A stretch of 64,000 nt of DNA, taken from Pseudomonadota bacterium. Its GTDB lineage: Bacteria; Desulfobacterota; Desulfobacteria; Desulfobacterales; RPRI01. Below, one piece after another: positions 1 through 64,000 of the stretch. The notes beneath the pieces were generated by a model that worked only from the letters and a program-made list of their open reading frames with translations, did no database searches and had not been told where the DNA came from. Where the stretch lies: positions 128,001 through 192,000 of the forward strand of contig JBDRRF010000079.1 in assembly GCA_043825875.1 (NCBI GenBank), in the 5' to 3' direction. A program made the translations under genes and the position numbers. Within the stretch, counting starts at the first letter, position 1. Every line of letters begins with the position of its first letter.

Positions 1-2
1 TA

Positions 3-566
3 ATCATAGGCGCAATGTTAATCGCCCCGCTTTTTGGCCCTAACATGTCATTGGCTGTTGGGACAACCTTTGGTGACCTAAAACTTGTCGGAAAGGCTCT
101 TCAAACGTCATTAGCAGGTATTGTTTTAGCTACCATAGTATCAGCTATTATTGGTATTGTAACAACAGTCGATCCGGGCATCAATGCTATTACAGAACGT
201 ACAGTGGTGGGTTTTGCCGATATCACTATTGCATTAGCGGCCGGATGTGCCGGTTCACTCGCCTTTACATCAGGTTATTCAAGAGCAGTCATTGGAGTAA
301 TGGTGTCTGTGGCGCTGTTGCCTCCGCTTGCAACTTTTGGACTTCTTCTCGGCTCCGGTAATTGGTCACTTGCTGCTAATGCATTACTGCTTACAGCAAC
401 AAATATAATTTGCATCAATCTTGCCGGTGTTGTTACCTTTCTTTTGCAGGGTGTTCGGCCTACTAACTGGAGAGAAGCAAAAAAGGCCAAGCGTGCTATA
501 TGGATTGCATCCTTATCATGGCTCACACTGCTGATTGCTTTAATAATCATCTTATCCAGCAGATAA
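3..566 (+). CDS. TIGR00341/DUF389 family membrane protein (5' truncated by window edge)
   Basis: Frame open from position 3 (IIGAMLIAPL); motifs ALAAGCAG and GVMVSVALLPPL; multiple hydrophobic helices. Confidence 0.85.
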   Translation: MIGAMLIAPLFGPNMSLAVGTTFGDLKLVGKALQTSLAGIVLATIVSAIIGIVTTVDPGINAITERTVVGFADITIALAAGCAGSLAFTSGYSRAVIGVMVSVALLPPLATFGLLLGSGNWSLAANALLLTATNIICINLAGVVTFLLQGVRPTNWREAKKAKRAIWIASLSWLTLLIALIIILSSR

Positions 567-700
567 CATGATAGCAAAGAACAATAAATATCCATTCCCT
601 TGGCTATAAAACCACTTTTAAATTCATATTTAATCTGTTATTAGTATATATAAAGATATTTTATTTAATACAAACAATATAAATTTACGGGAGGAATAAA

Positions 701-1195
701 ATGCCAAGGATAATTTTTGCTGTTTTATTATCGATTTTATTTATTATCGGTTGCGGAGAAAAAGCTGAAGAAAAGATGATTGAAAAACAAATTAAGAAGG
801 CAACCGGATCAGATGCAAATGTTGATATTTCGGATAATAAAATCAATATTGTTTCAAGTACAAAAGAAGGTAAGTTTAGCATGTCTATGGGTGAGTCGGT
901 TGAGATTCCAAAAGATTTTCCAACAGACATCTTTATCTACAAGCCTTCAGAAACAGTCGCAGCCATAAAAATGCCGGAAGGGTTCTCTATTTCCCTAAAA
1001 ACCGGAAACGATATAACAAAGGTTACCGCATCTTATCAGAAAAAAATGAAGTCAGAAGGCTGGTCTGAAAAAGCCAGTATGAATTTTAGCGGCCAGCAAG
1101 TTTTAGTATATGAAAAAGAAAACCGTAATGCAAATATCTCCATTGCTTCCACGGAGGGTGAAACAAATATTACTCTTACTATCGTTAAAAACTAG
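701..1195 (+). CDS. hypothetical lipoprotein
   Basis: GGAGG Shine-Dalgarno; signal peptide with lipobox IIGC. Confidence 0.75.
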   Translation: MPRIIFAVLLSILFIIGCGEKAEEKMIEKQIKKATGSDANVDISDNKINIVSSTKEGKFSMSMGESVEIPKDFPTDIFIYKPSETVAAIKMPEGFSISLKTGNDITKVTASYQKKMKSEGWSEKASMNFSGQQVLVYEKENRNANISIASTEGETNITLTIVKN

Positions 1196-1355
1196 ATCTG
1201 AAGCATTTTAATAACATTTATGCACAAAATATTTAGATACACATTAGACTTAGCCTGTTTATCATAAAACATATAATCAAGCAGGAGATAATCTTTTAAG
1301 CATTTTATCATCACCATAAAATTCATTCAAAAAATTACGGGGGTATGATTAACAA

Positions 1356-1727
1356 ATGAAAATACTTCTCATGGATGATGAAAAAATTATTATAGACGTT
1401 GTTAAAGCTATGCTTAATAAGATCGGCCATGATGTTGTTTTAGCTCAAAACGGGGAAGAAGCAATTCATTTGTTTAACAAAGCATTTGATTCAGCAGCCC
1501 CTATTGATTTAATGATAATGGATTTAACAATTCCTAAAGGCATGGGGGGCAAAGAAGCTGTTCATGAAATATTGAAAATAGATCCAAATGCTAAAGTAAT
1601 TATATCAAGTGGATACTCTCAAGATCCAGCAATTATTAACTTCAAAGATTATGGTTTTTCAGCGGCTATTGTAAAACCTTTTCAGCTAAAAACACTTATA
1701 AATATTATCAATCAACTTACGGATTAA
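1356..1727 (+). CDS. single-domain response regulator receiver
   Basis: ILLMDDE, phospho-acceptor IMDLTIP, SSGY and KPF motifs. Confidence 0.92.
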   Translation: MKILLMDDEKIIIDVVKAMLNKIGHDVVLAQNGEEAIHLFNKAFDSAAPIDLMIMDLTIPKGMGGKEAVHEILKIDPNAKVIISSGYSQDPAIINFKDYGFSAAIVKPFQLKTLINIINQLTD

Positions 1728-1833
1728 TAGCATCGCCTAAAAGATGTAGAATGTAATCATCCCGTATATCATTTTTATAAAATAGATTTCTTTTTCAAAC
1801 CAAATAAAGTGAATTTCAGGAGGTATTGTTGTT

Positions 1834-3255
1834 TTGAAAAGGCAGATATCGGCAATCATTTTATTTTTTTTCTTAATTACTGCTTTTCCCCTAACATCCT
1901 TTGCGAATAAAGCTTTACAACCTTTGCCGCTCAATGCACATATTGCAGACAAATATCATGACGATCTTAACGGACTTTTAGAAAAACGCTATATTCGAGT
2001 TCTGACCACACTAAATCAAACAAATTTCTTCATGTCCAAAGGGAAAGTATTCGGATACGAATACGCACTGATCAAAGGATATGAAAAATATCTTAACAAA
2101 AAAATTAAAAAAAAGGGATTGCAAATAGTAATAGAATGTATTCCGGTTACCAGAGACCAACTTGTTCCACGTCTTGTTGAAGGATACGGAGATATTGCTG
2201 CGGCTGGATTAACCATAACACCTGAGCGAAAAAAAAGTGTTGTTTTTACTGCCCCTTACCTATCAGATATAGATGAAGTTGTTGTCACCCACAAAGGCGG
2301 CTTTAGCCCTGTAAAAACTTCTGACCTTGCAGGCCAAAAGGTACTCGTACGCAAAAGCAGCAGCTATTATCAAAGCCTTCTGCTTCTTAATGAAAAACTC
2401 ATAAAACAGGGAAAAAACCCCGTTCGGATAATTACGGCTGATGAAGATCTTGAAACTGAAAACATCCTGGAAATGGTTAACTCCGGAGCTGTGGAAACAA
2501 CAGTAGCAGATAGTCACATTGCCTCGATCTGGTCCGATATTTTACAAAACATTGATATCCATAAGTCTGTAAAGCTGCGAACCGGTTCGAAAATAGCCTG
2601 GATGGTCAGAAAGGAAAATGACCAGTTGCTTGCCAGCCTTAACAATTATTTAAAAAACTATAAAAAAGGGACCTTGCTGGGGAACATATATTTCAAACGC
2701 TATTATGCCAACAATAAATGGCTGAAGAACCCCTCAGACCCGGCCGATCTCAAACAGCTAAAGCGATATGAGGCTTTAATCAAAAAATATGCTTTGCGCT
2801 ATGGCTATGACTGGAAGCTAATTATGGCTATCGCCTATCAGGAATCAGGCCTTGACCACAAAAAAAAGAGTTCAGCCGGCGCTGTAGGTCTCATGCAGAT
2901 ACTTCCAAAAACGGCCAAAGATAAGCGAATAAATATTAAAAATATTAACAAACTGGAAAATAATATCCATGCGGGTGTCAAATACTTATCTATACTTCAA
3001 AAACGCTATTCTACCAATAAATCGATTCACCCCAGAGATAAAATACGCTTTGCCCTGGCCTCATACAATGCCGGGCCGGCAAAAATCAGAAAAGCAAGAC
3101 AACTGGCAAAAAAGATGGGGCTTAATCCCAACCGTTGGTTTCAAAACGTTGAAGTAGCAACACTACGGTTGGTAGGGCAAGAAACCGTCCGTTATGTTAG
3201 CAATATCAACAAATACTACAACCTGTATCATATCCTTCTTGACAAGGATCAGTAA
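1834..3255 (+). CDS. mltF: MltF-like lytic transglycosylase (solute-binding domain + SLT domain)
   Basis: N-terminal SBP_bac_3-like region (GDIAAAGLTITPER); C-terminal YQES, GLMQ, SYNAG and ETVRYV SLT motifs. Confidence 0.85.
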   Translation: MKRQISAIILFFFLITAFPLTSFANKALQPLPLNAHIADKYHDDLNGLLEKRYIRVLTTLNQTNFFMSKGKVFGYEYALIKGYEKYLNKKIKKKGLQIVIECIPVTRDQLVPRLVEGYGDIAAAGLTITPERKKSVVFTAPYLSDIDEVVVTHKGGFSPVKTSDLAGQKVLVRKSSSYYQSLLLLNEKLIKQGKNPVRIITADEDLETENILEMVNSGAVETTVADSHIASIWSDILQNIDIHKSVKLRTGSKIAWMVRKENDQLLASLNNYLKNYKKGTLLGNIYFKRYYANNKWLKNPSDPADLKQLKRYEALIKKYALRYGYDWKLIMAIAYQESGLDHKKKSSAGAVGLMQILPKTAKDKRINIKNINKLENNIHAGVKYLSILQKRYSTNKSIHPRDKIRFALASYNAGPAKIRKARQLAKKMGLNPNRWFQNVEVATLRLVGQETVRYVSNINKYYNLYHILLDKDQ

Positions 3256-3310
3256 ATAACGCGACAGTAATAAATTTCACAAAAACCCAATTACAGATTT
3301 CTAAAAAAAA

Positions 3311-3340
3311 CTACCCCGCCAGCAAGGCTGACGGGGTATC
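3311..3340. terminator. GC-rich hairpin between convergent genes; also a copy of the REP-like element at 3972
   Basis: TACCCCGCCAGC-AAG-GCTGACGGGGTA stem; preceding A-tract gives a U-tract on the minus strand. Confidence 0.65.
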
Positions 3341-3392
3341 AAGAAAATATCTTCTTTATATTACAAAGCAAAATTTCAGAGTTAAATAATTA

Positions 3393-3860
3393 CTATTTGA
3401 CTACTATCTTACCGGAAGCAAGCGGTGCTTTTCTATTCTGTGTATATATCTCATACTTATAAGTACCCGGTTCCATGAATCTTAGGCTGGTTGTTTCTCC
3501 CTGTGCCAAAAAATCAGTTACAAAACAACCCATATTGGGAGTTAATCTAAAGCCAACCGGAGACTTGGTGGACACAGCACATAGTTTACCTTCTTTAAAG
3601 CTTGTACTGATTTCAGCTCCTCGTACCCAATTAACCCAGACCACACATGATCCAACCGGGACATCTAAATATTGAGGGGCTATGGTTATTATATCATCAC
3701 CTTCTGCGCCCTTCGTGGTTATATTTCCTTTTAAGGACACAATAAAACAATTCCCATCTCCTTCATCTCCTGCGTTAACAGTACTCGGAATTACAACAAA
3801 CGACGCAATGAGCAATAACATAATAACAAAACTAGCAACTAAAAACTTACCTTTTTTCAT
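3393..3860 (-). CDS. secreted cupredoxin-like protein, paralog 1
   Basis: Signal peptide; LDVPVGSCVVWVN and SLRFMEPGTYKY cupredoxin-fold motifs; GGAGG SD. Confidence 0.65.
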   Translation of the reverse strand: MKKGKFLVASFVIMLLLIASFVVIPSTVNAGDEGDGNCFIVSLKGNITTKGAEGDDIITIAPQYLDVPVGSCVVWVNWVRGAEISTSFKEGKLCAVSTKSPVGFRLTPNMGCFVTDFLAQGETTSLRFMEPGTYKYEIYTQNRKAPLASGKIVVK

Positions 3861-3923
3861 GATGCTCCTCCTTGTTTAATTTTATGTTAATAATAACCAA
3901 CATGAATAATTCATTATGAAATT

Positions 3924-3951
3924 AGTGTAGATTACAAATTAATAATGTCAA
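3924..3951 (-). promoter_or_regulatory. sigma70-like promoter of paralog 1
   Basis: TTGACA-N16-TACACT on minus strand; nearly the same sequence precedes paralog 2. Confidence 0.6.
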
Positions 3952-3971
3952 GGTAAATATCATAAAAAAGT

Positions 3972-4069
3972 AATGAACTACCCAACAGCAGAGCTGACGT
4001 GGTATCAAACAAGTTTCACTTTTATTTTATGAAGCAAAGCTTCGGTGAATTAAACCTCAAGTGATTAAA
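3972..4069 (+). repeat. two-hairpin REP/IS200-IS605-end-like miniature element
   Basis: AACTACCC..CAGCAGAGCTG..GGTATC hairpin followed by GAAGCAAAGCTTC hairpin; related decayed copy at ~3309-3385. Confidence 0.5.
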
Positions 4070-4079
4070 GGTTTACTTG

Positions 4080-4565
4080 CTATTTAACAATAATTTGACC
4101 TGATGCCAGTGGGGCTGTCCTGCTTTGTGTATATATATCATACTTATAAGTGCCAGGTTCCATAAATCTTAGACTGGATGTTTCTCCTTGCACCAAAAAA
4201 TTAGTAACATAGCAACCTAAACCGGGAGTTAGCCTAAAACTCATAGAAGACTTGGTTTTGTCAGCACATACTTTTCCATCTTGAAAGCTTGTACTGATTT
4301 CAGCTCCTCGAATCCAATTAACCCAGACCACACATGATCCTGCCGAGACAGTTAAATCTTGAGGACTTATTTTTACTATCGGATCCATATCCTTGGAACT
4401 CTGTTGAGAAATATTTCCTCTCAGGCTTCCTCTCAGGCTTACAACATAGCATTTGTCACTGTCTTTTTCTGCTGCATTAATTGTTCCCGGATTTACAATA
4501 ATAAATGACATGATGAACAATAACATAACAACACTGGCAACTAAAAACTTAACATTTTTCATCAT
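4080..4565 (-). CDS. secreted cupredoxin-like protein, paralog 2
   Basis: Clearly homologous to 3393-3860 (GSCVVWVNW.RGAEISTSF, SLRFMEPGTYKY). Confidence 0.65.
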   Translation of the reverse strand: MMKNVKFLVASVVMLLFIMSFIIVNPGTINAAEKDSDKCYVVSLRGSLRGNISQQSSKDMDPIVKISPQDLTVSAGSCVVWVNWIRGAEISTSFQDGKVCADKTKSSMSFRLTPGLGCYVTNFLVQGETSSLRFMEPGTYKYDIYTQSRTAPLASGQIIVK

Positions 4566-4623
4566 TCTCCTCCATATATAAATTTGTTTATGTATAATAA
4601 CTATTCATAATTACTATAAAAAT

Positions 4624-4651
4624 AGTATAGATTGCAAATTAATAAAGTCAA
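4624..4651 (-). promoter_or_regulatory. sigma70-like promoter of paralog 2
   Basis: TTGACT-N16-TATACT on minus strand. Confidence 0.6.
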
Positions 4652-4801
4652 GTTTAAAACAGAAAAATGTATATTAACAAATTTTTAATTAGAATATTAT
4701 TAATAGCAGATACAATAACTTAACAATAAGTAAATACATTTAAAATTTTATAGATTAATATTTTTAATACAAGAAGTTCTTTAAACAATTTCAACTAAAC
4801 T

Positions 4802-6103
4802 CTATAAACCCTTTCTTAAATTATTAATAAATTCTGATTCATTATCGGGAAGATTTGAACCCTTATAAATGATACTGCCCCTTCCATTAATACCGACTAT
4901 ATATGGCAAGCCTTTTACTCCAAATGTTTTGCTTGCAACTGTTCCCTCGGTATCCAGTAGTATTGTATAATTTATGTTTTGTGATCTCTTAAATCGTTGC
5001 ACAACTTCTGCAGGTTGTCCATAGTTAATCCCTAAAACAACAATATCCTGTTTTTGCGCCTTTTCGGCAAATTTTTTAATTACAGGCACTTCTTCCATAC
5101 AGTAAACACACCATGTTGCAAAAAAAACAATCACAACCCCTTTCTTGCCTTTTAACCGGCTTAAAGTAATTTTATCTCCTTTAAGTGAATTAAGGCTAAA
5201 GTCAAGAGCCGAATTTTCTAAGGATATTTCATTAATATTTTGCAACAGTTTCTCATTATTTGTTTCAGTAGTAGTGATTATTTTTTCGTTTGAATTATCA
5301 ATCCCGGCATCTATCGGTACTGGAAATTCTGCTTTTGAAAAAAACTGGATAAGATTTGGGAAATCCGTATTTTGGCCAATGAATACCAGAAACAGGCTTG
5401 CTGAAATAATAATTATAAAAGCAAAACCTTTTTTTATAGTTTCCATCCAGCGACCTGCTTTGGGCAGTTTTGAAATGAACCCGGTCATTACTCCTGCCAG
5501 AATAATTATGGTTCCCTGACCAAATCCAAACAAAAAAAGTTGAACTCCACTTTTTAAAACATGCAGAGTATAATCCACTCCTTGAGCTTTTTTGAGTGTA
5601 ATTGCGATCGCTCCCAAAGCAACAGCCAGAATAGGCCCAGTGCAAGGTCCGATAATCAAACCGCTAATGCAACCTACTATAAAAGCGCCCAATACGCCCT
5701 TAAGATTGGCCGATTTAAACTGTAGTCTTGAAATAAATTGGGGATTAGGAATATTAACCACATCCAACATAAAAAGGCTCATCATTATAAAAAAAATTGC
5801 GATTGAATACATAAGCAATCCATTTCCAAGGATAGAACCGTATGTACCTCCTATCACCGAAATGGTCACGCCAAATATAGAATATACAAAAGCCAAGCCT
5901 GTTACCATGGAAAGGCTTAGAATAAAGGCACGCATTCGGTTATCGCTTGCCTGGTTGCCAATATATCCGATCGTCAAGGGAAGAGCAGGATAAACGCATG
6001 GGGTAAAAGATGATAGAATACCACCTCCAAACATCAGGAAATAAATCATTATACTATCCTGACGAAAAGCTTCTTGTATGAAATGATGGATATACTCTAT
6101 CAT
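4802..6103 (-). CDS. ccdA: CcdA/DsbD-beta membrane domain fused to TlpA-like thioredoxin (DipZ-like)
   Basis: SFTPCVYP and GPCTGP CcdA cysteines; C-terminal FFATWCVYC thioredoxin motif. Confidence 0.85.
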   Translation of the reverse strand: MIEYIHHFIQEAFRQDSIMIYFLMFGGGILSSFTPCVYPALPLTIGYIGNQASDNRMRAFILSLSMVTGLAFVYSIFGVTISVIGGTYGSILGNGLLMYSIAIFFIMMSLFMLDVVNIPNPQFISRLQFKSANLKGVLGAFIVGCISGLIIGPCTGPILAVALGAIAITLKKAQGVDYTLHVLKSGVQLFLFGFGQGTIIILAGVMTGFISKLPKAGRWMETIKKGFAFIIIISASLFLVFIGQNTDFPNLIQFFSKAEFPVPIDAGIDNSNEKIITTTETNNEKLLQNINEISLENSALDFSLNSLKGDKITLSRLKGKKGVVIVFFATWCVYCMEEVPVIKKFAEKAQKQDIVVLGINYGQPAEVVQRFKRSQNINYTILLDTEGTVASKTFGVKGLPYIVGINGRGSIIYKGSNLPDNESEFINNLRKGL

Positions 6104-6158
6104 TTTATATCACCGGATTTGTTTTTTGATGTTTCAGGTTTATAAAATTATATTTATT

Positions 6159-6301
6159 GAGCCACTTTCAAGACGTTTCAGTTTGGTCAAGCTCAAGGCG
6201 GGAGAAAATTTCAACCACAGGAATACATTTAGTATTTCGAGGATTGAAATTTGAGCCCAACGCTTAAGATCGGCCAAAATGGGGCGTTTTGAAACTGGCT
6301 C
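6159..6301. mobile_element. 143-bp MITE-like element, family A, copy 1
   Basis: Terminal inverted repeats GAGCCACTTTCAAGACG / CGTTTTGAAACTGGCTC; 4-bp TSD TATT (6155-6158, 6302-6305); near-identical copy at 14183. Confidence 0.88.
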
Positions 6302-6936
6302 TATTGCTTATTTACTTCTTCAAGAGCTTTGGCAAGATCTTCTAAAAACGGTCGCTTGTTTATATCATGAACATCTATATATGTTATAATTCCTTTTTTG
6401 TTGATTACGAACAAGGCTCTTTCGCTTACACCTTCTGATCGAAGTACACCATATTTGGCAGCTACCGCTCCATGAGGATAAAAATCGGAAAGAACAGGAA
6501 ACCAGATTTTTTCATTTGGATTAGTCATCTGTTTTGTCCAGGAATATAGTGTTGGGATATTGTCTACTGTTATACCGAGCAGGATGGCATCGTTTTTTTC
6601 AAACAGCTCTTTTGATATGTTATAACCTGGCCACTGATCAGAGCAAACCGGTGTCCATGCCGCAGGCACAAATGATATAACAACGTTATATTTTCCTGCA
6701 TACCGGCTAAGAGTTATTTTATCGTCGGATACTGATGGGAGAGTAAAATCGGGGGCATGATCTCCGACTTTCAAATTTATGACAGAATCTGTTGATTTGA
6801 GTTTTCCCACCGGATAAATTGATTCTGAAAATTTTTCCGATTGCCCATAAGCCATAGTCATTCCCGTTACTATCATAAAAATGATAAGGCATAATAAATA
6901 TTTATATTTATTGATCTGTTGGTTCATTTCCATCAC
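6301..6936 (-). CDS. exported peroxiredoxin (AhpC/TSA, AhpE-like)
   Basis: PAAWTPVC peroxidatic motif, ERALFVI; N-terminal signal peptide. Confidence 0.85.
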   Translation of the reverse strand: MMEMNQQINKYKYLLCLIIFMIVTGMTMAYGQSEKFSESIYPVGKLKSTDSVINLKVGDHAPDFTLPSVSDDKITLSRYAGKYNVVISFVPAAWTPVCSDQWPGYNISKELFEKNDAILLGITVDNIPTLYSWTKQMTNPNEKIWFPVLSDFYPHGAVAAKYGVLRSEGVSERALFVINKKGIITYIDVHDINKRPFLEDLAKALEEVNKQ

Positions 6937-7546
6937 CCGATCCTATTTTTGAAAACTTTATAATTTCATCCAAAAATTTTTGACTATCCTCAAAACCTCC
7001 TTCTTTAAAATAAAATTGCTCGTTAGGTCCGTTTTTATTTAATTTAATCCCTATAAAGGTAGGAGTGGCTTTTGCGTGCAGCAAATTAAATATTTGCGTA
7101 CTTTTGTCGGAAAACAGAGGAAAAGGTACTTTATATTTTTCTTTGAAAGAATTTATCTCATAATTACTATTGGCCACACCTATACCTATTATTTTTATTT
7201 CTTCTTTTAAGGCGGTTTGTTGTTCAATCTTCTTATAAACCTCGTTTACCTTAGATGCCGCCCTCTGGCAATGCGGACAATAAAAACTGAAAAATTCTAT
7301 AATCAAAACCTTGGCTTTAATTTGTCCGATATTAAAATCCATGTTGTCAGAAAGGCCCAAATATTTTTTTTCTGCTTTACTCGAAGGTGCAGGAAGCTGG
7401 AATTCAGGGAAGCTATTGCTGTTAAGATGGGAGTCCTCGGAATTGGGAATAGGTTCAGCACCTTTCGCCAATTGCATATTATATTCAAAAAACAATCCCA
7501 ATAATAAACACAGTACAATATATTTCCATGATTTATTTTTTTTCAT
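6908..7546 (-). CDS. exported TlpA-like thioredoxin
   Basis: FYCPHC motif, cis-Pro ATPT, signal peptide. Confidence 0.82.
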   Translation of the reverse strand: MKKNKSWKYIVLCLLLGLFFEYNMQLAKGAEPIPNSEDSHLNSNSFPEFQLPAPSSKAEKKYLGLSDNMDFNIGQIKAKVLIIEFFSFYCPHCQRAASKVNEVYKKIEQQTALKEEIKIIGIGVANSNYEINSFKEKYKVPFPLFSDKSTQIFNLLHAKATPTFIGIKLNKNGPNEQFYFKEGGFEDSQKFLDEIIKFSKIGSGDGNEPTDQ

Positions 7547-7783
7547 AAATTATCCTTCAAACATTTAAAAATAAACAGTGATTATCCATAAATGTATACA
7601 AACTTCTCTATTATTTAAAAGATACAGAATAGATTATGATAATTTAATCTTAAATTTATGATCAGGAACAGAATATATATTTTTGCCGCAACACAGGCAT
7701 TTTAATCGAGAGAATAAGCAGTCATTTATATTGTAAGAATTAAATAAAATTTTACAAGTCATTTTATCAGCAAACTTGCATTA

Positions 7784-8758
7784 TTACAATAATATGAGAT
7801 CTATTCTTCCAAAAGCTATCATTATGCCACATAAAAACAAAAGAGCCAATATTGAAGACAAAACCATAAGCTTGCAGGATTTTTTAATGTGAATCCATTG
7901 AGCTTCTCCAAAGTCTACACCTATATATGGTTTTGATATGAGTTGCCCTCCGTAGTAATTCGGCCCTCCGAGTTTTACCAAAAGAGCGCCGGCAAATGCA
8001 GCTTCAGAATATCCAGAATTAGGACTTGAATGATTACGTCCTTCTTTTACGGCTGTTTTAAAAGATGAAATACCTTTTCCGCAAAGCATTTGAGCTGCAC
8101 AAGAAATTATAAAAATTGAGATGCGAGCCGGTATATAATTTGCCACATCATCTATTTTCGCCGATGCTTTCCCGAAATCGATATACTTTTCATTTTTATA
8201 TCCTACCATTGAATCAAGTGTGTTTATCATTTTATAAGAAATTGCAAAAGGCGCTCCTCCAATGGCTGCAAAAAATAACGGAGATATAACACCATCTACA
8301 AGATTTTCCGCAACCGTCTCAACTGTCGCCCTTACTACCCCTTCTTCGGAAAGTTTTTTGGTATCTCTTCCCACTATCATTGAAAGTTTTATTCTTGCTT
8401 CTTCAAGACCTGATTTACTGAAAGCATGCATTACATCTGATGCCGCATCTTTAAGGGAGCGAACCGAAATGCAGTAATATACAAGAATAATTTCTACAAT
8501 AATTCCAAAAACAGGATGAATCAGGTATGATATATACACTATAAGAAAAGTGAGCGAAAACGATGTAAAAATTAAAAAAAGGCAAAACAGCAAACCGCTT
8601 GTAAAAAGCTTTACAGGAAATTTTCTAAATACGGGTTCAAAAAACGAAATGGCTTTGCCAATTACTCTTATTGGATGTGGAAAAGAGGGCGGATCTCCCA
8701 ATATAAGATCTAAAACAAAAGCGCTGGGAAGAATATACCATAAAGGGATAAATTCCAT
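7784..8758 (-). CDS. cbiB: adenosylcobinamide-phosphate synthase CbiB
   Basis: GDP..PHP, IVGRDT, ETVAENLVDG, NTLDSMVGY and SPNSG motifs. Confidence 0.95.
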   Translation of the reverse strand: MEFIPLWYILPSAFVLDLILGDPPSFPHPIRVIGKAISFFEPVFRKFPVKLFTSGLLFCLFLIFTSFSLTFLIVYISYLIHPVFGIIVEIILVYYCISVRSLKDAASDVMHAFSKSGLEEARIKLSMIVGRDTKKLSEEGVVRATVETVAENLVDGVISPLFFAAIGGAPFAISYKMINTLDSMVGYKNEKYIDFGKASAKIDDVANYIPARISIFIISCAAQMLCGKGISSFKTAVKEGRNHSSPNSGYSEAAFAGALLVKLGGPNYYGGQLISKPYIGVDFGEAQWIHIKKSCKLMVLSSILALLFLCGIMIAFGRIDLILL

Positions 8759-8765
8759 TATCAGT

Positions 8766-9857
8766 TTATTTCCCGCCCAAATTTGAAATCATATCTACCA
8801 GCTTTTTTGCTATCAAACGATTTAAAAATGTAGTTTTCATTGAAATCCGTAGGTTTTGATCGGACAGGCCCTTAAAATTTGAACAGTTTCTTATAAGTAT
8901 TTTTTCAGATGACAGGCGCTTGCATATATCTTTAGCAGATAAATTTGTGTCCAGCTTAAATAGAATAAAAGACGTTGAACTCGGAAAAATTTTTACCTCG
9001 GAAATTTTCTCAAACTGTTTTGCAAATCGAATACGTTCTTTCTCAAGAAAATCAACCGTTTTTTCTATAAAATCCTGAGCATTATTTTCAGGACTCATTA
9101 AATAATAAACAGCAGCCTGGGCAATGCTGTTTACATTCCACGGAAGCACATAGGGTAAAAATTTATTTATATTTTCTTTTGAAGCAATCAAAAACCCTAT
9201 TCTCAAGCCCGGTATCTTAAATATTTTGGACATTGAATTTAGTACAATTAAATTATTAAAGTCTGAATTTAGAATACTCTTTTCTTTGCCGCCTCTCGCA
9301 AAAGGCATGTAAGATTCATCTACAATAAAATTTTTCTTGGGAAATGATCTGATAAGAGATTCAAGATCAAGTCGATTAATCAATACTCCAGTAGGATTAT
9401 TAGGATTGCATATAAAAATCGTATCAAAATTTACTATCGTTTTTTTTAACAGGTCTAAATCCGGATAATAATATAAAGATTCATTCAAAATGAAATATTC
9501 GTATTCAACTTTGTTCATTATACACGAATCTTCATAATCGGAATAAGTTGGACCGATAATAAGGACTTTTTTAGAACAAAGAGCTTTTGGAATGTTATAG
9601 ATAAACTGTGTAGTACCGTTTCCGGCAAGAACCCTATCTTTACTTATATTATAGTATTTTGAAAATGCCAGGATAGCCTCGTTTGAATCAACTTCCGGAA
9701 GGGAGGTTATGGAGTTGATATTCTTTTTTAAAAAAGAAACCAATCCGGCAGGTGGCCCCAAAGGATTCACATTGCTGCTCATGTCAATAATTTCAGAAGG
9801 ATTACAGTTAAGCTGTGCCGCAAGTTTATAAATATTTCCACCATGTCCTGTTATCAT
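8766..9857 (-). CDS. cobD: threonine-phosphate decarboxylase CobD (start corrected to MITGHGG)
   Basis: HGG, SSNVNPLG, CNPNNPTG and SMSKIFKIPGLRIG PLP motifs; ATG at 9857 overlaps the cobS stop. Confidence 0.92.
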   Translation of the reverse strand: MITGHGGNIYKLAAQLNCNPSEIIDMSSNVNPLGPPAGLVSFLKKNINSITSLPEVDSNEAILAFSKYYNISKDRVLAGNGTTQFIYNIPKALCSKKVLIIGPTYSDYEDSCIMNKVEYEYFILNESLYYYPDLDLLKKTIVNFDTIFICNPNNPTGVLINRLDLESLIRSFPKKNFIVDESYMPFARGGKEKSILNSDFNNLIVLNSMSKIFKIPGLRIGFLIASKENINKFLPYVLPWNVNSIAQAAVYYLMSPENNAQDFIEKTVDFLEKERIRFAKQFEKISEVKIFPSSTSFILFKLDTNLSAKDICKRLSSEKILIRNCSNFKGLSDQNLRISMKTTFLNRLIAKKLVDMISNLGGK

Positions 9858-10582
9858 AAATAGCCCTTTGCAGCAACAAGAAGAAAAAGAAAAGACTCTG
9901 TAATTTCTACCATAGCACCAAGCATATCTCCTGTTATACATCCCATTCGACGTTTATAGTAATACAAAATAACTCCTGTTATGATTATAAATCCGTAAAG
10001 CAATATTACACCTTTTACACCGAGAAAATAACTGAAAACTATAGGAATGATCAAAGTTATAAAATAACATGGTTTAACGGATTCTTTAAAAAAGTCAAAA
10101 GCGGTTCCTCCGTCCGGTCTTCCATAAGGTAAATATTTCATACCGAAAATCATTGTAGATCTTGAATAAATCGGAACAAGGAAAAGGATAAAATTACGGC
10201 TTTCGTTAAGAGATGCGATTGCACCACATTTAACAGCCAGAGCAAATATGATTGTAACAAGCCCCATAGCGCCCATTCTGCTGTCTTTCATAATTAAAAG
10301 TGCTTTCTCTTTGGGCCTGTGACCTAAAAGGCCGTCTGCCATATCTCCAAGGCCATCAATATGCAAAGCTCCTGTTAAAATGGCAAGAAGCATTACATCA
10401 AGAATAGAAACAAGCTGCCCCGGCCACAAATAAAAAGCTATCATGTCAAAGGCTGATACAATAATTCCAATTATAAGACCCACGACCGGGAAGTAGGGTA
10501 TGATTTTATTGGCATCAAATTCAGATGTTTTTCCGGCAGGTAGTATTGTCAGAAACTGTATAGCCGATTTTAAATGCAACAT
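9854..10582 (-). CDS. cobS: adenosylcobinamide-GDP ribazoletransferase CobS
   Basis: FLTILP, TGALHIDGLGDMADG, MKDSRMG and TGDMLGA motifs. Confidence 0.95.
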   Translation of the reverse strand: MLHLKSAIQFLTILPAGKTSEFDANKIIPYFPVVGLIIGIIVSAFDMIAFYLWPGQLVSILDVMLLAILTGALHIDGLGDMADGLLGHRPKEKALLIMKDSRMGAMGLVTIIFALAVKCGAIASLNESRNFILFLVPIYSRSTMIFGMKYLPYGRPDGGTAFDFFKESVKPCYFITLIIPIVFSYFLGVKGVILLYGFIIITGVILYYYKRRMGCITGDMLGAMVEITESFLFLLVAAKGYL

Positions 10583-10583
10583 A

Positions 10584-11123
10584 TTATTTACACTTTGTAT
10601 CTTCTTTAATTACAACCGGTATACCTGCAACCATCCATATAACCCAGTTTGCTATTGATGCAATTTTCTGGTTTACAAGGCCTGCTGCATCCCTGAAAAA
10701 TCTTGATAATTCATTATCAGGCACAATACCGCTACCTACTTCATTTGAAACCAGAATAACCGGACAATTTGAATTCTTAAGTGAAGAAACAAGTTTTTGA
10801 ATACTCTCTGATACCTTATCAATATCGGTATGTTGGAGCATAATATTGTTTATCCATAAAGTAAGGCAATCTATAAGAATAATATCTGACTTTGCACTCC
10901 ATTGCGATATCGCTTCGGATAGTAAAACAGGCTCTTCAATCGTATGCCATTTTTTGGATCTTTCTTCTTTATGCCGTCTTATTCTCTCTTTCATTTCTTC
11001 ATCAAAGGGTGTGCATGTCGCAATAAAAATTTTTTTATCGCCTGTAATATTTTCGGCCAGATCAAGGGCATGACGGCTTTTTCCGCTTTTGCAGCCTCCT
11101 GTTAAAAATATAATGTCTTTCAC
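10584..11123 (-). CDS. cobU: bifunctional adenosylcobinamide kinase/guanylyltransferase CobU
   Basis: GGCKSGKS P-loop, DCLTLW, SNEVGSG motifs. Confidence 0.95.
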   Translation of the reverse strand: MKDIIFLTGGCKSGKSRHALDLAENITGDKKIFIATCTPFDEEMKERIRRHKEERSKKWHTIEEPVLLSEAISQWSAKSDIILIDCLTLWINNIMLQHTDIDKVSESIQKLVSSLKNSNCPVILVSNEVGSGIVPDNELSRFFRDAAGLVNQKIASIANWVIWMVAGIPVVIKEDTKCK

Positions 11124-12652
11124 AGATAGTCTCCTTGGGCAATTTTAAATACTGCATCTAAATCTATGTGTTTTTCAAAATGGTCTGCCAGAAGGTCATA
11201 TTCTTTGTCTCTTTCGGCAAAGCCGGTTAAGTTCGAGATCGCAGGCTGGTCAATACCGATTGTTTCAAGCCATTTTTTCACAATCAAGGGAGTATCAAAA
11301 ACACCATGCATATATGTGCCCATTATCTTTTTATTGCTTGATATACATCCATCGAAATCCCGGCAGGCAATATTGTTACGATCCGTTACTTCAAACATAT
11401 ATTCATTGCTTTCATTTATAGTTTGCCCCATATGAATTTCATATCCGGTTCCACTGATTCCATCCCATGAAAACCTGGTAAGCGTTGTAACTTTTGGAGC
11501 TTTCAAGGTGGTTTCTGTCGGCAGAAGCAAAAGGCCTTTACTTGTACCCGGCATCCCTTCAAGGCCATAAGGATCATGTATAGCACGACCCAGCATTTGG
11601 TATCCGCCGCAAATCCCAAGCACGTGTCCGCCCATATCTGCATAAGCTAAAATTTTTTCCGACCAGCCTGTCTCTTCAAGCCATGTAAGATCATAGCGGG
11701 TATTTTTGGAACCTGGAATAATGACTGCTTTGAAATCAGACAAATCGCAAGCTGTTTGAATATAATCCAGCCTTATATTTTTTATACGTGAAAGAGGATC
11801 AAAATCAGTAAAATTGGAAATATGCGGAAGTCTGATTACTGCAACGGCAGGAAGGCCATTATTGTTAGAATTAACTTGTCTCGGACTCTCTATTACTACC
11901 GAATCTTCCGCATCTATCTTTATGTGGTTATACCAGGGAAGAACACCAAATATTTTTTTCCCCGTTTTATTTTCTATCCATTTCTTACCGTCTTCAAAAA
12001 GCCTTAAATCCCCCCTGAACCTGTTTATTATAAATCCTGCTATCTGCTTTCTTTGATCAGAATCAATACATTCAAGAGTTCCAACAAGCTGTGCAAATAT
12101 TCCGCCCCTATGAATGTCTCCTACAAGTATAACCGGCGCTTTGGCATATTTGGCCATACGCAAATTTACAATATCATTAGGCATAAGATTTACTTCCGCA
12201 CAGGAACCTGCACCTTCAATAACTATAAGCTCATAATTATCACGCAGACGATCAAGAGAATCACATGTTTTTTCAAACAGGCTCTCTTTTCTTGTATGGT
12301 ATTCAAATGCAGAAGAGTTTTCAAGTGCTTTACCAAGAAGTACTATCTGTGAGCCGGTTTCTCCGGTTGGTTTTAAAAGAACCGGATTCATATCTACATG
12401 CGGCGGGATTTTTGAAGCCTCAGCCTGAACAATCTGGGCACGACCCATTTCAAGGCCATCCGGGGTAATTCCGGAATTATTCGACATGTTTTGCGCCTTA
12501 AAGGGTGCAACCTTAACACCCTTATTAGCAAAAATACGGCAAAGAGCAGTTACAACAATGCTTTTACCAACATCAGAACCGGTACCTAAAACAGCTATAC
12601 AACGGGCTCTCTTTTGTTTGGGGGAGGAATTATTTATGCTATTATGATTCAC
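11120..12652 (-). CDS. cobQ: cobyric acid synthase CobQ/CbiP
   Basis: GTGSDVGKS, PFKAQNMS, EGAGS, GICGGYQMLG and GTYMHG motifs. Confidence 0.96.
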   Translation of the reverse strand: MNHNSINNSSPKQKRARCIAVLGTGSDVGKSIVVTALCRIFANKGVKVAPFKAQNMSNNSGITPDGLEMGRAQIVQAEASKIPPHVDMNPVLLKPTGETGSQIVLLGKALENSSAFEYHTRKESLFEKTCDSLDRLRDNYELIVIEGAGSCAEVNLMPNDIVNLRMAKYAKAPVILVGDIHRGGIFAQLVGTLECIDSDQRKQIAGFIINRFRGDLRLFEDGKKWIENKTGKKIFGVLPWYNHIKIDAEDSVVIESPRQVNSNNNGLPAVAVIRLPHISNFTDFDPLSRIKNIRLDYIQTACDLSDFKAVIIPGSKNTRYDLTWLEETGWSEKILAYADMGGHVLGICGGYQMLGRAIHDPYGLEGMPGTSKGLLLLPTETTLKAPKVTTLTRFSWDGISGTGYEIHMGQTINESNEYMFEVTDRNNIACRDFDGCISSNKKIMGTYMHGVFDTPLIVKKWLETIGIDQPAISNLTGFAERDKEYDLLADHFEKHIDLDAVFKIAQGDYL

Positions 12653-12665
12653 ATTTAACCAGCTT

Positions 12666-14072
12666 TTACTGTTTTACCATCCTTTCTTTTTGATATTGAA
12701 GGCAGGAATTAATAAATTCCTTGGCAGCCTCGGGAGTACCGCCTAAATGTAAATTAATGTAGCTTCCAATCGTATGGTTAATAAGAAAGCCCTCAGGAAC
12801 ATTTTTTTGTCCGAATAATCCCGATACACTGTAAATGTTTTCGATATTTACATCAATATCCGATAATTCCGAATAATGAAATTCATACCCTCTTACAGTC
12901 TGCCCACTTTTACCGACCACGGTGTCTCTCTTTAGTTTTATCTCTCTATAACCCACAGTTCTTAAATGGGATAACATCCGCGTACTGAAAGGAAAACAAC
13001 CTGTCATAGGATAAATATTGCCATCGGCATTATAAAGTTCACGGCAAAGATACATAAAACCTCCGCATTCACCGTAAATAGGCATTCCTTCAAGGCTTCT
13101 TTCCCGTACTGCCCGTCTTAATCCGGAATTATTTGAAAGTTGGGCAGCAAACAGCTCGGCATACCCGCCGCAAAAATAAATGCCATCTATGTTTTCAGGC
13201 AAACGGCCATCTTTTAGTGGTGAGAAATATACCAGCTCAGCGCCGGCAGCTTCCAAATTATCAAGATTATCTTTGTAGTAGAAACAAAAAGCATCATCTC
13301 TTGCCATGGCAATTCTTACAACAGGTTTTGTTTTTTCTACAGTTAATGGCATTTCATCGGACGTTGGGTTTCCCAATTTTTTATCAGGCAGGCTTTCCAG
13401 TAATTTATCAATATCGATATTTTTTTCTACTATATTGGCAAGCTTTTTTATATCTTTATCAGATAATCGATTGTCATGAAGTGTTGTTAAACCTAGATGC
13501 CGTTTAGGAATTGCAATTTCCCTGTCGTACAAAACACCCCCCAGACACGGCATTTTCACATTATCTTCCAAAGAGTCTTTCAAATATTGCAGTTGCTTAT
13601 TACTCCCAACCTTATTAAAAATAACACCTGCAAAAGACAAACTGTGATCAAAGTCTTCAAAACCTCGTATGAGCGCAGCAACGCTTCTTGCCATGTTTCC
13701 TGCATCAACAACAAGTATGACAGAAAGCTCCAGCCATTTTGCTATTTGAGCACTAGAACCTGACTCACTTTTTCCGTCATATCCATCGAAGAGGCCCATA
13801 AATCCTTCAACAACAGCAATATCCGCATTTTCGGAATATTTTCTAAAACATCCCAAATTATACGGTTTTGATAACATCCATCCGTCAAGGTTCACACTGT
13901 TCTTGCCTGTAACTCTGAAATGATGTCCCGGATCTACAAAATCAGGACCTACTTTAAAAGGGGCAACATCCAGTCCCCGTTTTTTAAGTGCAGCCAAAAG
14001 CCCAAGAATAACGGTTGTCTTTCCAACTCCACCCTTTGTTCCGGATATAAGTAATCTCTTGATAGCAAACAC
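12666..14072 (-). CDS. cbiA: cobyrinate a,c-diamide synthase CbiA/CobB (diverged glutaminase His)
   Basis: GVGKTT, FKVGPDFVDP, RHLGL, AFCFYY and GECGG motifs; GGAGG SD with GTG start. Confidence 0.9.
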   Translation of the reverse strand: MFAIKRLLISGTKGGVGKTTVILGLLAALKKRGLDVAPFKVGPDFVDPGHHFRVTGKNSVNLDGWMLSKPYNLGCFRKYSENADIAVVEGFMGLFDGYDGKSESGSSAQIAKWLELSVILVVDAGNMARSVAALIRGFEDFDHSLSFAGVIFNKVGSNKQLQYLKDSLEDNVKMPCLGGVLYDREIAIPKRHLGLTTLHDNRLSDKDIKKLANIVEKNIDIDKLLESLPDKKLGNPTSDEMPLTVEKTKPVVRIAMARDDAFCFYYKDNLDNLEAAGAELVYFSPLKDGRLPENIDGIYFCGGYAELFAAQLSNNSGLRRAVRERSLEGMPIYGECGGFMYLCRELYNADGNIYPMTGCFPFSTRMLSHLRTVGYREIKLKRDTVVGKSGQTVRGYEFHYSELSDIDVNIENIYSVSGLFGQKNVPEGFLINHTIGSYINLHLGGTPEAAKEFINSCLQYQKERMVKQ

Positions 14073-14182
14073 CTCCTTAAAAAATAACTCCAGCTATGCA
14101 ACTAATTATTTTTTTAACTTATATAACTTTTTGTGATTAAACAATGTTATTGGTACAAATTCGGATTTATTTTTAATAACCT

Positions 14183-14325
14183 TAGCCGCTTTCAAAAAGT
14201 TTCAGTTTGGTCAAGCTCAAGGCGGGAGAAAATTTCAACCGCAGGAATACATTGAGTATTTCGAGGATTGAAATTTGAGCCCAACGCTTAAGATCGGCCA
14301 AAATGGGACGTTTTGAAACTGGCTC
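14183..14325. mobile_element. 143-bp MITE-like element, family A, copy 2
   Basis: Near-identical to 6159-6301; 4-bp TSD ACCT (14179-14182, 14326-14329). Confidence 0.88.
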
Positions 14326-14481
14326 ACCTATGTTGATTGTTACTTATATATTAAAGCCTTGCATAAAGTCCATTATATTTTAAACTTTAATCTTTATAAT
14401 ACCTTTATTCCGGCATAAAAGCAGCTACATTTAACCATCGCATGATAAACAACGAATATAAATTATTGCTTTTATTATATC

Positions 14482-14520
14482 AAAAAAAATCCCCTAACTT
14501 AAATTATTAGAATCGGGGAT
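14482..14520 (-). terminator. probable intrinsic terminator
   Basis: ATCCCC..GGGGAT stem followed by a long U-run on the minus strand. Confidence 0.5.
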
Positions 14521-14685
14521 AAAATAATTTTTAAAACAACAACTCAAGTGCGCTAACGATGCACTTAAGTTTTTAATAAGATTTAAACATTGATAATCTC
14601 GTAAGAAGTCGGTAAACCCCTGCTTCGCCATACCGGACCCCATCCGGCGTCCAGTATTTTCAGTAGTTTCTGGATACCGGCTTTC

Positions 14686-16435
14686 GAGACTGTGTCATAA
14701 TTAAACATATAATTTGCTCTTTGACAATGAAATAATAGAAAAAACAAAAAAAGCGAAAAAAGTATTTTACATTGTCATATCAATATGATAGGGTCTTTTT
14801 TAAAGGAGAAGTGATATGGCATATAGATATGGCGACCGCTATCAGATGGATTTAATGCCACAGTGCATAGAAGATTATGTAGCCGAAAGCAATCCGGTCA
14901 GAGCATACGATGCTTTTATTGAAGTTTTGGATTTACATCAACTGGGAATTAATATTGACCCGGTTAAAGTAGGAAATTCCGAATACGATCCTAAAAGCAT
15001 GCTAAAGCTTTTGGTTTACGGTTATTCTTATGGAGTAAAGAGTTCTCGAAAGCTGGAGAGGGAATGTCATCACAATATAGCATTTATCTGGCTAATGGGT
15101 GGCTTGAAACCAGACCATAAGACAATAGCTGAATTTCGTCGCCGGAATAAGAAAATACTAAAGGGGGTATTGCGCCAATGCGCTCAGTTGTGCATTAAAC
15201 TGGATTTGATTGCAGGCAACGTTTTATTTGTTGATGGTACCAAGATTAGAGCGAATGCGGGTCGGGATCAGTTTCATGACCAAACCTATTATGAAAAGCT
15301 TTTGATTAGTATCAACGGTCGTATTGAACAATTATTAGCGGATTGTGAAAGTACCGATCAGGCTGAGTCTAACTCTTCCTCTTATATAGCTATGAAAGAG
15401 GAATTATCTAATAAAAGAAACCTGAAAGAAAGAGTCAGGGAAGCCCTTGTTTCATTCGAATCAGATACACGGAAGCGGATTAATAAGACCGATGCCGATT
15501 GTGCTTTGATGCATAGTATCCAAGGCAGTCATGCGAGCTACAATATTCAGAGTGTTGTAGATGACAAACACGGCCTTATTGTTCATGCAGAAGCTGTCCG
15601 CGATGCTAACGAAGCGAAGCAGTTTGCCAAACAGATCAATCAGGCTAATGAGCTGTTGGAGAAACCCTGCCAAGTAGCCTGTGCCGATGCCGGATATTCG
15701 GATGTAACTGAATTAGAAGAGATTGACCAAAAGGATATTAAGGTAATTGTTCCTTCCCAGCGGCAGGCGCTGCACAAGGCGGAAAATCCTTTCGGTAAGA
15801 ATCATTTTGTCTATGATCGAAGTCAGGATTGCTACATATGCCCTGAAGGGCACAGATTACTTTATAGCCACACCGATAAAAAAAAAGGGGGGAGGCTATA
15901 CCGGATGGAGGATAAAAAGTTTTGCCATAGCTGCCAACATAACGGTAAGTGTACTAAATCCGAAAGGGGGCGTAGTGTAATCCGGTTGCGTAATGAGGAA
16001 GTAAAGCTAAAGCTGGAGGCACAATACGAAGAGGAGGAATCTCAAAAGATTTACGCACGACGCAAAACAAGAGTTGAACATCCCTTCGGGCACATTAAAC
16101 GAAATCTCAAAACCGATGCTTTTCATTTACGAGGGATAGATGGAGTTCAGGCCGAAACTTCACTTTTAGGTACCTGTTTCAATCTTGCCAGGATGATTAC
16201 GATCTTTGGTGTTGGTAAGTTGATAGGTAAGCTGATCGGACTAAATATGTTAAAGGTTTGCTACTAAAGATGAACTTACATTGCTACGAGGGCAATTATT
16301 GTCGCAAAGCGTACTAAAAACAACTCAAGAACATCTGATATTTTCTTGGGTTTGAATTTTCGCTACTTTCTAATATTTTTTTGTCAAAGAACGATAGAAT
16401 TTGTATTGAAAAAAATACTATTATGACACAGTCTC
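14686..16435 (+). mobile_element. IS1182-family insertion sequence
   Basis: Perfect 15-bp TIRs GAGACTGTGTCATAA / TTATGACACAGTCTC; TTC target duplication; single transposase. Confidence 0.92.
14816..16267 (+). CDS. IS1182-family DDE transposase
   Basis: YDPKSMLKLLVYGY..SSRKLE, PDHKTIAEFR, VDGTKIRANA, ADAGY, Cys-rich insert and RVEHPFGHIK motifs. Confidence 0.93.
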   Translation: MAYRYGDRYQMDLMPQCIEDYVAESNPVRAYDAFIEVLDLHQLGINIDPVKVGNSEYDPKSMLKLLVYGYSYGVKSSRKLERECHHNIAFIWLMGGLKPDHKTIAEFRRRNKKILKGVLRQCAQLCIKLDLIAGNVLFVDGTKIRANAGRDQFHDQTYYEKLLISINGRIEQLLADCESTDQAESNSSSYIAMKEELSNKRNLKERVREALVSFESDTRKRINKTDADCALMHSIQGSHASYNIQSVVDDKHGLIVHAEAVRDANEAKQFAKQINQANELLEKPCQVACADAGYSDVTELEEIDQKDIKVIVPSQRQALHKAENPFGKNHFVYDRSQDCYICPEGHRLLYSHTDKKKGGRLYRMEDKKFCHSCQHNGKCTKSERGRSVIRLRNEEVKLKLEAQYEEEESQKIYARRKTRVEHPFGHIKRNLKTDAFHLRGIDGVQAETSLLGTCFNLARMITIFGVGKLIGKLIGLNMLKVCY

Positions 16436-16680
16436 TTCGCCGGTATGAGGGTTTGGGAACTTTTTACAAATTAATCAAACATTGCTATAACATTTGATAT
16501 TTAAAGAGATGATAATAATAAATCAATACATATTTAGCAAAAATAAAGGATAGAGAATTTAAAAGCTTTTTTTGTTTGAAAATTAAAAATTGGTTTCCCC
16601 ATATCATACCAGTCATTTTATATTATCAACTTTAAAATTTATCAAAATAATATACTGATTCAAGTTGTAATTGTTCCAGG

Positions 16681-18630
16681 TTATTCCGGTTTTTTCATAG
16701 GAAAAAGTTTTGCTATTATAAAAAGCATTATCAAAGTCACAAGTCCAAGCACAGCATAAAGCCCCCATGGTCTGTTGCTAAACAATTGATCAATGGTTTT
16801 TTCCCAGCTTCTCGGTTTAAACTGTTCCATACCGGCCATCTGTATTTTATTGGGAAGGTGTCCAAGAAGATCCGACTGAACCATCGAAAGATCATAATCA
16901 GGAGCCTGTGTATCGGGATTGCCACCGTAAAGCAGATAAACCCCTTTTTCCTGCGCTATAAAATTGATGGAAGGTGCCTCATAACTTGCTGTAATCCGAT
17001 GTATTTTTATCGGCTGATTATCTCCATGGAAAATATTGACCCGAAGCCGGTTCCGGTCATCAGGGTATGCAGATAGATTTATTGTAAATACGCTATCACC
17101 GGTATCATAATTTTGCCATTTCAGTTTCTTCCAATGATTCCAGCCCATATTGCCCGGTTTTGGAATCTCAAGTAGTACTTCCCGTTTAAAAATTCCTGAA
17201 GAATGCAAACTAAGATTTGACCAGAGTGAAGAGGTCTGTGGAAGATGTATGGTTAGTGTGGTAAGGTTTTTTTCAGGATCATATTCTGATTGTGAAAAAG
17301 CAGAAAGATCCACTTTTTTATTTTCTTTTTTTGCGAAAAAAAACGGTGTCTGGATATCGTCTTTTACCAGCCGGATACCGGATCTGTTTTTTTCAAGGCT
17401 TGCCGCCATATCAAGAACAAGGCTGTAATAACCGGGTTTAAGAACATCGATTTTTGATTTCCATGCAAAACCATTGTCATCAAAAGGGCCTCCCTTGATT
17501 CCATATTTTTCAACAAGGTTTTCAGGGCGAAGATTTTTATTTATCTCAGGATTTGAAAATGAAATCGTATGATCAACGGGCCTTTTTCTTTCTCTTGGGA
17601 ATTGTGATATCTTCGCATGTTTCCCTGTGCCGCTTTTTAAAATATACATGCCTTTTGTGTCTGCCAAAAAAACAATGCGCGGCAATCTTACCTTTACTTT
17701 TAAATCCGAAACATCTCCTATATAAGCTCCATTCGGATCAAGCCTTACTATTAGACTCTTACCAGACCATGTTCTTTCAACATCAAAGGAAAGTCTTTGC
17801 CTGTCTTTTGTAACACTGGAAATTCTGCCATTTAAAATCCTTGAAAACTTTTGTTCTCCATTTTCAATTTTATCTGTTCCGATCTGCCACACGCCTTGAA
17901 ACTGGGCTTGTGTTGAAATATTAACAGAGCGAATAAAAATTCCCGAACCCGGAAGTACTGTTTTGACAAAGGTTATACCGTTGGTTTCGGATTTTTCATA
18001 AACGGGCGTAATTATATCTTCAATATAGTCTTTGCCGTACCTTTCTCCTGAAAGAAATACTTCCATAACAGGAGTAAATTTATTTTCATACTTTTTATCA
18101 AATCCTTTGAAATGGACTCTTATTTTCTGATACACATTTTTATCAATTTGCATTTCGGCACGTGATTGGTTGTTCGCTTTAAAAAGCACCTGATTTTTTT
18201 TCAATGACACCCATCCATTGTCACAAAACCCATCAACATCCACCCTGCTGACAAAACTATCATCTGCTATTTCAACATGAATGAGATCTGAGCTTACCTC
18301 CTGTTCCGTTTTTCCTTCCCAGATATAATCTCCATCTTTTCCAAAACTCATTTCCATCGGTGCCAGTTTAATACGGGTGGGTCCGACAGGCTCGCGCCAA
18401 TACAGTTCAAATGAACGCAAATGTCCGTCCGGCCCCGTTAATTCAAGATCAAGACCGCCTGCTAATGTTTTTACATAAAGTTCGGGCGGAAGAACCGCTT
18501 CCACAATACCGGGTTCTGCTATATTCAAATGTGCCTTTGCCAGCCACTCGTTGTTTCCTGCATAAAGAGATGTAACAAGAGATAACCACAAGATTAAGAA
18601 CAAATTGAATTGTAAAAGTTTATGTTTCAT
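16681..18630 (-). CDS. DUF3999-like exported protein with C-terminal membrane anchor
   Basis: Signal peptide; HGDNQPI and LYGGNP..APDYDL motifs; C-terminal TM helix; overlaps the upstream gene. Confidence 0.6.
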   Translation of the reverse strand: MKHKLLQFNLFLILWLSLVTSLYAGNNEWLAKAHLNIAEPGIVEAVLPPELYVKTLAGGLDLELTGPDGHLRSFELYWREPVGPTRIKLAPMEMSFGKDGDYIWEGKTEQEVSSDLIHVEIADDSFVSRVDVDGFCDNGWVSLKKNQVLFKANNQSRAEMQIDKNVYQKIRVHFKGFDKKYENKFTPVMEVFLSGERYGKDYIEDIITPVYEKSETNGITFVKTVLPGSGIFIRSVNISTQAQFQGVWQIGTDKIENGEQKFSRILNGRISSVTKDRQRLSFDVERTWSGKSLIVRLDPNGAYIGDVSDLKVKVRLPRIVFLADTKGMYILKSGTGKHAKISQFPRERKRPVDHTISFSNPEINKNLRPENLVEKYGIKGGPFDDNGFAWKSKIDVLKPGYYSLVLDMAASLEKNRSGIRLVKDDIQTPFFFAKKENKKVDLSAFSQSEYDPEKNLTTLTIHLPQTSSLWSNLSLHSSGIFKREVLLEIPKPGNMGWNHWKKLKWQNYDTGDSVFTINLSAYPDDRNRLRVNIFHGDNQPIKIHRITASYEAPSINFIAQEKGVYLLYGGNPDTQAPDYDLSMVQSDLLGHLPNKIQMAGMEQFKPRSWEKTIDQLFSNRPWGLYAVLGLVTLIMLFIIAKLFPMKKPE

Positions 18631-21600
18631 TTTGTTTTTCCCCTGATAAAAATCGCTGATAAAGAAAAGAGACTAAAATCAATACAACGGCAAGGCCCAC
18701 AAATGCACCTACTCTGTATAGTTGGCCCAGTTTCCAGAGATCCAGTGTAAATATCTTAACGGATGTCCCAACAAGAAGTATAATAGCAGCCCAGCGGACT
18801 TTTATATTATCCCATTTGATGCCAACTATCATAAGACCTATTGAAAAAACCAGCCAGCCTATGCTGTATGCAAGCTGCATTGAAAGACTTCCATGTGTCA
18901 GCATGGAAAAGGGCCTTCCTTTTAACGCAAAGGCACTGGCTATTTCTATGTTTAATACGGTAAATGTGACAACCGCCAATATAACACCCAAAAAAGCTCT
19001 GGGTTGAAAATCCGTTATGGGCCAGAGCTGTTTCCAATTTCTTAATGTAAGATAGACAAGGCTTGAAATCACAAAAAGGAAAAGCAATGATGGGAGATTT
19101 AAAAGAGGCGTCATATCTCCGAATTCTGCCCTGAAGTAGTAAGGGAAAAACAGCGTTTTGATAATGCCCAACAGGATCAGGATTACTCCTGCAAATCTGA
19201 ACGGCCGGTCAAGCCGCTTCGGCCAGAGCAGAAGTCCAAGCCCGTATATGAACCAGCCTACAGCAGATGCCAAAGCTTTGGGCGCTGTGCTGGAATGAAA
19301 CAGCTCGAAGGAAAGACCAGGTTGTAAAATGGTGGCAGAAGATAATTTTAATAACATAAACCCGCTTACTAAAAAAATTGCCAGAAAAGTATTCTTCAAA
19401 CCGAACCCGGATTCTTTCAAAGGCTCTTTTATAAAAAGATAATACATTATTGCCATAAGCATAAGATATGAAATAAAGGACGGATTGAAAAACGGCCTCA
19501 TATGACCGATTGACTTCGGCAGTAATGCCGGAAGAATAATAATCACAAATGCTCCGGCAAATGACAGGCATAATCCCACAATGCACATAATCGTTGGCAA
19601 AGCACGCCTGCGCCACAATATAGCTCCAAATGCCGTCCAGGTGAGGGCATAGCATATCCAGTGCAAATAGTTTTTGCCGGGAAACACCATAAATTTTGTG
19701 CCGTGTGTTGCGAAAAGATCGGATATAATCAGGTTTACCAGATAAAAACCAGTACCGACTGCAAGCCACAGGAAATATTCGGGAAGATCCAGCTTTTTCC
19801 CTATTGTTCTATCAGGATATGATGACAGTTTGACTGCTGCACCCAGAGCAATAATGGATGCGGCTACCGATATCACAGCGCTGTTAATAACAGACATACT
19901 ATCTGTAACTTTTAACAAAGGAATGTTTATAAAAAGAATAATCAACCCTGCTGGTGCCAGGAAAGAAGCTGTCCATCTTAAGCCCGGATGTTCTATTCTC
20001 CTGTTAAGCCAGAGCAATGCAGCCGCTTCAAATACAAATGCTATTCCTATCCAGCCGTGATTCAAAACAATAACAGGAAGGGCGGAAATATAAAAAAGCA
20101 AAGCCCCGCCATGAAAAGCCAAAATAGTGTTTCGTTCTTCTTTGTCTTTCAATCTTTTTATCAAAATACTTACAACCGGAAGCTTGAACAATGCAAGTAC
20201 AAGAGGAGTCCATTTCATCAGAGGATCGTTCCAATACAAAGAAGTTGAATAAAGAACAAATACCCCCTGGAACACCTCAAACAAAGCCCAGGCATTAAAT
20301 ATCTGCTTCCATTTTTCTATTTCTTTAAAACCCAAAAACGGAACAATCAGTGCACAACAAAATAATCCCGAAGACCATGCAACAGCTGCAAACAAAAGGT
20401 TCATATCCTTGTTTGGGCTCATTACCCATATAGCCTGAGTAAAAACAGAAGCCAGAAGAGCCAATACGGCCGGTGGCTGAAACATGATTCTTTTGCTTAA
20501 AAATAAAGTCAGCACAAGAAAACATACCATTGTCAACATACCCGGATGGGGAAAATATGGATGTTTTACTATAAATGCAGCTCCCAGAAGAACAAATGCT
20601 CCAACCGCAGGTGTGGCAACAATCCATTGTTCGAGATTTTTTGCTTTTAAATCTATGGATTCTTTTTCAGGCAAAACCCTTTCAGGGAAAGAATCGGCTA
20701 AAATGTCGGGCAGTTTTTTTATAAAAACAAAAATTGCTACAGACAACAATATTCCTGAAAAAAGGATAAAGCCGAAAAAGCCGAAACCCAACACGCCTTG
20801 CGGAAAATTAAAAACCCAGTAAAGACCGCAGGCAATAAACAGTAATACAAGCAGGCATATCTGAATAAAAGCTTTTACCAAAAGACTTATGCCTATTCCA
20901 AGTAATTGCAGGCAAAGCAGCATGGGCCAGAACCAGAAGGATATAACCGGCGCCCTGAAAAAGCCGATCATACTTATAGCTACAATGGAAACCGGAAAAA
21001 GCCTGAACCAGTGTATTATCTTTTTATCAAACCCGTATTTTTTTATTAACAATATTGGGCCTAATCCTCCGGCAACACCATACAGAAGAAACAAAACTAA
21101 ATTAAAGGAAAAATATTGGGGGTTAAATCTCAATACTGCCCAGATGAAAGCAATGATAAATGTGACAACTGAAAACGGGATTACATCTGCATACCACCCG
21201 CGATTTCTATGCGCTAATATGATTGCCCCGGAGACTGATGCCGTTAATATAAAAAGCGCACCCCAGCCGGTTTTTACTATAAGCACAGCAGCCATGATCA
21301 GGGCAGAAATATACAAAAGTCTTCCCATCCATCGCGTTGTCTGATTTTCTTCCGGATCAATATTTGACCATCCCAGAAAGACAGAAAACAAGGCAAGATT
21401 TGCCACCCATACGCAAGCAATGGTATGGCCCGGCAGTTTATAATAATATGAAATTATGCCAAGAGACAATGTAATAAGGGTTCCGGCGCATGCAGTCAAA
21501 AGCAGCATCTGTGATTTCAGATATCTTACAACCTGATAAACCCCGATGTTTACTATTGCCAGATAGGCAAATAGCATCACGATATCACCACTTCCGGTGC

Positions 21601-22441
21601 TAACAATAATAGGGGTTATATTAGCACCGATTACACCCATAACCGATATGGCAACTCCCTTATAATACACCGCCAAAACAAAAGCAGTTGCCGAAACCAG
21701 TGTAAGAAAAGCAAATCCTATCGGTTTTGTAATAAATTGATAATAAATCGCAGCATATATAATTGCATAAAGTACACCTATGCCGCATGAAACCAGCGTA
21801 TACCGCATAACCGTATACTTTTCATTTTTGATCCAATGAGATACAATAATCATTGCGATACCGGCTAAAGCCCCGGCAGCAAGGCGCAAACTTAAAGGAA
21901 TCAGATTATTATCTATAGAGTATTTTACGAAAAAACCGGCAGCAATAAATAATGAAAGCCCGCCAAGCCATGCCGATATTTTCTTCCCTGTAAATTGCTC
22001 CCAATCAACATTTTCCTTAAATTTTTTCCAGCGGACCGCCCAGTCGGATTTGGTTTTTTCCGGTTTTTTTCCCGATTCCGCTTTTTGATCTTCTTCAACC
22101 GCAATCGATTCATCGGTTTGTTGCACAGGAAGTGAGGGAGGTAATTTTAAGACGTGTGTTTGCGTGATTGGTTCATATTTCTTCTCAGGCTTGATTTCAG
22201 GTGGTATGACTACCGAAGGTTTTTCTTGGGCTTCAGTCTTTTGTTTCTGTTCAACTTTTTCTTCCGGTTCTGCGTACTTTTCTTTTTGTCCTTCTGCTCT
22301 ATCGGTATCAGGATGACGCAATTCCAGAATCTTTTTTTCAAGCATATCAATACGAAAATTTAGCGTATCCCGAATTTTGTTAAGCTTTGAATAGAAAAAG
22401 ATAACTATTCCAACAAAAAGCAGAAAAATATAAAAATTCAT
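18620..22441 (-). CDS. DUF2339 family large multi-pass membrane protein
   Basis: WEQFTG..AWLGG..FFVKYS N-terminal block; C-terminal KIFTLDL..LYRVGAFVGL..SFLYQR block. Confidence 0.85.
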   Translation of the reverse strand: MNFYIFLLFVGIVIFFYSKLNKIRDTLNFRIDMLEKKILELRHPDTDRAEGQKEKYAEPEEKVEQKQKTEAQEKPSVVIPPEIKPEKKYEPITQTHVLKLPPSLPVQQTDESIAVEEDQKAESGKKPEKTKSDWAVRWKKFKENVDWEQFTGKKISAWLGGLSLFIAAGFFVKYSIDNNLIPLSLRLAAGALAGIAMIIVSHWIKNEKYTVMRYTLVSCGIGVLYAIIYAAIYYQFITKPIGFAFLTLVSATAFVLAVYYKGVAISVMGVIGANITPIIVSTGSGDIVMLFAYLAIVNIGVYQVVRYLKSQMLLLTACAGTLITLSLGIISYYYKLPGHTIACVWVANLALFSVFLGWSNIDPEENQTTRWMGRLLYISALIMAAVLIVKTGWGALFILTASVSGAIILAHRNRGWYADVIPFSVVTFIIAFIWAVLRFNPQYFSFNLVLFLLYGVAGGLGPILLIKKYGFDKKIIHWFRLFPVSIVAISMIGFFRAPVISFWFWPMLLCLQLLGIGISLLVKAFIQICLLVLLFIACGLYWVFNFPQGVLGFGFFGFILFSGILLSVAIFVFIKKLPDILADSFPERVLPEKESIDLKAKNLEQWIVATPAVGAFVLLGAAFIVKHPYFPHPGMLTMVCFLVLTLFLSKRIMFQPPAVLALLASVFTQAIWVMSPNKDMNLLFAAVAWSSGLFCCALIVPFLGFKEIEKWKQIFNAWALFEVFQGVFVLYSTSLYWNDPLMKWTPLVLALFKLPVVSILIKRLKDKEERNTILAFHGGALLFYISALPVIVLNHGWIGIAFVFEAAALLWLNRRIEHPGLRWTASFLAPAGLIILFINIPLLKVTDSMSVINSAVISVAASIIALGAAVKLSSYPDRTIGKKLDLPEYFLWLAVGTGFYLVNLIISDLFATHGTKFMVFPGKNYLHWICYALTWTAFGAILWRRRALPTIMCIVGLCLSFAGAFVIIILPALLPKSIGHMRPFFNPSFISYLMLMAIMYYLFIKEPLKESGFGLKNTFLAIFLVSGFMLLKLSSATILQPGLSFELFHSSTAPKALASAVGWFIYGLGLLLWPKRLDRPFRFAGVILILLGIIKTLFFPYYFRAEFGDMTPLLNLPSLLFLFVISSLVYLTLRNWKQLWPITDFQPRAFLGVILAVVTFTVLNIEIASAFALKGRPFSMLTHGSLSMQLAYSIGWLVFSIGLMIVGIKWDNIKVRWAAIILLVGTSVKIFTLDLWKLGQLYRVGAFVGLAVVLILVSFLYQRFLSGEKQNET

Positions 22442-22457
22442 ATATTATCCTTTCACT

Positions 22458-22727
22458 TCACAAGATATATGCCTGATTCTTTTCTACTTCGATATGATTA
22501 TAGTCGATAGCAGTTTCAAGAACTGTGGCACATCCGCCTTCGATATTAGAGATGTCAGGGCTTTGACCCAGCATTGAATTGAGTGTTTTACTTTCACCCA
22601 TACGTACAAATTGAATAAGCGCTGTTGCTGATGCTAAAGGGGTAAAAAGAAAGGAATAAATAAGACAAACAAAAATTGCAGTAATGAATATGAAAAGGTA
22701 CCGGCTTTTACAGATAAAGGTTTCCAT
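22458..22727 (-). CDS. short exported protein with a single ankyrin-like repeat, possibly truncated
   Basis: Signal-like N-terminus; GCATVLETAIDYNHIEV resembles an ankyrin repeat, then the ORF ends abruptly. Confidence 0.4.
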   Translation of the reverse strand: METFICKSRYLFIFITAIFVCLIYSFLFTPLASATALIQFVRMGESKTLNSMLGQSPDISNIEGGCATVLETAIDYNHIEVEKNQAYIL

Positions 22728-22949
22728 TTCAATTATGTCCTTTTACTTTATCTTGAAAATGTACTCTTGCTTACCGATAAAATGATAACGCGAATAAATG
22801 TTTTGATTCACAGAAAGTACCTAACCCGTCAATAAAAGAGCAATTCATAAAAAATGAATATTGTAGCTGATTTTCGGCATTTAAATATCAGATACTATCA
22901 ATATTGTCAACAACAAACCCATTTAAATAACAGAGAAATAAATACTACG

Positions 22950-23261
22950 TTAGACAAACCAGCATCCGTTAGTAAATTGGCAATCTAATGAATCCAAGGC
23001 CATATGAATTACCAGCCCAATGCCTATATATCGCAGTTTTGGGATGAAACAAAGAGCAGCATAAATTGCTATGGGCAAAAATCCATGTAAAGGATGGAAG
23101 CCGATACCGCAACGCCACGGATCATACACCGGACTTGCGATAAGATGATCAATGTCTACAAGTATTGTGGAAACCATTACAAAATAGGCTGTTTTCCAAT
23201 CCCGCCGGAAAAACAGGCCGACTATAATTGCCGGAACAAGAAAATGTAAAAAAATATGTAT
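22950..23261 (-). CDS. DUF6122-like small membrane protein (start uncertain)
   Basis: Frame extends upstream of the tracked ATG to IHIFLHFLVP; VDIDHL..YDP.RCGIGFHPLH motif. Confidence 0.7.
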   Translation of the reverse strand: MHIFLHFLVPAIIVGLFFRRDWKTAYFVMVSTILVDIDHLIASPVYDPWRCGIGFHPLHGFLPIAIYAALCFIPKLRYIGIGLVIHMALDSLDCQFTNGCWFV

Positions 23262-23368
23262 AACATACTCCTTCTGTTTATTGGACGACTATTCTTTTTA
23301 GAGCAACAATCTTTCAGCAAAATATTTTATTTATACTCATTTGTTTTATGAGAAGTTTTGGATTGATT

Positions 23369-25027
23369 TCATAGTGCCCTGTCTTCTATCCCCATATCTT
23401 TCAACAGGTTTGTTCTAACGGTCAATTTATCCGCTTTACCGCTGGGAAGTAAAGGTAATGGCAATGACTGAATTTTGATAATGTCTGGTTTTTTGTAATT
23501 CGCAAGGTTTTCACTAAACCTTAAGCGAACATCTTCTTCAGTCAAAAGCATTCCATCTTTTACAACAATATTTAGAAACGTTTTTTCACCCAGAACATTA
23601 TCCGGATAACTGACCAAAACTGCTGTATTTACTTCAGGCATATTCATAACAAAAGCCTCGATTTCACCCGGATAGATATTAAAGCCACCTCTCATGATTA
23701 TCTCTTTTTTACGGCTAACCAGTTGAATGTTTCCCTGTTCATCAATAAACTTGGCCATATCACCGGAATGCCAAAAGCCTTGACTATCTTTTTCTTTTTT
23801 TGTCAAATCCGGTTTGTTCCAGTAAAATTTAAAAATAGATGGCCCCTTAAACCATAATTCACCAACCCCCCCTCTTGGCAATTCATCACCTTTCTCATCA
23901 CAAATTTTTAATTCAACATTTGAAAGCGTTCTGCCTAGAGTATTATATGCAATTTCTTCCGGGTCATCTCTTCGGGTCATTAATACTCCACCGGCTTCTG
24001 AGCTTCCCATAAGCTGAAGAAGACATATGTCATATATTTTCTTAAAAAGTTTCATTTGTTCAGGAGGTGCATAATATCCAACAGTTATACCGAATTTAAA
24101 AGAGGAAAGGTCACAATTTGAAAGTTCCGGCATTTTTATAATCGGCAGCATATACATTGTAGGAACACCGGTAAACCATGTAACTTTTTCTTTTTCTATA
24201 AGGTCTATAAATAAGAAAGGGTCATAGGTTTCCATTAAAACAATTTTTTGTCCTAGTAAAAAAGCTACATTAAAAAATATCTCAATTCCTGTCATATGAG
24301 CCCAGGGCGCTGCAAGAAGTAGTATATCCTTTTGTGTTAAAAACCATACTTCTTTTATAAATGCCTTGGAGTTGCAAAGCAGAGAATCATGGGAATGCAC
24401 AACCCCTTTAGGAACACCTGTTGTACCCGAAGTATACAATATCAACAGTTCATCGGATGACTCAGGCCTGTTTGCCTCCATTTTTGATAAATCAGTGGTC
24501 GCAGTGTTGACAAGACTATCAAAAGAAAGAAAAGGCTCTTTAACAAAAGTATCTTTTCCATAAACAATTATATGTTCAAGAGTAGGAGTTTTTTCTTTTA
24601 TTTCTTTCGCAGCTTTTGAAAAGTTAAAATTGTCAAATTCATCAACCGTTACCAAAATCTTGCAACCGGAATCTTTTACAAAATATTCAAGCTCCATCTT
24701 ACGATAACGGGAATTGATTGGAACTGCTACTATCCCGACTCTTACAGCCGCAAACCAGGCAATCAATACTTCCGGATGGTTCGGGCCCCAAATTCCCAGC
24801 CGGTCTCCTTTTTTCATACCAAGGCTAAGAAGGTTCGGTGCCAGATTTTTGGTCAATAGATCCAGTTCCTTCCAGCTTATTCTTCTATCTCCGTATACAA
24901 TCACCGTTTCATCCGGTTTTTGTTTTACCCATTTATCAAGAATATCTCCGGCAGTCTCTCCCTCGGTTTTTGTCCAATATTTTGAATAATCGACATTACT
25001 ACTCATCTTATTAAATTCCTGTACCAT
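23369..25027 (-). CDS. AMP-dependent acyl-CoA synthetase
   Basis: YTSGTTGVPKG, GSSE, HSGD, RGGFNIYP and SGKADK adenylation motifs. Confidence 0.92.
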   Translation of the reverse strand: MVQEFNKMSSNVDYSKYWTKTEGETAGDILDKWVKQKPDETVIVYGDRRISWKELDLLTKNLAPNLLSLGMKKGDRLGIWGPNHPEVLIAWFAAVRVGIVAVPINSRYRKMELEYFVKDSGCKILVTVDEFDNFNFSKAAKEIKEKTPTLEHIIVYGKDTFVKEPFLSFDSLVNTATTDLSKMEANRPESSDELLILYTSGTTGVPKGVVHSHDSLLCNSKAFIKEVWFLTQKDILLLAAPWAHMTGIEIFFNVAFLLGQKIVLMETYDPFLFIDLIEKEKVTWFTGVPTMYMLPIIKMPELSNCDLSSFKFGITVGYYAPPEQMKLFKKIYDICLLQLMGSSEAGGVLMTRRDDPEEIAYNTLGRTLSNVELKICDEKGDELPRGGVGELWFKGPSIFKFYWNKPDLTKKEKDSQGFWHSGDMAKFIDEQGNIQLVSRKKEIIMRGGFNIYPGEIEAFVMNMPEVNTAVLVSYPDNVLGEKTFLNIVVKDGMLLTEEDVRLRFSENLANYKKPDIIKIQSLPLPLLPSGKADKLTVRTNLLKDMGIEDRAL

Positions 25028-25048
25028 TTTATTACAAGCTACATTACT

Positions 25049-26182
25049 TCAGCTCAGGCTCAATTGGGAAAGCCATTTATGGGCAATCCTTATTTCAGCA
25101 CCATTTGGATAAGTTTTTTCTCTTTTCAGTTCCTTTGTCACCTGTATCATTTTTATTCGTGGAAAATATTTTTTAAATATTTCAAAATTTGAACTCAGAT
25201 TTTCATCATTCCATTTTACTTCTATCATTAATGAAGGAGAATTATCAGTTGTTATACAAAAATCAATTTCTTTACCATCTTTATTCATTAAATAGTAGAG
25301 TTGTTTTGTTTCTCCAAAACAATCTTCAAAAAAATGAATTTGTTTTTGTAAGGCGCATGCAACAGTATTTTCCAGCTTAATACCTAAATCTCCTACCACT
25401 TGCCCTGTATCGTAAAAATAGAATTTGGGCGTTTTTTGAATCGCCCGGGCAATGTTTTTATGGAATGGAGACACTTTAAAAATGACATACATGTTTTCAA
25501 GTATTGTCAGCCACCGTTTGACTGTTTTATCCGAGCATTGAAGATCCCGGGCCAGAGAACTGTATGATACAGGGCTGCCCACTCTATTTTTTAACAATTG
25601 GATAAGAGTTTCTATCTGTACGATCTGTTGAACATTTTCAAGATCAATCAGATCCTGTTTCAAGATGATATCAAGATGCGATTTTTTCCAGCGGTTATAA
25701 AATCTTGTTGTACCGGCAAGAAACGGTTCGGGAAAACCGCCCAAAGCCAATAGCTTATCAAGTTCATCCTCAAGGTTTTCCGGCGATAAAAAATCACGAA
25801 TTTCCTTTAAATCCAAAGGATGCATTCTGAACTGGAAAAATCTGCCTGCCAAAGAATCGCCCACTTTTTTACACGTATCAAGTTTAGCGCTTCCTGTAAC
25901 AACTATAGACGGAGAAATGCCTTCCGTATCATAAATGCCTTTAAGCCAAGATTTCCAGTTTTTTAACTTATGAAGCTCATCAAAAATGACAAGTTCTTTT
26001 GATCGATCCCAGGATTTCTTTTGCAGATTTAAACGGTCATCTATATTATCAAAGTTGAAATAATCAAATTCGGTTTTCAACATTTTAGACAATGTAGTTT
26101 TTCCGGTTTGTCTTGGTCCGCTCAGCAGTATAATTTTTTTATCTATATCTTCTTTAATATATTTTGCAAGGTATCTTTCCAT
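25049..26182 (-). CDS. AAA+ ATPase (AAA_14) with DUF4143 and C-terminal PD-(D/E)XK-like motif
   Basis: GPRQTGKTT, FDELH, TGSA, SLAGR, GGFPE, KFYFYDTG and EIDF..IEVK motifs; start placed at MERYL from promoter geometry. Confidence 0.88.
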   Translation of the reverse strand: MERYLAKYIKEDIDKKIILLSGPRQTGKTTLSKMLKTEFDYFNFDNIDDRLNLQKKSWDRSKELVIFDELHKLKNWKSWLKGIYDTEGISPSIVVTGSAKLDTCKKVGDSLAGRFFQFRMHPLDLKEIRDFLSPENLEDELDKLLALGGFPEPFLAGTTRFYNRWKKSHLDIILKQDLIDLENVQQIVQIETLIQLLKNRVGSPVSYSSLARDLQCSDKTVKRWLTILENMYVIFKVSPFHKNIARAIQKTPKFYFYDTGQVVGDLGIKLENTVACALQKQIHFFEDCFGETKQLYYLMNKDGKEIDFCITTDNSPSLMIEVKWNDENLSSNFEIFKKYFPRIKMIQVTKELKREKTYPNGAEIRIAHKWLSQLSLS

Positions 26183-26189
26183 AACGACT

Positions 26190-26232
26190 ATTATGGCATG
26201 CACTCCGAAATAGTCAAGACTTTTTCGGAATG
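26190..26232 (-). promoter_or_regulatory. promoter with an overlapping inverted repeat, directly upstream of the ATG
   Basis: TTGACT-N16-CATAAT (preceded by TGn) 7 nt before the ATG; inverted repeat CACTCCGAAATAGTC-AA-GACTTTTTCGGAATG. Confidence 0.6.
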
Positions 26233-26550
26233 TATACCGAATTAACCGTATTTATTTAAGTGAATATTATGTAATATAATAAAGCAAATTAAATACATAT
26301 GCGATTTGTATCTTTGTGGTCTTAAACAAAATGCCAGGGATTTTCTTAAGCGGTTAGGATATCTTGACAGTATTGGGACTGATCATATCTCACCTTGCCT
26401 TAGGATTATCTTTATGCTAATGAAATTAAATATTAACAAAGATTAAAACTCCATGCAGCAAACAGAGTTATCCTCCTACTGTAAGACTTTTAATTTAATT
26501 GCTCTTGTTATATTCAAAAAACCCCGAGTGGGAAAATAAAGGAGGGAAGC

Positions 26551-26670
26551 ATGTCTAAATTTTTTTCGCAAGGGATGATAGGGAAGCTGGAACTAAATAA
26601 CAGGATGATTCGCACGGCATCCCATGAAGGACTGGCCGACTTGTATGGGGCACCAACGGAGTAACAATTC
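26551..26670 (+). pseudogene. truncated 5' copy of NADH:flavin oxidoreductase
   Basis: MSKFFSQGMIGKLELNNRMIRTASHEGLAD..GAPTE* matches the N-terminus of 37123-38331, including the upstream leader and SD. Confidence 0.85.
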
Positions 26671-26671
26671 C

Positions 26672-26981
26672 AGTGAACAGCGTGCAGACTTCCGGCCGGT
26701 GTCTCATTGCGAGAGAGCTTGGAGAACCTTTGTAGATGAGAAAGCAAAAGACAGCCATTAGAGCCGGTGCGCTCATCGACTTTGCCTTGAAATGGAAATC
26801 CATAAACTGGAAATATGCAATGAGTCAGGTCAGAAGGCTGCAAGTACCTATCGCAAAGGCTGTTAAGGAAAGCAGGTGGAATAAAACTAAATCACTACAA
26901 TATCTGTTAACCCGCTCTCTCTACGCCAAGTTACTGGCTGTGAAGCGAGTGACCTCCAACAAGGGGAAAAAGACTCCCGGC
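26672..26981 (+). mobile_element. group II intron remnant (N-terminal RVT_N part of the intron-encoded RT)
   Basis: WKSINW..VRRLQ..IAKA..LQYLLTRS..AKLLAVKRVTSNKGKKTPG; no YADD core follows. Confidence 0.85.
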
Positions 26982-26996
26982 TACCAGGTGAATCTC

Positions 26997-27737
26997 ATGA
27001 ATCTTACAAGAACATTGATACTATTGTGCGCAATCAGTCTGCTAACTGCTTGCGCAACACGTGCTCCCCAAAAAACTCAATGGATTGAAGAAGCATTACT
27101 GCATGATGGTCGTATTATTCATGTAACTAGAGCAATAAAAACAGGTCTGAATTTTGCCATAATTAGATTACCCGACACAAACGGTGTGCCAAAATTTTAT
27201 TCCGTCGAAACACAGAACCCAAATACAGGTGAAGCTGTTTCGTGGGACAGTGAAGACAGTGAAGCACGTCCAATATTCATAGATTTTGATGGAACAATAA
27301 CATATTTAGTCGTTTATGTACCTGGGTTTGACAATACAGAGAAAAAATACGGATGTATTTTTCCACCGTATCTTTTTTTACGACATGACCGAGGTAATAA
27401 GTGGGTTAGAGTTAATCCAAAAGAGGCACCAGAATTCATCAAATATGCTAATTTGTCGTTTGCGTTAATGAAATATCAAATAACTTTAATGCCTAATATG
27501 GAAATTATGCAAGAGGATGAGCGTGAAAGAATTTTAAAAGTACCGGAAGAAAAAAGAGCTGGTTATCAAACAGTTGCAAAAATCAGGCATGAAAACTTGG
27601 AGAAAGAAAGAGAAGGGTACCTTTTTCAGATTGATATTCCACGTAGCATTTCGGATCTGAAGACAAAAAGAAAAATTTTCAGCGGAAATCGAAGATTTAT
27701 GCCTAATAGATGCAAGCAATTTCCTGATGATATGTAG
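26997..27737 (+). CDS. hypothetical lipoprotein (gene-cassette-like)
   Basis: AGGTG SD-like site, signal peptide with lipobox LTAC, WIEEALLHDGR motif; followed by an attC-like site. Confidence 0.75.
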   Translation: MNLTRTLILLCAISLLTACATRAPQKTQWIEEALLHDGRIIHVTRAIKTGLNFAIIRLPDTNGVPKFYSVETQNPNTGEAVSWDSEDSEARPIFIDFDGTITYLVVYVPGFDNTEKKYGCIFPPYLFLRHDRGNKWVRVNPKEAPEFIKYANLSFALMKYQITLMPNMEIMQEDERERILKVPEEKRAGYQTVAKIRHENLEKEREGYLFQIDIPRSISDLKTKRKIFSGNRRFMPNRCKQFPDDM

Positions 27738-27750
27738 CAAATCAAAATAT

Positions 27751-27882
27751 TCCTACCGGCTCAATTAACTCGGGCTGCCTCACTGTGTGCTGAATTTCAC
27801 CAGTGTCCAAATCGGTAGGTAGCAAGTTAGTCAAGCAGCACCACTCCGGAGTAGCCAGCTGGTTATCTCATGCACATTAGGT
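27751..27882 (+). other. degenerate integron attC-like site
   Basis: TCCTACC (R'' one change from ..TAAC), TAACTCGGGCTG / CAGCTGGTTA L-box arms, ATTAGGT (R' one change from GTTAGGT). Confidence 0.5.
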
Positions 27883-28175
27883 AAATTATGGAAATATTCA
27901 TACCAATCTTATTTGGCATTTGTGGCACTGTAATATGGAAATTATGGGAATGGCCAGGATTGATATCGCTATTTGCAATAATGACAGGGGAAAATTTATG
28001 GAAAGTATTTATCTATTAAACTTGCTGGAAATTATTTAAGCTCACAGCTTTATACCTCAGAATTTAGAAAAATTGTGTTAAGTTAATTAAACATTCACCG
28101 CTGCAAACAACGGGGAATATTCACGTACTTTTTCCGTAGATATAATTTAACCCATGATCAGGAGGTTTTGTCTTT

Positions 28176-29270
28176 ATGAAATGCTTTGTGTATTTGTCCA
28201 GAAAGCTATGTTTAGCTGTTGTGTTTTGTTTCGGGTTGAACTTGTCAGCCGGATTGGCGGCTGAGCAAGGAACAGGTGAAGGGGTTCCCAGCGAAGTGTC
28301 AATAAGCACGAATAATTCTCCAAAGATCCTGTTCGAGGAATTATTTTTTGATTTTGGAAAGGTTTCCCAAAATACGCTGCTTGAACATATATTTGTATTT
28401 AAGAATATCGGCACCGGAGTTTTGCACATTTATAATGTGAAAGCGGGCTGAGCCTGTACAGCAGGCCTGGTCTCTGCCAGAGAGATTCCCCCGGGAGGGG
28501 AAGGAAAAATAAAGCTTAACTTTAAAACAAGCAACAAGTCAGGTAAAAGGACCCAGACGGTTAGAGTCGCCACGGATGATCCTGAAAATGCAAGCATCCA
28601 GCTTAAGATAAGTGCAGAAGTCGAGATAAGGCTGGAGGTAAAACCGGACAGGATAAATTTCGGCCGGATAAAGAAAGGGACAGAACCTTCAGCCCAATAT
28701 ATATCACTTAATGGAGAGGACAAAAATACTACCGAAATCCTCTCTGTATCTTCCAGCAACAAAGATATAAAAGCAGAAATAACTCTTTCCGATCCCGCAG
28801 GCAGGCGTCAAATCCAGCGTGTTAAAGTTTCTGTACTGTCCGGTATAAAAGTCGGTAGATTCAGAGATAACATCACACTTAAAACCAATCATGAAAAAAT
28901 GGATGTTCTAAGCGTATATGTATATGGAGAAGTTATCGGTAATATATCTGTAATTCCGAATTATATCTCCTTTGGCATGTTCAAAAGGGAGGAGAAATAT
29001 GAAAGATCCATAAGACTGAAGTCTGCTCCGAATACGACTTTCAATATCCTGGATGTAAAAACTACGCCCTATGTTAAGGCCGAAGTGTCGACCATTAAGG
29101 AGGGTGAGGAATATATGGTTCAGGTTTCAATGGATGAAAATTTTAAGGGTGATTTTTTGAGGGGAAAAGTACTTATAATCACTGACGAACCGGATCAGGC
29201 CGAGATTGAGGTTAATATTTTCGGGAGGGTTTTTTCACAGCAACCCATAGATATGCAAAAAACTAAGTAG
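28176..29270 (+). CDS. DUF1573-domain exported protein with in-frame UGA (probable selenoprotein, U-x-C), 364 aa
   Basis: FDFGKV..HIFVFKNIG..VKAG-UGA-ACT..IPPGGEGKI; frame stays open after the UGA at 28449 and joins the tracked ORF 28899-29270. Confidence 0.8.
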
Positions 29271-29412
29271 TGTCCGTCCATAAACGGCATCTTGTGACAC
29301 ATATCTGCGTTCTCGCGTTTTTGAAATACTCGACGTAAGCCCATTACGCCTGCGTTTTCAAAAACGCTGCGGCCGTGATCTGAGCCGCAATCTACCATTT
29401 CTGGACGGACAC
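29270..29412. mobile_element. 143-bp MITE-like element, family B
   Basis: TIRs GTGTCCGTCCATAAA / TTTCTGGACGGACAC; 6-bp TSD TAAGTA (29264-29269, 29413-29418). Confidence 0.88.
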
Positions 29413-29541
29413 TAAGTAAATTTTTTCCGGAGCGTTTTACAGACGCAGATCGGATAGATTGCAGACGGTAAATATCGTAATTGAAATATCAGAGCACTTT
29501 GCGCCAAGACATTTATGCCTGGCGCAAAGTGAGCAGATTAT

Positions 29542-31290
29542 TTATCGACGGTTACTCGGTTTTCCCCAGGAGAAGTGCTGCCGTGTTTCCCTGCATTTCC
29601 AATTCGATGCATCGTTTACGTCTCCACCGCGGAATACTGCTTTGCTGGGATAGGGACAAAGTAAAAATGTTCGCGGCGGCGCTGTGGGGGCCGAATTTGT
29701 GATCAGCTCCTTGGGCGGCTTACCCTGCTCCACCCAGCGAACTATGGCCGCTATAGCCTGTTCAGGAGTATCTTGCGGGCCAGGTCCGCCAGCGCAATGG
29801 AACACGCCTGGTGCGATAAAAAGACGGGCAAAAGACTGAGTGTGTCCGAAACCGTGTTGAGATTGTGCCAGGTCTTGATAGTACCGGATCATGTTGAATG
29901 CCGAGATTCCGTTGTCGCTCACGCCATGCCAGAAAATGATCTTGCCGCCGGCTCTTCTGAAAGAGTCCAGACGTGTAGGATCTGCAGTTCCTGAGCCAGG
30001 AAAAACTGCCTCAAAGGTTTCGAACCAATTTGTTACGTCCGTTTTACTGGTAAAATCGAATGTCGTCCAATCGTAGTCCAGACCAAACAGCCCGCGTGAG
30101 TAAGTGTCAAACATGCCTAATCCGGCTGGGTTATAGGGATTGCCCGGTGTCCAATATTCGGGAGACTGCAATCCGATAAAGAATGGTGACCAGCCGCTTG
30201 GGTTTGAGAGGGTGTATCCCAGGTAACTGTATCCGAATAAATCCACACCTTTCAGTATGAGTTTAAGGGTATCGATCTGGGGCGGAGTGAAGAGTGGATG
30301 TGGATGTGAATGTGGAGGTTCTAAGGGCCATGGAGCGTCGACCATTATGCTTGCCCAATCCTCAAAATCTAATTCTATTACCGAAGGATCCCAGATAAGA
30401 CCGTCTATGGCCCCATCGGCTCCGTCATATTCATCCACAAGTATCTGCTCGAACGCTAACAACTGATTATAAGAGATCCATCTATCAGGCACGTCACGAA
30501 TATAAGCGGCGATCATGCCGAAGAAGAAGGGGTTCCCTGCGTTGATTCCGGGTGCGCTGGAAACGACCCCGTCAAAATCTTCAGGATACTCGATGGCAGC
30601 TACATTACCCATGCGACCGCCGCCTGAGCACCCTTCGATATACCGGTACAGGTCACGCTTTTTCGTTCCAAGACCGTAATAGGCCCGGGTGATGTGCTGT
30701 GTGGCGACTGCGGTAACATGGACGCCACGCTTGGCATAGTCCAGTGCCTGGGTCCGATCAACGGCGAAAGTCCAGTCGAGCATGGATTCCATCGTGTTTT
30801 CACCATGGTGACCATCATCAGTGCCGGCGACCGCAAAGCCTTCATCCAACCGAATGTCCGGCGGATCAGGAACGTATCCCGCCGCCCCACCCAAACCGAC
30901 GAAGAAGTACCGGTTTTTGAAATTATCCGGCAAGGCAACCATAAACTTGACCCCGTCATCGGGGTATACGCCATCCGGGTATTCCGGTGTAGCAAGATCG
31001 GGATTCGTAAATCCCTCTGTGTCAATCCAACCGTCGACACGACAGTAATTAGACCCTTCAGGTGTCGACAATGATACTGCGGTTTCAATGATTACGTTGC
31101 TTCCGGGCGGCATTACTGATTGGATATCCGCAACATTACATCCAAGAACATGTGTGGGCGGTCTTGGACAATTTTTCTTCGATGCCTTTCCGATTCCTTT
31201 GGCCAGTACAGAATCCGCAGACCAAAAAATGAATGCCAACAAAAGAAACCATCTGAAACACTTCAAAATGCTTATTTTATTTCCCATCAT
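29542..31290 (-). CDS. secreted tannase/feruloyl esterase family hydrolase
   Basis: GCSGGG nucleophile, HGVSD acid and GVFHC histidine (CS-D-HC signature), LCPYP motif; signal peptide. Confidence 0.9.
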   Translation of the reverse strand: MMGNKISILKCFRWFLLLAFIFWSADSVLAKGIGKASKKNCPRPPTHVLGCNVADIQSVMPPGSNVIIETAVSLSTPEGSNYCRVDGWIDTEGFTNPDLATPEYPDGVYPDDGVKFMVALPDNFKNRYFFVGLGGAAGYVPDPPDIRLDEGFAVAGTDDGHHGENTMESMLDWTFAVDRTQALDYAKRGVHVTAVATQHITRAYYGLGTKKRDLYRYIEGCSGGGRMGNVAAIEYPEDFDGVVSSAPGINAGNPFFFGMIAAYIRDVPDRWISYNQLLAFEQILVDEYDGADGAIDGLIWDPSVIELDFEDWASIMVDAPWPLEPPHSHPHPLFTPPQIDTLKLILKGVDLFGYSYLGYTLSNPSGWSPFFIGLQSPEYWTPGNPYNPAGLGMFDTYSRGLFGLDYDWTTFDFTSKTDVTNWFETFEAVFPGSGTADPTRLDSFRRAGGKIIFWHGVSDNGISAFNMIRYYQDLAQSQHGFGHTQSFARLFIAPGVFHCAGGPGPQDTPEQAIAAIVRWVEQGKPPKELITNSAPTAPPRTFLLCPYPSKAVFRGGDVNDASNWKCRETRQHFSWGKPSNRR

Positions 31291-31523
31291 TTTTTACCCT
31301 CCTTAAATTATGTTTTCACAACTGTGGTTGTTGTGCTCTCGAATGCTTTTTCACACACAAAAGATGTTTCTCGGATCGGCAAAATACGGAACTGCATTTC
31401 TTCTTAGCTGATAATAACTAAAGCCATAAGCACTGGAATGAAAAGAACTGAAATGAGAAAGACTGATGATAAATCAACTTATATATCTGATACATGAGGG
31501 TCAACCTTGAGTCAAGGGGAAAT

Positions 31524-31580
31524 AATATGGGGGAAAAATATGGGGGAAAAATATGCCTTTTATCGCATATTTTTTCCCCA
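31524..31580. repeat. direct plus inverted repeat upstream of the esterase gene
   Basis: AATATGGGGGAAA x2; 16-bp inverted arms 31541-31556 / 31565-31580 with one mismatch. Confidence 0.6.
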
Positions 31581-32042
31581 ATTTTGAACTGTATTGCCCG
31601 CTCTGAATGACACCTGCGCTGCCATAGCATAGCTTAGTGTTCCCATTATTTGAGCTGTAGGAGGATTTTTCCATGATATTTCAGGATATGTGCATGGGAT
31701 GCCGGGACTGCATTGAAGCCTGTCGCTCTGAATGCTGTTATTATTAAAAATGGTACTTGATAAATTATATCCATATAAGTGCATTCCCTTTAATGAAATT
31801 CTATTTCCAGACTTGAGAATAAACCACCTTCGGGCATATCGGAAAAGTAAAAGTGGTATGGGGTCGCATCTTAACGGGCTGTTGCCCAAACCGATATGGG
31901 TTTGTTAAATATTACTTTTATTGTGGCATATTTTTTTATAATAAAGTACTATTATTAATATTAGTGCTTGAATGTATAATATACTTCTGTTATAAAAGAT
32001 ATAACAAATCATAACGGTGAATTAAACTTATAGAGAATTAAG

Positions 32043-32137
32043 GTCAAACCTTTAATTGTGATTTAAAGAATAAATCTCCAACCGCTGTATTTTTGTGCTT
32101 CTTAATCACTAATCAAGGTTTGACACCATTGACACCA
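32043..32137. repeat. REP-like palindrome
   Basis: GTCAAACCTT..GTGATT / AATCAC..AAGGTTTGAC arms followed by TTGACACCA x2. Confidence 0.5.
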
Positions 32138-32196
32138 TTTACTTTAATATTATGCCCGTTGGGCGTTTATATTCATTTTAAATTCAAAACGGACAA

Positions 32197-32277
32197 GCCA
32201 GAACCAGGCGTTACATATTGACCGGGAACCCGGGGTGGCCTTTTTCCATTGGGTTCCCGGTAAATGAACTTTTAGAA
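32197..32277 (+). other. degenerate attC-like hairpin
   Basis: AAC-N5-GTT(A)CAT..ACCGGGAACCC / GGGTTCCCGGT..ATGAAC with an extrahelical base; R' end eroded. Confidence 0.45.
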
Positions 32278-32311
32278 GCAAAGCCAATAATCGAAACCAG
32301 GATAAATAACT

Positions 32312-33418
32312 ATGGATTCTTTTCACTGGGGAGCACATTTTGTAACTGGATTGACAGAAGTTGATGAACAACACCATCATCTTGTCGATATCATTAATCA
32401 GTTTAGCAGTCTGCTGGCAAAAAATGTAATACATGCCGGGGATGTAGATCGTCTATATAATCAGTTAGCCGATTACGCTGTATACCATTTCCAGGGAGAA
32501 GAAAAATTGATGTCGGAAGTCAAGTTGGATGCCCTTCACTTGAATCACCATATTGATGTGCATAAAGGCTTCCTGGATGACGTTACATCAATCTATTCCA
32601 GTATCTCTATAGATAACCTTGATCAGGCCAGCACTTTTCTGAAATTTCTCATACATTGGCTTGCCTATCATATTCTTGGTGAAGATCAGGATATGGCAAG
32701 GCAGATCAAGGCTGTACAATCTGGCATGAGTCCGCATGAAGCATACGAAAAACTGGAACAGGAAAGAGATAGCGCTACGGCACCACTGCTCGAAGCATTG
32801 AATGGTTTGTTCGAGCAAGTGTCGATACGAAACAAAGAGTTAAAACAACTGAACGAGTCGCTTGAAGAAAAAGTTGCGTTACGCACCAAAGAACTATCTG
32901 AGGCCAACCTGCATCTTGAAGAATTGTCTTTAACGGATGTTTTGACCGGTCTCCCCAATCGCCGTCATGCCATGCGGAGTCTATCCAGCCTTTGGGATGA
33001 AGCATTGCAAAATGATTCTTCCTTAGTTTGTATGATGATAGATGCGGATCATTTTAAAGAAGTAAATGATGCTTATGGCCATGATGCCGGGGATCAAGTA
33101 TTAATAGAATTGGCTAAAACACTCCGGCATTCCTTGCGAAATGATGATGTTGTTAGTCGCCTCGGTGGTGATGAGTTTCTTATTATCTGTCCTAATACAG
33201 ATATAGAAGGTGGAATGCATATCGCAGAAATGACCCGTAAAACCGTATCGGAACTTCGAGTACCAACTGGGGGTAAACCTTGGCATGGCAGCATTAGTGT
33301 TGGCGTTTCTTCCCGATTGCCTGACATGAAAAGCTATGAAGAGTTAATTAAGGAGGCTGATAATGGCGTATATGCTGCTAAAGAAGCTGGGAAAAATTGC
33401 GTAAAAACGGTAGGCTGA
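32312..33418 (+). CDS. bacteriohemerythrin-GGDEF diguanylate cyclase
   Basis: VDEQH, HFQGEE, HIDVH and WLAYHILGED hemerythrin ligands; DADHFK.VND.YGH and RLGGDEF motifs. Confidence 0.93.
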   Translation: MDSFHWGAHFVTGLTEVDEQHHHLVDIINQFSSLLAKNVIHAGDVDRLYNQLADYAVYHFQGEEKLMSEVKLDALHLNHHIDVHKGFLDDVTSIYSSISIDNLDQASTFLKFLIHWLAYHILGEDQDMARQIKAVQSGMSPHEAYEKLEQERDSATAPLLEALNGLFEQVSIRNKELKQLNESLEEKVALRTKELSEANLHLEELSLTDVLTGLPNRRHAMRSLSSLWDEALQNDSSLVCMMIDADHFKEVNDAYGHDAGDQVLIELAKTLRHSLRNDDVVSRLGGDEFLIICPNTDIEGGMHIAEMTRKTVSELRVPTGGKPWHGSISVGVSSRLPDMKSYEELIKEADNGVYAAKEAGKNCVKTVG

Positions 33419-33499
33419 TACATTTTTTAAAAGGTGTACGAGCTTCTATCAAGGCGGTTGCAACTGATCGCTGGGGCTGGGCCGCTTGGTGGAATATTC

Positions 33500-33620
33500 A
33501 TCGCGGTAGGAATGCGGGTTACCCTGCACCCACCGCACAGATCCCGGCGTACCCTACTAACGCACCGGGCTACTACCTCAAGTTTTAACGAAAAGATGCT
33601 ATGGCGGATAACAGTGACAA
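33500..33620 (-). mobile_element. group II intron 3' remnant (domains V-VI)
   Basis: Minus strand AGCCCGGTGCGTTAGTAGGGTACGCCGGGATCTGTGCGGTGGGTGCAGGGTAACCCGCATTCCTACCGCGAT: DV, DVI and terminal AY. Confidence 0.8.
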
Positions 33621-33862
33621 ACCATAGCTGAAGGTATCCATTAGGTCAAGGGGGCAAATCCGCTCTTGACTCACCTTGATTAAAATAGTTCGGTGTCACT
33701 GATTTGCATTATTTTTTTATGGATGGCAGTTAATCATTTTTTTACGTCAATGTCCAACCAGCAAGTTTGGGCAGCCTCACAAGTAAATGCAATATCAAAG
33801 ATGGGGGGAACCGTTTTCAAATTGAAAACCAATATAATAAATGATTCAGTAGAAAGGTTTTA

Positions 33863-34674
33863 ATGTCGAATCAAATTAATTCTCGAAATCAAGCACAAAT
33901 TGTCTATTTCTCCCACGGAGGCGGACCCTTGCCAATTCTCGGCGAAGCCAGCCACAAAGCAATGGTAGAGTTTATGCTCCAGCTTCCTTCCCGGCTGAAG
34001 AAACCGGATGCTATCCTCGTCATCAGTGCCCATTGGGATGAAAGTATAGCAACATTGTTAGGCGCAAGTACTCCTCCCATGTTTTACATTATTATGGTTT
34101 TCCTGATAAAGCTTATGAAATCAATTACCCAGCCCCTGGAAGTCCCGAGCTTGCGGATAGGATAGCCAGCCTGCTGATCAAAAACAAGATATCGGCTCGT
34201 ATAGATCCTCAGCGGGGATTTGACCACGGCTTATTCATACCACTGAAACTGATGTATCCTCAAGCTGATATTCCTTCGCTGCAACTTTCGCTATTGCGCG
34301 GTCTTAATCCGACGGCGCATATAGCCCTTGGCAAAGCGTTGCGGGAATTGATGTATGAGAATATCCTGGTGATTGGGTCCGGTTTTTCATTCCACAACAT
34401 GAAAGCATTTTCTTTGCAAGGAATTAATACACCGGATCCAGCCAATGAGGCCTTCCAAAATTGGCTGATTGAGGTATGTGCCGGCCCAATATCCCAGTCT
34501 GAACGTGAACAATTTCTGATTGAGTGGCAGAAAGCCCCTTCGGCGCGCTACTGTCACCCCCGTGAAGAACATTTATTACCACTACATGTGTGTCTTGGCA
34601 TGGCGGACAAACCGGCTTCAACAATATTTGATGACTACATCCTGGGCAAGCGTGGAGTTGCGTTTTTATGGTGA
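33863..34674 (+). pseudogene. DODA/LigB-type extradiol dioxygenase, frameshifted
   Basis: SHGGGP, SAHW, RGFDHG, GSGFSFHN and HPREEHLLPL motifs; one base missing at 34087/34088 in the expected FYDYYGFP. Confidence 0.85.
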
Positions 34675-34741
34675 GAATAAAGCACACAAATAAGGCGATC
34701 TCCACCCAAGATAAACTTATTGATGTTTTCAAGAGGAATAT

Positions 34742-36295
34742 ATGAAACGTATTGTTGGATTAATTCTCATCTTTGCAGTACTTATCTTCACTAACACAGA
34801 GTTCCGCGCTTATGCTGCTACCGATGAAAATTTTCAGAAGCGCATCTTAGCTTCCAGCCATGCTTTTATGATCGCCCGTGCCGGTCTTCAAAGGGCTGTT
34901 GATTTTGCCCGCTCCCGGTCTGACCTATTCAACCAAAATAATATTAAAAAGAGCTATCTTTTAACACGGCAGGAGAAGCTGGCTATCTGGAATACCTGGA
35001 GTTCCGTACTGAACAGCATGGCTGCTTTGGATACGATTCGAAGTGAGTGGAAAGAATTTAATTTGTTCCCGGATAAATACCGGCGTAATACCTCTTTTAT
35101 CCTGAACCACGCCACTTTCCTGGCCAGCTACAGATATGCTTTGGAATTTATTGAGTTGTCAGACAAGAACTCCAGCTTAAATATAATACTTGACGAGGCT
35201 GTCCCTGAGCTTGGCATCGAAGCCGGTAGTTTTAGCTGTTTCAAACTTCGCTTCCTTAATGCTGCTATTGCAACAGAATTTTCTGCACTCCGGATCATCA
35301 GCAAAAAGTACGCAGCAGATGGAACATCATCAAAACTTAGCACCATTATTGAAGAAGACAGCAACTACATCTGGAAGATGGGTAAAGGAACCGGCTATAT
35401 CCTAACCATAAAAAATGCTTTGGCAGTTGTACAGAAGGCCACATTTGTGGCCTGGTTGCCTGTTCAAAAGAACGTATCGGAATGGATGGGGGATACTAAA
35501 GTGCTTCGCAAAGGGACACACCTTATCTCCGGCGAGCAAATAGAATCAATGAGAAAGCGGCTCCTTCCCGGAGATATCATTTTTGAACGGCACGAATGGT
35601 ATCTGTCCAACATGGGGCTTCCTGGTTTTTGGACCCACGCAGCCCTATACGTGGGCACGCCTAAGGAGCGACGTTCTTTTTTCTCCGACCCGGAAACGAT
35701 AGCATGGGTTAAAAGTGAGGGGATCGCCAACGGCGATCTGGAAATACTTCTAAGCCAACGCTATCCCAAGGCCTATAAAATTAGTACCACACCGCAGGAG
35801 AGCGGACATGCGCCCTGCGTTCTGGAGGCAATATCTGAGGGAGTATCATTTACTTCACTTGAGTTTTCAGGAGCTGCCGATTCAATCGTGGTGCTCAGGC
35901 CTATACTTATGAAACCCGAAAAAGCCGCGGCTATACTGCGTGCGTTTCACTATAGCGGACGGCCTTATGACTTTAACTTTGACTTCGAAACCGATGCTTC
36001 TCTGGTGTGTTCGGAATTGGTGTACAAGGCCTATGAGCCTGGGCCTGGGATAAAAGGAATTAGATTTCCTATATCCGAGATAATGGGGAGAAAGGTGAGC
36101 ACACCAAACGAAATGGTGCGCCAATTCGACGAACAATACGGAACCAAAGACGCCCAGACCGACTTTGTGCTCTTTCTTGACGGCATTGAGAAGGAACAAT
36201 GTGCTGTAGAATCCACACTTGAACAGTTTCGGATAAGCTGGCACCGCCCTAACTGGCATATTCTCATACAAAAGATGCCGGAGAAATCCGAATGA
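34742..36295 (+). CDS. exported permuted NlpC/P60 (YiiX/YebB-like) cysteine hydrolase
   Basis: PGDII, WTHAALYVG, EAISEGV and GRPYDFNF..LVCSELVY motifs (His before Cys). Confidence 0.8.
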   Translation: MKRIVGLILIFAVLIFTNTEFRAYAATDENFQKRILASSHAFMIARAGLQRAVDFARSRSDLFNQNNIKKSYLLTRQEKLAIWNTWSSVLNSMAALDTIRSEWKEFNLFPDKYRRNTSFILNHATFLASYRYALEFIELSDKNSSLNIILDEAVPELGIEAGSFSCFKLRFLNAAIATEFSALRIISKKYAADGTSSKLSTIIEEDSNYIWKMGKGTGYILTIKNALAVVQKATFVAWLPVQKNVSEWMGDTKVLRKGTHLISGEQIESMRKRLLPGDIIFERHEWYLSNMGLPGFWTHAALYVGTPKERRSFFSDPETIAWVKSEGIANGDLEILLSQRYPKAYKISTTPQESGHAPCVLEAISEGVSFTSLEFSGAADSIVVLRPILMKPEKAAAILRAFHYSGRPYDFNFDFETDASLVCSELVYKAYEPGPGIKGIRFPISEIMGRKVSTPNEMVRQFDEQYGTKDAQTDFVLFLDGIEKEQCAVESTLEQFRISWHRPNWHILIQKMPEKSE

Positions 36296-36313
36296 TATAA
36301 ATTGGAGATATTT

Positions 36314-36877
36314 ATGAGCTATAAACTTCTTTTGAAAGACGAGGGAGATATAGATTTAACTTTTACTGAAAACCATGTTGTTATTGCCCCGGTTGACGGG
36401 AAGGCAGAAGAGATCCGTTTTGGTGATATAAGAAAAGTTCATCTTACTCCGGTTCGGAGAACTTCGAATTGGCATTTCCCGCCAGCGTGTATTATTATAA
36501 CAGACAATAACAAATATAAATTTACCACTCGAAAAGGTGTATATCATACTTTCACCAGTATGGCCGAATCAAGCAATGAAGACCTGGATATTATGACAGG
36601 TATTGCTCAGGACCTTCACAAGGTATTAGTAAAAAAACAATTACATAACAACATCAACTTTAAGCTTGGAGGGACGCAACATAAAGCTGTAATTTTTATT
36701 TACCCTCCGTTTGCAATTATTACTGTTCTTCAGTGGAAAGAAACCAGCTTCTTTATAGAATCAATTTGCATCGCGGTTGTGCTTTATGCTCTTTTTTTAT
36801 GGATGGTAAAAGACAGTAATTACAATCCTGAAAGAATGGCCAATGAAGAAGAATATACATCATTTCTTTTATCATAG
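36314..36877 (+). CDS. hypothetical membrane protein
   Basis: GGAG SD, 187-aa ORF, two C-terminal hydrophobic segments. Confidence 0.6.
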   Translation: MSYKLLLKDEGDIDLTFTENHVVIAPVDGKAEEIRFGDIRKVHLTPVRRTSNWHFPPACIIITDNNKYKFTTRKGVYHTFTSMAESSNEDLDIMTGIAQDLHKVLVKKQLHNNINFKLGGTQHKAVIFIYPPFAIITVLQWKETSFFIESICIAVVLYALFLWMVKDSNYNPERMANEEEYTSFLLS

Positions 36878-37122
36878 AAGCTCGTGATTATAGCGTTTGT
36901 CAGAATAATGTTCCGGTTCGAGTTGTAGTTTTTTGTTTTTCCTTTCAGTTGCTTTCATGGTATCATGTACCGGCGGTGTGCCCCTGTGCGAGTGATCCAC
37001 AAGGTGGATATAAATCAATTCACGTTCGTTTAACTGAAAAAAGTCGAAAGAAGTTAGGCTACGTTTTTTCTAAATCATCATAATATTAGCCAAAAACCAA
37101 GTGGGAAAATAAAGGAGGAATC

Positions 37123-38331
37123 ATGTCTGAATTGTTTTCGCAGAAAATGATCGGGAAGCTTAAACTTAATAATAGGATGATTCGCACAGCTTCGCATGAA
37201 GGTCTGGCCGACAGGCGCGGGGCACCTACTGAAGAACAATTTAATTTTTATCGCGCCTTTGTGGAAGGTGGGATCGGCATGATAATTACGGGTTATGCCG
37301 GAATCATGCAAAATGGCAAAAGCTCACTTTATCATATGACCATGATCGATGATGATGAACTCATCCCCGCACATCAAAAAATGGTCGAAAAACTTCATAA
37401 TTTGGGCGGGAAAATCGTCTGCCAGATCGCTCACTGCGGAAGACAAACCCTCTCGGAAGCTACCGGCGAAACAGTATTGCTTGCACCTTCCTCAATTCCG
37501 AATACTTTTTTTAAAGAAGTTCCCAGGGAACTCACCCAAAAAGAAATCATGGAAATCATCAGCCGATTTGCAGCAGCAGCCAAACGCGTTCAAAAAGCAG
37601 GATACGATGGCGTGCAAATCCATGGCGCACACGGCTATCTACTTTCCACTTTTCTTACCCGACGTTCTAATAAAAGAAAAGATAAGTGGGGCGGAAGTAA
37701 AGAAAATCGGTTCAGAATTGTTGCAGAAACACTTAAGGCCGTGCGTGAAGAAGTTGGTAAGGACTATCCGGTTTTAATAAAACTCAACAGTTTTGAGCGG
37801 TGGCATAACGGTATCAAGCCGTCTGAATGTGTTGAATATGCCCAGATGGTTGAAAAAACCGGCTGTTGCGATGCTATTGAAATCAGCGCAGGCAGTGATG
37901 AAGACAGTTTTTATATGGCAAGGGGATACTTTCCCACAGAAGGAATTTTAAAGTACTTGCGGCCATATTGTAAGTTGGGAAAAATCGCGAAAGGTTTCAT
38001 TCGTTATGTGATCGCACCGTTTAATATACTTATTCAACCCCCATTTAAGGAAGGATACAATCTGGAAACGGCAGCCAGGGTTAAACAGGCCGTATCTTTG
38101 CCGGTAATTACAGTAGGCGGTATGCGAAGCAAGGCATTCATGGAATCCGCCATTCGTGAAGGTAAAACCGATTTTGTATCCCTTGCAAGGCCGTTACTCT
38201 TAGAACCCGATCTTGCAAACAAGTTTATGAGAAACGAAAGCGAATCTGCAAAATGTGATAATTGCAATATCTGTTTTGTTGCTACAGACACGGCTCCTAT
38301 TCAATGTCATAAGGATGAGTTTGTTTGTTAA
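37123..38331 (+). CDS. NADH:flavin oxidoreductase (Old Yellow Enzyme family)
   Basis: QIAHCGRQ, GYDGVQIHGAHGYL, NKRKDKWGGS.ENR and ARP motifs; C-terminal CxxCxxC. Confidence 0.92.
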   Translation: MSELFSQKMIGKLKLNNRMIRTASHEGLADRRGAPTEEQFNFYRAFVEGGIGMIITGYAGIMQNGKSSLYHMTMIDDDELIPAHQKMVEKLHNLGGKIVCQIAHCGRQTLSEATGETVLLAPSSIPNTFFKEVPRELTQKEIMEIISRFAAAAKRVQKAGYDGVQIHGAHGYLLSTFLTRRSNKRKDKWGGSKENRFRIVAETLKAVREEVGKDYPVLIKLNSFERWHNGIKPSECVEYAQMVEKTGCCDAIEISAGSDEDSFYMARGYFPTEGILKYLRPYCKLGKIAKGFIRYVIAPFNILIQPPFKEGYNLETAARVKQAVSLPVITVGGMRSKAFMESAIREGKTDFVSLARPLLLEPDLANKFMRNESESAKCDNCNICFVATDTAPIQCHKDEFVC

Positions 38332-38358
38332 AATTTTACTTCCCGTTATCTATAAATA

Positions 38359-38973
38359 TCAAGAGGCTTTAGCCATCTTGAATCTTTTCGGCCTTCTCCA
38401 GTAAATATATTCCAAAGCTTCTTTGATGGCTATGTTAATTGGGAATCTCTTAAAACCAATCCCAGGGTTTAATGCAGCTATTCGCATAAAGCTTTCCTGG
38501 TATACCGGAATATTCATTCCTGCTGAAATGCCTATACCAACTCTGCGAACGGTCTCAGGATAACTTTCTTTGATATGCCTGCAAGTACAAAACTCCAGAT
38601 CGCCATAACGGTTTTTGCGTGCTGCAAATCCGAAAAGCCTGCATAAGAGTGGTCTGAAGTAATAGTAAGTGCAGTGTCCATTTACCGGAATGTTGGCATC
38701 CTGTGAAAATAATGCACAGGAAAAATCGTTTTCTTCAATAAGATTTTCTGATCTAAGCAAAATTGTTTCTTCTTCTTTATTTTGAAAAATAGCTTCTGCA
38801 AGCGGAAGCATTTCGAGAATAGTTGCTTCGATCTTTTGGGTTTTGCAACAAAGCCCGCATCCTTTGGGGCAAGACAGAGAAGTTGCACGCTGGATGCGCT
38901 TAATGTTTCGATCTATGCTGCGATATGTCCTTAGGATTTCAGAATTAAGATTAAAGGTTTCGTTTCCGCCCAA
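38359..38973 (-). CDS. YkgJ family Cys-cluster (Fe-S/Zn) protein
   Basis: CPKGCGLCC and CTYY..RPLLCRLFG motifs; start uncertain. Confidence 0.82.
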   Translation of the reverse strand: MGGNETFNLNSEILRTYRSIDRNIKRIQRATSLSCPKGCGLCCKTQKIEATILEMLPLAEAIFQNKEEETILLRSENLIEENDFSCALFSQDANIPVNGHCTYYYFRPLLCRLFGFAARKNRYGDLEFCTCRHIKESYPETVRRVGIGISAGMNIPVYQESFMRIAALNPGIGFKRFPINIAIKEALEYIYWRRPKRFKMAKAS

Positions 38974-39389
38974 ATCAATTTCCTTTACACTGATTTATAT
39001 TATTATATGTATCACACTGATATCGGAGGCGGGATAATACCTGTATTTAAAAAGAAATCAATAAATATTTTATAAACTAACAAAGAACGAATAGAAAATG
39101 ACAAAGCATATTAAATTACTGATAAGTTATATTTATTCTGCAATTTGCTTATGGCAGGAATCTGAAAATTTCTTGACAAGAATAAGCACAAAGAGTAGGC
39201 AAACTCTATATTAATGCGGATTTTAAATATCGATTACCATTATTCTACAATCGGGGGTTATTTAGTAACTATCTGTTTTTAATATTTAATCTTGCACAAC
39301 AAACATTAGCATGCCGAAATAATAATGAGTTAAACGTTTGAGAAAACTAAAGAGGTTTATACTAATGCTGACAGCTAAGAGGTATAAAA

Positions 39390-40025
39390 GTGGATAAAAA
39401 GGGCCAAAGAAAGTTTTCACAAGGGTCTATAATGCTTTTTTCCATAATCGGTCTTGTTGCAGGTCTTTTAATAGGATGGGTGGTTTTCCCAAAACTTCTT
39501 TATTCAAAGAAAACACAACCAGTTGATTTTAATCATGCTATTCATAACGAACAGGTTGATAACGGTTGTGATAGTTGCCATATCTTCAGGGAAGACGGAA
39601 GTTTTGCAGGAGTTCCAAAACTTGCGCAGTGCGCTGATTGCCATCAGGAAGTACAGGGTGACAGCTCTGATGAGAAAATATTTGTTAAAGAATATGTTTT
39701 AGAGGAAAAAGAAGTTCCATGGCTGATTTATTCAAAACAGCCCGACTGTGTTTTCTTCTCCCATGCAGCCCATGTTAAAAAGGCAAAAATGGAGTGCGCC
39801 ATCTGCCATGGGGGCATAGGAGGATCAACAAGTTTAAAACCATATGAACAAAACAGAATAACCGGCTACAGCCGTGATATCTGGGGAAAGAACATTGCCG
39901 GAACCAAGGAAAATTCGTGGGATAGAATGAAGATGGATGATTGCGCAAAGTGTCATGAAAAAGAAACCGGCAGAAGATCAAGCGTTCAAACCGGCAAGGA
40001 GGCCTGCTTTGTGTGCCATAAGTAA
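39390..40025 (+). CDS. qrcA: Qrc complex multiheme cytochrome c subunit
   Basis: N-terminal TM helix, five CxxCH motifs, YSKQPDCVFFSHAAH and TGYSRDIWG. Confidence 0.9.
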   Translation: MDKKGQRKFSQGSIMLFSIIGLVAGLLIGWVVFPKLLYSKKTQPVDFNHAIHNEQVDNGCDSCHIFREDGSFAGVPKLAQCADCHQEVQGDSSDEKIFVKEYVLEEKEVPWLIYSKQPDCVFFSHAAHVKKAKMECAICHGGIGGSTSLKPYEQNRITGYSRDIWGKNIAGTKENSWDRMKMDDCAKCHEKETGRRSSVQTGKEACFVCHK

Positions 40026-40040
40026 TAAGAGGAAAAACTT

Positions 40041-42185
40041 ATGAAAATAGACAGAAGATCTTTCTTGTCGCTTGGAATAGGCGGTGCGGCAGGTATTGCG
40101 CTTTCACCATTGCCATTGAAGCTTATGGATGACAGTGCAATATGGACACAGACATGGCCGTGGACTCCTGTGCCGCCTGATGGTGAAGCAACTTATGTTA
40201 ATTCTGCATGCACTCTTTGCCATGGCGGATGTGGAATTTCCGTCAGAAAGATTAATGGCAGAGCAGTTAAAATAGAAGGAATAGAAGGGCATCCCGTTAA
40301 TGACGGTGGAATTTGTCTTTTAGGACTTTCGGGATTGCAACTTCTCTACGGTCCCACACGCATAGAATCTCCCCTTAAAAGAACCGGTGAAAGAGGATCA
40401 GGAAAATGGAGCGTAATATCCTGGGAAGAGGCTATTTCAGAAGTTGCAGAAAAACTTAAGGCATTAAGAAAAAATAAAGATTCGGGCTCGGTGGCCTGTA
40501 TTTCGGGCACTGACAAAGGTACAGTATCTGCGCTTTTTAAGAAATTTCTTTCGGTATACGGATCTTCTAATTTTATGCGGATGCCATCTGTTTCCGATGC
40601 TTATGAACTTTCAGCTTTTCTTTCTTCAGGACAAAAAGCGGAACTTGCCTTTGATATTGAAAATTCCGATTTTATCTTAAGTTTTGGAAGCGGTCTTATT
40701 GAAGGCTGGGGATCGCCTGTTCGCATGATGCGGGCAAACAGCATTTTACGTAAAGCAGATGCCAAAATAATACAGATTGAACCGCGTCTTTCAAATACTG
40801 CTGCAAAATCAAATAAGTGGATTCCGATTAATCCGGGAACCGAATACGCTTTGGCCCTGGGGCTTGCAAATGTAATTATCTCAAAAACACTATTTAATAT
40901 TAATTTTGTAAAAAGCAATACTTCAGGATTTGCAAAGTTTGCTGCATTTGTTCAGTCTTTTTATTCACCTGACAAGTTGGAAAAAATAACAGGCATTAAA
41001 AAAGAAACCATTGAAACTCTTGCCAAAGATTTTGCCAGTGCTGCAAAACCTTTAGCAGTCTGTGGAAAAGGACAGGGTAAAGAACAGGGATTTTTGGGTG
41101 AAGTTATGGCGGTGCAGGCATTAAATGCGCTTGTTGGAAACATTAACAAAAAAGGAGGCGTTTTTACTGTTTCCGGTCGAAGATATTTTTCATTGCCGGG
41201 TATGGCTAATTACGAAACAAACCTTGCAAACCGTTTTACTGATGACGTTAACTCAGGGAAATATAGCGCTAAAGCGCTTTTTGTTTATGAATCAAACCCG
41301 CTTTACTCACTGCCTGATTCAAATTCTGTAAAGAAAGCTTTTGCCAAAATTCCTTATATTGTCAGTTTTTCATCATTTATGGATGAAACTGCAATGAATT
41401 CGGATTTAATTTTACCTAACCATATCTACCTTGAGCGCTATGAAGATGTTCATGCCACATTGCTCCCAAAACCAGTTATCAGCCTTTGCGTACCTGTTGT
41501 AGATCCTCAGTTTAATACAAAACATACAGGCGATGTTATAATTCAGATAGCAAAGAAAATGGGTTCACCTGTTGCAGATTCTTTTAAATGGAAAAATTAT
41601 GATTCATTTATAGAAGAAGCACTTGGCGATAAATGGGAAGTACTTTCGGAACAAGGATTCTGGGAAGACAGAATAGCTGAACTTTTGACCTTAAAAACGT
41701 CTTCAAAAAAATTTGATTTTACAGCAGGATTTTCAGATATTAAAAGTTTATTTACTTATCCTGATGCCGGGGCCGATCCGGATAAATACCCATTTATTCT
41801 TATACCCTACGATTCTATCAGAATTGCAAACGGCTATATTGGTGATCCGCCTTTTACCGTAAAAACAGTGGAAGATACGGTTCTTTTTGGAAATGATGTA
41901 CTTGTGGAAGTAAATCCGCTGACTGCTAAAGCTTTAGGGCTTACAGAAGGAAGCTATGCAATAATCGAAACTTCCAAAGCAAAGGCAAGAGTAAAAATTC
42001 ATCTGTTTGAAGGAATAATGCCCGGTCTTATAGCTATGCCGAGAGGACTTGGCCATAGTGCATATGACAATTATCTTGCCGGCAAGGGAATTAATGTTAA
42101 TGAACTGATCGGGACACAAAAAGATCCGGCTTCCGGCCTTGATGCAGCTTGGGGTATAAGGGCTGCTCTGAGCAAAGCTGTTTGA
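40041..42185 (+). CDS. qrcB: Qrc complex molybdopterin-oxidoreductase-like subunit
   Basis: Tat motif RRSFL, DDSAIWTQ, CxxCxxxC..C, CISM-family fold; operon context. Confidence 0.9.
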   Translation: MKIDRRSFLSLGIGGAAGIALSPLPLKLMDDSAIWTQTWPWTPVPPDGEATYVNSACTLCHGGCGISVRKINGRAVKIEGIEGHPVNDGGICLLGLSGLQLLYGPTRIESPLKRTGERGSGKWSVISWEEAISEVAEKLKALRKNKDSGSVACISGTDKGTVSALFKKFLSVYGSSNFMRMPSVSDAYELSAFLSSGQKAELAFDIENSDFILSFGSGLIEGWGSPVRMMRANSILRKADAKIIQIEPRLSNTAAKSNKWIPINPGTEYALALGLANVIISKTLFNINFVKSNTSGFAKFAAFVQSFYSPDKLEKITGIKKETIETLAKDFASAAKPLAVCGKGQGKEQGFLGEVMAVQALNALVGNINKKGGVFTVSGRRYFSLPGMANYETNLANRFTDDVNSGKYSAKALFVYESNPLYSLPDSNSVKKAFAKIPYIVSFSSFMDETAMNSDLILPNHIYLERYEDVHATLLPKPVISLCVPVVDPQFNTKHTGDVIIQIAKKMGSPVADSFKWKNYDSFIEEALGDKWEVLSEQGFWEDRIAELLTLKTSSKKFDFTAGFSDIKSLFTYPDAGADPDKYPFILIPYDSIRIANGYIGDPPFTVKTVEDTVLFGNDVLVEVNPLTAKALGLTEGSYAIIETSKAKARVKIHLFEGIMPGLIAMPRGLGHSAYDNYLAGKGINVNELIGTQKDPASGLDAAWGIRAALSKAV

Positions 42186-42198
42186 GAATGAGGTTTGG

Positions 42199-42978
42199 AT
42201 GAAAGAAGAAAAAAGCAGTAAAGATGCTAAAAAATATGGGATGGTAATTGATCTGGATAAATGTACCGGTTGCGGATCATGCATGGTTGCCTGTATGGCT
42301 GAAAATAATGTGTCATTCAAGGAAGATGAATCCAAAAAGCTTGACAGCATTACCTGGATGAGAGTGTACAGGCTTACAAACGGCAAATCATTTCCTGATA
42401 CCGATATCTGTTATCTTCCAAGACCCTGCCAGCATTGCGGAGGAAAAGGAGACCACGGCCATTCGCCCTGTGTTTCCGTTTGTCCTGCAACAGCAACCGA
42501 TTACAACATGGAAACAGGAATTGTAAGCCAGATTTATACAAGATGTTTCGGATGCCGCTACTGCATGGCTGCATGTCCTTATCATGCAAGGTATTTCAAC
42601 TGGTGGGACCCGGTCTGGCCTAAAGGCATGGAAAAATACTTAAGCCCTAATGTTTCGGTGCGCATGAGAGGTGTTGTCGAAAAATGCAGCTTTTGTTTCC
42701 ATAGGTATCAGCTTGCAAAAGACAAAGCATATTATGAAGGCCGCAATGAAGTAGCAGAAAGCGAATACCAGACGGCTTGTACGCAGGCATGCCCTGCCGG
42801 TGCTATTACTTTCGGGGATCTTAATAATACCGGTCATGCAGTTTATAAACTTAAGAACAATAAAAACGCCTTCAGGCTCCTTGAAAGACTTCAGACAAAT
42901 CCAAAGGTTTATTATCTTTCAAGTAAAAAATGGGTTAGAGACGCAGGCGATAATTATCTTAATAATGAAAAGAATTAA
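42199..42978 (+). CDS. qrcC: Qrc complex Fe-S subunit
   Basis: DLDKCTGCGSCMVAC, CFGCRYCMAACPY and KCSFC motifs (NrfC/DmsB type). Confidence 0.92.
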   Translation: MKEEKSSKDAKKYGMVIDLDKCTGCGSCMVACMAENNVSFKEDESKKLDSITWMRVYRLTNGKSFPDTDICYLPRPCQHCGGKGDHGHSPCVSVCPATATDYNMETGIVSQIYTRCFGCRYCMAACPYHARYFNWWDPVWPKGMEKYLSPNVSVRMRGVVEKCSFCFHRYQLAKDKAYYEGRNEVAESEYQTACTQACPAGAITFGDLNNTGHAVYKLKNNKNAFRLLERLQTNPKVYYLSSKKWVRDAGDNYLNNEKN

Positions 42979-42995
42979 TTGAGGATAGGTAATCA

Positions 42996-44228
42996 ATGGA
43001 TTCAAATATTATATCCGGGGAACTAAAGCGTTGTCCTAAATGGCAGTTTGCTTTGTGGATAGGGGCAGCAAGTGCTGTGCTGTTATGGGGTGTTTACGCC
43101 ATGCTGCTTTGCTGGATTAAAGGTCTTAACCAGACCAATATGAATGACGCATATGGTTTTGCGTTATGGATCTGGGCCGATCTTGCTATCATAGCGCTTG
43201 GAGGCGGGGCATTTTTTACAGGTTTTTTAAGATATATATTAGGAAAAGATGAACTTAAAAATATTGTAAACTATGCGGTTATTATCGGTTTTATCTGCTA
43301 CAGTTCAGCACTTATTATACTGGGTATTGATGTTGGGCAGCCAATAAGAGGCTGGTTTATTTTCTGGCATGCCAATGTGCATTCAATGCTTACCGAAGTG
43401 GCATTTTGTCTTACCTGCTATCTTTTTGTTTTGATTATAGAATATATTCCAATCATACTTGAAAACCGACGTATAGATAAAATTCCCTTTTATCACAATC
43501 TTGGCCATAACATGCATTCAATGATGGCCGTATTTGCTGCAACAGGAGTTTTTCTGTCATTTTTTCATCAGGGATCTTTGGGTGGCGTATCCGGCGTTTT
43601 GTTCGGGCGCCCGTTTGGTTACAGAGAGGGAGTATTTATCTGGCCCTGGACATTTTTCCTCTTCACATGGTCGGCTGCCGCCTGCGGACCCTGTTTTACA
43701 ATTCTTATTACAAAAATCACTGAAGCACTTACAGGCAAAAGACTTGTAAAGGACAATGTAATAGAACTTCTTGCAAAGATTTCCGGCTGGATGTTAGGAA
43801 CTTACATAATAGCGAAAATAATAGATACTCTGTATTGGGCAATGGTTACGCTTCCTGCATCAGGATTTACCCTTATGGATTTTTATTCAAATAATCCTTT
43901 TTATGGCATATGGATACTTGTTCTTGAAATAGCAGTTTGCGGAATTCTTCCTGCGCTGATACTGATATCTGAAAAAGGGCGAAAAAACAAATCTGCACTT
44001 ATAATCGCTGCAATTCTTGCGGTGTTGGGGGTTTGCATAAACCGCTGGGTACTTGTTCTTCAGGTAATGGCCGCTCCGGTTTTAACATTTGAAACATGGC
44101 AAATGTATATTCCGAGCTGGCAGGAGGTTGCGACTACGATTCTGCCACTTGCTTACGGTGTGCTTATTATATCTTTTTCATACCGTTACCTGCCGGTATT
44201 TCCGCAGGAAAAGGAGTTGAATCCTTAA
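42996..44228 (+). CDS. qrcD: Qrc complex NrfD/PsrC-family membrane subunit
   Basis: GLNQTNM, ALGGGAFFTG, DVGQPIR, HSMLTEV and FFHQGSLGG motifs. Confidence 0.92.
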   Translation: MDSNIISGELKRCPKWQFALWIGAASAVLLWGVYAMLLCWIKGLNQTNMNDAYGFALWIWADLAIIALGGGAFFTGFLRYILGKDELKNIVNYAVIIGFICYSSALIILGIDVGQPIRGWFIFWHANVHSMLTEVAFCLTCYLFVLIIEYIPIILENRRIDKIPFYHNLGHNMHSMMAVFAATGVFLSFFHQGSLGGVSGVLFGRPFGYREGVFIWPWTFFLFTWSAAACGPCFTILITKITEALTGKRLVKDNVIELLAKISGWMLGTYIIAKIIDTLYWAMVTLPASGFTLMDFYSNNPFYGIWILVLEIAVCGILPALILISEKGRKNKSALIIAAILAVLGVCINRWVLVLQVMAAPVLTFETWQMYIPSWQEVATTILPLAYGVLIISFSYRYLPVFPQEKELNP

Positions 44229-44234
44229 CTATTT

Positions 44235-44372
44235 GGGTTCAGAGTTCCATTGTTCACAGTTCAAGGTTAAAGTTCGATAAAACCAAACGTTTTGAAAGTG
44301 GCTCTATCGTAAAAAAATAAGCCGGGATTTGCTTATGAAGGGCTCAAGGAAACCAACTGTGAACTGTGAACC
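44235..44372. repeat. inverted heptamer arrays (GTTCACA / TGTGAAC) enclosing a 20-bp end fragment of MITE family A
   Basis: GGTTCAGAGTTCCATTGTTCACAGTTCAAGG and AACTGTGAACTGTGAACC; AAACGTTTTGAAAGTGGCTC at 44285-44304. Confidence 0.6.
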
Positions 44373-44423
44373 AAACAACCAGCACAGTTGCCTTAACCCT
44401 TGGGCGATAAATGGAGGTAAATA

Positions 44424-44576
44424 ATGTTTCCTTTTTGTTTTGAATGGATGTGGGATATGTCCCATATGGTTTTTATGGGCGGCTTATGGTTTGCTCTTAT
44501 AATTATAGTCATTGGAATAACTTATTGTATTGGCCGGGCTTTTTATGATACACACATAAATGAGGGCAAAGACTGA
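44424..44576 (+). CDS. 50-aa single-TM protein downstream of qrcD (not in the ORF track)
   Basis: GGAGG SD; MFPFCFEWMWDMSHMVFMGGLWFALIIIVIGITYCIGRAFYDTHINEGKD; lies before the terminator. Confidence 0.75.
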   Translation: MFPFCFEWMWDMSHMVFMGGLWFALIIIVIGITYCIGRAFYDTHINEGKD

Positions 44577-44605
44577 CATAATCAATAAATCAGAAGATAT
44601 ATAAA

Positions 44606-44651
44606 AAGCGCTTGCCCGTGAAATTTTAAAGGGTATGCGCTATTTTTTTTT
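44606..44651 (+). terminator. intrinsic terminator of the qrc operon
   Basis: AGCGCTTGCCC..GGGTATGCGCT stem followed by a long T-run. Confidence 0.7.
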
Positions 44652-44707
44652 AAGAATAGTGCATCGAACATCGATTAACGAACCGATTGTAAAGTGAGAA
44701 GATAAAA

Positions 44708-45961
44708 ATGGATAAAATATTAGTTGAAGGCGGGCATCCTTTAAGCGGTGAGGTTAAAATAAGCGGTGCAAAAAATGCAGCACTTCCGATTTTAATATCT
44801 TCTTTGCTTGTTGACGGTTCTTGCACCTATTCAAATGTCCCTGATTTAATGGATATAAAAAGCACAAAAGATCTTCTCATAAATCTTGGCGTAAAAGTGG
44901 AGATGGAAGGAAATACTGTAAAACTTGATGCCGGAGGGCTTAATAATTATGAGGCTCCGTATGAACTTGTAAGAAAAATGAGAGCATCCATACTGGTGCT
45001 TGGCCCTCTTGTAGCAAGGCTGAAAAAAGCAAGGGTTTCTCTTCCGGGAGGATGTTCAATAGGGGCGCGGCCTATAAATCTGCATCTGAAGGGTCTTGCC
45101 GCTCTTGGAGCAAAAGTTGATCTGGTTCATGGATATGTTGAAGCAAGTGCAGATGTATTAAGGGGAGCGGAATTTTATTTTGACACAGTTTCTGTAACCG
45201 GCACTGAAAATCTCATGATGGCAGCCGTTCTTGCGGATGGGATTACTACTCTTCGTAATGTGGCCAGAGAGCCTGAAGTTGTTGCCCTTGCGGATGTGCT
45301 AAATAAAATGGGAGCAAAGATTGAAGGCATAGGAACATCGGTATTAACAATAACTGGAGTGCCTTCTTTAAAACCTGTTTCAACGCCGATTATACCCGAT
45401 AGAATAGAGGCCGGAACTTTTATGGTTGCTGCGGCACTTACCGGTGGTGATATAGAAATTGTTGATTGCGAACCTACACATCTGGAATCAGTAATTCACA
45501 AGCTTAGATTGATCGGTTCGGATATCAGTATAGAGGGCAATTCCATAAGAGTAAAAGGAGGGGAGAAAATCTCAAGCATTGATATAAAAACCATGCCCTA
45601 TCCCGGGTTTCCCACCGATATGCAGGCGCAGTTTATGGTTTTGATGTCGGTCGCAAAAGGTTTTTCCGTAATCACGGAAACAATCTTTGAAAACAGATTT
45701 ATCCATGTAAGCGAATTAAAAAGAATGGGTGCCAATATCAAGATTTCCGGTAATACCGCAATGATCACCGGAGTACCAAAACTTATGGGTGCTCCTGTTA
45801 TGGCTACGGATTTAAGAGCAAGCGCATCTCTCATACTGGCCGGACTTGTAGCATCTGGCACAACGGAAGTAAACCGCGTTTATCATCTTGACCGCGGATA
45901 CGAAGCTATAGAAAAGAAGTTTGCAGCTCTCGGAGCAAAGATAAACAGAGTTAAAGCCTGA
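44708..45961 (+). CDS. murA: UDP-N-acetylglucosamine 1-carboxyvinyltransferase
   Basis: [42 protein letters not shown] and HLDRGY motifs. Confidence 0.98.
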
Positions 45962-46150
45962 TTTACTGCGGATGTTCATAAATCCGGTTACGTATTGTCA
46001 TTTCTAACTAATGGAAGATATCCCGAAAGCAGAGTTTTTGTATATGGTTTTGTCTAAACTCAGAATTTTTAAAAACATATAATCCGGTCTCCTCCGTTTT
46101 TTTCACCATACTCTTCTCGGTTAAATGCCCAGAATAACGGGATAAAACGT

Positions 46151-46178
46151 TTGACAATATCCCCGCAAGCGGTATATT
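46151..46178 (+). promoter_or_regulatory. sigma70-like promoter upstream of fic
   Basis: TTGACA-N16-TATATT; same flanking bases as the promoter upstream of hsdR. Confidence 0.6.
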
Positions 46179-46292
46179 GTAATCACGTTCATTTTGATTT
46201 ATCGGGAATAAGTACCGGCTTGAAGTACATTCTATCACCTGATTAATGTTACTTGGGGAAGGTCAACCGCTTTACAGAAGGAAAAACTCATT

Positions 46293-47357
46293 ATGACCTT
46301 AATACTCTTTTCCAAAAAATTTGAATCCGTTCCCGCTGCCACTTCCTGGTATCTCTCAGATTTAGGAGAAGCCAGAGGCAAGCAGGAATTGTTTACCCGC
46401 CAATCTCCACAGCGTCTAAAAGCGCTTCGTGAGCATGCTCTTATTGAGAGCGCAGTATCTTCCAACCGGATTGAAGGTGTGGAAGTTGATAAATCACGGA
46501 TTGCCACAATCGTCTTTGGAAAACCGCTTCTGCTGGATCGTGACGAAGAAGAGGTTCGGGGATATCGGCAGGCTCTGACATTAATTCATGAGCAAAGTTT
46601 AAAACTTTCAGTTTCGGAAGAGAACATTTTAAAACTTCATCATCTTACACGCGGAGAGATCTGGGATGCGGGACAATACAAAGAAAAAGATGGTAATATT
46701 ATAGAAAAATTGCCTGACGGCCGCTCGCGGGTCCGCTTCAAGACGGTTTCCGCCGCCCATACTCCGAAGCGTATGAAGGATCTTGTAGAACTATACAATG
46801 AAGCTATCCTCGATCGCAAAGTTCCTCCCCTTGTGCTCATGGCCGCCTTTAACCTGGATTTTCTTTGCATTCATCCATTCCGCGATGGAAACGGTCGTGT
46901 TTCAAGGTTGCTTTTACTACTGCAATGTTATCATCTTGGGTTTGAAGTTGGCCGATACATCAGCATTGAACGTCTCATTGAACAAAATAAAGAACGTTAT
47001 TACGAAACTTTGGAGCAGAGTTCCCAAGGCTGGCACGAAGGCAAACATGACCCATGGCCGTATATCAATTACCTCCTTTTTATCATTAAAGAAGCATGTA
47101 AAGAGTTTGAGCAGCGCCTGGGCCGGGTCAAGGCTCCCCGCGGGGCTAAAACAGATCTGATAGAAACTGCTGTAAGAAACTTTGATGCTGAGTTCACTCT
47201 TAGTGATCTGGAGAAGGCCTGTGCAAGCGTAAGCCGGGATATGGTTCGAAGGGTTCTGCGAGATCTGAAAAAAAACGGAGTGGTTGAATGTCTGGGACGC
47301 GGTCCAGGTGCTTTATGGCGAAAACGGGAAAAGGGTAATACCCTTAAAAAGAGGTAA
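46293..47357 (+). CDS. Fic family protein with C-terminal HTH
   Basis: HPFRDGNGRVSR catalytic motif; SSNRIEG inhibitory-helix motif. Confidence 0.93.
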   Translation: MTLILFSKKFESVPAATSWYLSDLGEARGKQELFTRQSPQRLKALREHALIESAVSSNRIEGVEVDKSRIATIVFGKPLLLDRDEEEVRGYRQALTLIHEQSLKLSVSEENILKLHHLTRGEIWDAGQYKEKDGNIIEKLPDGRSRVRFKTVSAAHTPKRMKDLVELYNEAILDRKVPPLVLMAAFNLDFLCIHPFRDGNGRVSRLLLLLQCYHLGFEVGRYISIERLIEQNKERYYETLEQSSQGWHEGKHDPWPYINYLLFIIKEACKEFEQRLGRVKAPRGAKTDLIETAVRNFDAEFTLSDLEKACASVSRDMVRRVLRDLKKNGVVECLGRGPGALWRKREKGNTLKKR

Positions 47358-47543
47358 TAAAGAGGGTAAGGTAAATATGAATCCGATGTTAGATTTATTT
47401 CAAATGAAAGCTATAATTTAAAATACATATTTGAAGTATTAATATCATAATGTGAGGACAGTATAAGATTGTTGAGCTGGTTTTGCCAATGGATTTAACA
47501 GGCTATGAATTTCGTTTCCAGATAACAGTAACCAAAAAGGTGC

Positions 47544-48098
47544 ATGATGGGAAGAATGGTACCGATAGAAAGAATCGCAAGCAAAATTTACCTGATACGT
47601 GGAATTAAGGTCATGCTGGACAGAGATCTTGCGGATCTCTATGGAGTGGAAACAAAACGTTTAAAGGAACAGGTGCGTAGAAACATAAAAAGATTTCCTG
47701 AAGATTTTATGTTTGAATTGACGAATGAAGAACTGAAAAATTGGAGGTCGCAATTTGCGACCTCCAATGAGGATCTAATGGGGTTACGCATTAAACCCTT
47801 TGCTTTTACAGAGCACGGCATACTGATGCTTTCATCAGTGTTAAAAAGCGAAAGGGCAGTTCAGGTGAATATACTGATAATGAGGACATTTATTAAGCTC
47901 AGGCGGGCAGTACTCGATCATAAAGACTTAAGAAAAGATCTTGAGGAACTCAGAAAAGTTTCTGAGGAACGCTTTCGCATAGTATTTGAAGCTCTGGATC
48001 AGATATTGATAGTAGAAAGCAAGCCGAGGAAAAAAATTGGATACACAGTTAAGGAAAAACAAAGTGTATACGGCCATAAGAAGACCAAGACACGCTAA
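47544..48098 (+). CDS. ORF6N-domain DNA-binding protein
   Basis: IRGIKVMLDRDLADLYGVET..RNIKRFPEDFMFEL..AFTEHG motif. Confidence 0.9.
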   Translation: MMGRMVPIERIASKIYLIRGIKVMLDRDLADLYGVETKRLKEQVRRNIKRFPEDFMFELTNEELKNWRSQFATSNEDLMGLRIKPFAFTEHGILMLSSVLKSERAVQVNILIMRTFIKLRRAVLDHKDLRKDLEELRKVSEERFRIVFEALDQILIVESKPRKKIGYTVKEKQSVYGHKKTKTR

Positions 48099-48159
48099 TA
48101 TCTATTGTTTTCATATTTTTATATAAATACCGACTGATAAATAAAGGACAAAATCTCCT

Positions 48160-48187
48160 TTGACAATAGATTAATGGCAGGTATATT
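48160..48187 (+). promoter_or_regulatory. sigma70-like promoter upstream of hsdR
   Basis: TTGACA-N16-TATATT. Confidence 0.6.
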
Positions 48188-48263
48188 GTAAACCTGATTT
48201 TTAGGGGGCAAGTCGTTATATTTCCCATTTCTTTTTTAAGTAAAATGTTCTCAGGGGTTAATT

Positions 48264-50606
48264 TTGGACGAAATTAATAAAAAAGAACTCAGCGAAACAG
48301 ATATTTGTGATTTGTTCATAACTCCTGCGATCAAAGAAGCTGGTTGGGATCCTGGCAGGCAGATCAGGCGTGAGGTAACTTTGACGCCCGGACCTGTGAT
48401 AGTCAGGGGCAATATGTCGTCTCGTCTCAAAAAAAAGAAAAAATTTGCGGACTATGTGCTATATCAGGAACCAGGTATACCGATTGCCGTAGTTGAGGCA
48501 AAAGACAATAAGCACACAGTCAGTCAGGGGATGCAACAGGCCCTGGGATATTCTGAAATACTTGAAGTGCCGAGCGCATTCAGTTCTAATGGCGATGCTT
48601 TTGCCTCACATAATAAATTCCCCGCTGCCGGAGAGGATATCGAAACCCAATTCCCGCTTGAAAAATTCCCTCTGCCACAAACACTTTGGCAAAGATATAA
48701 GTCATATCGAGGTATTGAAGAAAAATCAGAAGAACTTGTATTGCAGCCCTATCACATGGACAGCTCCAGAAAAGAAGCACGATATTATCAGGTTGAGGCC
48801 ATTAATCGGGTTGTTGAAGCTGTGGCCAGAGGTCAAAAGCGTGTTCTTATAGTAATGGCTACAGGCACAGGAAAGACCTATACTACATTTCAAATCATTT
48901 GGAGACTCTGGAAGGCAAAGGTTGTAAAGAGAGTACTGTTTTTAGTTGACCGGAACATCCTGGCTGATCAAACACTGGTAAATGATTTCAAACCATTTGG
49001 TTCGGTTATGACCAAAATCAAAAACCGCAAGATTGATCCGGCCTATGAAATATACATAGGTCTTTATCAGGCTATTACAGGGCCGGATGAAGCTGATAAG
49101 ATATATAAAAACGTTTCCTCTGATTTTTTTGATATGATCATCATAGACGAGTGCCACCGAGGGAGTGCAGCCGATGATTCAGCCTGGCGGGAAATCCTTG
49201 ATTATTTTTCAAGCGCAATTCAAATAGGAATGACTGCAACGCCCAGGGAAACAAAGTACGTCTCAAATATAAATTACTTTGGTGAACCTGTTTACACATA
49301 CAGCCTGAAGCAAGGCATTACAGACGGGTTTCTCGCACCATATAAGGTAGTCCGTATAGATATCGATAAAGACATCTTCGGATGGAGACCACCTCCCGGA
49401 ATGGTAGATGATCTTGGCCATCAAATCGAAGGACGCACTTACAACCAGAAAGATATGGATCGCATACTCGTTCTGAACCAGCGAACAAAGCTTGTTGCAA
49501 ACAGGGTAATGAAACTACTTAACGCAACTGATCTTTTCTCAAAAACCATTATCTTTTGTGAAGATATAGACCATGCTGAACGCATGCGTGCTGCCATTGT
49601 TAATGCCGCAGGACGGCTTGCTATAGATAACCCCAGGTATGTCATGCGTATCACCGGAGATAGTACTGAAGGCAAGGCGGAACTCGATAATTTTATAGAT
49701 CCTGAAAGCAAATTCCCTGTTATCGCGACCACCTCAGAGTTATTGACAACCGGTGTCGATGCAAAAACCTGCAAGCTTATCGTTCTGGATAAGACAATAA
49801 ACTCAATGACAAGTTTCAAACAGATTATCGGGCGGGGCACACGTATAGAAGAAGAATACAACAAATACTTTTTCACGATCATGGATTTCAAAAAGGCTAC
49901 CGAACTATTCAGAGATCCGGATTTCGATGGCGAACCCGTTGTTATATACGAACCCGGAGATGATGATGATCCGGTTCCACCTGATCCTGAGGAACCTTAC
50001 AACGAAGAGGATAACGAAGAGAGTGATGGCATCAAGAAATATGTTTTTGATGGTGTGACTGCAAGGATTATTGCTGAACGCATTGAATACTATGGCTCGG
50101 ACGGCAACCTGATTACAGAATCTTACCGAGACTTTACACGTAAAAAAATCAAATCCGAGTTTGCCTCTATAGATGAATTTCTTCGTCAGTGGAATACTGC
50201 CAAAAAAAAGCAGGTAATTATCGAGTTGCTTGAAGAGCACGGCATTATCCTGGAAAACCTTGCCGAACTCGTGGGCAAAGAATATGGTGACTTTGACCTG
50301 ATCTGCCATATAGCCTATGACCAGCCCCCGCTTACCAGAAAAGAGAGGGTTAATAATGTTAAAAAACGAAACTACTTTACAAAGTATGGTGAGCAGGCAA
50401 AAGCTGTCCTTAACGCACTTCTTGATAAATATGCCGATGAAGGAATAAGCAGCCTGGAAAATGCCAAAATATTAAAACTAAAACCTTTCAGTGATATGGG
50501 AACTCCTATGGAAATTATCAACAATGTTTTTGGCGGCAAAACCGATTATGAAAAGGCCGTTCAGGAGCTGGAGCAAGAGCTGTTTAATCAGGAGCAATCC
50601 GCATGA
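48264..50606 (+). CDS. hsdR: type I restriction enzyme R subunit (EcoAI/EcoEI-like, type IB)
   Basis: ADY..VEAK nuclease motif, MATGTGKT, DECHR, TATP, QIIGRGTR; C-terminal FDLICHIAYDQPPLTR block. Confidence 0.93.
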   Translation: MDEINKKELSETDICDLFITPAIKEAGWDPGRQIRREVTLTPGPVIVRGNMSSRLKKKKKFADYVLYQEPGIPIAVVEAKDNKHTVSQGMQQALGYSEILEVPSAFSSNGDAFASHNKFPAAGEDIETQFPLEKFPLPQTLWQRYKSYRGIEEKSEELVLQPYHMDSSRKEARYYQVEAINRVVEAVARGQKRVLIVMATGTGKTYTTFQIIWRLWKAKVVKRVLFLVDRNILADQTLVNDFKPFGSVMTKIKNRKIDPAYEIYIGLYQAITGPDEADKIYKNVSSDFFDMIIIDECHRGSAADDSAWREILDYFSSAIQIGMTATPRETKYVSNINYFGEPVYTYSLKQGITDGFLAPYKVVRIDIDKDIFGWRPPPGMVDDLGHQIEGRTYNQKDMDRILVLNQRTKLVANRVMKLLNATDLFSKTIIFCEDIDHAERMRAAIVNAAGRLAIDNPRYVMRITGDSTEGKAELDNFIDPESKFPVIATTSELLTTGVDAKTCKLIVLDKTINSMTSFKQIIGRGTRIEEEYNKYFFTIMDFKKATELFRDPDFDGEPVVIYEPGDDDDPVPPDPEEPYNEEDNEESDGIKKYVFDGVTARIIAERIEYYGSDGNLITESYRDFTRKKIKSEFASIDEFLRQWNTAKKKQVIIELLEEHGIILENLAELVGKEYGDFDLICHIAYDQPPLTRKERVNNVKKRNYFTKYGEQAKAVLNALLDKYADEGISSLENAKILKLKPFSDMGTPMEIINNVFGGKTDYEKAVQELEQELFNQEQSA

Positions 50607-52084
50607 GTAATGTTTCAGGAATCATAAAATCCATTCAGGACATTATGCGAAAAGATGTTGGTGTCGATGGTGATGCTCAGAGAATCAGCCAGTTGGTGTG
50701 GATGTTTTTTCTAAAAATCTTTGATGACCGGGAAAAAGAACTCGAATTACTCGAAGAAAACTATAAATCACCATTACCGGAGCATTTGCGTTGGAGAACC
50801 TGGGCAAAAGATCCGGAAGGCATGACCGGTGAAGCGTTGGCAGATTTTGTTAACTCACAGCTTTTTCTGCACCTAAAGAACAAACTCAATACACTAGGCC
50901 CGGCAGGTAAACGCGCATTGGTTGTGCGCGATCTTTTTGAAGACGCATACAACTATATGAAATCAGGCACATTGATGCGCCAGGTGATAAATAAAATCTG
51001 TGAGATAGACTTCAACACACAAAAAGACCGCCACACTTTCGGAAGCATTTACGAACAAATACTTAAAGATCTGCAAAGCGCAGGCAATGCCGGAGAGTTC
51101 TATACTCCCCGTGCTGTCACGCAGTTTATAGTAGACAGAGTAGATCCGAAATTAGACGAAACTGTACTTGATCCGGCTTGCGGTACCGGCGGATTTTTAA
51201 CCTGCACCATAGATCATAAACGCAAGCATTATGTGAAAACAGCAGCAGATGAAGAAATACTACAAACCTCCATCCGTGGTGTTGATAAAAAATCACTGCC
51301 CCATATGCTCTGTGTTACAAATATGATACTGCATGGAATTGACACACCAACCAATATAAAACATGACAACACATTGAGCCGTCCTTTGCGTGACTATACC
51401 AAAAAAGACCGCGTAAATGTAATTGTTACCAACCCGCCATTTGGTGGTATGGAAGAAGATGGCATAGAAAACAACTTCCCTGCAACATTTCGCACCCGTG
51501 AAACTGCCGATCTGTTTGTAACGCTGATTATCAATTTACTAAAAGATAATGGTCGTGCCGCTGTAGTACTGCCGGACGGCTTTTTCTTCGGCGAAGGCAT
51601 GAAAACCCGGCTCAAGGAAAAACTGCTGGCGGAATGCAACCTGCACACTATTGTCCGGTTGCCTAACGGTGTATTTAGTCCTTACACCGGTATAAAAACC
51701 AACCTGTTGTTTTTCACTAAAGGTAAGCCTACAGAGTATATCTGGTATTATGAACATCCATACCCGGAGGGAGTGAAAAGCTATAACAAAACCAAGCCAA
51801 TGCGTTTTGAAGAGTTTCAGACAGAAATCGACTGGTGGGGAGATGAGGCCGATGGCTTTGCCTCAAGAGTGGAAACTGATCAGGCCTGGAAAGTCTCAAT
51901 CGAGGACATCAAAGCACGAAATTACAACCTGGATATAAAAAACCCGCATGTCAGCGAACAAGTTATCCATGATCCGGATGAACTGCTCGCAAAGTATGCC
52001 AAACAGCAACAGGAAATTTCCAGTTTGCGAAATCAGCTTAAAACCATTCTGGCAGAGGCGCTAAACGGTGGTGGAGCAGCTTAG
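50603..52084 (+). CDS. hsdM: type I R-M N6-adenine methyltransferase
   Basis: GEFYTPR, DPACGTGGFL and NPPFGG motifs. Confidence 0.95.
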   Translation: MSNVSGIIKSIQDIMRKDVGVDGDAQRISQLVWMFFLKIFDDREKELELLEENYKSPLPEHLRWRTWAKDPEGMTGEALADFVNSQLFLHLKNKLNTLGPAGKRALVVRDLFEDAYNYMKSGTLMRQVINKICEIDFNTQKDRHTFGSIYEQILKDLQSAGNAGEFYTPRAVTQFIVDRVDPKLDETVLDPACGTGGFLTCTIDHKRKHYVKTAADEEILQTSIRGVDKKSLPHMLCVTNMILHGIDTPTNIKHDNTLSRPLRDYTKKDRVNVIVTNPPFGGMEEDGIENNFPATFRTRETADLFVTLIINLLKDNGRAAVVLPDGFFFGEGMKTRLKEKLLAECNLHTIVRLPNGVFSPYTGIKTNLLFFTKGKPTEYIWYYEHPYPEGVKSYNKTKPMRFEEFQTEIDWWGDEADGFASRVETDQAWKVSIEDIKARNYNLDIKNPHVSEQVIHDPDELLAKYAKQQQEISSLRNQLKTILAEALNGGGAA

Positions 52085-52086
52085 AA

Positions 52087-53706
52087 ATGGTAAATTTGAT
52101 AGCCGAAAATATTGATATCTGGAGTGTCGCGCAGGCACACAAGACCAACGGTGGCAGAGGGCGTGGGAATAATTCTAATGGTCAAAGTCCTCATGGTATA
52201 AAGAAACTGCGGGAACTGATTTTAGAGCTTGCTGTACGCGGGAAACTCGTATCCCAAGATCCTAATGATGAACCTGCCAGCTTGCTTTTAGAAAAAATCG
52301 CTAAAGAAAAAGCACGGTTGGTAAAAGAAGGTAAAATTAAAAAACAAAACCCTTTTCCGAAAATCAGTGAAGACGAAATGCTGTTTAAGCTTCCAATTGG
52401 ATGGGAGTGGTTTCGTGCTGGTGATGTATTTGATTTCAAATATGGGAAAGCTTTACCCGCAAAAAGCCGTGATGATTCTGGTGAGGTAGATGTTTATGGA
52501 TCGAATGGCGTTGTTGGTAAGTATACAGAAGCATTTATAGATGAACCAAGCATCATAATCGGTAGGAAAGGATCAGCAGGAGCCCTAAATAAAGCCCTTC
52601 GACCTTCTTGGACTACAGATGTCGCATACTTTGTAGTTCCTCCGATAGGCTTTGATTTCGATTACACATTTTTAATTCTTCAAGCTTTACGGCTGGATTT
52701 GCTTGGAAAGGGTATTAAACCGGGTTTAAACAGGAATGAAGCATATGTGCTTGTGGCTGCACTCCCCCCGCTTGCTGAACAACACCGCATAGTCGCTAAA
52801 GTCGATGAACTAATGGCGCTTTGTGACAAACTGGAACAGCAACAAACCGACAGCAACACCGTCCACCAAACCTTGGCGGAAACCCTGCTCACCACACTTA
52901 CCAGTGCCGCTGGTCAAGATGAGTTTGCCGAGGCATGGCAACGCATCGCCAACAACTTCGATACCATCTTCACCACCGGACACAGCATCGACAAACTCAA
53001 ACAAACCATCCTCCAACTCGCCGTCATGGGTAAACTTGTTCCTCAAGATCCCAACGACGAACCTGCCAGCATACTTTTAGAAAAAATCGCCAAAGAAAAA
53101 CCCCGGCTCATTAAAGAAGGCAAAATAAAAAAACAAAATCCGCTACCGGAAATCAGTGAAGACGAAAAGCCGTTTGAATTGCCTAATGGGTGGGAGTGGG
53201 TTAGGCTTCAGCAAATTATACAAATTTCTTCTGGTGATGGGCTTATTGCTGCAAATATGAACAATGAGGGCGGAATTCCTGTTTTTGGTGGTAATGGTAT
53301 AACAGGATATCACGATCAGGCTAATGTAAATAAGCCTACTTTGGTGGTCGGTAGGGTGGGTTTTCATTGCGGGTCTATTCACATAACGCCAGCGTCTGCA
53401 TGGGTTACGGATAATGCGTTTAAAACAACATTCTCAGAAAAAAAAATATATATAAATTTTTTATTTTGGCTTCTTAAAGGTACAAACCTAAAAGAAAATG
53501 AAAATGCTACAGCACAGCCAGTTATTTCAGGTCGTAAGGTTTATCCAATTGTTGTAGGCTTGCCCCCAACAGCCGAACAACACCGCATCGTCGCCAAAGT
53601 CGATAAACTCATGGCTATCTGTGATGCTCTCAAGGCTCGGTTGATAGACGCCCAAACCACCCAGATCCAATTGGCCGACGCCATTGTTGAACAGGCGGTA
53701 GCATGA
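52087..53706 (+). CDS. hsdS: type I R-M specificity subunit
   Basis: Duplicated LAV.GKLV.QDPNDEPAS..LP.GWEW and PP.AEQHRIVAKVD regions flanking two TRDs. Confidence 0.93.
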   Translation: MVNLIAENIDIWSVAQAHKTNGGRGRGNNSNGQSPHGIKKLRELILELAVRGKLVSQDPNDEPASLLLEKIAKEKARLVKEGKIKKQNPFPKISEDEMLFKLPIGWEWFRAGDVFDFKYGKALPAKSRDDSGEVDVYGSNGVVGKYTEAFIDEPSIIIGRKGSAGALNKALRPSWTTDVAYFVVPPIGFDFDYTFLILQALRLDLLGKGIKPGLNRNEAYVLVAALPPLAEQHRIVAKVDELMALCDKLEQQQTDSNTVHQTLAETLLTTLTSAAGQDEFAEAWQRIANNFDTIFTTGHSIDKLKQTILQLAVMGKLVPQDPNDEPASILLEKIAKEKPRLIKEGKIKKQNPLPEISEDEKPFELPNGWEWVRLQQIIQISSGDGLIAANMNNEGGIPVFGGNGITGYHDQANVNKPTLVVGRVGFHCGSIHITPASAWVTDNAFKTTFSEKKIYINFLFWLLKGTNLKENENATAQPVISGRKVYPIVVGLPPTAEQHRIVAKVDKLMAICDALKARLIDAQTTQIQLADAIVEQAVA

Positions 53707-53806
53707 TATTCCTGTGCTTAGACAATAGCGTAAACTTCTTTTACAGCAAATTCTGGACTCTGATAGCTGAAGTAAAAGCAATTACTGGGAATAATGGAAG
53801 CGGATT

Positions 53807-55258
53807 ATGAATCTAAAAGAATTAAAAAAACTGGTAGCATCCGGGGAATCCGACCGGATTGAATTTAAATCCACAACCGGGCAGCGCACACAGGCCATGA
53901 AAACAGTTTGCGGGATGTTAAATGGTTTTGGGGGTTTTGTCTTTTTTGGTGTATCCGACAAAGGCGAACTTATCGGCCAGGATGTTACCGCCAAAACGAT
54001 GGCCGATGTCTCGGCCGAGCTTAACCGTCTTGATCCGCCAGCATTTCCTGATATTGAAACAGTTACGCTGGAAAACGGAAAGGCAGTGATCATATTGAGA
54101 GTCCCCGGTGGTGGCGGACTTTATACTTATGATGGACGCTCCTATATCCGCAGTGACCCTACAACAAGCATCATGCCAAAAGCCGAATATGAACGCAGAT
54201 TAATTGAACGGTTGCATGCAACCCGTCGATGGGAAAACGAGCCGTCAGCAAAAGGGGTTACAATTAAAGATCTTGATCAGGATGAAATCCAACTGACATT
54301 GGCAAATACAATTGATGCCGGCCGGATGGAGCGGCCAAGAAAGACCGATACAAAATCAATTCTTACAGGACTTGGACTTATTATTGATGGCATACTTACA
54401 AATGCTGCGGTTGTTCTTTTTGGAAAGAGTCGCAGACTGGAATCACTCTATCCACAGTGTTTAATCCAATTGGCGAGATTTCGGGGCACAGACCGTCTTT
54501 CTGATTTCGCCGATAACCGGCAATATTGGGGGAATGCTTTCAGTCTTCTTCAAAAAGCTGAATCATTCTTTAAAGATCATATCCCGATTGCAGGAAAAGT
54601 ACTTCCTGACAAATTTAAACGTCAGGACCGTCCACTCTTTCACCCCCGTGCTTTTCGGGAAGCATTGGCAAATGCATTTTGCCATCGGGATTATGCGGTG
54701 CCCGGTGCATCGATATCTGTTGCTATTTATGATGACCGGATGGAAATCATTAACCCCGGCGCCCTTCATTTCGGCATTACTCCGAAATCATTATTTCATC
54801 CGCATGAATCCAGGCCATGGAATCCCATTATCGCAAACGTTTTTTACCGGGCTGGAATTATTGAAAAGTGGGGAACAGGCACATTAAATATTATCGAATG
54901 GTGTAAAGAAAACGGGAACCCACTTCCGGAATGGAATATGAGTTCGGGTTCTGTTGCGCTGATATTCAAACCATTAGTTGCCAAAGTTGCAAGAAAACCC
55001 GAGGCGCAGCCCGAGTCACAGCCCGAGTCACAGCCCGAGTCATTGCGTGACAGGATAATTCATTTGCTTTCAAATGATATGCTTTCAAAATCAGAAATTT
55101 CAAACCAATTAGGCCAGAAACAGATTTCCGGACAGCTTAAAAAAATCTTGATTGAGCTAATTAATGAGGGTGTCTTGTCGTTTACGATACCAGATAAACC
55201 GAAAAGCCGGTTGCAAAAATATAAATTAATAAAAAAGACAAAGATCAAAAATAAATAA
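53807..55258 (+). CDS. AlbA_2/Schlafen-like domain + HATPase_c_4-like + HTH protein
   Basis: GESDRIEFK..MLNGFGG..FGVSD, REALANAFCHRDY, NPII and EKWGTG motifs; PDKPKSRLQKY tail. Confidence 0.85.
   Translation: MNLKELKKLVASGESDRIEFKSTTGQRTQAMKTVCGMLNGFGGFVFFGVSDKGELIGQDVTAKTMADVSAELNRLDPPAFPDIETVTLENGKAVIILRVPGGGGLYTYDGRSYIRSDPTTSIMPKAEYERRLIERLHATRRWENEPSAKGVTIKDLDQDEIQLTLANTIDAGRMERPRKTDTKSILTGLGLIIDGILTNAAVVLFGKSRRLESLYPQCLIQLARFRGTDRLSDFADNRQYWGNAFSLLQKAESFFKDHIPIAGKVLPDKFKRQDRPLFHPRAFREALANAFCHRDYAVPGASISVAIYDDRMEIINPGALHFGITPKSLFHPHESRPWNPIIANVFYRAGIIEKWGTGTLNIIEWCKENGNPLPEWNMSSGSVALIFKPLVAKVARKPEAQPESQPESQPESLRDRIIHLLSNDMLSKSEISNQLGQKQISGQLKKILIELINEGVLSFTIPDKPKSRLQKYKLIKKTKIKNK
55007..55042 (+). 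repeat. in-frame 12-bp tandem repeat (QPES x3)
   Basis: CAGCCCGAGTCA x3 in the linker before the HTH. Confidence 0.9.
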
Positions 55259-55381
55259 AATATTTTTTGCCGTCATAGCTTCTGCTGAAACAACATATGA
55301 ATACACAACAGGAAACAGGAGTTTTATGTTTATTGAAAAAAGCGCATTATCTTCTGATATGACGGCGCAAGAGGTATAACC

Positions 55382-56419
55382 ATGAACAACCAAAACCTGC
55401 CCGAAAAAACCGAGTTTCTGCTTTATCAAACAGAAGACGGCCGCATCCGCATTGAAACTCGTATGCAGGATGAAACGGTTTGGCTTTCCATTGGCCAAAT
55501 GGTCGAACTTTTTGGGGTAGATAAGTCGGGTATAAGCCGTCACCTCAAAAATATCTTTGAAACCCAAGAATTAGATAGGGATTCAGTTGTTGCAATTTTT
55601 GCAACAACTGCTGCAGACGGGAAAACCTATCAGGTTGATCATTATAATCTGGATGCTATCATCTCCGTTGGCTACCGTGTAAACAGCATTCGCGGCACCA
55701 AATTTCGCATATGGGCGACTCAGCGTTTGCGGGAATACATCATAAAAGGCTTTGCCATGGATGATGAACGCCTTAAACAAGGCGGAGGCGGTAATTACTT
55801 TGATGAGCTTCTTGCCCGAATTCGTGATATCCGTTCTTCCGAAAAGATGTTCTGGCGAAAGGTGCTCGATATTTATGCCACCAGTATTGATTACGATCCA
55901 AGGGCTGACATGTCTAAAGAATTTTTCAAAGTTATTCAGAATAAAATGCACTGGGCCACCCATGGCAGAACAGCGGCGGAAGTGATTTACGACAGAGCTG
56001 ATGCTTCTAAGGATAATATGGGAATGACTAATTGGGTGGGAACAAAAATCCGTAAGAACGAAGTCGAAATCGCCAAAAACTACCTGAGCGAAGATGAGCT
56101 TGATATCTTAAACCGCATTGTGAATATGTATCTCGAATTTGCGGAACTTCAGGCAATTAATCGTAAACCTATGACTATGCTGGGTTGGATTAACAAGCTG
56201 GATGATTTTCTCAAACTTACCGGAAGGGATATTCTCACCCATGCAGGGAAAATCGATCATGATACAGCACTGCAAAAAGCACATGAGGAATATGAAAAAT
56301 TTCGGTTGGTTCAACTTTCGTCACCAACCGAGGTGGAAAAGCACTTTATCGAAGCGGAAAAGGAATTGAAGCAGATCAAGACAACTGCAAAAAAGAAAAG
56401 CAAGAATAGCAAAGTGTAG
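55382..56419 (+). CDS. rhuM: virulence RhuM family protein
   Basis: YNLDAIISVGYRVNS.RGT.FR.WAT, RIRDIRSSE and IAKNYL motifs. Confidence 0.92.
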   Translation: MNNQNLPEKTEFLLYQTEDGRIRIETRMQDETVWLSIGQMVELFGVDKSGISRHLKNIFETQELDRDSVVAIFATTAADGKTYQVDHYNLDAIISVGYRVNSIRGTKFRIWATQRLREYIIKGFAMDDERLKQGGGGNYFDELLARIRDIRSSEKMFWRKVLDIYATSIDYDPRADMSKEFFKVIQNKMHWATHGRTAAEVIYDRADASKDNMGMTNWVGTKIRKNEVEIAKNYLSEDELDILNRIVNMYLEFAELQAINRKPMTMLGWINKLDDFLKLTGRDILTHAGKIDHDTALQKAHEEYEKFRLVQLSSPTEVEKHFIEAEKELKQIKTTAKKKSKNSKV

Positions 56420-56509
56420 CGCAAAAAGCATCAAAAATACATCTTCCTCTTTATCAAGAATGACGGAACCATCAAAATTTGATTTAATATTCTTTAAAGG
56501 TCTTAGTGT

Positions 56510-59017
56510 ATGACCGGCAACATATATTATCGCCCCATTATCCCGCTTTTGCTATCGTTGATAACAGGCATATCATGCGGCCTCCTTTTGCCAGGCTACA
56601 GCTTATGGGCATATTTTTTTACAGCTTCTTGTTTTGTATTTCTACTCATAAAAATTATCAGAAAAAAATCAGCCGTTTTTCTTCCGATCATTTTGTTTAT
56701 CTTTCTTGGCTACCTTTCAATCCAGCCCTGGCTTTGTGACAAAATTTCTCCTTCTAACATATCTTATTATGCCGACAGTGCCCCTATAAATATATCCGGC
56801 CGGGTAATCGAAAACCCAGAAATAAAAAATAACAGACTTTCATTTGTGCTTCTTGCTAAACAAATAGAAGATAAAGGAAATAATTTTCCCGTATCAGGCA
56901 AGATAAACGTTAAGGTATTTAAAAGTCTTCCTGATATATCGGCAGGCGATAGTGTTTGGTTTAAAAGCAGAATCAGATCCATAAGAAATTTTAATAACCC
57001 AGGAGGTTTTGATTATAAAAGGTATATGAGCTTTAAAGGCATAAGCGGTATTGCTTATGTTTCCGGAGATAAGATAAGAATAGAAAAAGAAGAGAAAAAT
57101 ATAACAGGAACACAGTTAATCGAAAATGCGCGTAAAAAGTTTTCAGTATTAATCGATAATACCGTTCCTGCCGCAGAGGCCGGAGTTTTAAAGGCACTTA
57201 TAATAGGAGATAAAAGTTTTATTTCCAAAAAAATACGTGAGGATTTCAACCGTACCGGAACAAGCCATGTATTGGCTATTTCAGGTCTTCATGTAGGAAT
57301 TGTTGCAGCTGTATGCTTTCTGCTTTTTAAGACTATACTTTCTTATTCCAATTTATTTCTATGGAATGCATGGACAAAAAAGGGCGCTGCAATTTTATCT
57401 TTGTTTCCTGTCATACTTTACGGGCTGATTGCAGGGATGTCGCCTTCAACTCAGCGGGCGGTTATCATGGTTTCGGTTTTTCTTATAAGTTTTTTTATAG
57501 AAAAAGATCAGGATGCAATAAATACTCTTGCTGTTGCTGCATTGCTGATACTTGCTTTTTATCCCCCGTCACTTTTTATGATATCTTTTCAACTTTCCTT
57601 TATATCGGTTTTTTTCATTATTCTTGGAATGAACTATACGATTTACAGGAAAAACAAAAAAAGCGAATATGATAAAGGCTGGCTTTCCGGCATAAAAAGA
57701 AAAACCGCTGCTTTTTTTCTTGTTTCATTCTTTGCGATAATAGGCACTTTACCTCTTGTAATGTATTACTTTAATCAGATTTCATTAGTCGGTCTTGTTA
57801 CAAATTGTATCGCCGTGCCATTGATTGGATTTGTGGCTGTGCCTGCCGGACTTCTTTCTTTTTTTATTTATCCCATAAGCAGCATTTTTTCTATGTGGCT
57901 TCTAAAGGCAGCTTCAGCAGTTTTGGAAATTGCTCTTGGCCTTATTAAATATTTTGCAGATTTGCCTTTTGCAGCTCTTAAAACCATAACACCATCTATC
58001 TTTGAAATAGTGTGGTACTATTTACTTTTATTTACGCTTTTTGTGATTTTAAAAAGAATAGTAATAAGAAAAGAAACAATAAAAAGCAGCACTATCCTTG
58101 AATCAATCAGATTAAGAGCGCCTTTAATTGCATTAATATTTCTGATAATTGCGGGATACGCCAATTCATGGTACTGGCTTGATAAAAGATTTTTACACAA
58201 AGATTTGAAAGTTACGGTTATTGATGTAGGCCAGGGAACTTCTTCTCTTCTTGAACTTCCGGGCGGCTATAATGTTCTTGTTGACGGAGGCGGATTTTCA
58301 GATAATTCAGTATTTGACGTGGGGCGTTATATATTAGCTCCCTTCTTATGGAAAAAGAAAATAAATACTGTGGATACCCTTGTTCTTTCGCATATAGACA
58401 GTGATCATTTAAACGGTCTTTTATATATTGCCAAAAATTTTCATGTAAAAGAAGTATGGTCAAATGGTGAAGCAAAAGATAGTCTTGGATATAAAAATTT
58501 TCTTGAGATTATAAGAAAGAAAAATATAAAAATGCAGGATTATAGCGATATAAATAAAGGAAAAACCATAAACGGTGTGATGTTTAAAATACTGTATCCT
58601 GAAGCAGGATTTATGGAGAAAAAAGATACATGGAGAAAAGGTGATAACAGTTCACTTGTTTTAAAAACAGTATTTGGCACAAAATCGTTTCTCTTTACAG
58701 GAGATATAAAGGCCAAAGGAGAAGCTGACCTTATAAGAGCTGCCGATGAATTACTTAAAAGTACTGTTGTCATCGTACCTCACCACGGAAGTAAATCTTC
58801 CAGCTCACAAAAGTTTATTGATAAAGTAAATCCGGAAATTGCTATTATATCAGCTGGCTGGAAAAACAGATACAAACTCCCAAGTCCGGTGATACTTGAT
58901 AGATATGAAAAAAGAATGTGCAATATATACCGCACAGATGAAAACGGAGCTATAGAAATGTCAACAGATGGGAAAGAATTGATGATAACGCCATCAATTG
59001 GCAAAGTAGAATCATAA
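56510..59017 (+). CDS. comEC: DNA-uptake channel ComEC/Rec2
   Basis: NPGGFDY, SHVLAISGLH, DVGQG, SHIDSDH, PHHGS and RTDENGAI motifs. Confidence 0.95.
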   Translation: MTGNIYYRPIIPLLLSLITGISCGLLLPGYSLWAYFFTASCFVFLLIKIIRKKSAVFLPIILFIFLGYLSIQPWLCDKISPSNISYYADSAPINISGRVIENPEIKNNRLSFVLLAKQIEDKGNNFPVSGKINVKVFKSLPDISAGDSVWFKSRIRSIRNFNNPGGFDYKRYMSFKGISGIAYVSGDKIRIEKEEKNITGTQLIENARKKFSVLIDNTVPAAEAGVLKALIIGDKSFISKKIREDFNRTGTSHVLAISGLHVGIVAAVCFLLFKTILSYSNLFLWNAWTKKGAAILSLFPVILYGLIAGMSPSTQRAVIMVSVFLISFFIEKDQDAINTLAVAALLILAFYPPSLFMISFQLSFISVFFIILGMNYTIYRKNKKSEYDKGWLSGIKRKTAAFFLVSFFAIIGTLPLVMYYFNQISLVGLVTNCIAVPLIGFVAVPAGLLSFFIYPISSIFSMWLLKAASAVLEIALGLIKYFADLPFAALKTITPSIFEIVWYYLLLFTLFVILKRIVIRKETIKSSTILESIRLRAPLIALIFLIIAGYANSWYWLDKRFLHKDLKVTVIDVGQGTSSLLELPGGYNVLVDGGGFSDNSVFDVGRYILAPFLWKKKINTVDTLVLSHIDSDHLNGLLYIAKNFHVKEVWSNGEAKDSLGYKNFLEIIRKKNIKMQDYSDINKGKTINGVMFKILYPEAGFMEKKDTWRKGDNSSLVLKTVFGTKSFLFTGDIKAKGEADLIRAADELLKSTVVIVPHHGSKSSSSQKFIDKVNPEIAIISAGWKNRYKLPSPVILDRYEKRMCNIYRTDENGAIEMSTDGKELMITPSIGKVES

Positions 59018-59072
59018 TGCTTGTGAAATATTTACAACTGCAAAGTTCATTTACGCTAGCGAGGCAAAGAAA

Positions 59073-59864
59073 TTGAGCGATATGAAAAATGTACTTGAGG
59101 ATCTTTATTGCAGATATAACAAAAGAGAATATGTACATCCTGATCCTCTCGAGTTTCTCTATAATTACAGTGAAATCAGGGACAGAGAAATTGCAGGATT
59201 TATTGCTTCATCGCTTGCATATGGAAGGGTTGCACAGATCTTAAAAAGTGTTTCTTCCGTTCTCGATAAAATGGGGCCTTCTCCTTACTCATTTTTAGTG
59301 AATTCAAAACCCACAGATATTAAAAAAAATTTTAAAGGTTTCAAGCACAGGTTTGCTGATGATAGAAATCTCTATGCTGCATTGATCGGCTTAAAATATA
59401 TTCTTATGGAGTACGGGTCATTGTACGACTGTTTTCTAAAAGGAATAAAAGAAAATGATGAAACCATCCTTGGCAGTATGGAGTTTTTTGCAAAAAAAAT
59501 TGTTTCGGGTTGCAATGCCAGCCCCGGACATCTTGTTCCGGTAGTGGAAAAAGGAAGCGCCTGCAAAAGACTTCATCTATTTTTGCGCTGGATGGTTCGA
59601 AAAGATGATGTTGATCCGGGAGGTTGGGATATGATATCGTCTTCAATGCTTATTATCCCGCTTGATGTTCACATGCATAAAATTGGGCGGCTGTTTGGTT
59701 TTACAAACAGAAAGCAGGCGGATATTTTAACGGCTCTTGAGATTACATCCGGTTTCAGAAAGCTTGTTTTTGAAGATCCCGTTAAATATGATTTTACATT
59801 AACCCGCTTCGGGATAAGAGATGATATGGATATTGACAGCTTATTGAAAGAATGCCATCTTTAG
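59073..59864 (+). CDS. TIGR02757/DUF2400 family protein
   Basis: HPDP, SLAYGRV, SACKRLHLFLRWMVR, PLDVH and DPVKYDF motifs. Confidence 0.88.
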   Translation: MSDMKNVLEDLYCRYNKREYVHPDPLEFLYNYSEIRDREIAGFIASSLAYGRVAQILKSVSSVLDKMGPSPYSFLVNSKPTDIKKNFKGFKHRFADDRNLYAALIGLKYILMEYGSLYDCFLKGIKENDETILGSMEFFAKKIVSGCNASPGHLVPVVEKGSACKRLHLFLRWMVRKDDVDPGGWDMISSSMLIIPLDVHMHKIGRLFGFTNRKQADILTALEITSGFRKLVFEDPVKYDFTLTRFGIRDDMDIDSLLKECHL

Positions 59865-59879
59865 CCAACAAGACAAAGC

Positions 59880-60095
59880 ATGGAGACCGATATGACAATA
59901 GATCGCATGATTTTGGCTTTTGCCGGAAGTTTTATTCTAATCAGTTTGCTTTTATCCTATCTTTTCAGCCCTTACTGGCTCTGGTTTACTGCGTTTGTCG
60001 GGGCTAATCTTCTGCAATCGGCTTTTACAGGCTTTTGTCCTATGGCCAAAATATTAAAACTGTTCGGCGTAAAAGCTGGAATAGCTTTTAAATAG
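59880..60095 (+). CDS. DUF2892 small membrane protein
   Basis: [21 protein letters not shown] motif. Confidence 0.88.
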
Positions 60096-60438
60096 CATGC
60101 AGCTTTTTTTCTATTGATTTAATTAAGGCAAAGTGTTAGCGAAATTTTTTGTAGTGTTGTTCATTATACAATTTGTATCATTATGGTATTTTATGAAAAA
60201 AAATAATCCGATACCACATTTTATTTTATTACAAATTCTAAAGGATTTGATATGACCGGATACAACAAAAGCCCCAATCTTCATACAATTGAAGCAAGGG
60301 GTTTTTGTTTTTTTTAAATTAACTTAACTTTTTCCATAAATTATTTATAATCTGATTTTACGCATGCGATCACATTGATCATCGTCAAGTTTTTAGAAAA
60401 AAAATAAACTTTCAGGCAGAAAATCGGAGTATACACGG

Positions 60439-61092
60439 ATGAATGATATGCCAATTAATAAAATAAAATTTGTTTTTATTATTATATCTTTTTTTTGTAT
60501 TTTTAGAGTATCTGCAGCATGGCCTTTTACTTTTTCTGAGTATGAAAAAGAAGATAGTTCCGGAATTGCTGCTGAAAATATTTCCGTTGATTTAAAAAAT
60601 GAACTTAAATGTCTTAAAAATAAAAAAATTGCTGTTATGATCGGTGAAGAGGTTATCGAAGGCAGGTATAAAATAAAATCAAGCTCAAGCAGCCACCTTG
60701 TGGAAGCATTAAACGAACAGTTAAATCAACTGGGCTTAAAAACATATACGCCTGAAGAAATTAACAGCCAGATAGTAAAAGCCGAACAGGAAGCTTTTCT
60801 ATCAAATGATATTGATGCCGCAGTAAGTGCCGCAACGAGGCTGAGCGCAAAATATTTTTTAAAAGGTTTAATATCGACAAAAACACAAAAAAATCCCGTA
60901 ATCGGTATCGATGAAATCTTTCTTACTCTTAGCCTGACAGTTGTTGACGCAAAAGGAAGAAATCTGGCTTCAGGTATACTAAGTGATGCGGTTTTTTCAG
61001 ACTCAAATACTACAGCTACCGCACTTAAACTGGTCAGAACAAACTCAGCCGGTTTAATTTCGGATCTTTTCGAAGGGGTTTGCAGTAAATAA
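60439..61092 (+). CDS. exported hypothetical protein (CsgG/TolB-N-like alpha/beta fold suspected)
   Basis: Signal peptide; first gene of a three-gene operon. Confidence 0.6.
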   Translation: MNDMPINKIKFVFIIISFFCIFRVSAAWPFTFSEYEKEDSSGIAAENISVDLKNELKCLKNKKIAVMIGEEVIEGRYKIKSSSSSHLVEALNEQLNQLGLKTYTPEEINSQIVKAEQEAFLSNDIDAAVSAATRLSAKYFLKGLISTKTQKNPVIGIDEIFLTLSLTVVDAKGRNLASGILSDAVFSDSNTTATALKLVRTNSAGLISDLFEGVCSK

Positions 61093-61139
61093 GAAAAGGA
61101 ATCAAGAATCAGAATAACAAATTATCCTGGGAGAACAAC

Positions 61140-62576
61140 TTGAAAATAAAACCTTTATATGCCGGAACAAAAACATTAAAAGATGTATTAACGCCGAATT
61201 TAAAGTTTAATTTGTTTTTATTTTTTATTCTTTTATCTCACATATTTTTTTTCAACCAAAACCAGGTAATGGCGGCAGATAAAACTGAAGCGAATACAAT
61301 AATCGTATCCGCCGAAGGTCTTGCCGATCCCAATGCCGATATATATAAAAGTGATAAAGGTTTGATGATAGACGATCTGCGTCGTGATGCCAGAAGACAG
61401 GTTGTTGAAAAAGCCGTAGGCACATATGTTGATAGCTCAACTCTTGTTGAAAATTACATGTTGATAAATGACAAGATTCTTACCAAAAGTAAAGGGTTGA
61501 TAAAGCGGATAATAAAAGAGACATCTCCCACACTTGGTGAAGACGGTCTCATGCACATGTTTATTAAGGCAGAAGTTTTTCTAAGTGATGTTAAAAGCGC
61601 CATAAAAACAATGTCTAAAGAAAACCGCCTTAGTCTTATTAAAGAAAGCGGTAATCCAACAATATCGGTTGCAGTGCTTGTAAGGGACTCAAAACGTGGT
61701 TCCAATACCCCACCCGAAGCATCTCCAATTGCCGAAAATGTACTTAAAGAGCATTTCGTTAAATTCGGTTACAGGGTATGGTCTGAAGATTATACAAAAA
61801 TGCTTCGTGGTGAACTTGCCAAAACAGACTCCAAACGGCGGGTTGCCGATTTTTCGGTAATAGGTGAAGCAAAATTTAAAGCAAACTCGATAACACTGAA
61901 AAGATCCGGCATTACAGTGACAAAACATATTCTCACATCATGGACTGTAAAGTGCATTAACAACCATACCGGTGAAGAAATCTATTTTAACAACAAGGTA
62001 CCGAAAAAACAGAGCTGGACTGATGAAGACGAAGCTATCCAGGCTATAGGAACATTGATCGGACAGGAATTTTCCGAAGATTTTTTTAATGACCATCTTT
62101 CCAAACCTTCACAAATCATGGAAGTGCAGCTTACCGGTTTGCCTGATTATGATACGGGAGTATTGTTAAAAAAGGAACTTATCGGACTCAGACCGATATT
62201 AAATGTCGATTTCAGAAACTTTAATGCGCAAGGTTTATCGTATTATGAGATCGATTTTGCCGGAAGCAGCAGCAATATTGCCCAGATAATAAACGCCAAT
62301 GTTTTAAAACCTATAAATGCAAAATTAGGCATTAAGGCATTCAAGCTTACTTCCCATCATGGAAATGTAGTAAATATCACGTTTAATATGGGTGAAAAAC
62401 CGGGAGCTATCCGGAACAAACTTAAAACCATGCCCCCGGCCTCCCTTTCGGCAGCCAGTCCGGAAAGAATCAAAACGGTTGTAAAAGATCCAAAGATAAT
62501 TGAAAAAATTACAGAAATGAACCCTGATATGGGTAAGAATAAAAACACCGGAACATCGGATATAGCTGATTTTTAA
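61140..62576 (+). CDS. exported protein with FlgT-N/LPP20-like N-terminal domain
   Basis: VSAEG..DARRQVVEKAVG.YVDSSTLVEN..DKILTKSKG pattern; signal peptide. Confidence 0.55.
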   Translation: MKIKPLYAGTKTLKDVLTPNLKFNLFLFFILLSHIFFFNQNQVMAADKTEANTIIVSAEGLADPNADIYKSDKGLMIDDLRRDARRQVVEKAVGTYVDSSTLVENYMLINDKILTKSKGLIKRIIKETSPTLGEDGLMHMFIKAEVFLSDVKSAIKTMSKENRLSLIKESGNPTISVAVLVRDSKRGSNTPPEASPIAENVLKEHFVKFGYRVWSEDYTKMLRGELAKTDSKRRVADFSVIGEAKFKANSITLKRSGITVTKHILTSWTVKCINNHTGEEIYFNNKVPKKQSWTDEDEAIQAIGTLIGQEFSEDFFNDHLSKPSQIMEVQLTGLPDYDTGVLLKKELIGLRPILNVDFRNFNAQGLSYYEIDFAGSSSNIAQIINANVLKPINAKLGIKAFKLTSHHGNVVNITFNMGEKPGAIRNKLKTMPPASLSAASPERIKTVVKDPKIIEKITEMNPDMGKNKNTGTSDIADF

Positions 62577-62616
62577 ATTAAATTTTAATAAAAAAATAGA
62601 TAAAGGAGATTCAAGA

Positions 62617-63396
62617 ATGAGAAAAATTTTGTGCTTTGTTGTATCTGTGTTTTTTATTTCAATGATGTTATTTTTATCAGGTTGTGTGCCGTCTGCAACC
62701 GGTGGCTCTGTTTTTCAGCAGGCCAATGCCGAAGCGGACGCAGTTATATATCAGCCTGTTGACTACACGAACAAATCAAAAAAAGGGCCAACACTAATAG
62801 TACTGCCGGGACAGATAAAAAGCAGTAATGCCACTTTTATTCAGAAGGTAACTTCAAACAATATAGCGGATTTTGCCGAGCTGGAACTGGGCAATGCCAA
62901 TTTCCCAGTTCTTGAGCGTTCTGATTTAGGCCCCATGTTAAATGAGATCAATCTTGCTGTTAATATGGGTGATGCAACCGCTTTGAAAAAATTTAAACGT
63001 GGTAAATTTAAATCAACAAAATGGTTCGTCAAATTTGATATTTTAAAAGCTGAACACGTTGCAGACACTACTTCAGGATTTTCAGGGCAGGCTATAGGAA
63101 GCATCTTTGATACAGTAGTAGGCGGAAAAACCGGTGATATAGGCGGAACCGTATTGTCCTCAAGCAAGACAGGCGATGCTGCCGGAATGTGGCTTGTCGG
63201 TCTGCGTTACAAAATAATGGATGCTTCAACTTCCGAACAAGTAGCTACCGGCTATATTGAGAAAAAAATGGATACCGGCAAAAAAGCGGTTTCCATGTTA
63301 GGTTTATCAGGTTCGGCTGCAAAATTGGTTACGGTAGATACTATTGTTCACCGGCTTGTCCAGGAAGCAGTTGCTGAAATTGATATGAAAAAATAA
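62617..63396 (+). CDS. CsgG/HfaB-family lipoprotein
   Basis: Lipobox LSGC; F.VLERSDL..EINL motif, Gly-rich hairpin, DASTSEQV. Confidence 0.7.
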   Translation: MRKILCFVVSVFFISMMLFLSGCVPSATGGSVFQQANAEADAVIYQPVDYTNKSKKGPTLIVLPGQIKSSNATFIQKVTSNNIADFAELELGNANFPVLERSDLGPMLNEINLAVNMGDATALKKFKRGKFKSTKWFVKFDILKAEHVADTTSGFSGQAIGSIFDTVVGGKTGDIGGTVLSSSKTGDAAGMWLVGLRYKIMDASTSEQVATGYIEKKMDTGKKAVSMLGLSGSAAKLVTVDTIVHRLVQEAVAEIDMKK

Positions 63397-63433
63397 AATA
63401 TTGAATCTAAAATTGATTAAAACCCTTACGGTC

Positions 63434-63465
63434 GAAGCTCCCGGATGCTTGCATCTGGGAGCTTC
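63434..63465. terminator. strong hairpin between convergent genes
   Basis: GAAGCTCCCGGATGC-TT-GCATCTGGGAGCTTC. Confidence 0.7.
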
Positions 63466-63603
63466 AATTTTGATTCGCAATTTACCGACTCTTTTTATGC
63501 TTACTTTTTAATTTTGTAAATGCGGTTATCCTGTGTTGCAGAGTTTTTGAGTTTGGTGGATTTATTTTATAGCTGCAGATTCCGATTATTACGAAATAGT
63601 CTG

Positions 63604-63999
63604 TCAGGTCAATTTAAAATCAAGCGCCTCTCTTACTGCCTTTGCAATTTCTTTTATGCGATATGGTTTTTTCACATATGCGCAGGCACCAAGTTTTAAG
63701 GCTTGCTTTACCCTTTCTGTTTCAGAAAATCCGCTACAGATTATGATCTTCTGGCTTGGATTGCTTTCAAGAATTCTTGTGCATGTTTCCAGACCGTCAA
63801 TTCCTGGCTCCATGATCATGTCAAGCAGGATAACATCGGGTGTATTGTTTTGAAGATATTCTAATGCTTTTTCTCCACTTGATACGGCTTCTAAGCTATA
63901 GCCAAGATATCCAAGCAGATTGGAAGCAACATCCTGCTGTTCTTTTACATCATCAACAACAAGAATTTTTTCTGAGCCATAATAGGATTTTAGTGAATA
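63604..63999 (-). CDS. C-terminal receiver domain of a probable hybrid histidine kinase (truncated by window edge)
   Basis: Frame open to the window end: GSEKILVVDD..LLDMIMEPG..SGFS..KKPY. Confidence 0.85.
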   Translation of the reverse strand, partial: YSLKSYYGSEKILVVDDVKEQQDVASNLLGYLGYSLEAVSSGEKALEYLQNNTPDVILLDMIMEPGIDGLETCTRILESNPSQKIIICSGFSETERVKQALKLGACAYVKKPYRIKEIAKAVREALDFKLT

Positions 64000-64000
64000 A

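Follow-up and report, generated by a model that had tools for sequence, protein, structure and literature searches.

The window analysed here, a stretch of 64,000 nucleotides from a genome of the Desulfobacterota, raises the question of whether two short open reading frames lying in one frame are the parts of a single gene, and what such a gene would encode. Translated with table 11, the locus gives one ORF at 28176-28451 (91 aa) and another at 28899-29270 (123 aa), and exactly these two fragments are on record in the public protein collection (NCBI, Logan), so that residues 93-241 of the uninterrupted frame fall within neither annotated piece. The first-pass annotation had proposed one gene split at a single TGA (28449-28451), and the frame, the DUF1573 match across the stop and the two public pieces all agree with this proposal. 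The stop codon that splits the gene is very likely read as selenocysteine (Sec), which turns the two fragments into one protein with a predicted exported location. Because the family has been listed as a predicted selenoprotein since 2007, this is an annotation fix and not a discovery, and specialists in these proteins will not be surprised by it. The description of the selenoprotein as "hidden" has accordingly to be dropped: it is already catalogued, it passes the family model NF041425, and DUF1573 with the motif UGC appears in published lists. What is new is a three-domain branch member at the edge of that model with a private U-A-C motif. There are two by-products, a well-covarying SECIS element of the three-domain branch that falls outside the published loop-G rule, and a neighbour link of the family to MauE, rhodanese and DsbD/TlpA proteins that makes its function testable.

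One reading frame across an in-frame TGA

The full OS_HP2/DUF1573 gene (28176-29270, forward strand) is defined by translation, family matches and a structure model, and encodes 364 aa with three predicted Ig-like domains. The sole internal stop of its 364-codon frame is the TGA at 28449-28451 (forward strand), residue 92, in the peptide context VKAG-U-ACTAG followed by IPPGGEGKI. A Shine-Dalgarno-like AGGAGG (28160-28165, forward strand) lies 10 nt 5' of the ATG, and a close orthologue (72%) has the same reading of the upstream frame, which supports the start region. Profile PF07610 (DUF1573) spans the UGA, covering residues 53-149 with 97.5 bits against a cut-off of 26.1 (E 4.8e-28), in agreement with the first family assignment. 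When the UGA is read through, NF041425 (OS_HP2) scores 101.5 bits against a cut-off of 100, a narrow margin, and the 72% orthologue, with 94.2 bits, falls under the cut-off, which places this branch at the edge of the model. Relatives in the databases, which carry the label Desulfobacterium sp., are recorded as N-terminally truncated proteins of 258-302 aa.

One rival takes the TGA for a sequencing error, a nonsense mutation or a tryptophan codon, and the public split annotation is the only point in its favour. A Logan contig of depth 26.3 shows 0 differences over 27900-29325; its run may be the window's own source, so that it is not independent evidence, and it excludes an assembly slip, the TGA being no slip of the consensus. 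The tRNA-Trp of the genome has the anticodon CCA, and its one tRNA with a TCA anticodon is tRNA-Sec. Together with the conservation of TGA across families described below, which refutes this explanation, these results leave it a negligible probability.

The gene stands in an accessory region, as had been proposed from the first lines of evidence. An ORF with a reverse transcriptase fragment lies upstream, a convergent tannase-family gene downstream, and a transposase and a miniature repeat are nearby. The latter is a miniature inverted-repeat element (29268-29414, no strand assigned) with 12-bp terminal inverted repeats, recognised from its genome copies; its first three bases are the TAG stop of the gene, and the genome holds 8 further copies of at least 120 nt that are 78-97% identical. 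A close orthologue (72%) was found in only 1 of the 16 congeners searched, where the downstream tannase-family gene is syntenic and the upstream genes differ. These surroundings are uninformative as a clue to function. A scan for promoters and terminators stayed at chance level, with three promoter-like sites where shuffled sequence gives 4.5. No RNA dataset was listed with the gene, and its locus is not covered by any contig of two RNA runs from the same study, results that are uninformative on expression.

Selenocysteine machinery, homologous codons and the hairpin after the UGA

The assembly is 99.8% complete, and selA, selB, selC and selD, on which the proposed recoding depends, were all found above their cut-offs. 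Profile searches gave 602.8 bits for selA, 378.3 for selB, 381.4 for selD, which itself contains one TGA, and 75.6 for tRNA-Sec, a TCA-anticodon tRNA being also found by ARAGORN. Ranking TGA read-throughs across the genome by codon usage gave 3850 candidates with much noise, among which the window site has index 153, selD 63 and a paralogue on contig C80 10. Eleven further TGA sites, chosen by eye from the 3850, were scanned read through against protein families. Three of them passed the family cut-offs, namely SelD, an IscA/HesB-Se protein and a second OS_HP2 gene, the C80 paralogue, with 151 bits, higher than the window copy. The best matches below cut-off were HdrA (three), MvhD/VhuD, formate dehydrogenase, HmcF/TmcB-like proteins (two) and a substrate-binding protein, several of these fragments being cut short. 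Elsewhere in this genome, in-frame TGA codons are seen inside SelD, IscA/HesB-Se, HdrA-like and formate-dehydrogenase-like matches.

A search of 61 related genomes gave 30 homologous loci, and one of 401 genomes of the phylum added 29; further loci came from 76 metagenome contigs, the window's own genome and one named genome, the source of a single distant locus (L053) in a scan of named genome contigs. From the 137 loci examined, two could not be aligned across the site and 23 rows were removed as duplicates or too short, and the final set holds 115 distinct sites, the window included. In these, TGA occurs 86 times, TGC 23 times and TGT six times, with no TGG; TGA thus stands opposite Cys (29 sites) and never opposite Trp, as was to be expected of a Sec codon. 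The third motif position is Cys in all 115 sites, and the middle position is Gly in 112, including 85 of the 86 TGA sites and the 72% orthologue. The window copy is the only TGA site (1/86) with Ala in the middle (Ala93 and Cys94 codons, 28452-28457, forward strand, placed by the alignment of the 115 sites), so that the motif is here U-A-C, with a private Ala, and not U-G-C; the cut-off of NF041425 is passed all the same.

The occurrence of selA also speaks for recoding. It is present in 39 of the 40 genomes picked for a TGA copy, the one without it being 61% complete, and in 15 of the 18 picked for a Cys copy; in the three genomes that lack selA (97-100% complete) all DUF1573 matches (4/4) are stop-free. 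On a quick tree over 111 of the 115 rows the Sec/Cys label changes 11 times, with at least six changes forced by starred branches. The clade of the window copy has 45 rows, 43 Sec and two Cys (support 96), and its tree neighbours are a copy from a congener and then one from a genome of another order.

The hairpin evidence comes from the homologues, since the window copy alone folds no better than shuffles (z -1.04 for the 52 nt from the UGA). Pairing in homologues and covariation define a conserved SECIS register (28465-28482, forward strand) with a 7-bp stem, 28465-28471 pairing with 28476-28482, and a 4-nt loop (28472-28475). The window copy keeps 5 of the 7 pairs (28467-28471 with 28476-28480), and 60 of 63 TGA sites have six or seven. 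Among sites with the window's codon spacing, to which this comparison is limited, 63 TGA sites form on average 6.65 of the 7 pairs of the distal stem, and the mean of 20 Cys sites is 2.9. RNAalifold recovers the conserved helix unprompted. Across 58 distinct rows, which include kin and are not independent, 95.1% of the cells are paired and 6 of the 7 pairs vary on both sides; none of 500 shuffles reaches four of the five covariation measures, 76 of 500 reach the fifth, and controls with a slid register pair at 17-55%. One of the two patterns of the metagenome scan was the peptide encoded by the stem itself, which biases that set; the loci derived from genomes, free of this bias, have at least six pairs in 16 of 17 TGA sites but in only 1 of 12 Cys sites. 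The two-domain branch has a register of its own (5.8 against 2.5 pairs in 18 TGA and six Cys sites) with a 6-nt loop, and the 4-nt loop of the window's three-domain branch lies one codon farther out. A stem-loop 16-37 nt after the UGA is thus conserved in the Sec forms, the window copy having 5 of 7 pairs.

The published bacterial SECIS consensus has a G in the first two loop positions and an energy of at most -7.5 kcal/mol, and some SECIS elements lie outside the consensus model (PMC13188914). In the conserved register, a G falls within the first two loop positions in six of 62 TGA sites and is missing there in 56, and in 60 of 63 sites a G directly follows the loop on its 3' side. This stem class, with a loop that departs from the consensus G, may bear on mRNA recognition by the SelB of sulfate reducers. 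Folding of the window copy favours an alternative hairpin (28469-28487, forward strand) with a 5-nt loop that begins with G, 24 nt after the UGA, at pair probabilities of about 0.8 against 0.15-0.17 for the conserved register. Its loop G and spacing match the consensus, and its energy alone (-6.4 kcal/mol) is short of the -7.5 threshold. In the window copy SelB may target either the conserved register or the alternative hairpin 28469-28487.

The hairpins directly behind the UGA that had been noticed at first fared unequally. The proximal one, GCCTG/CAGGC (28452-28467, forward strand), is real (-8.3 kcal/mol) and has counterparts in many homologues, largely given by the Gly-Cys-Thr-Ala-Ala codons; it pairs at 5.25 of 6 positions in three-domain TGA forms against 3.95 of 6 in Cys forms, and it covaries weakly. 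As main SelB site it was rejected because it lies flush against the UGA and because 39 of 500 shuffles pair at least as large a share of their cells. The second, GCAG..CTGC (28461-28477), is weak (-3.3 kcal/mol) and was also rejected as SECIS, all its pairs staying under a probability of 0.1 when 28460-28500 is folded; it is the distal stem at 28465-28482 that is conserved as SECIS. Within the proximal hairpin, the private changes G93A and A97G fall on both sides of the pair 28453/28465 and turn G-C into C-G, which is found in 1 of 63 TGA homologues. The swap could be compensatory or have arisen by palindrome-templated mutation; on inspection, it is not explained by the hairpin arms simply having been inverted.

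As the Sec machinery is present, TGA and Cys share one column without Trp and a covarying hairpin follows in the homologues, we infer with high confidence that Sec is inserted at codon 92, as the first-pass annotation had held. Three observations count against recoding, namely the 5 of 7 pairs in the window stem, the conserved loop mostly without the consensus G and a dN/dS twice that of the neighbouring gene. Another rival is that a gene of selenoprotein descent is drifting in the window copy, with poor read-through that leaves mostly a 91-aa stub. The private G93A at a place where 85 of 86 TGA sites have Gly would fit such drift, as would the reduced stem with its conserved register as the minor fold (0.15-0.17), the stop codon of the orthologue opposite a sense codon here, the end of the frame at the miniature repeat and the TGA-containing OS_HP2 gene of contig C80, which scores higher (151 bits). 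On the other hand, there is no frameshift or further stop in 272 codons, G93A and A97G jointly keep a base pair, and the favoured alternative hairpin has a consensus G-first loop and spacing, though below the energy threshold alone. Comparison with the orthologue L083 gives a dN/dS of 0.35 for the part behind the UGA and of 0.33 for residues 93-241, against 0.17 for the adjoining tannase-family gene, half the post-UGA value; these values indicate purifying selection of moderate strength behind the UGA. Derived changes judged against 14 outgroups number 13 on the window side and 11 on the orthologue side (p 0.84), with no rate excess on the window branch, and neither this comparison nor dN/dS gave a sign of recent decay. 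We regard drift as quite improbable, and retain the reading of the gene as a working selenoprotein gene.

Domain architecture, gene neighbourhoods and a candidate function

The protein was proposed from the outset to be exported, and hydropathy bears this out as a prediction. A putative Sec-pathway signal peptide, recognised by eye and by hydropathy, covers residues 1 to about 29 (28176-28262, forward strand), with a basic N-region, a hydrophobic core at residues 11-25 and small residues before E30; hydropathy is 2.21 for residues 11-25 and at most 1.22 beyond residue 40, and the N-termini of homologues are similar. Domain 1 (residues 49-150; 28320-28625, forward strand), identified by Pfam and the structure model, is a DUF1573/OS_HP2 beta-sandwich of PapD/ASH-like type. 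Domain 2 (residues ~151-254; 28626-28937, forward strand) and domain 3 (residues ~255-352; 28938-29231, forward strand), both placed by the model and fold search, are Ig-like and without Cys, and domain 3 is missing from the common two-domain paralogues of 240-270 aa. After the predicted signal peptide, residues 92 and 94 are the only Cys/Sec residues.

AlphaFold2 models the full chain (14-row alignment) as all-beta from residue 50 to 352 with a mean pLDDT of 85.2, and domain 1 alone (57 rows) with 94.9; in the predicted structure U92-A93-C94 lies in a short break between two strands of domain 1. The best structural match of this domain is 2QSV (Z 14.0, rmsd 1.5 A over 99 residues), also found by profile (E 2.7e-8), followed by the Ig domains of VesB (Z 12.5) and VesC (Z 12.3), HYDIN, CEP192 and pilus chaperones. 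A sequence search of the PDB with the single protein gave nothing significant (best E 0.22). A thioredoxin fold with C-x-x-C, as in the thiol oxidoreductases DsbA, MauD and TlpA, was not found, the model being all-beta, the spacing U-x-C and a thioredoxin Pfam match lacking. The fold shared with PapD/ASH-type domains, itself modelled, shows no function. In the 57 domain-1 sequences only the columns of N, G, L and the two C/U positions are invariant, and the motif stays invariant while the rest of the domain diverges to ~30% identity.

Among true selenoprotein readings, one has the protein as mainly structural, a set of tandem ASH/PapD-like envelope spacers in which U-x-C cross-links subunits or tethers. 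The best fold matches named above are indeed non-catalytic Ig modules, the matched 2QSV domain has no Cys at the motif place, and the domain number is variable, two or three. Repeated Cys/Sec switches with a maintained SECIS are hard to square with an inert cross-link, as is a motif that remains invariant in so divergent a domain, and we consider a structural role unlikely.

For neighbourhood analysis 1609 ORFs from the loci were clustered, and 25 representatives plus 113 of 132 further nearby ORFs were scanned, many locus flanks extending only 1.5 kb. Most often the two-domain paralogue is followed by a HAD hydrolase gene, and in many cases priA precedes it; this commonest context is silent on redox. 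Within the 45-row clade of the window copy the neighbours are varied, with no MauE or thioredoxin among those scanned. Elsewhere in the family, the order DUF1573-rhodanese-MauE occurs in distant Cys forms (L148, L153-L156), rhodanese-MauE precedes a Sec copy (L037), and a Bacteroidota locus (L053) has DUF1573-TlpA-DsbD_2-DUF1573. Adjacency to MauE was counted over 59 genomes (the 58 picked for a TGA or Cys copy and the window's), 45 of them with MauE: DUF1573 lies within 5 kb of MauE in four of the 45, from four families, where 0.23 is expected, and the selA control gave 0 of 55 where 0.2 is expected; the count is small and the expectation, taken from copy numbers and genome sizes, is crude. 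All four MauE operons have a rhodanese and a thioredoxin-fold gene, and one has DsbD/CcdA. The copies linked to MauE belong to the two-domain forms and to distant Cys forms, outside the clade of the window copy, and the two rhodanese-mauE pairs of the window genome are both on other contigs. Arsenic or cation-efflux genes occur as well in three of these four MauE operons, which, with the distance of the window copy from MauE, is a further observation against a redox role.

These efflux genes bring in the main rival, in which the protein is a true selenoprotein whose U92-x-C94 pair binds soft metals or metalloids (As(III), Cd/Zn, Cu(I), Hg) as part of a periplasmic chaperone or buffer. Sec paralogues are found in operons with Acr3 and an arsenite methyltransferase (G038), with an ArsP permease, DGC and a cation-efflux protein (G045), and with cation efflux, an arsenite methyltransferase and TauE (G060), and feoB and a DtxR-FeoA gene are close to some members of the clade (a cluster of six related loci). 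Selenol/thiol pairs bind soft metals, and this general chemistry speaks for such a site. No third ligand is conserved in the 57 domain-1 sequences, however, MauE and rhodanese are present in all those same operons, the Cys-form clusters (L053, L148, L153-L156) have redox partners and no metal pumps among the scanned neighbours, and no metal transporter was found among the window genes scanned. A metal site is thus, in our judgement, a doubtful explanation with about twice the weight of the structural one, and the family neighbours tilt the question of redox versus metal binding towards thiol-disulfide exchange.

The mechanism that we favour can be set out in steps. SelB with Sec-tRNA would recognise the stem-loop ~14-35 nt after the UGA and insert Sec92, and removal of the signal peptide would leave three PapD/ASH-like Ig domains in tandem, with U92 and C94 as the predicted sole selenol and thiol groups of the mature protein. 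U92-x-C94 would alternate between reduced and selenenyl-sulfide states and exchange disulfides, in either direction, with exported clients bound by the Ig domains; a redox protein of the membrane, MauE or DsbD/CcdA for example, would reset the pair. Sec would act here as a variant of Cys with higher reactivity that can be replaced. Besides the redox genes near other family members, the invariant C94 and the repeated interchange of Sec and Cys on the tree speak for this role. Given recoding, redox cycling of U92-x-C94 with exported clients and a membrane reset is somewhat favoured over its negation. The full reading, in which one UGA-containing frame encodes a 364-residue OS_HP2/DUF1573 selenoprotein, predicted to be exported and probably a periplasmic thiol-disulfide exchange protein, is in our estimate only just on the probable side of an even balance.

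Relation to known systems

The computational study of Zhang and Gladyshev (2007, PMC1976440) named OS_HP2, with 2 genes, as one of its six newly predicted families, and reviews list a DUF1573 selenoprotein with the motif UGC (PMC9312934, PMC13188914). From the order of the tables and the HMM match we infer that both are the same entry. The main text of BSepDB has no DUF1573, OS_HP2 or NF041425, and no experiment on any family member was found in the literature searched. Like OS_HP2/NF041425 proteins, the window protein has Sec at the first position of C-x-C and a hairpin after the UGA; it differs from the common OS_HP2 paralogue of the Desulfobacterales in having three Ig domains, not two, and U-A-C, not U-G-C.

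The structure 2QSV is a Porphyromonas gingivalis protein of uncharacterised role that shares the fold of domain 1 and lacks the C-x-C. None of 2QSV, HYDIN, CEP192 and the VesB Ig domain is known to be a selenoprotein. The working mode proposed here would resemble that of CsgC, an Ig-fold protein whose CxC has a potential of -139 mV (PMC3173608). With CsgC and nDsbD the window protein would share a periplasmic Ig-like beta-sandwich and an invariant C-x-C near the start of a strand, CsgC serving as the model; CsgC differs in being a single domain without Sec that acts in curli assembly, and the window domain matches the PapD/ASH type best, and the likeness to CsgC may be one of analogy. Neither CsgC nor nDsbD is among the best fold matches listed, where a weak likeness could still go unseen.

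MauE is a DsbB-like four-helix membrane oxidase with a periplasm-facing C-G-C that is active in a Thermodesulfobacteriota enzyme and is needed to replace DsbB, and its partner is expected to have a thioredoxin fold (bioRxiv 10.64898/2026.03.05.709764). The main-text parts of that preprint do not mention DUF1573, and a literature search, with most subscription papers outside it, found no paper joining MauE with DUF1573. In the present genomes mauE adjoins some DUF1573 genes, and the window gene is near neither mauE of its own genome. We put forward, as a speculative proposal less probable than the metal site, that OS_HP2/DUF1573 could be a non-thioredoxin, Ig-fold soluble partner of MauE (and DsbD/CcdA) in a selenium-using periplasmic disulfide relay of anaerobic Desulfobacterota, encoded with a SECIS loop that lacks the consensus G. 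If this were true, it would give a function to a selenoprotein family that has been "hypothetical" for 19 years, and a second kind of partner to the MauE pathway.

Relatives of the DUF1573 selenoprotein

Sec-bearing DUF1573 genes share an operon with genes for MauE (a DsbB-like membrane oxidase), rhodanese and thioredoxin at three of the loci collected for comparison, L159 (G038:C27), L160 (G045:C30) and L162 (G060:C35, as genome and contig). These operons also hold Acr3, arsenite methyltransferase, ArsP, DGC or cation-efflux genes. Regarding Cys forms, two are nested within the Sec clade of the window's protein, L098:3763 and L058:2233-2280. The former still keeps six of the seven SECIS stem pairs and is likely a recent Sec-to-Cys change; the latter keeps three of the seven pairs, and its genome is without the Sec-machinery gene selA. 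Upstream of the three-domain gene, at a distance of 0.5-2.2 kb, 11 loci (L055, L058-L060, L084, L093, L100, L104, L108, L116 and L138) carry a divergent gene for a lipoprotein-like protein of approximately 170-190 amino acids (aa), for which no Pfam match was found.

Other in-frame TGA genes of the genome

The genome encodes a second OS_HP2/DUF1573 protein (G000:C80:7523-8221; L169, L021), which scores 151 bits against NF041425. It has two domains and the motif U-G-C, its gene carries a perfectly paired stem of 7 bp around a 6-nt loop, and a HAD hydrolase gene lies downstream. An in-frame TGA followed by a stable hairpin is also found in the gene of an ABC-type substrate-binding protein (G000:C31:118618-119595; L168), which is SsuA-like with a weak SaoX match and is a candidate exported selenoprotein. 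Two genes for HmcF/TmcB-like iron-sulfur proteins, at G000:C83:17583-18698 (L166) and G000:C8:30581-31747 (L176), have the TGA within one common motif, followed in each by a hairpin with a G-containing loop.

Mobile elements and other genes of the window

The DUF1573 gene takes its TAG stop from a miniature inverted-repeat element (window 29263-29418). This element is approximately 147 bp long, has 12-bp terminal repeats and is flanked on either side by an identical 7-mer. The stop codon of the 72%-identical orthologue is located 10 codons before that of the window's gene. The genome has eight further copies of the element of at least 120 nt, with 78-97% identity. Residues 1 to approximately 90 of a 333-aa ORF (26736-27737, +) match RVT_N, the N-terminal domain of group II intron-type reverse transcriptases (RT); this part is followed by unrelated lipoprotein-like sequence, and contig C109 has an RT piece of 80% identity. 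The ORF looks like an intron remnant joined by chance to a gene. Domain matches also identified a transposase (DUF772 and DDE_Tnp_1_6; 14816-16267, +), which we take to be IS1182-like.

Other genes include two at 16681-22441 (-), the first for a DUF2339 membrane protein of 1273 aa and the next for a protein of 649 aa with no Pfam or NCBIfam match, and one for a hemerythrin-GGDEF fusion (32312-33418, +). Four genes at 39390-44231 (+), putatively encoding a multiheme cytochrome and molybdopterin-type, ferredoxin and membrane subunits, resemble those of a Qrc complex of sulfate reducers.
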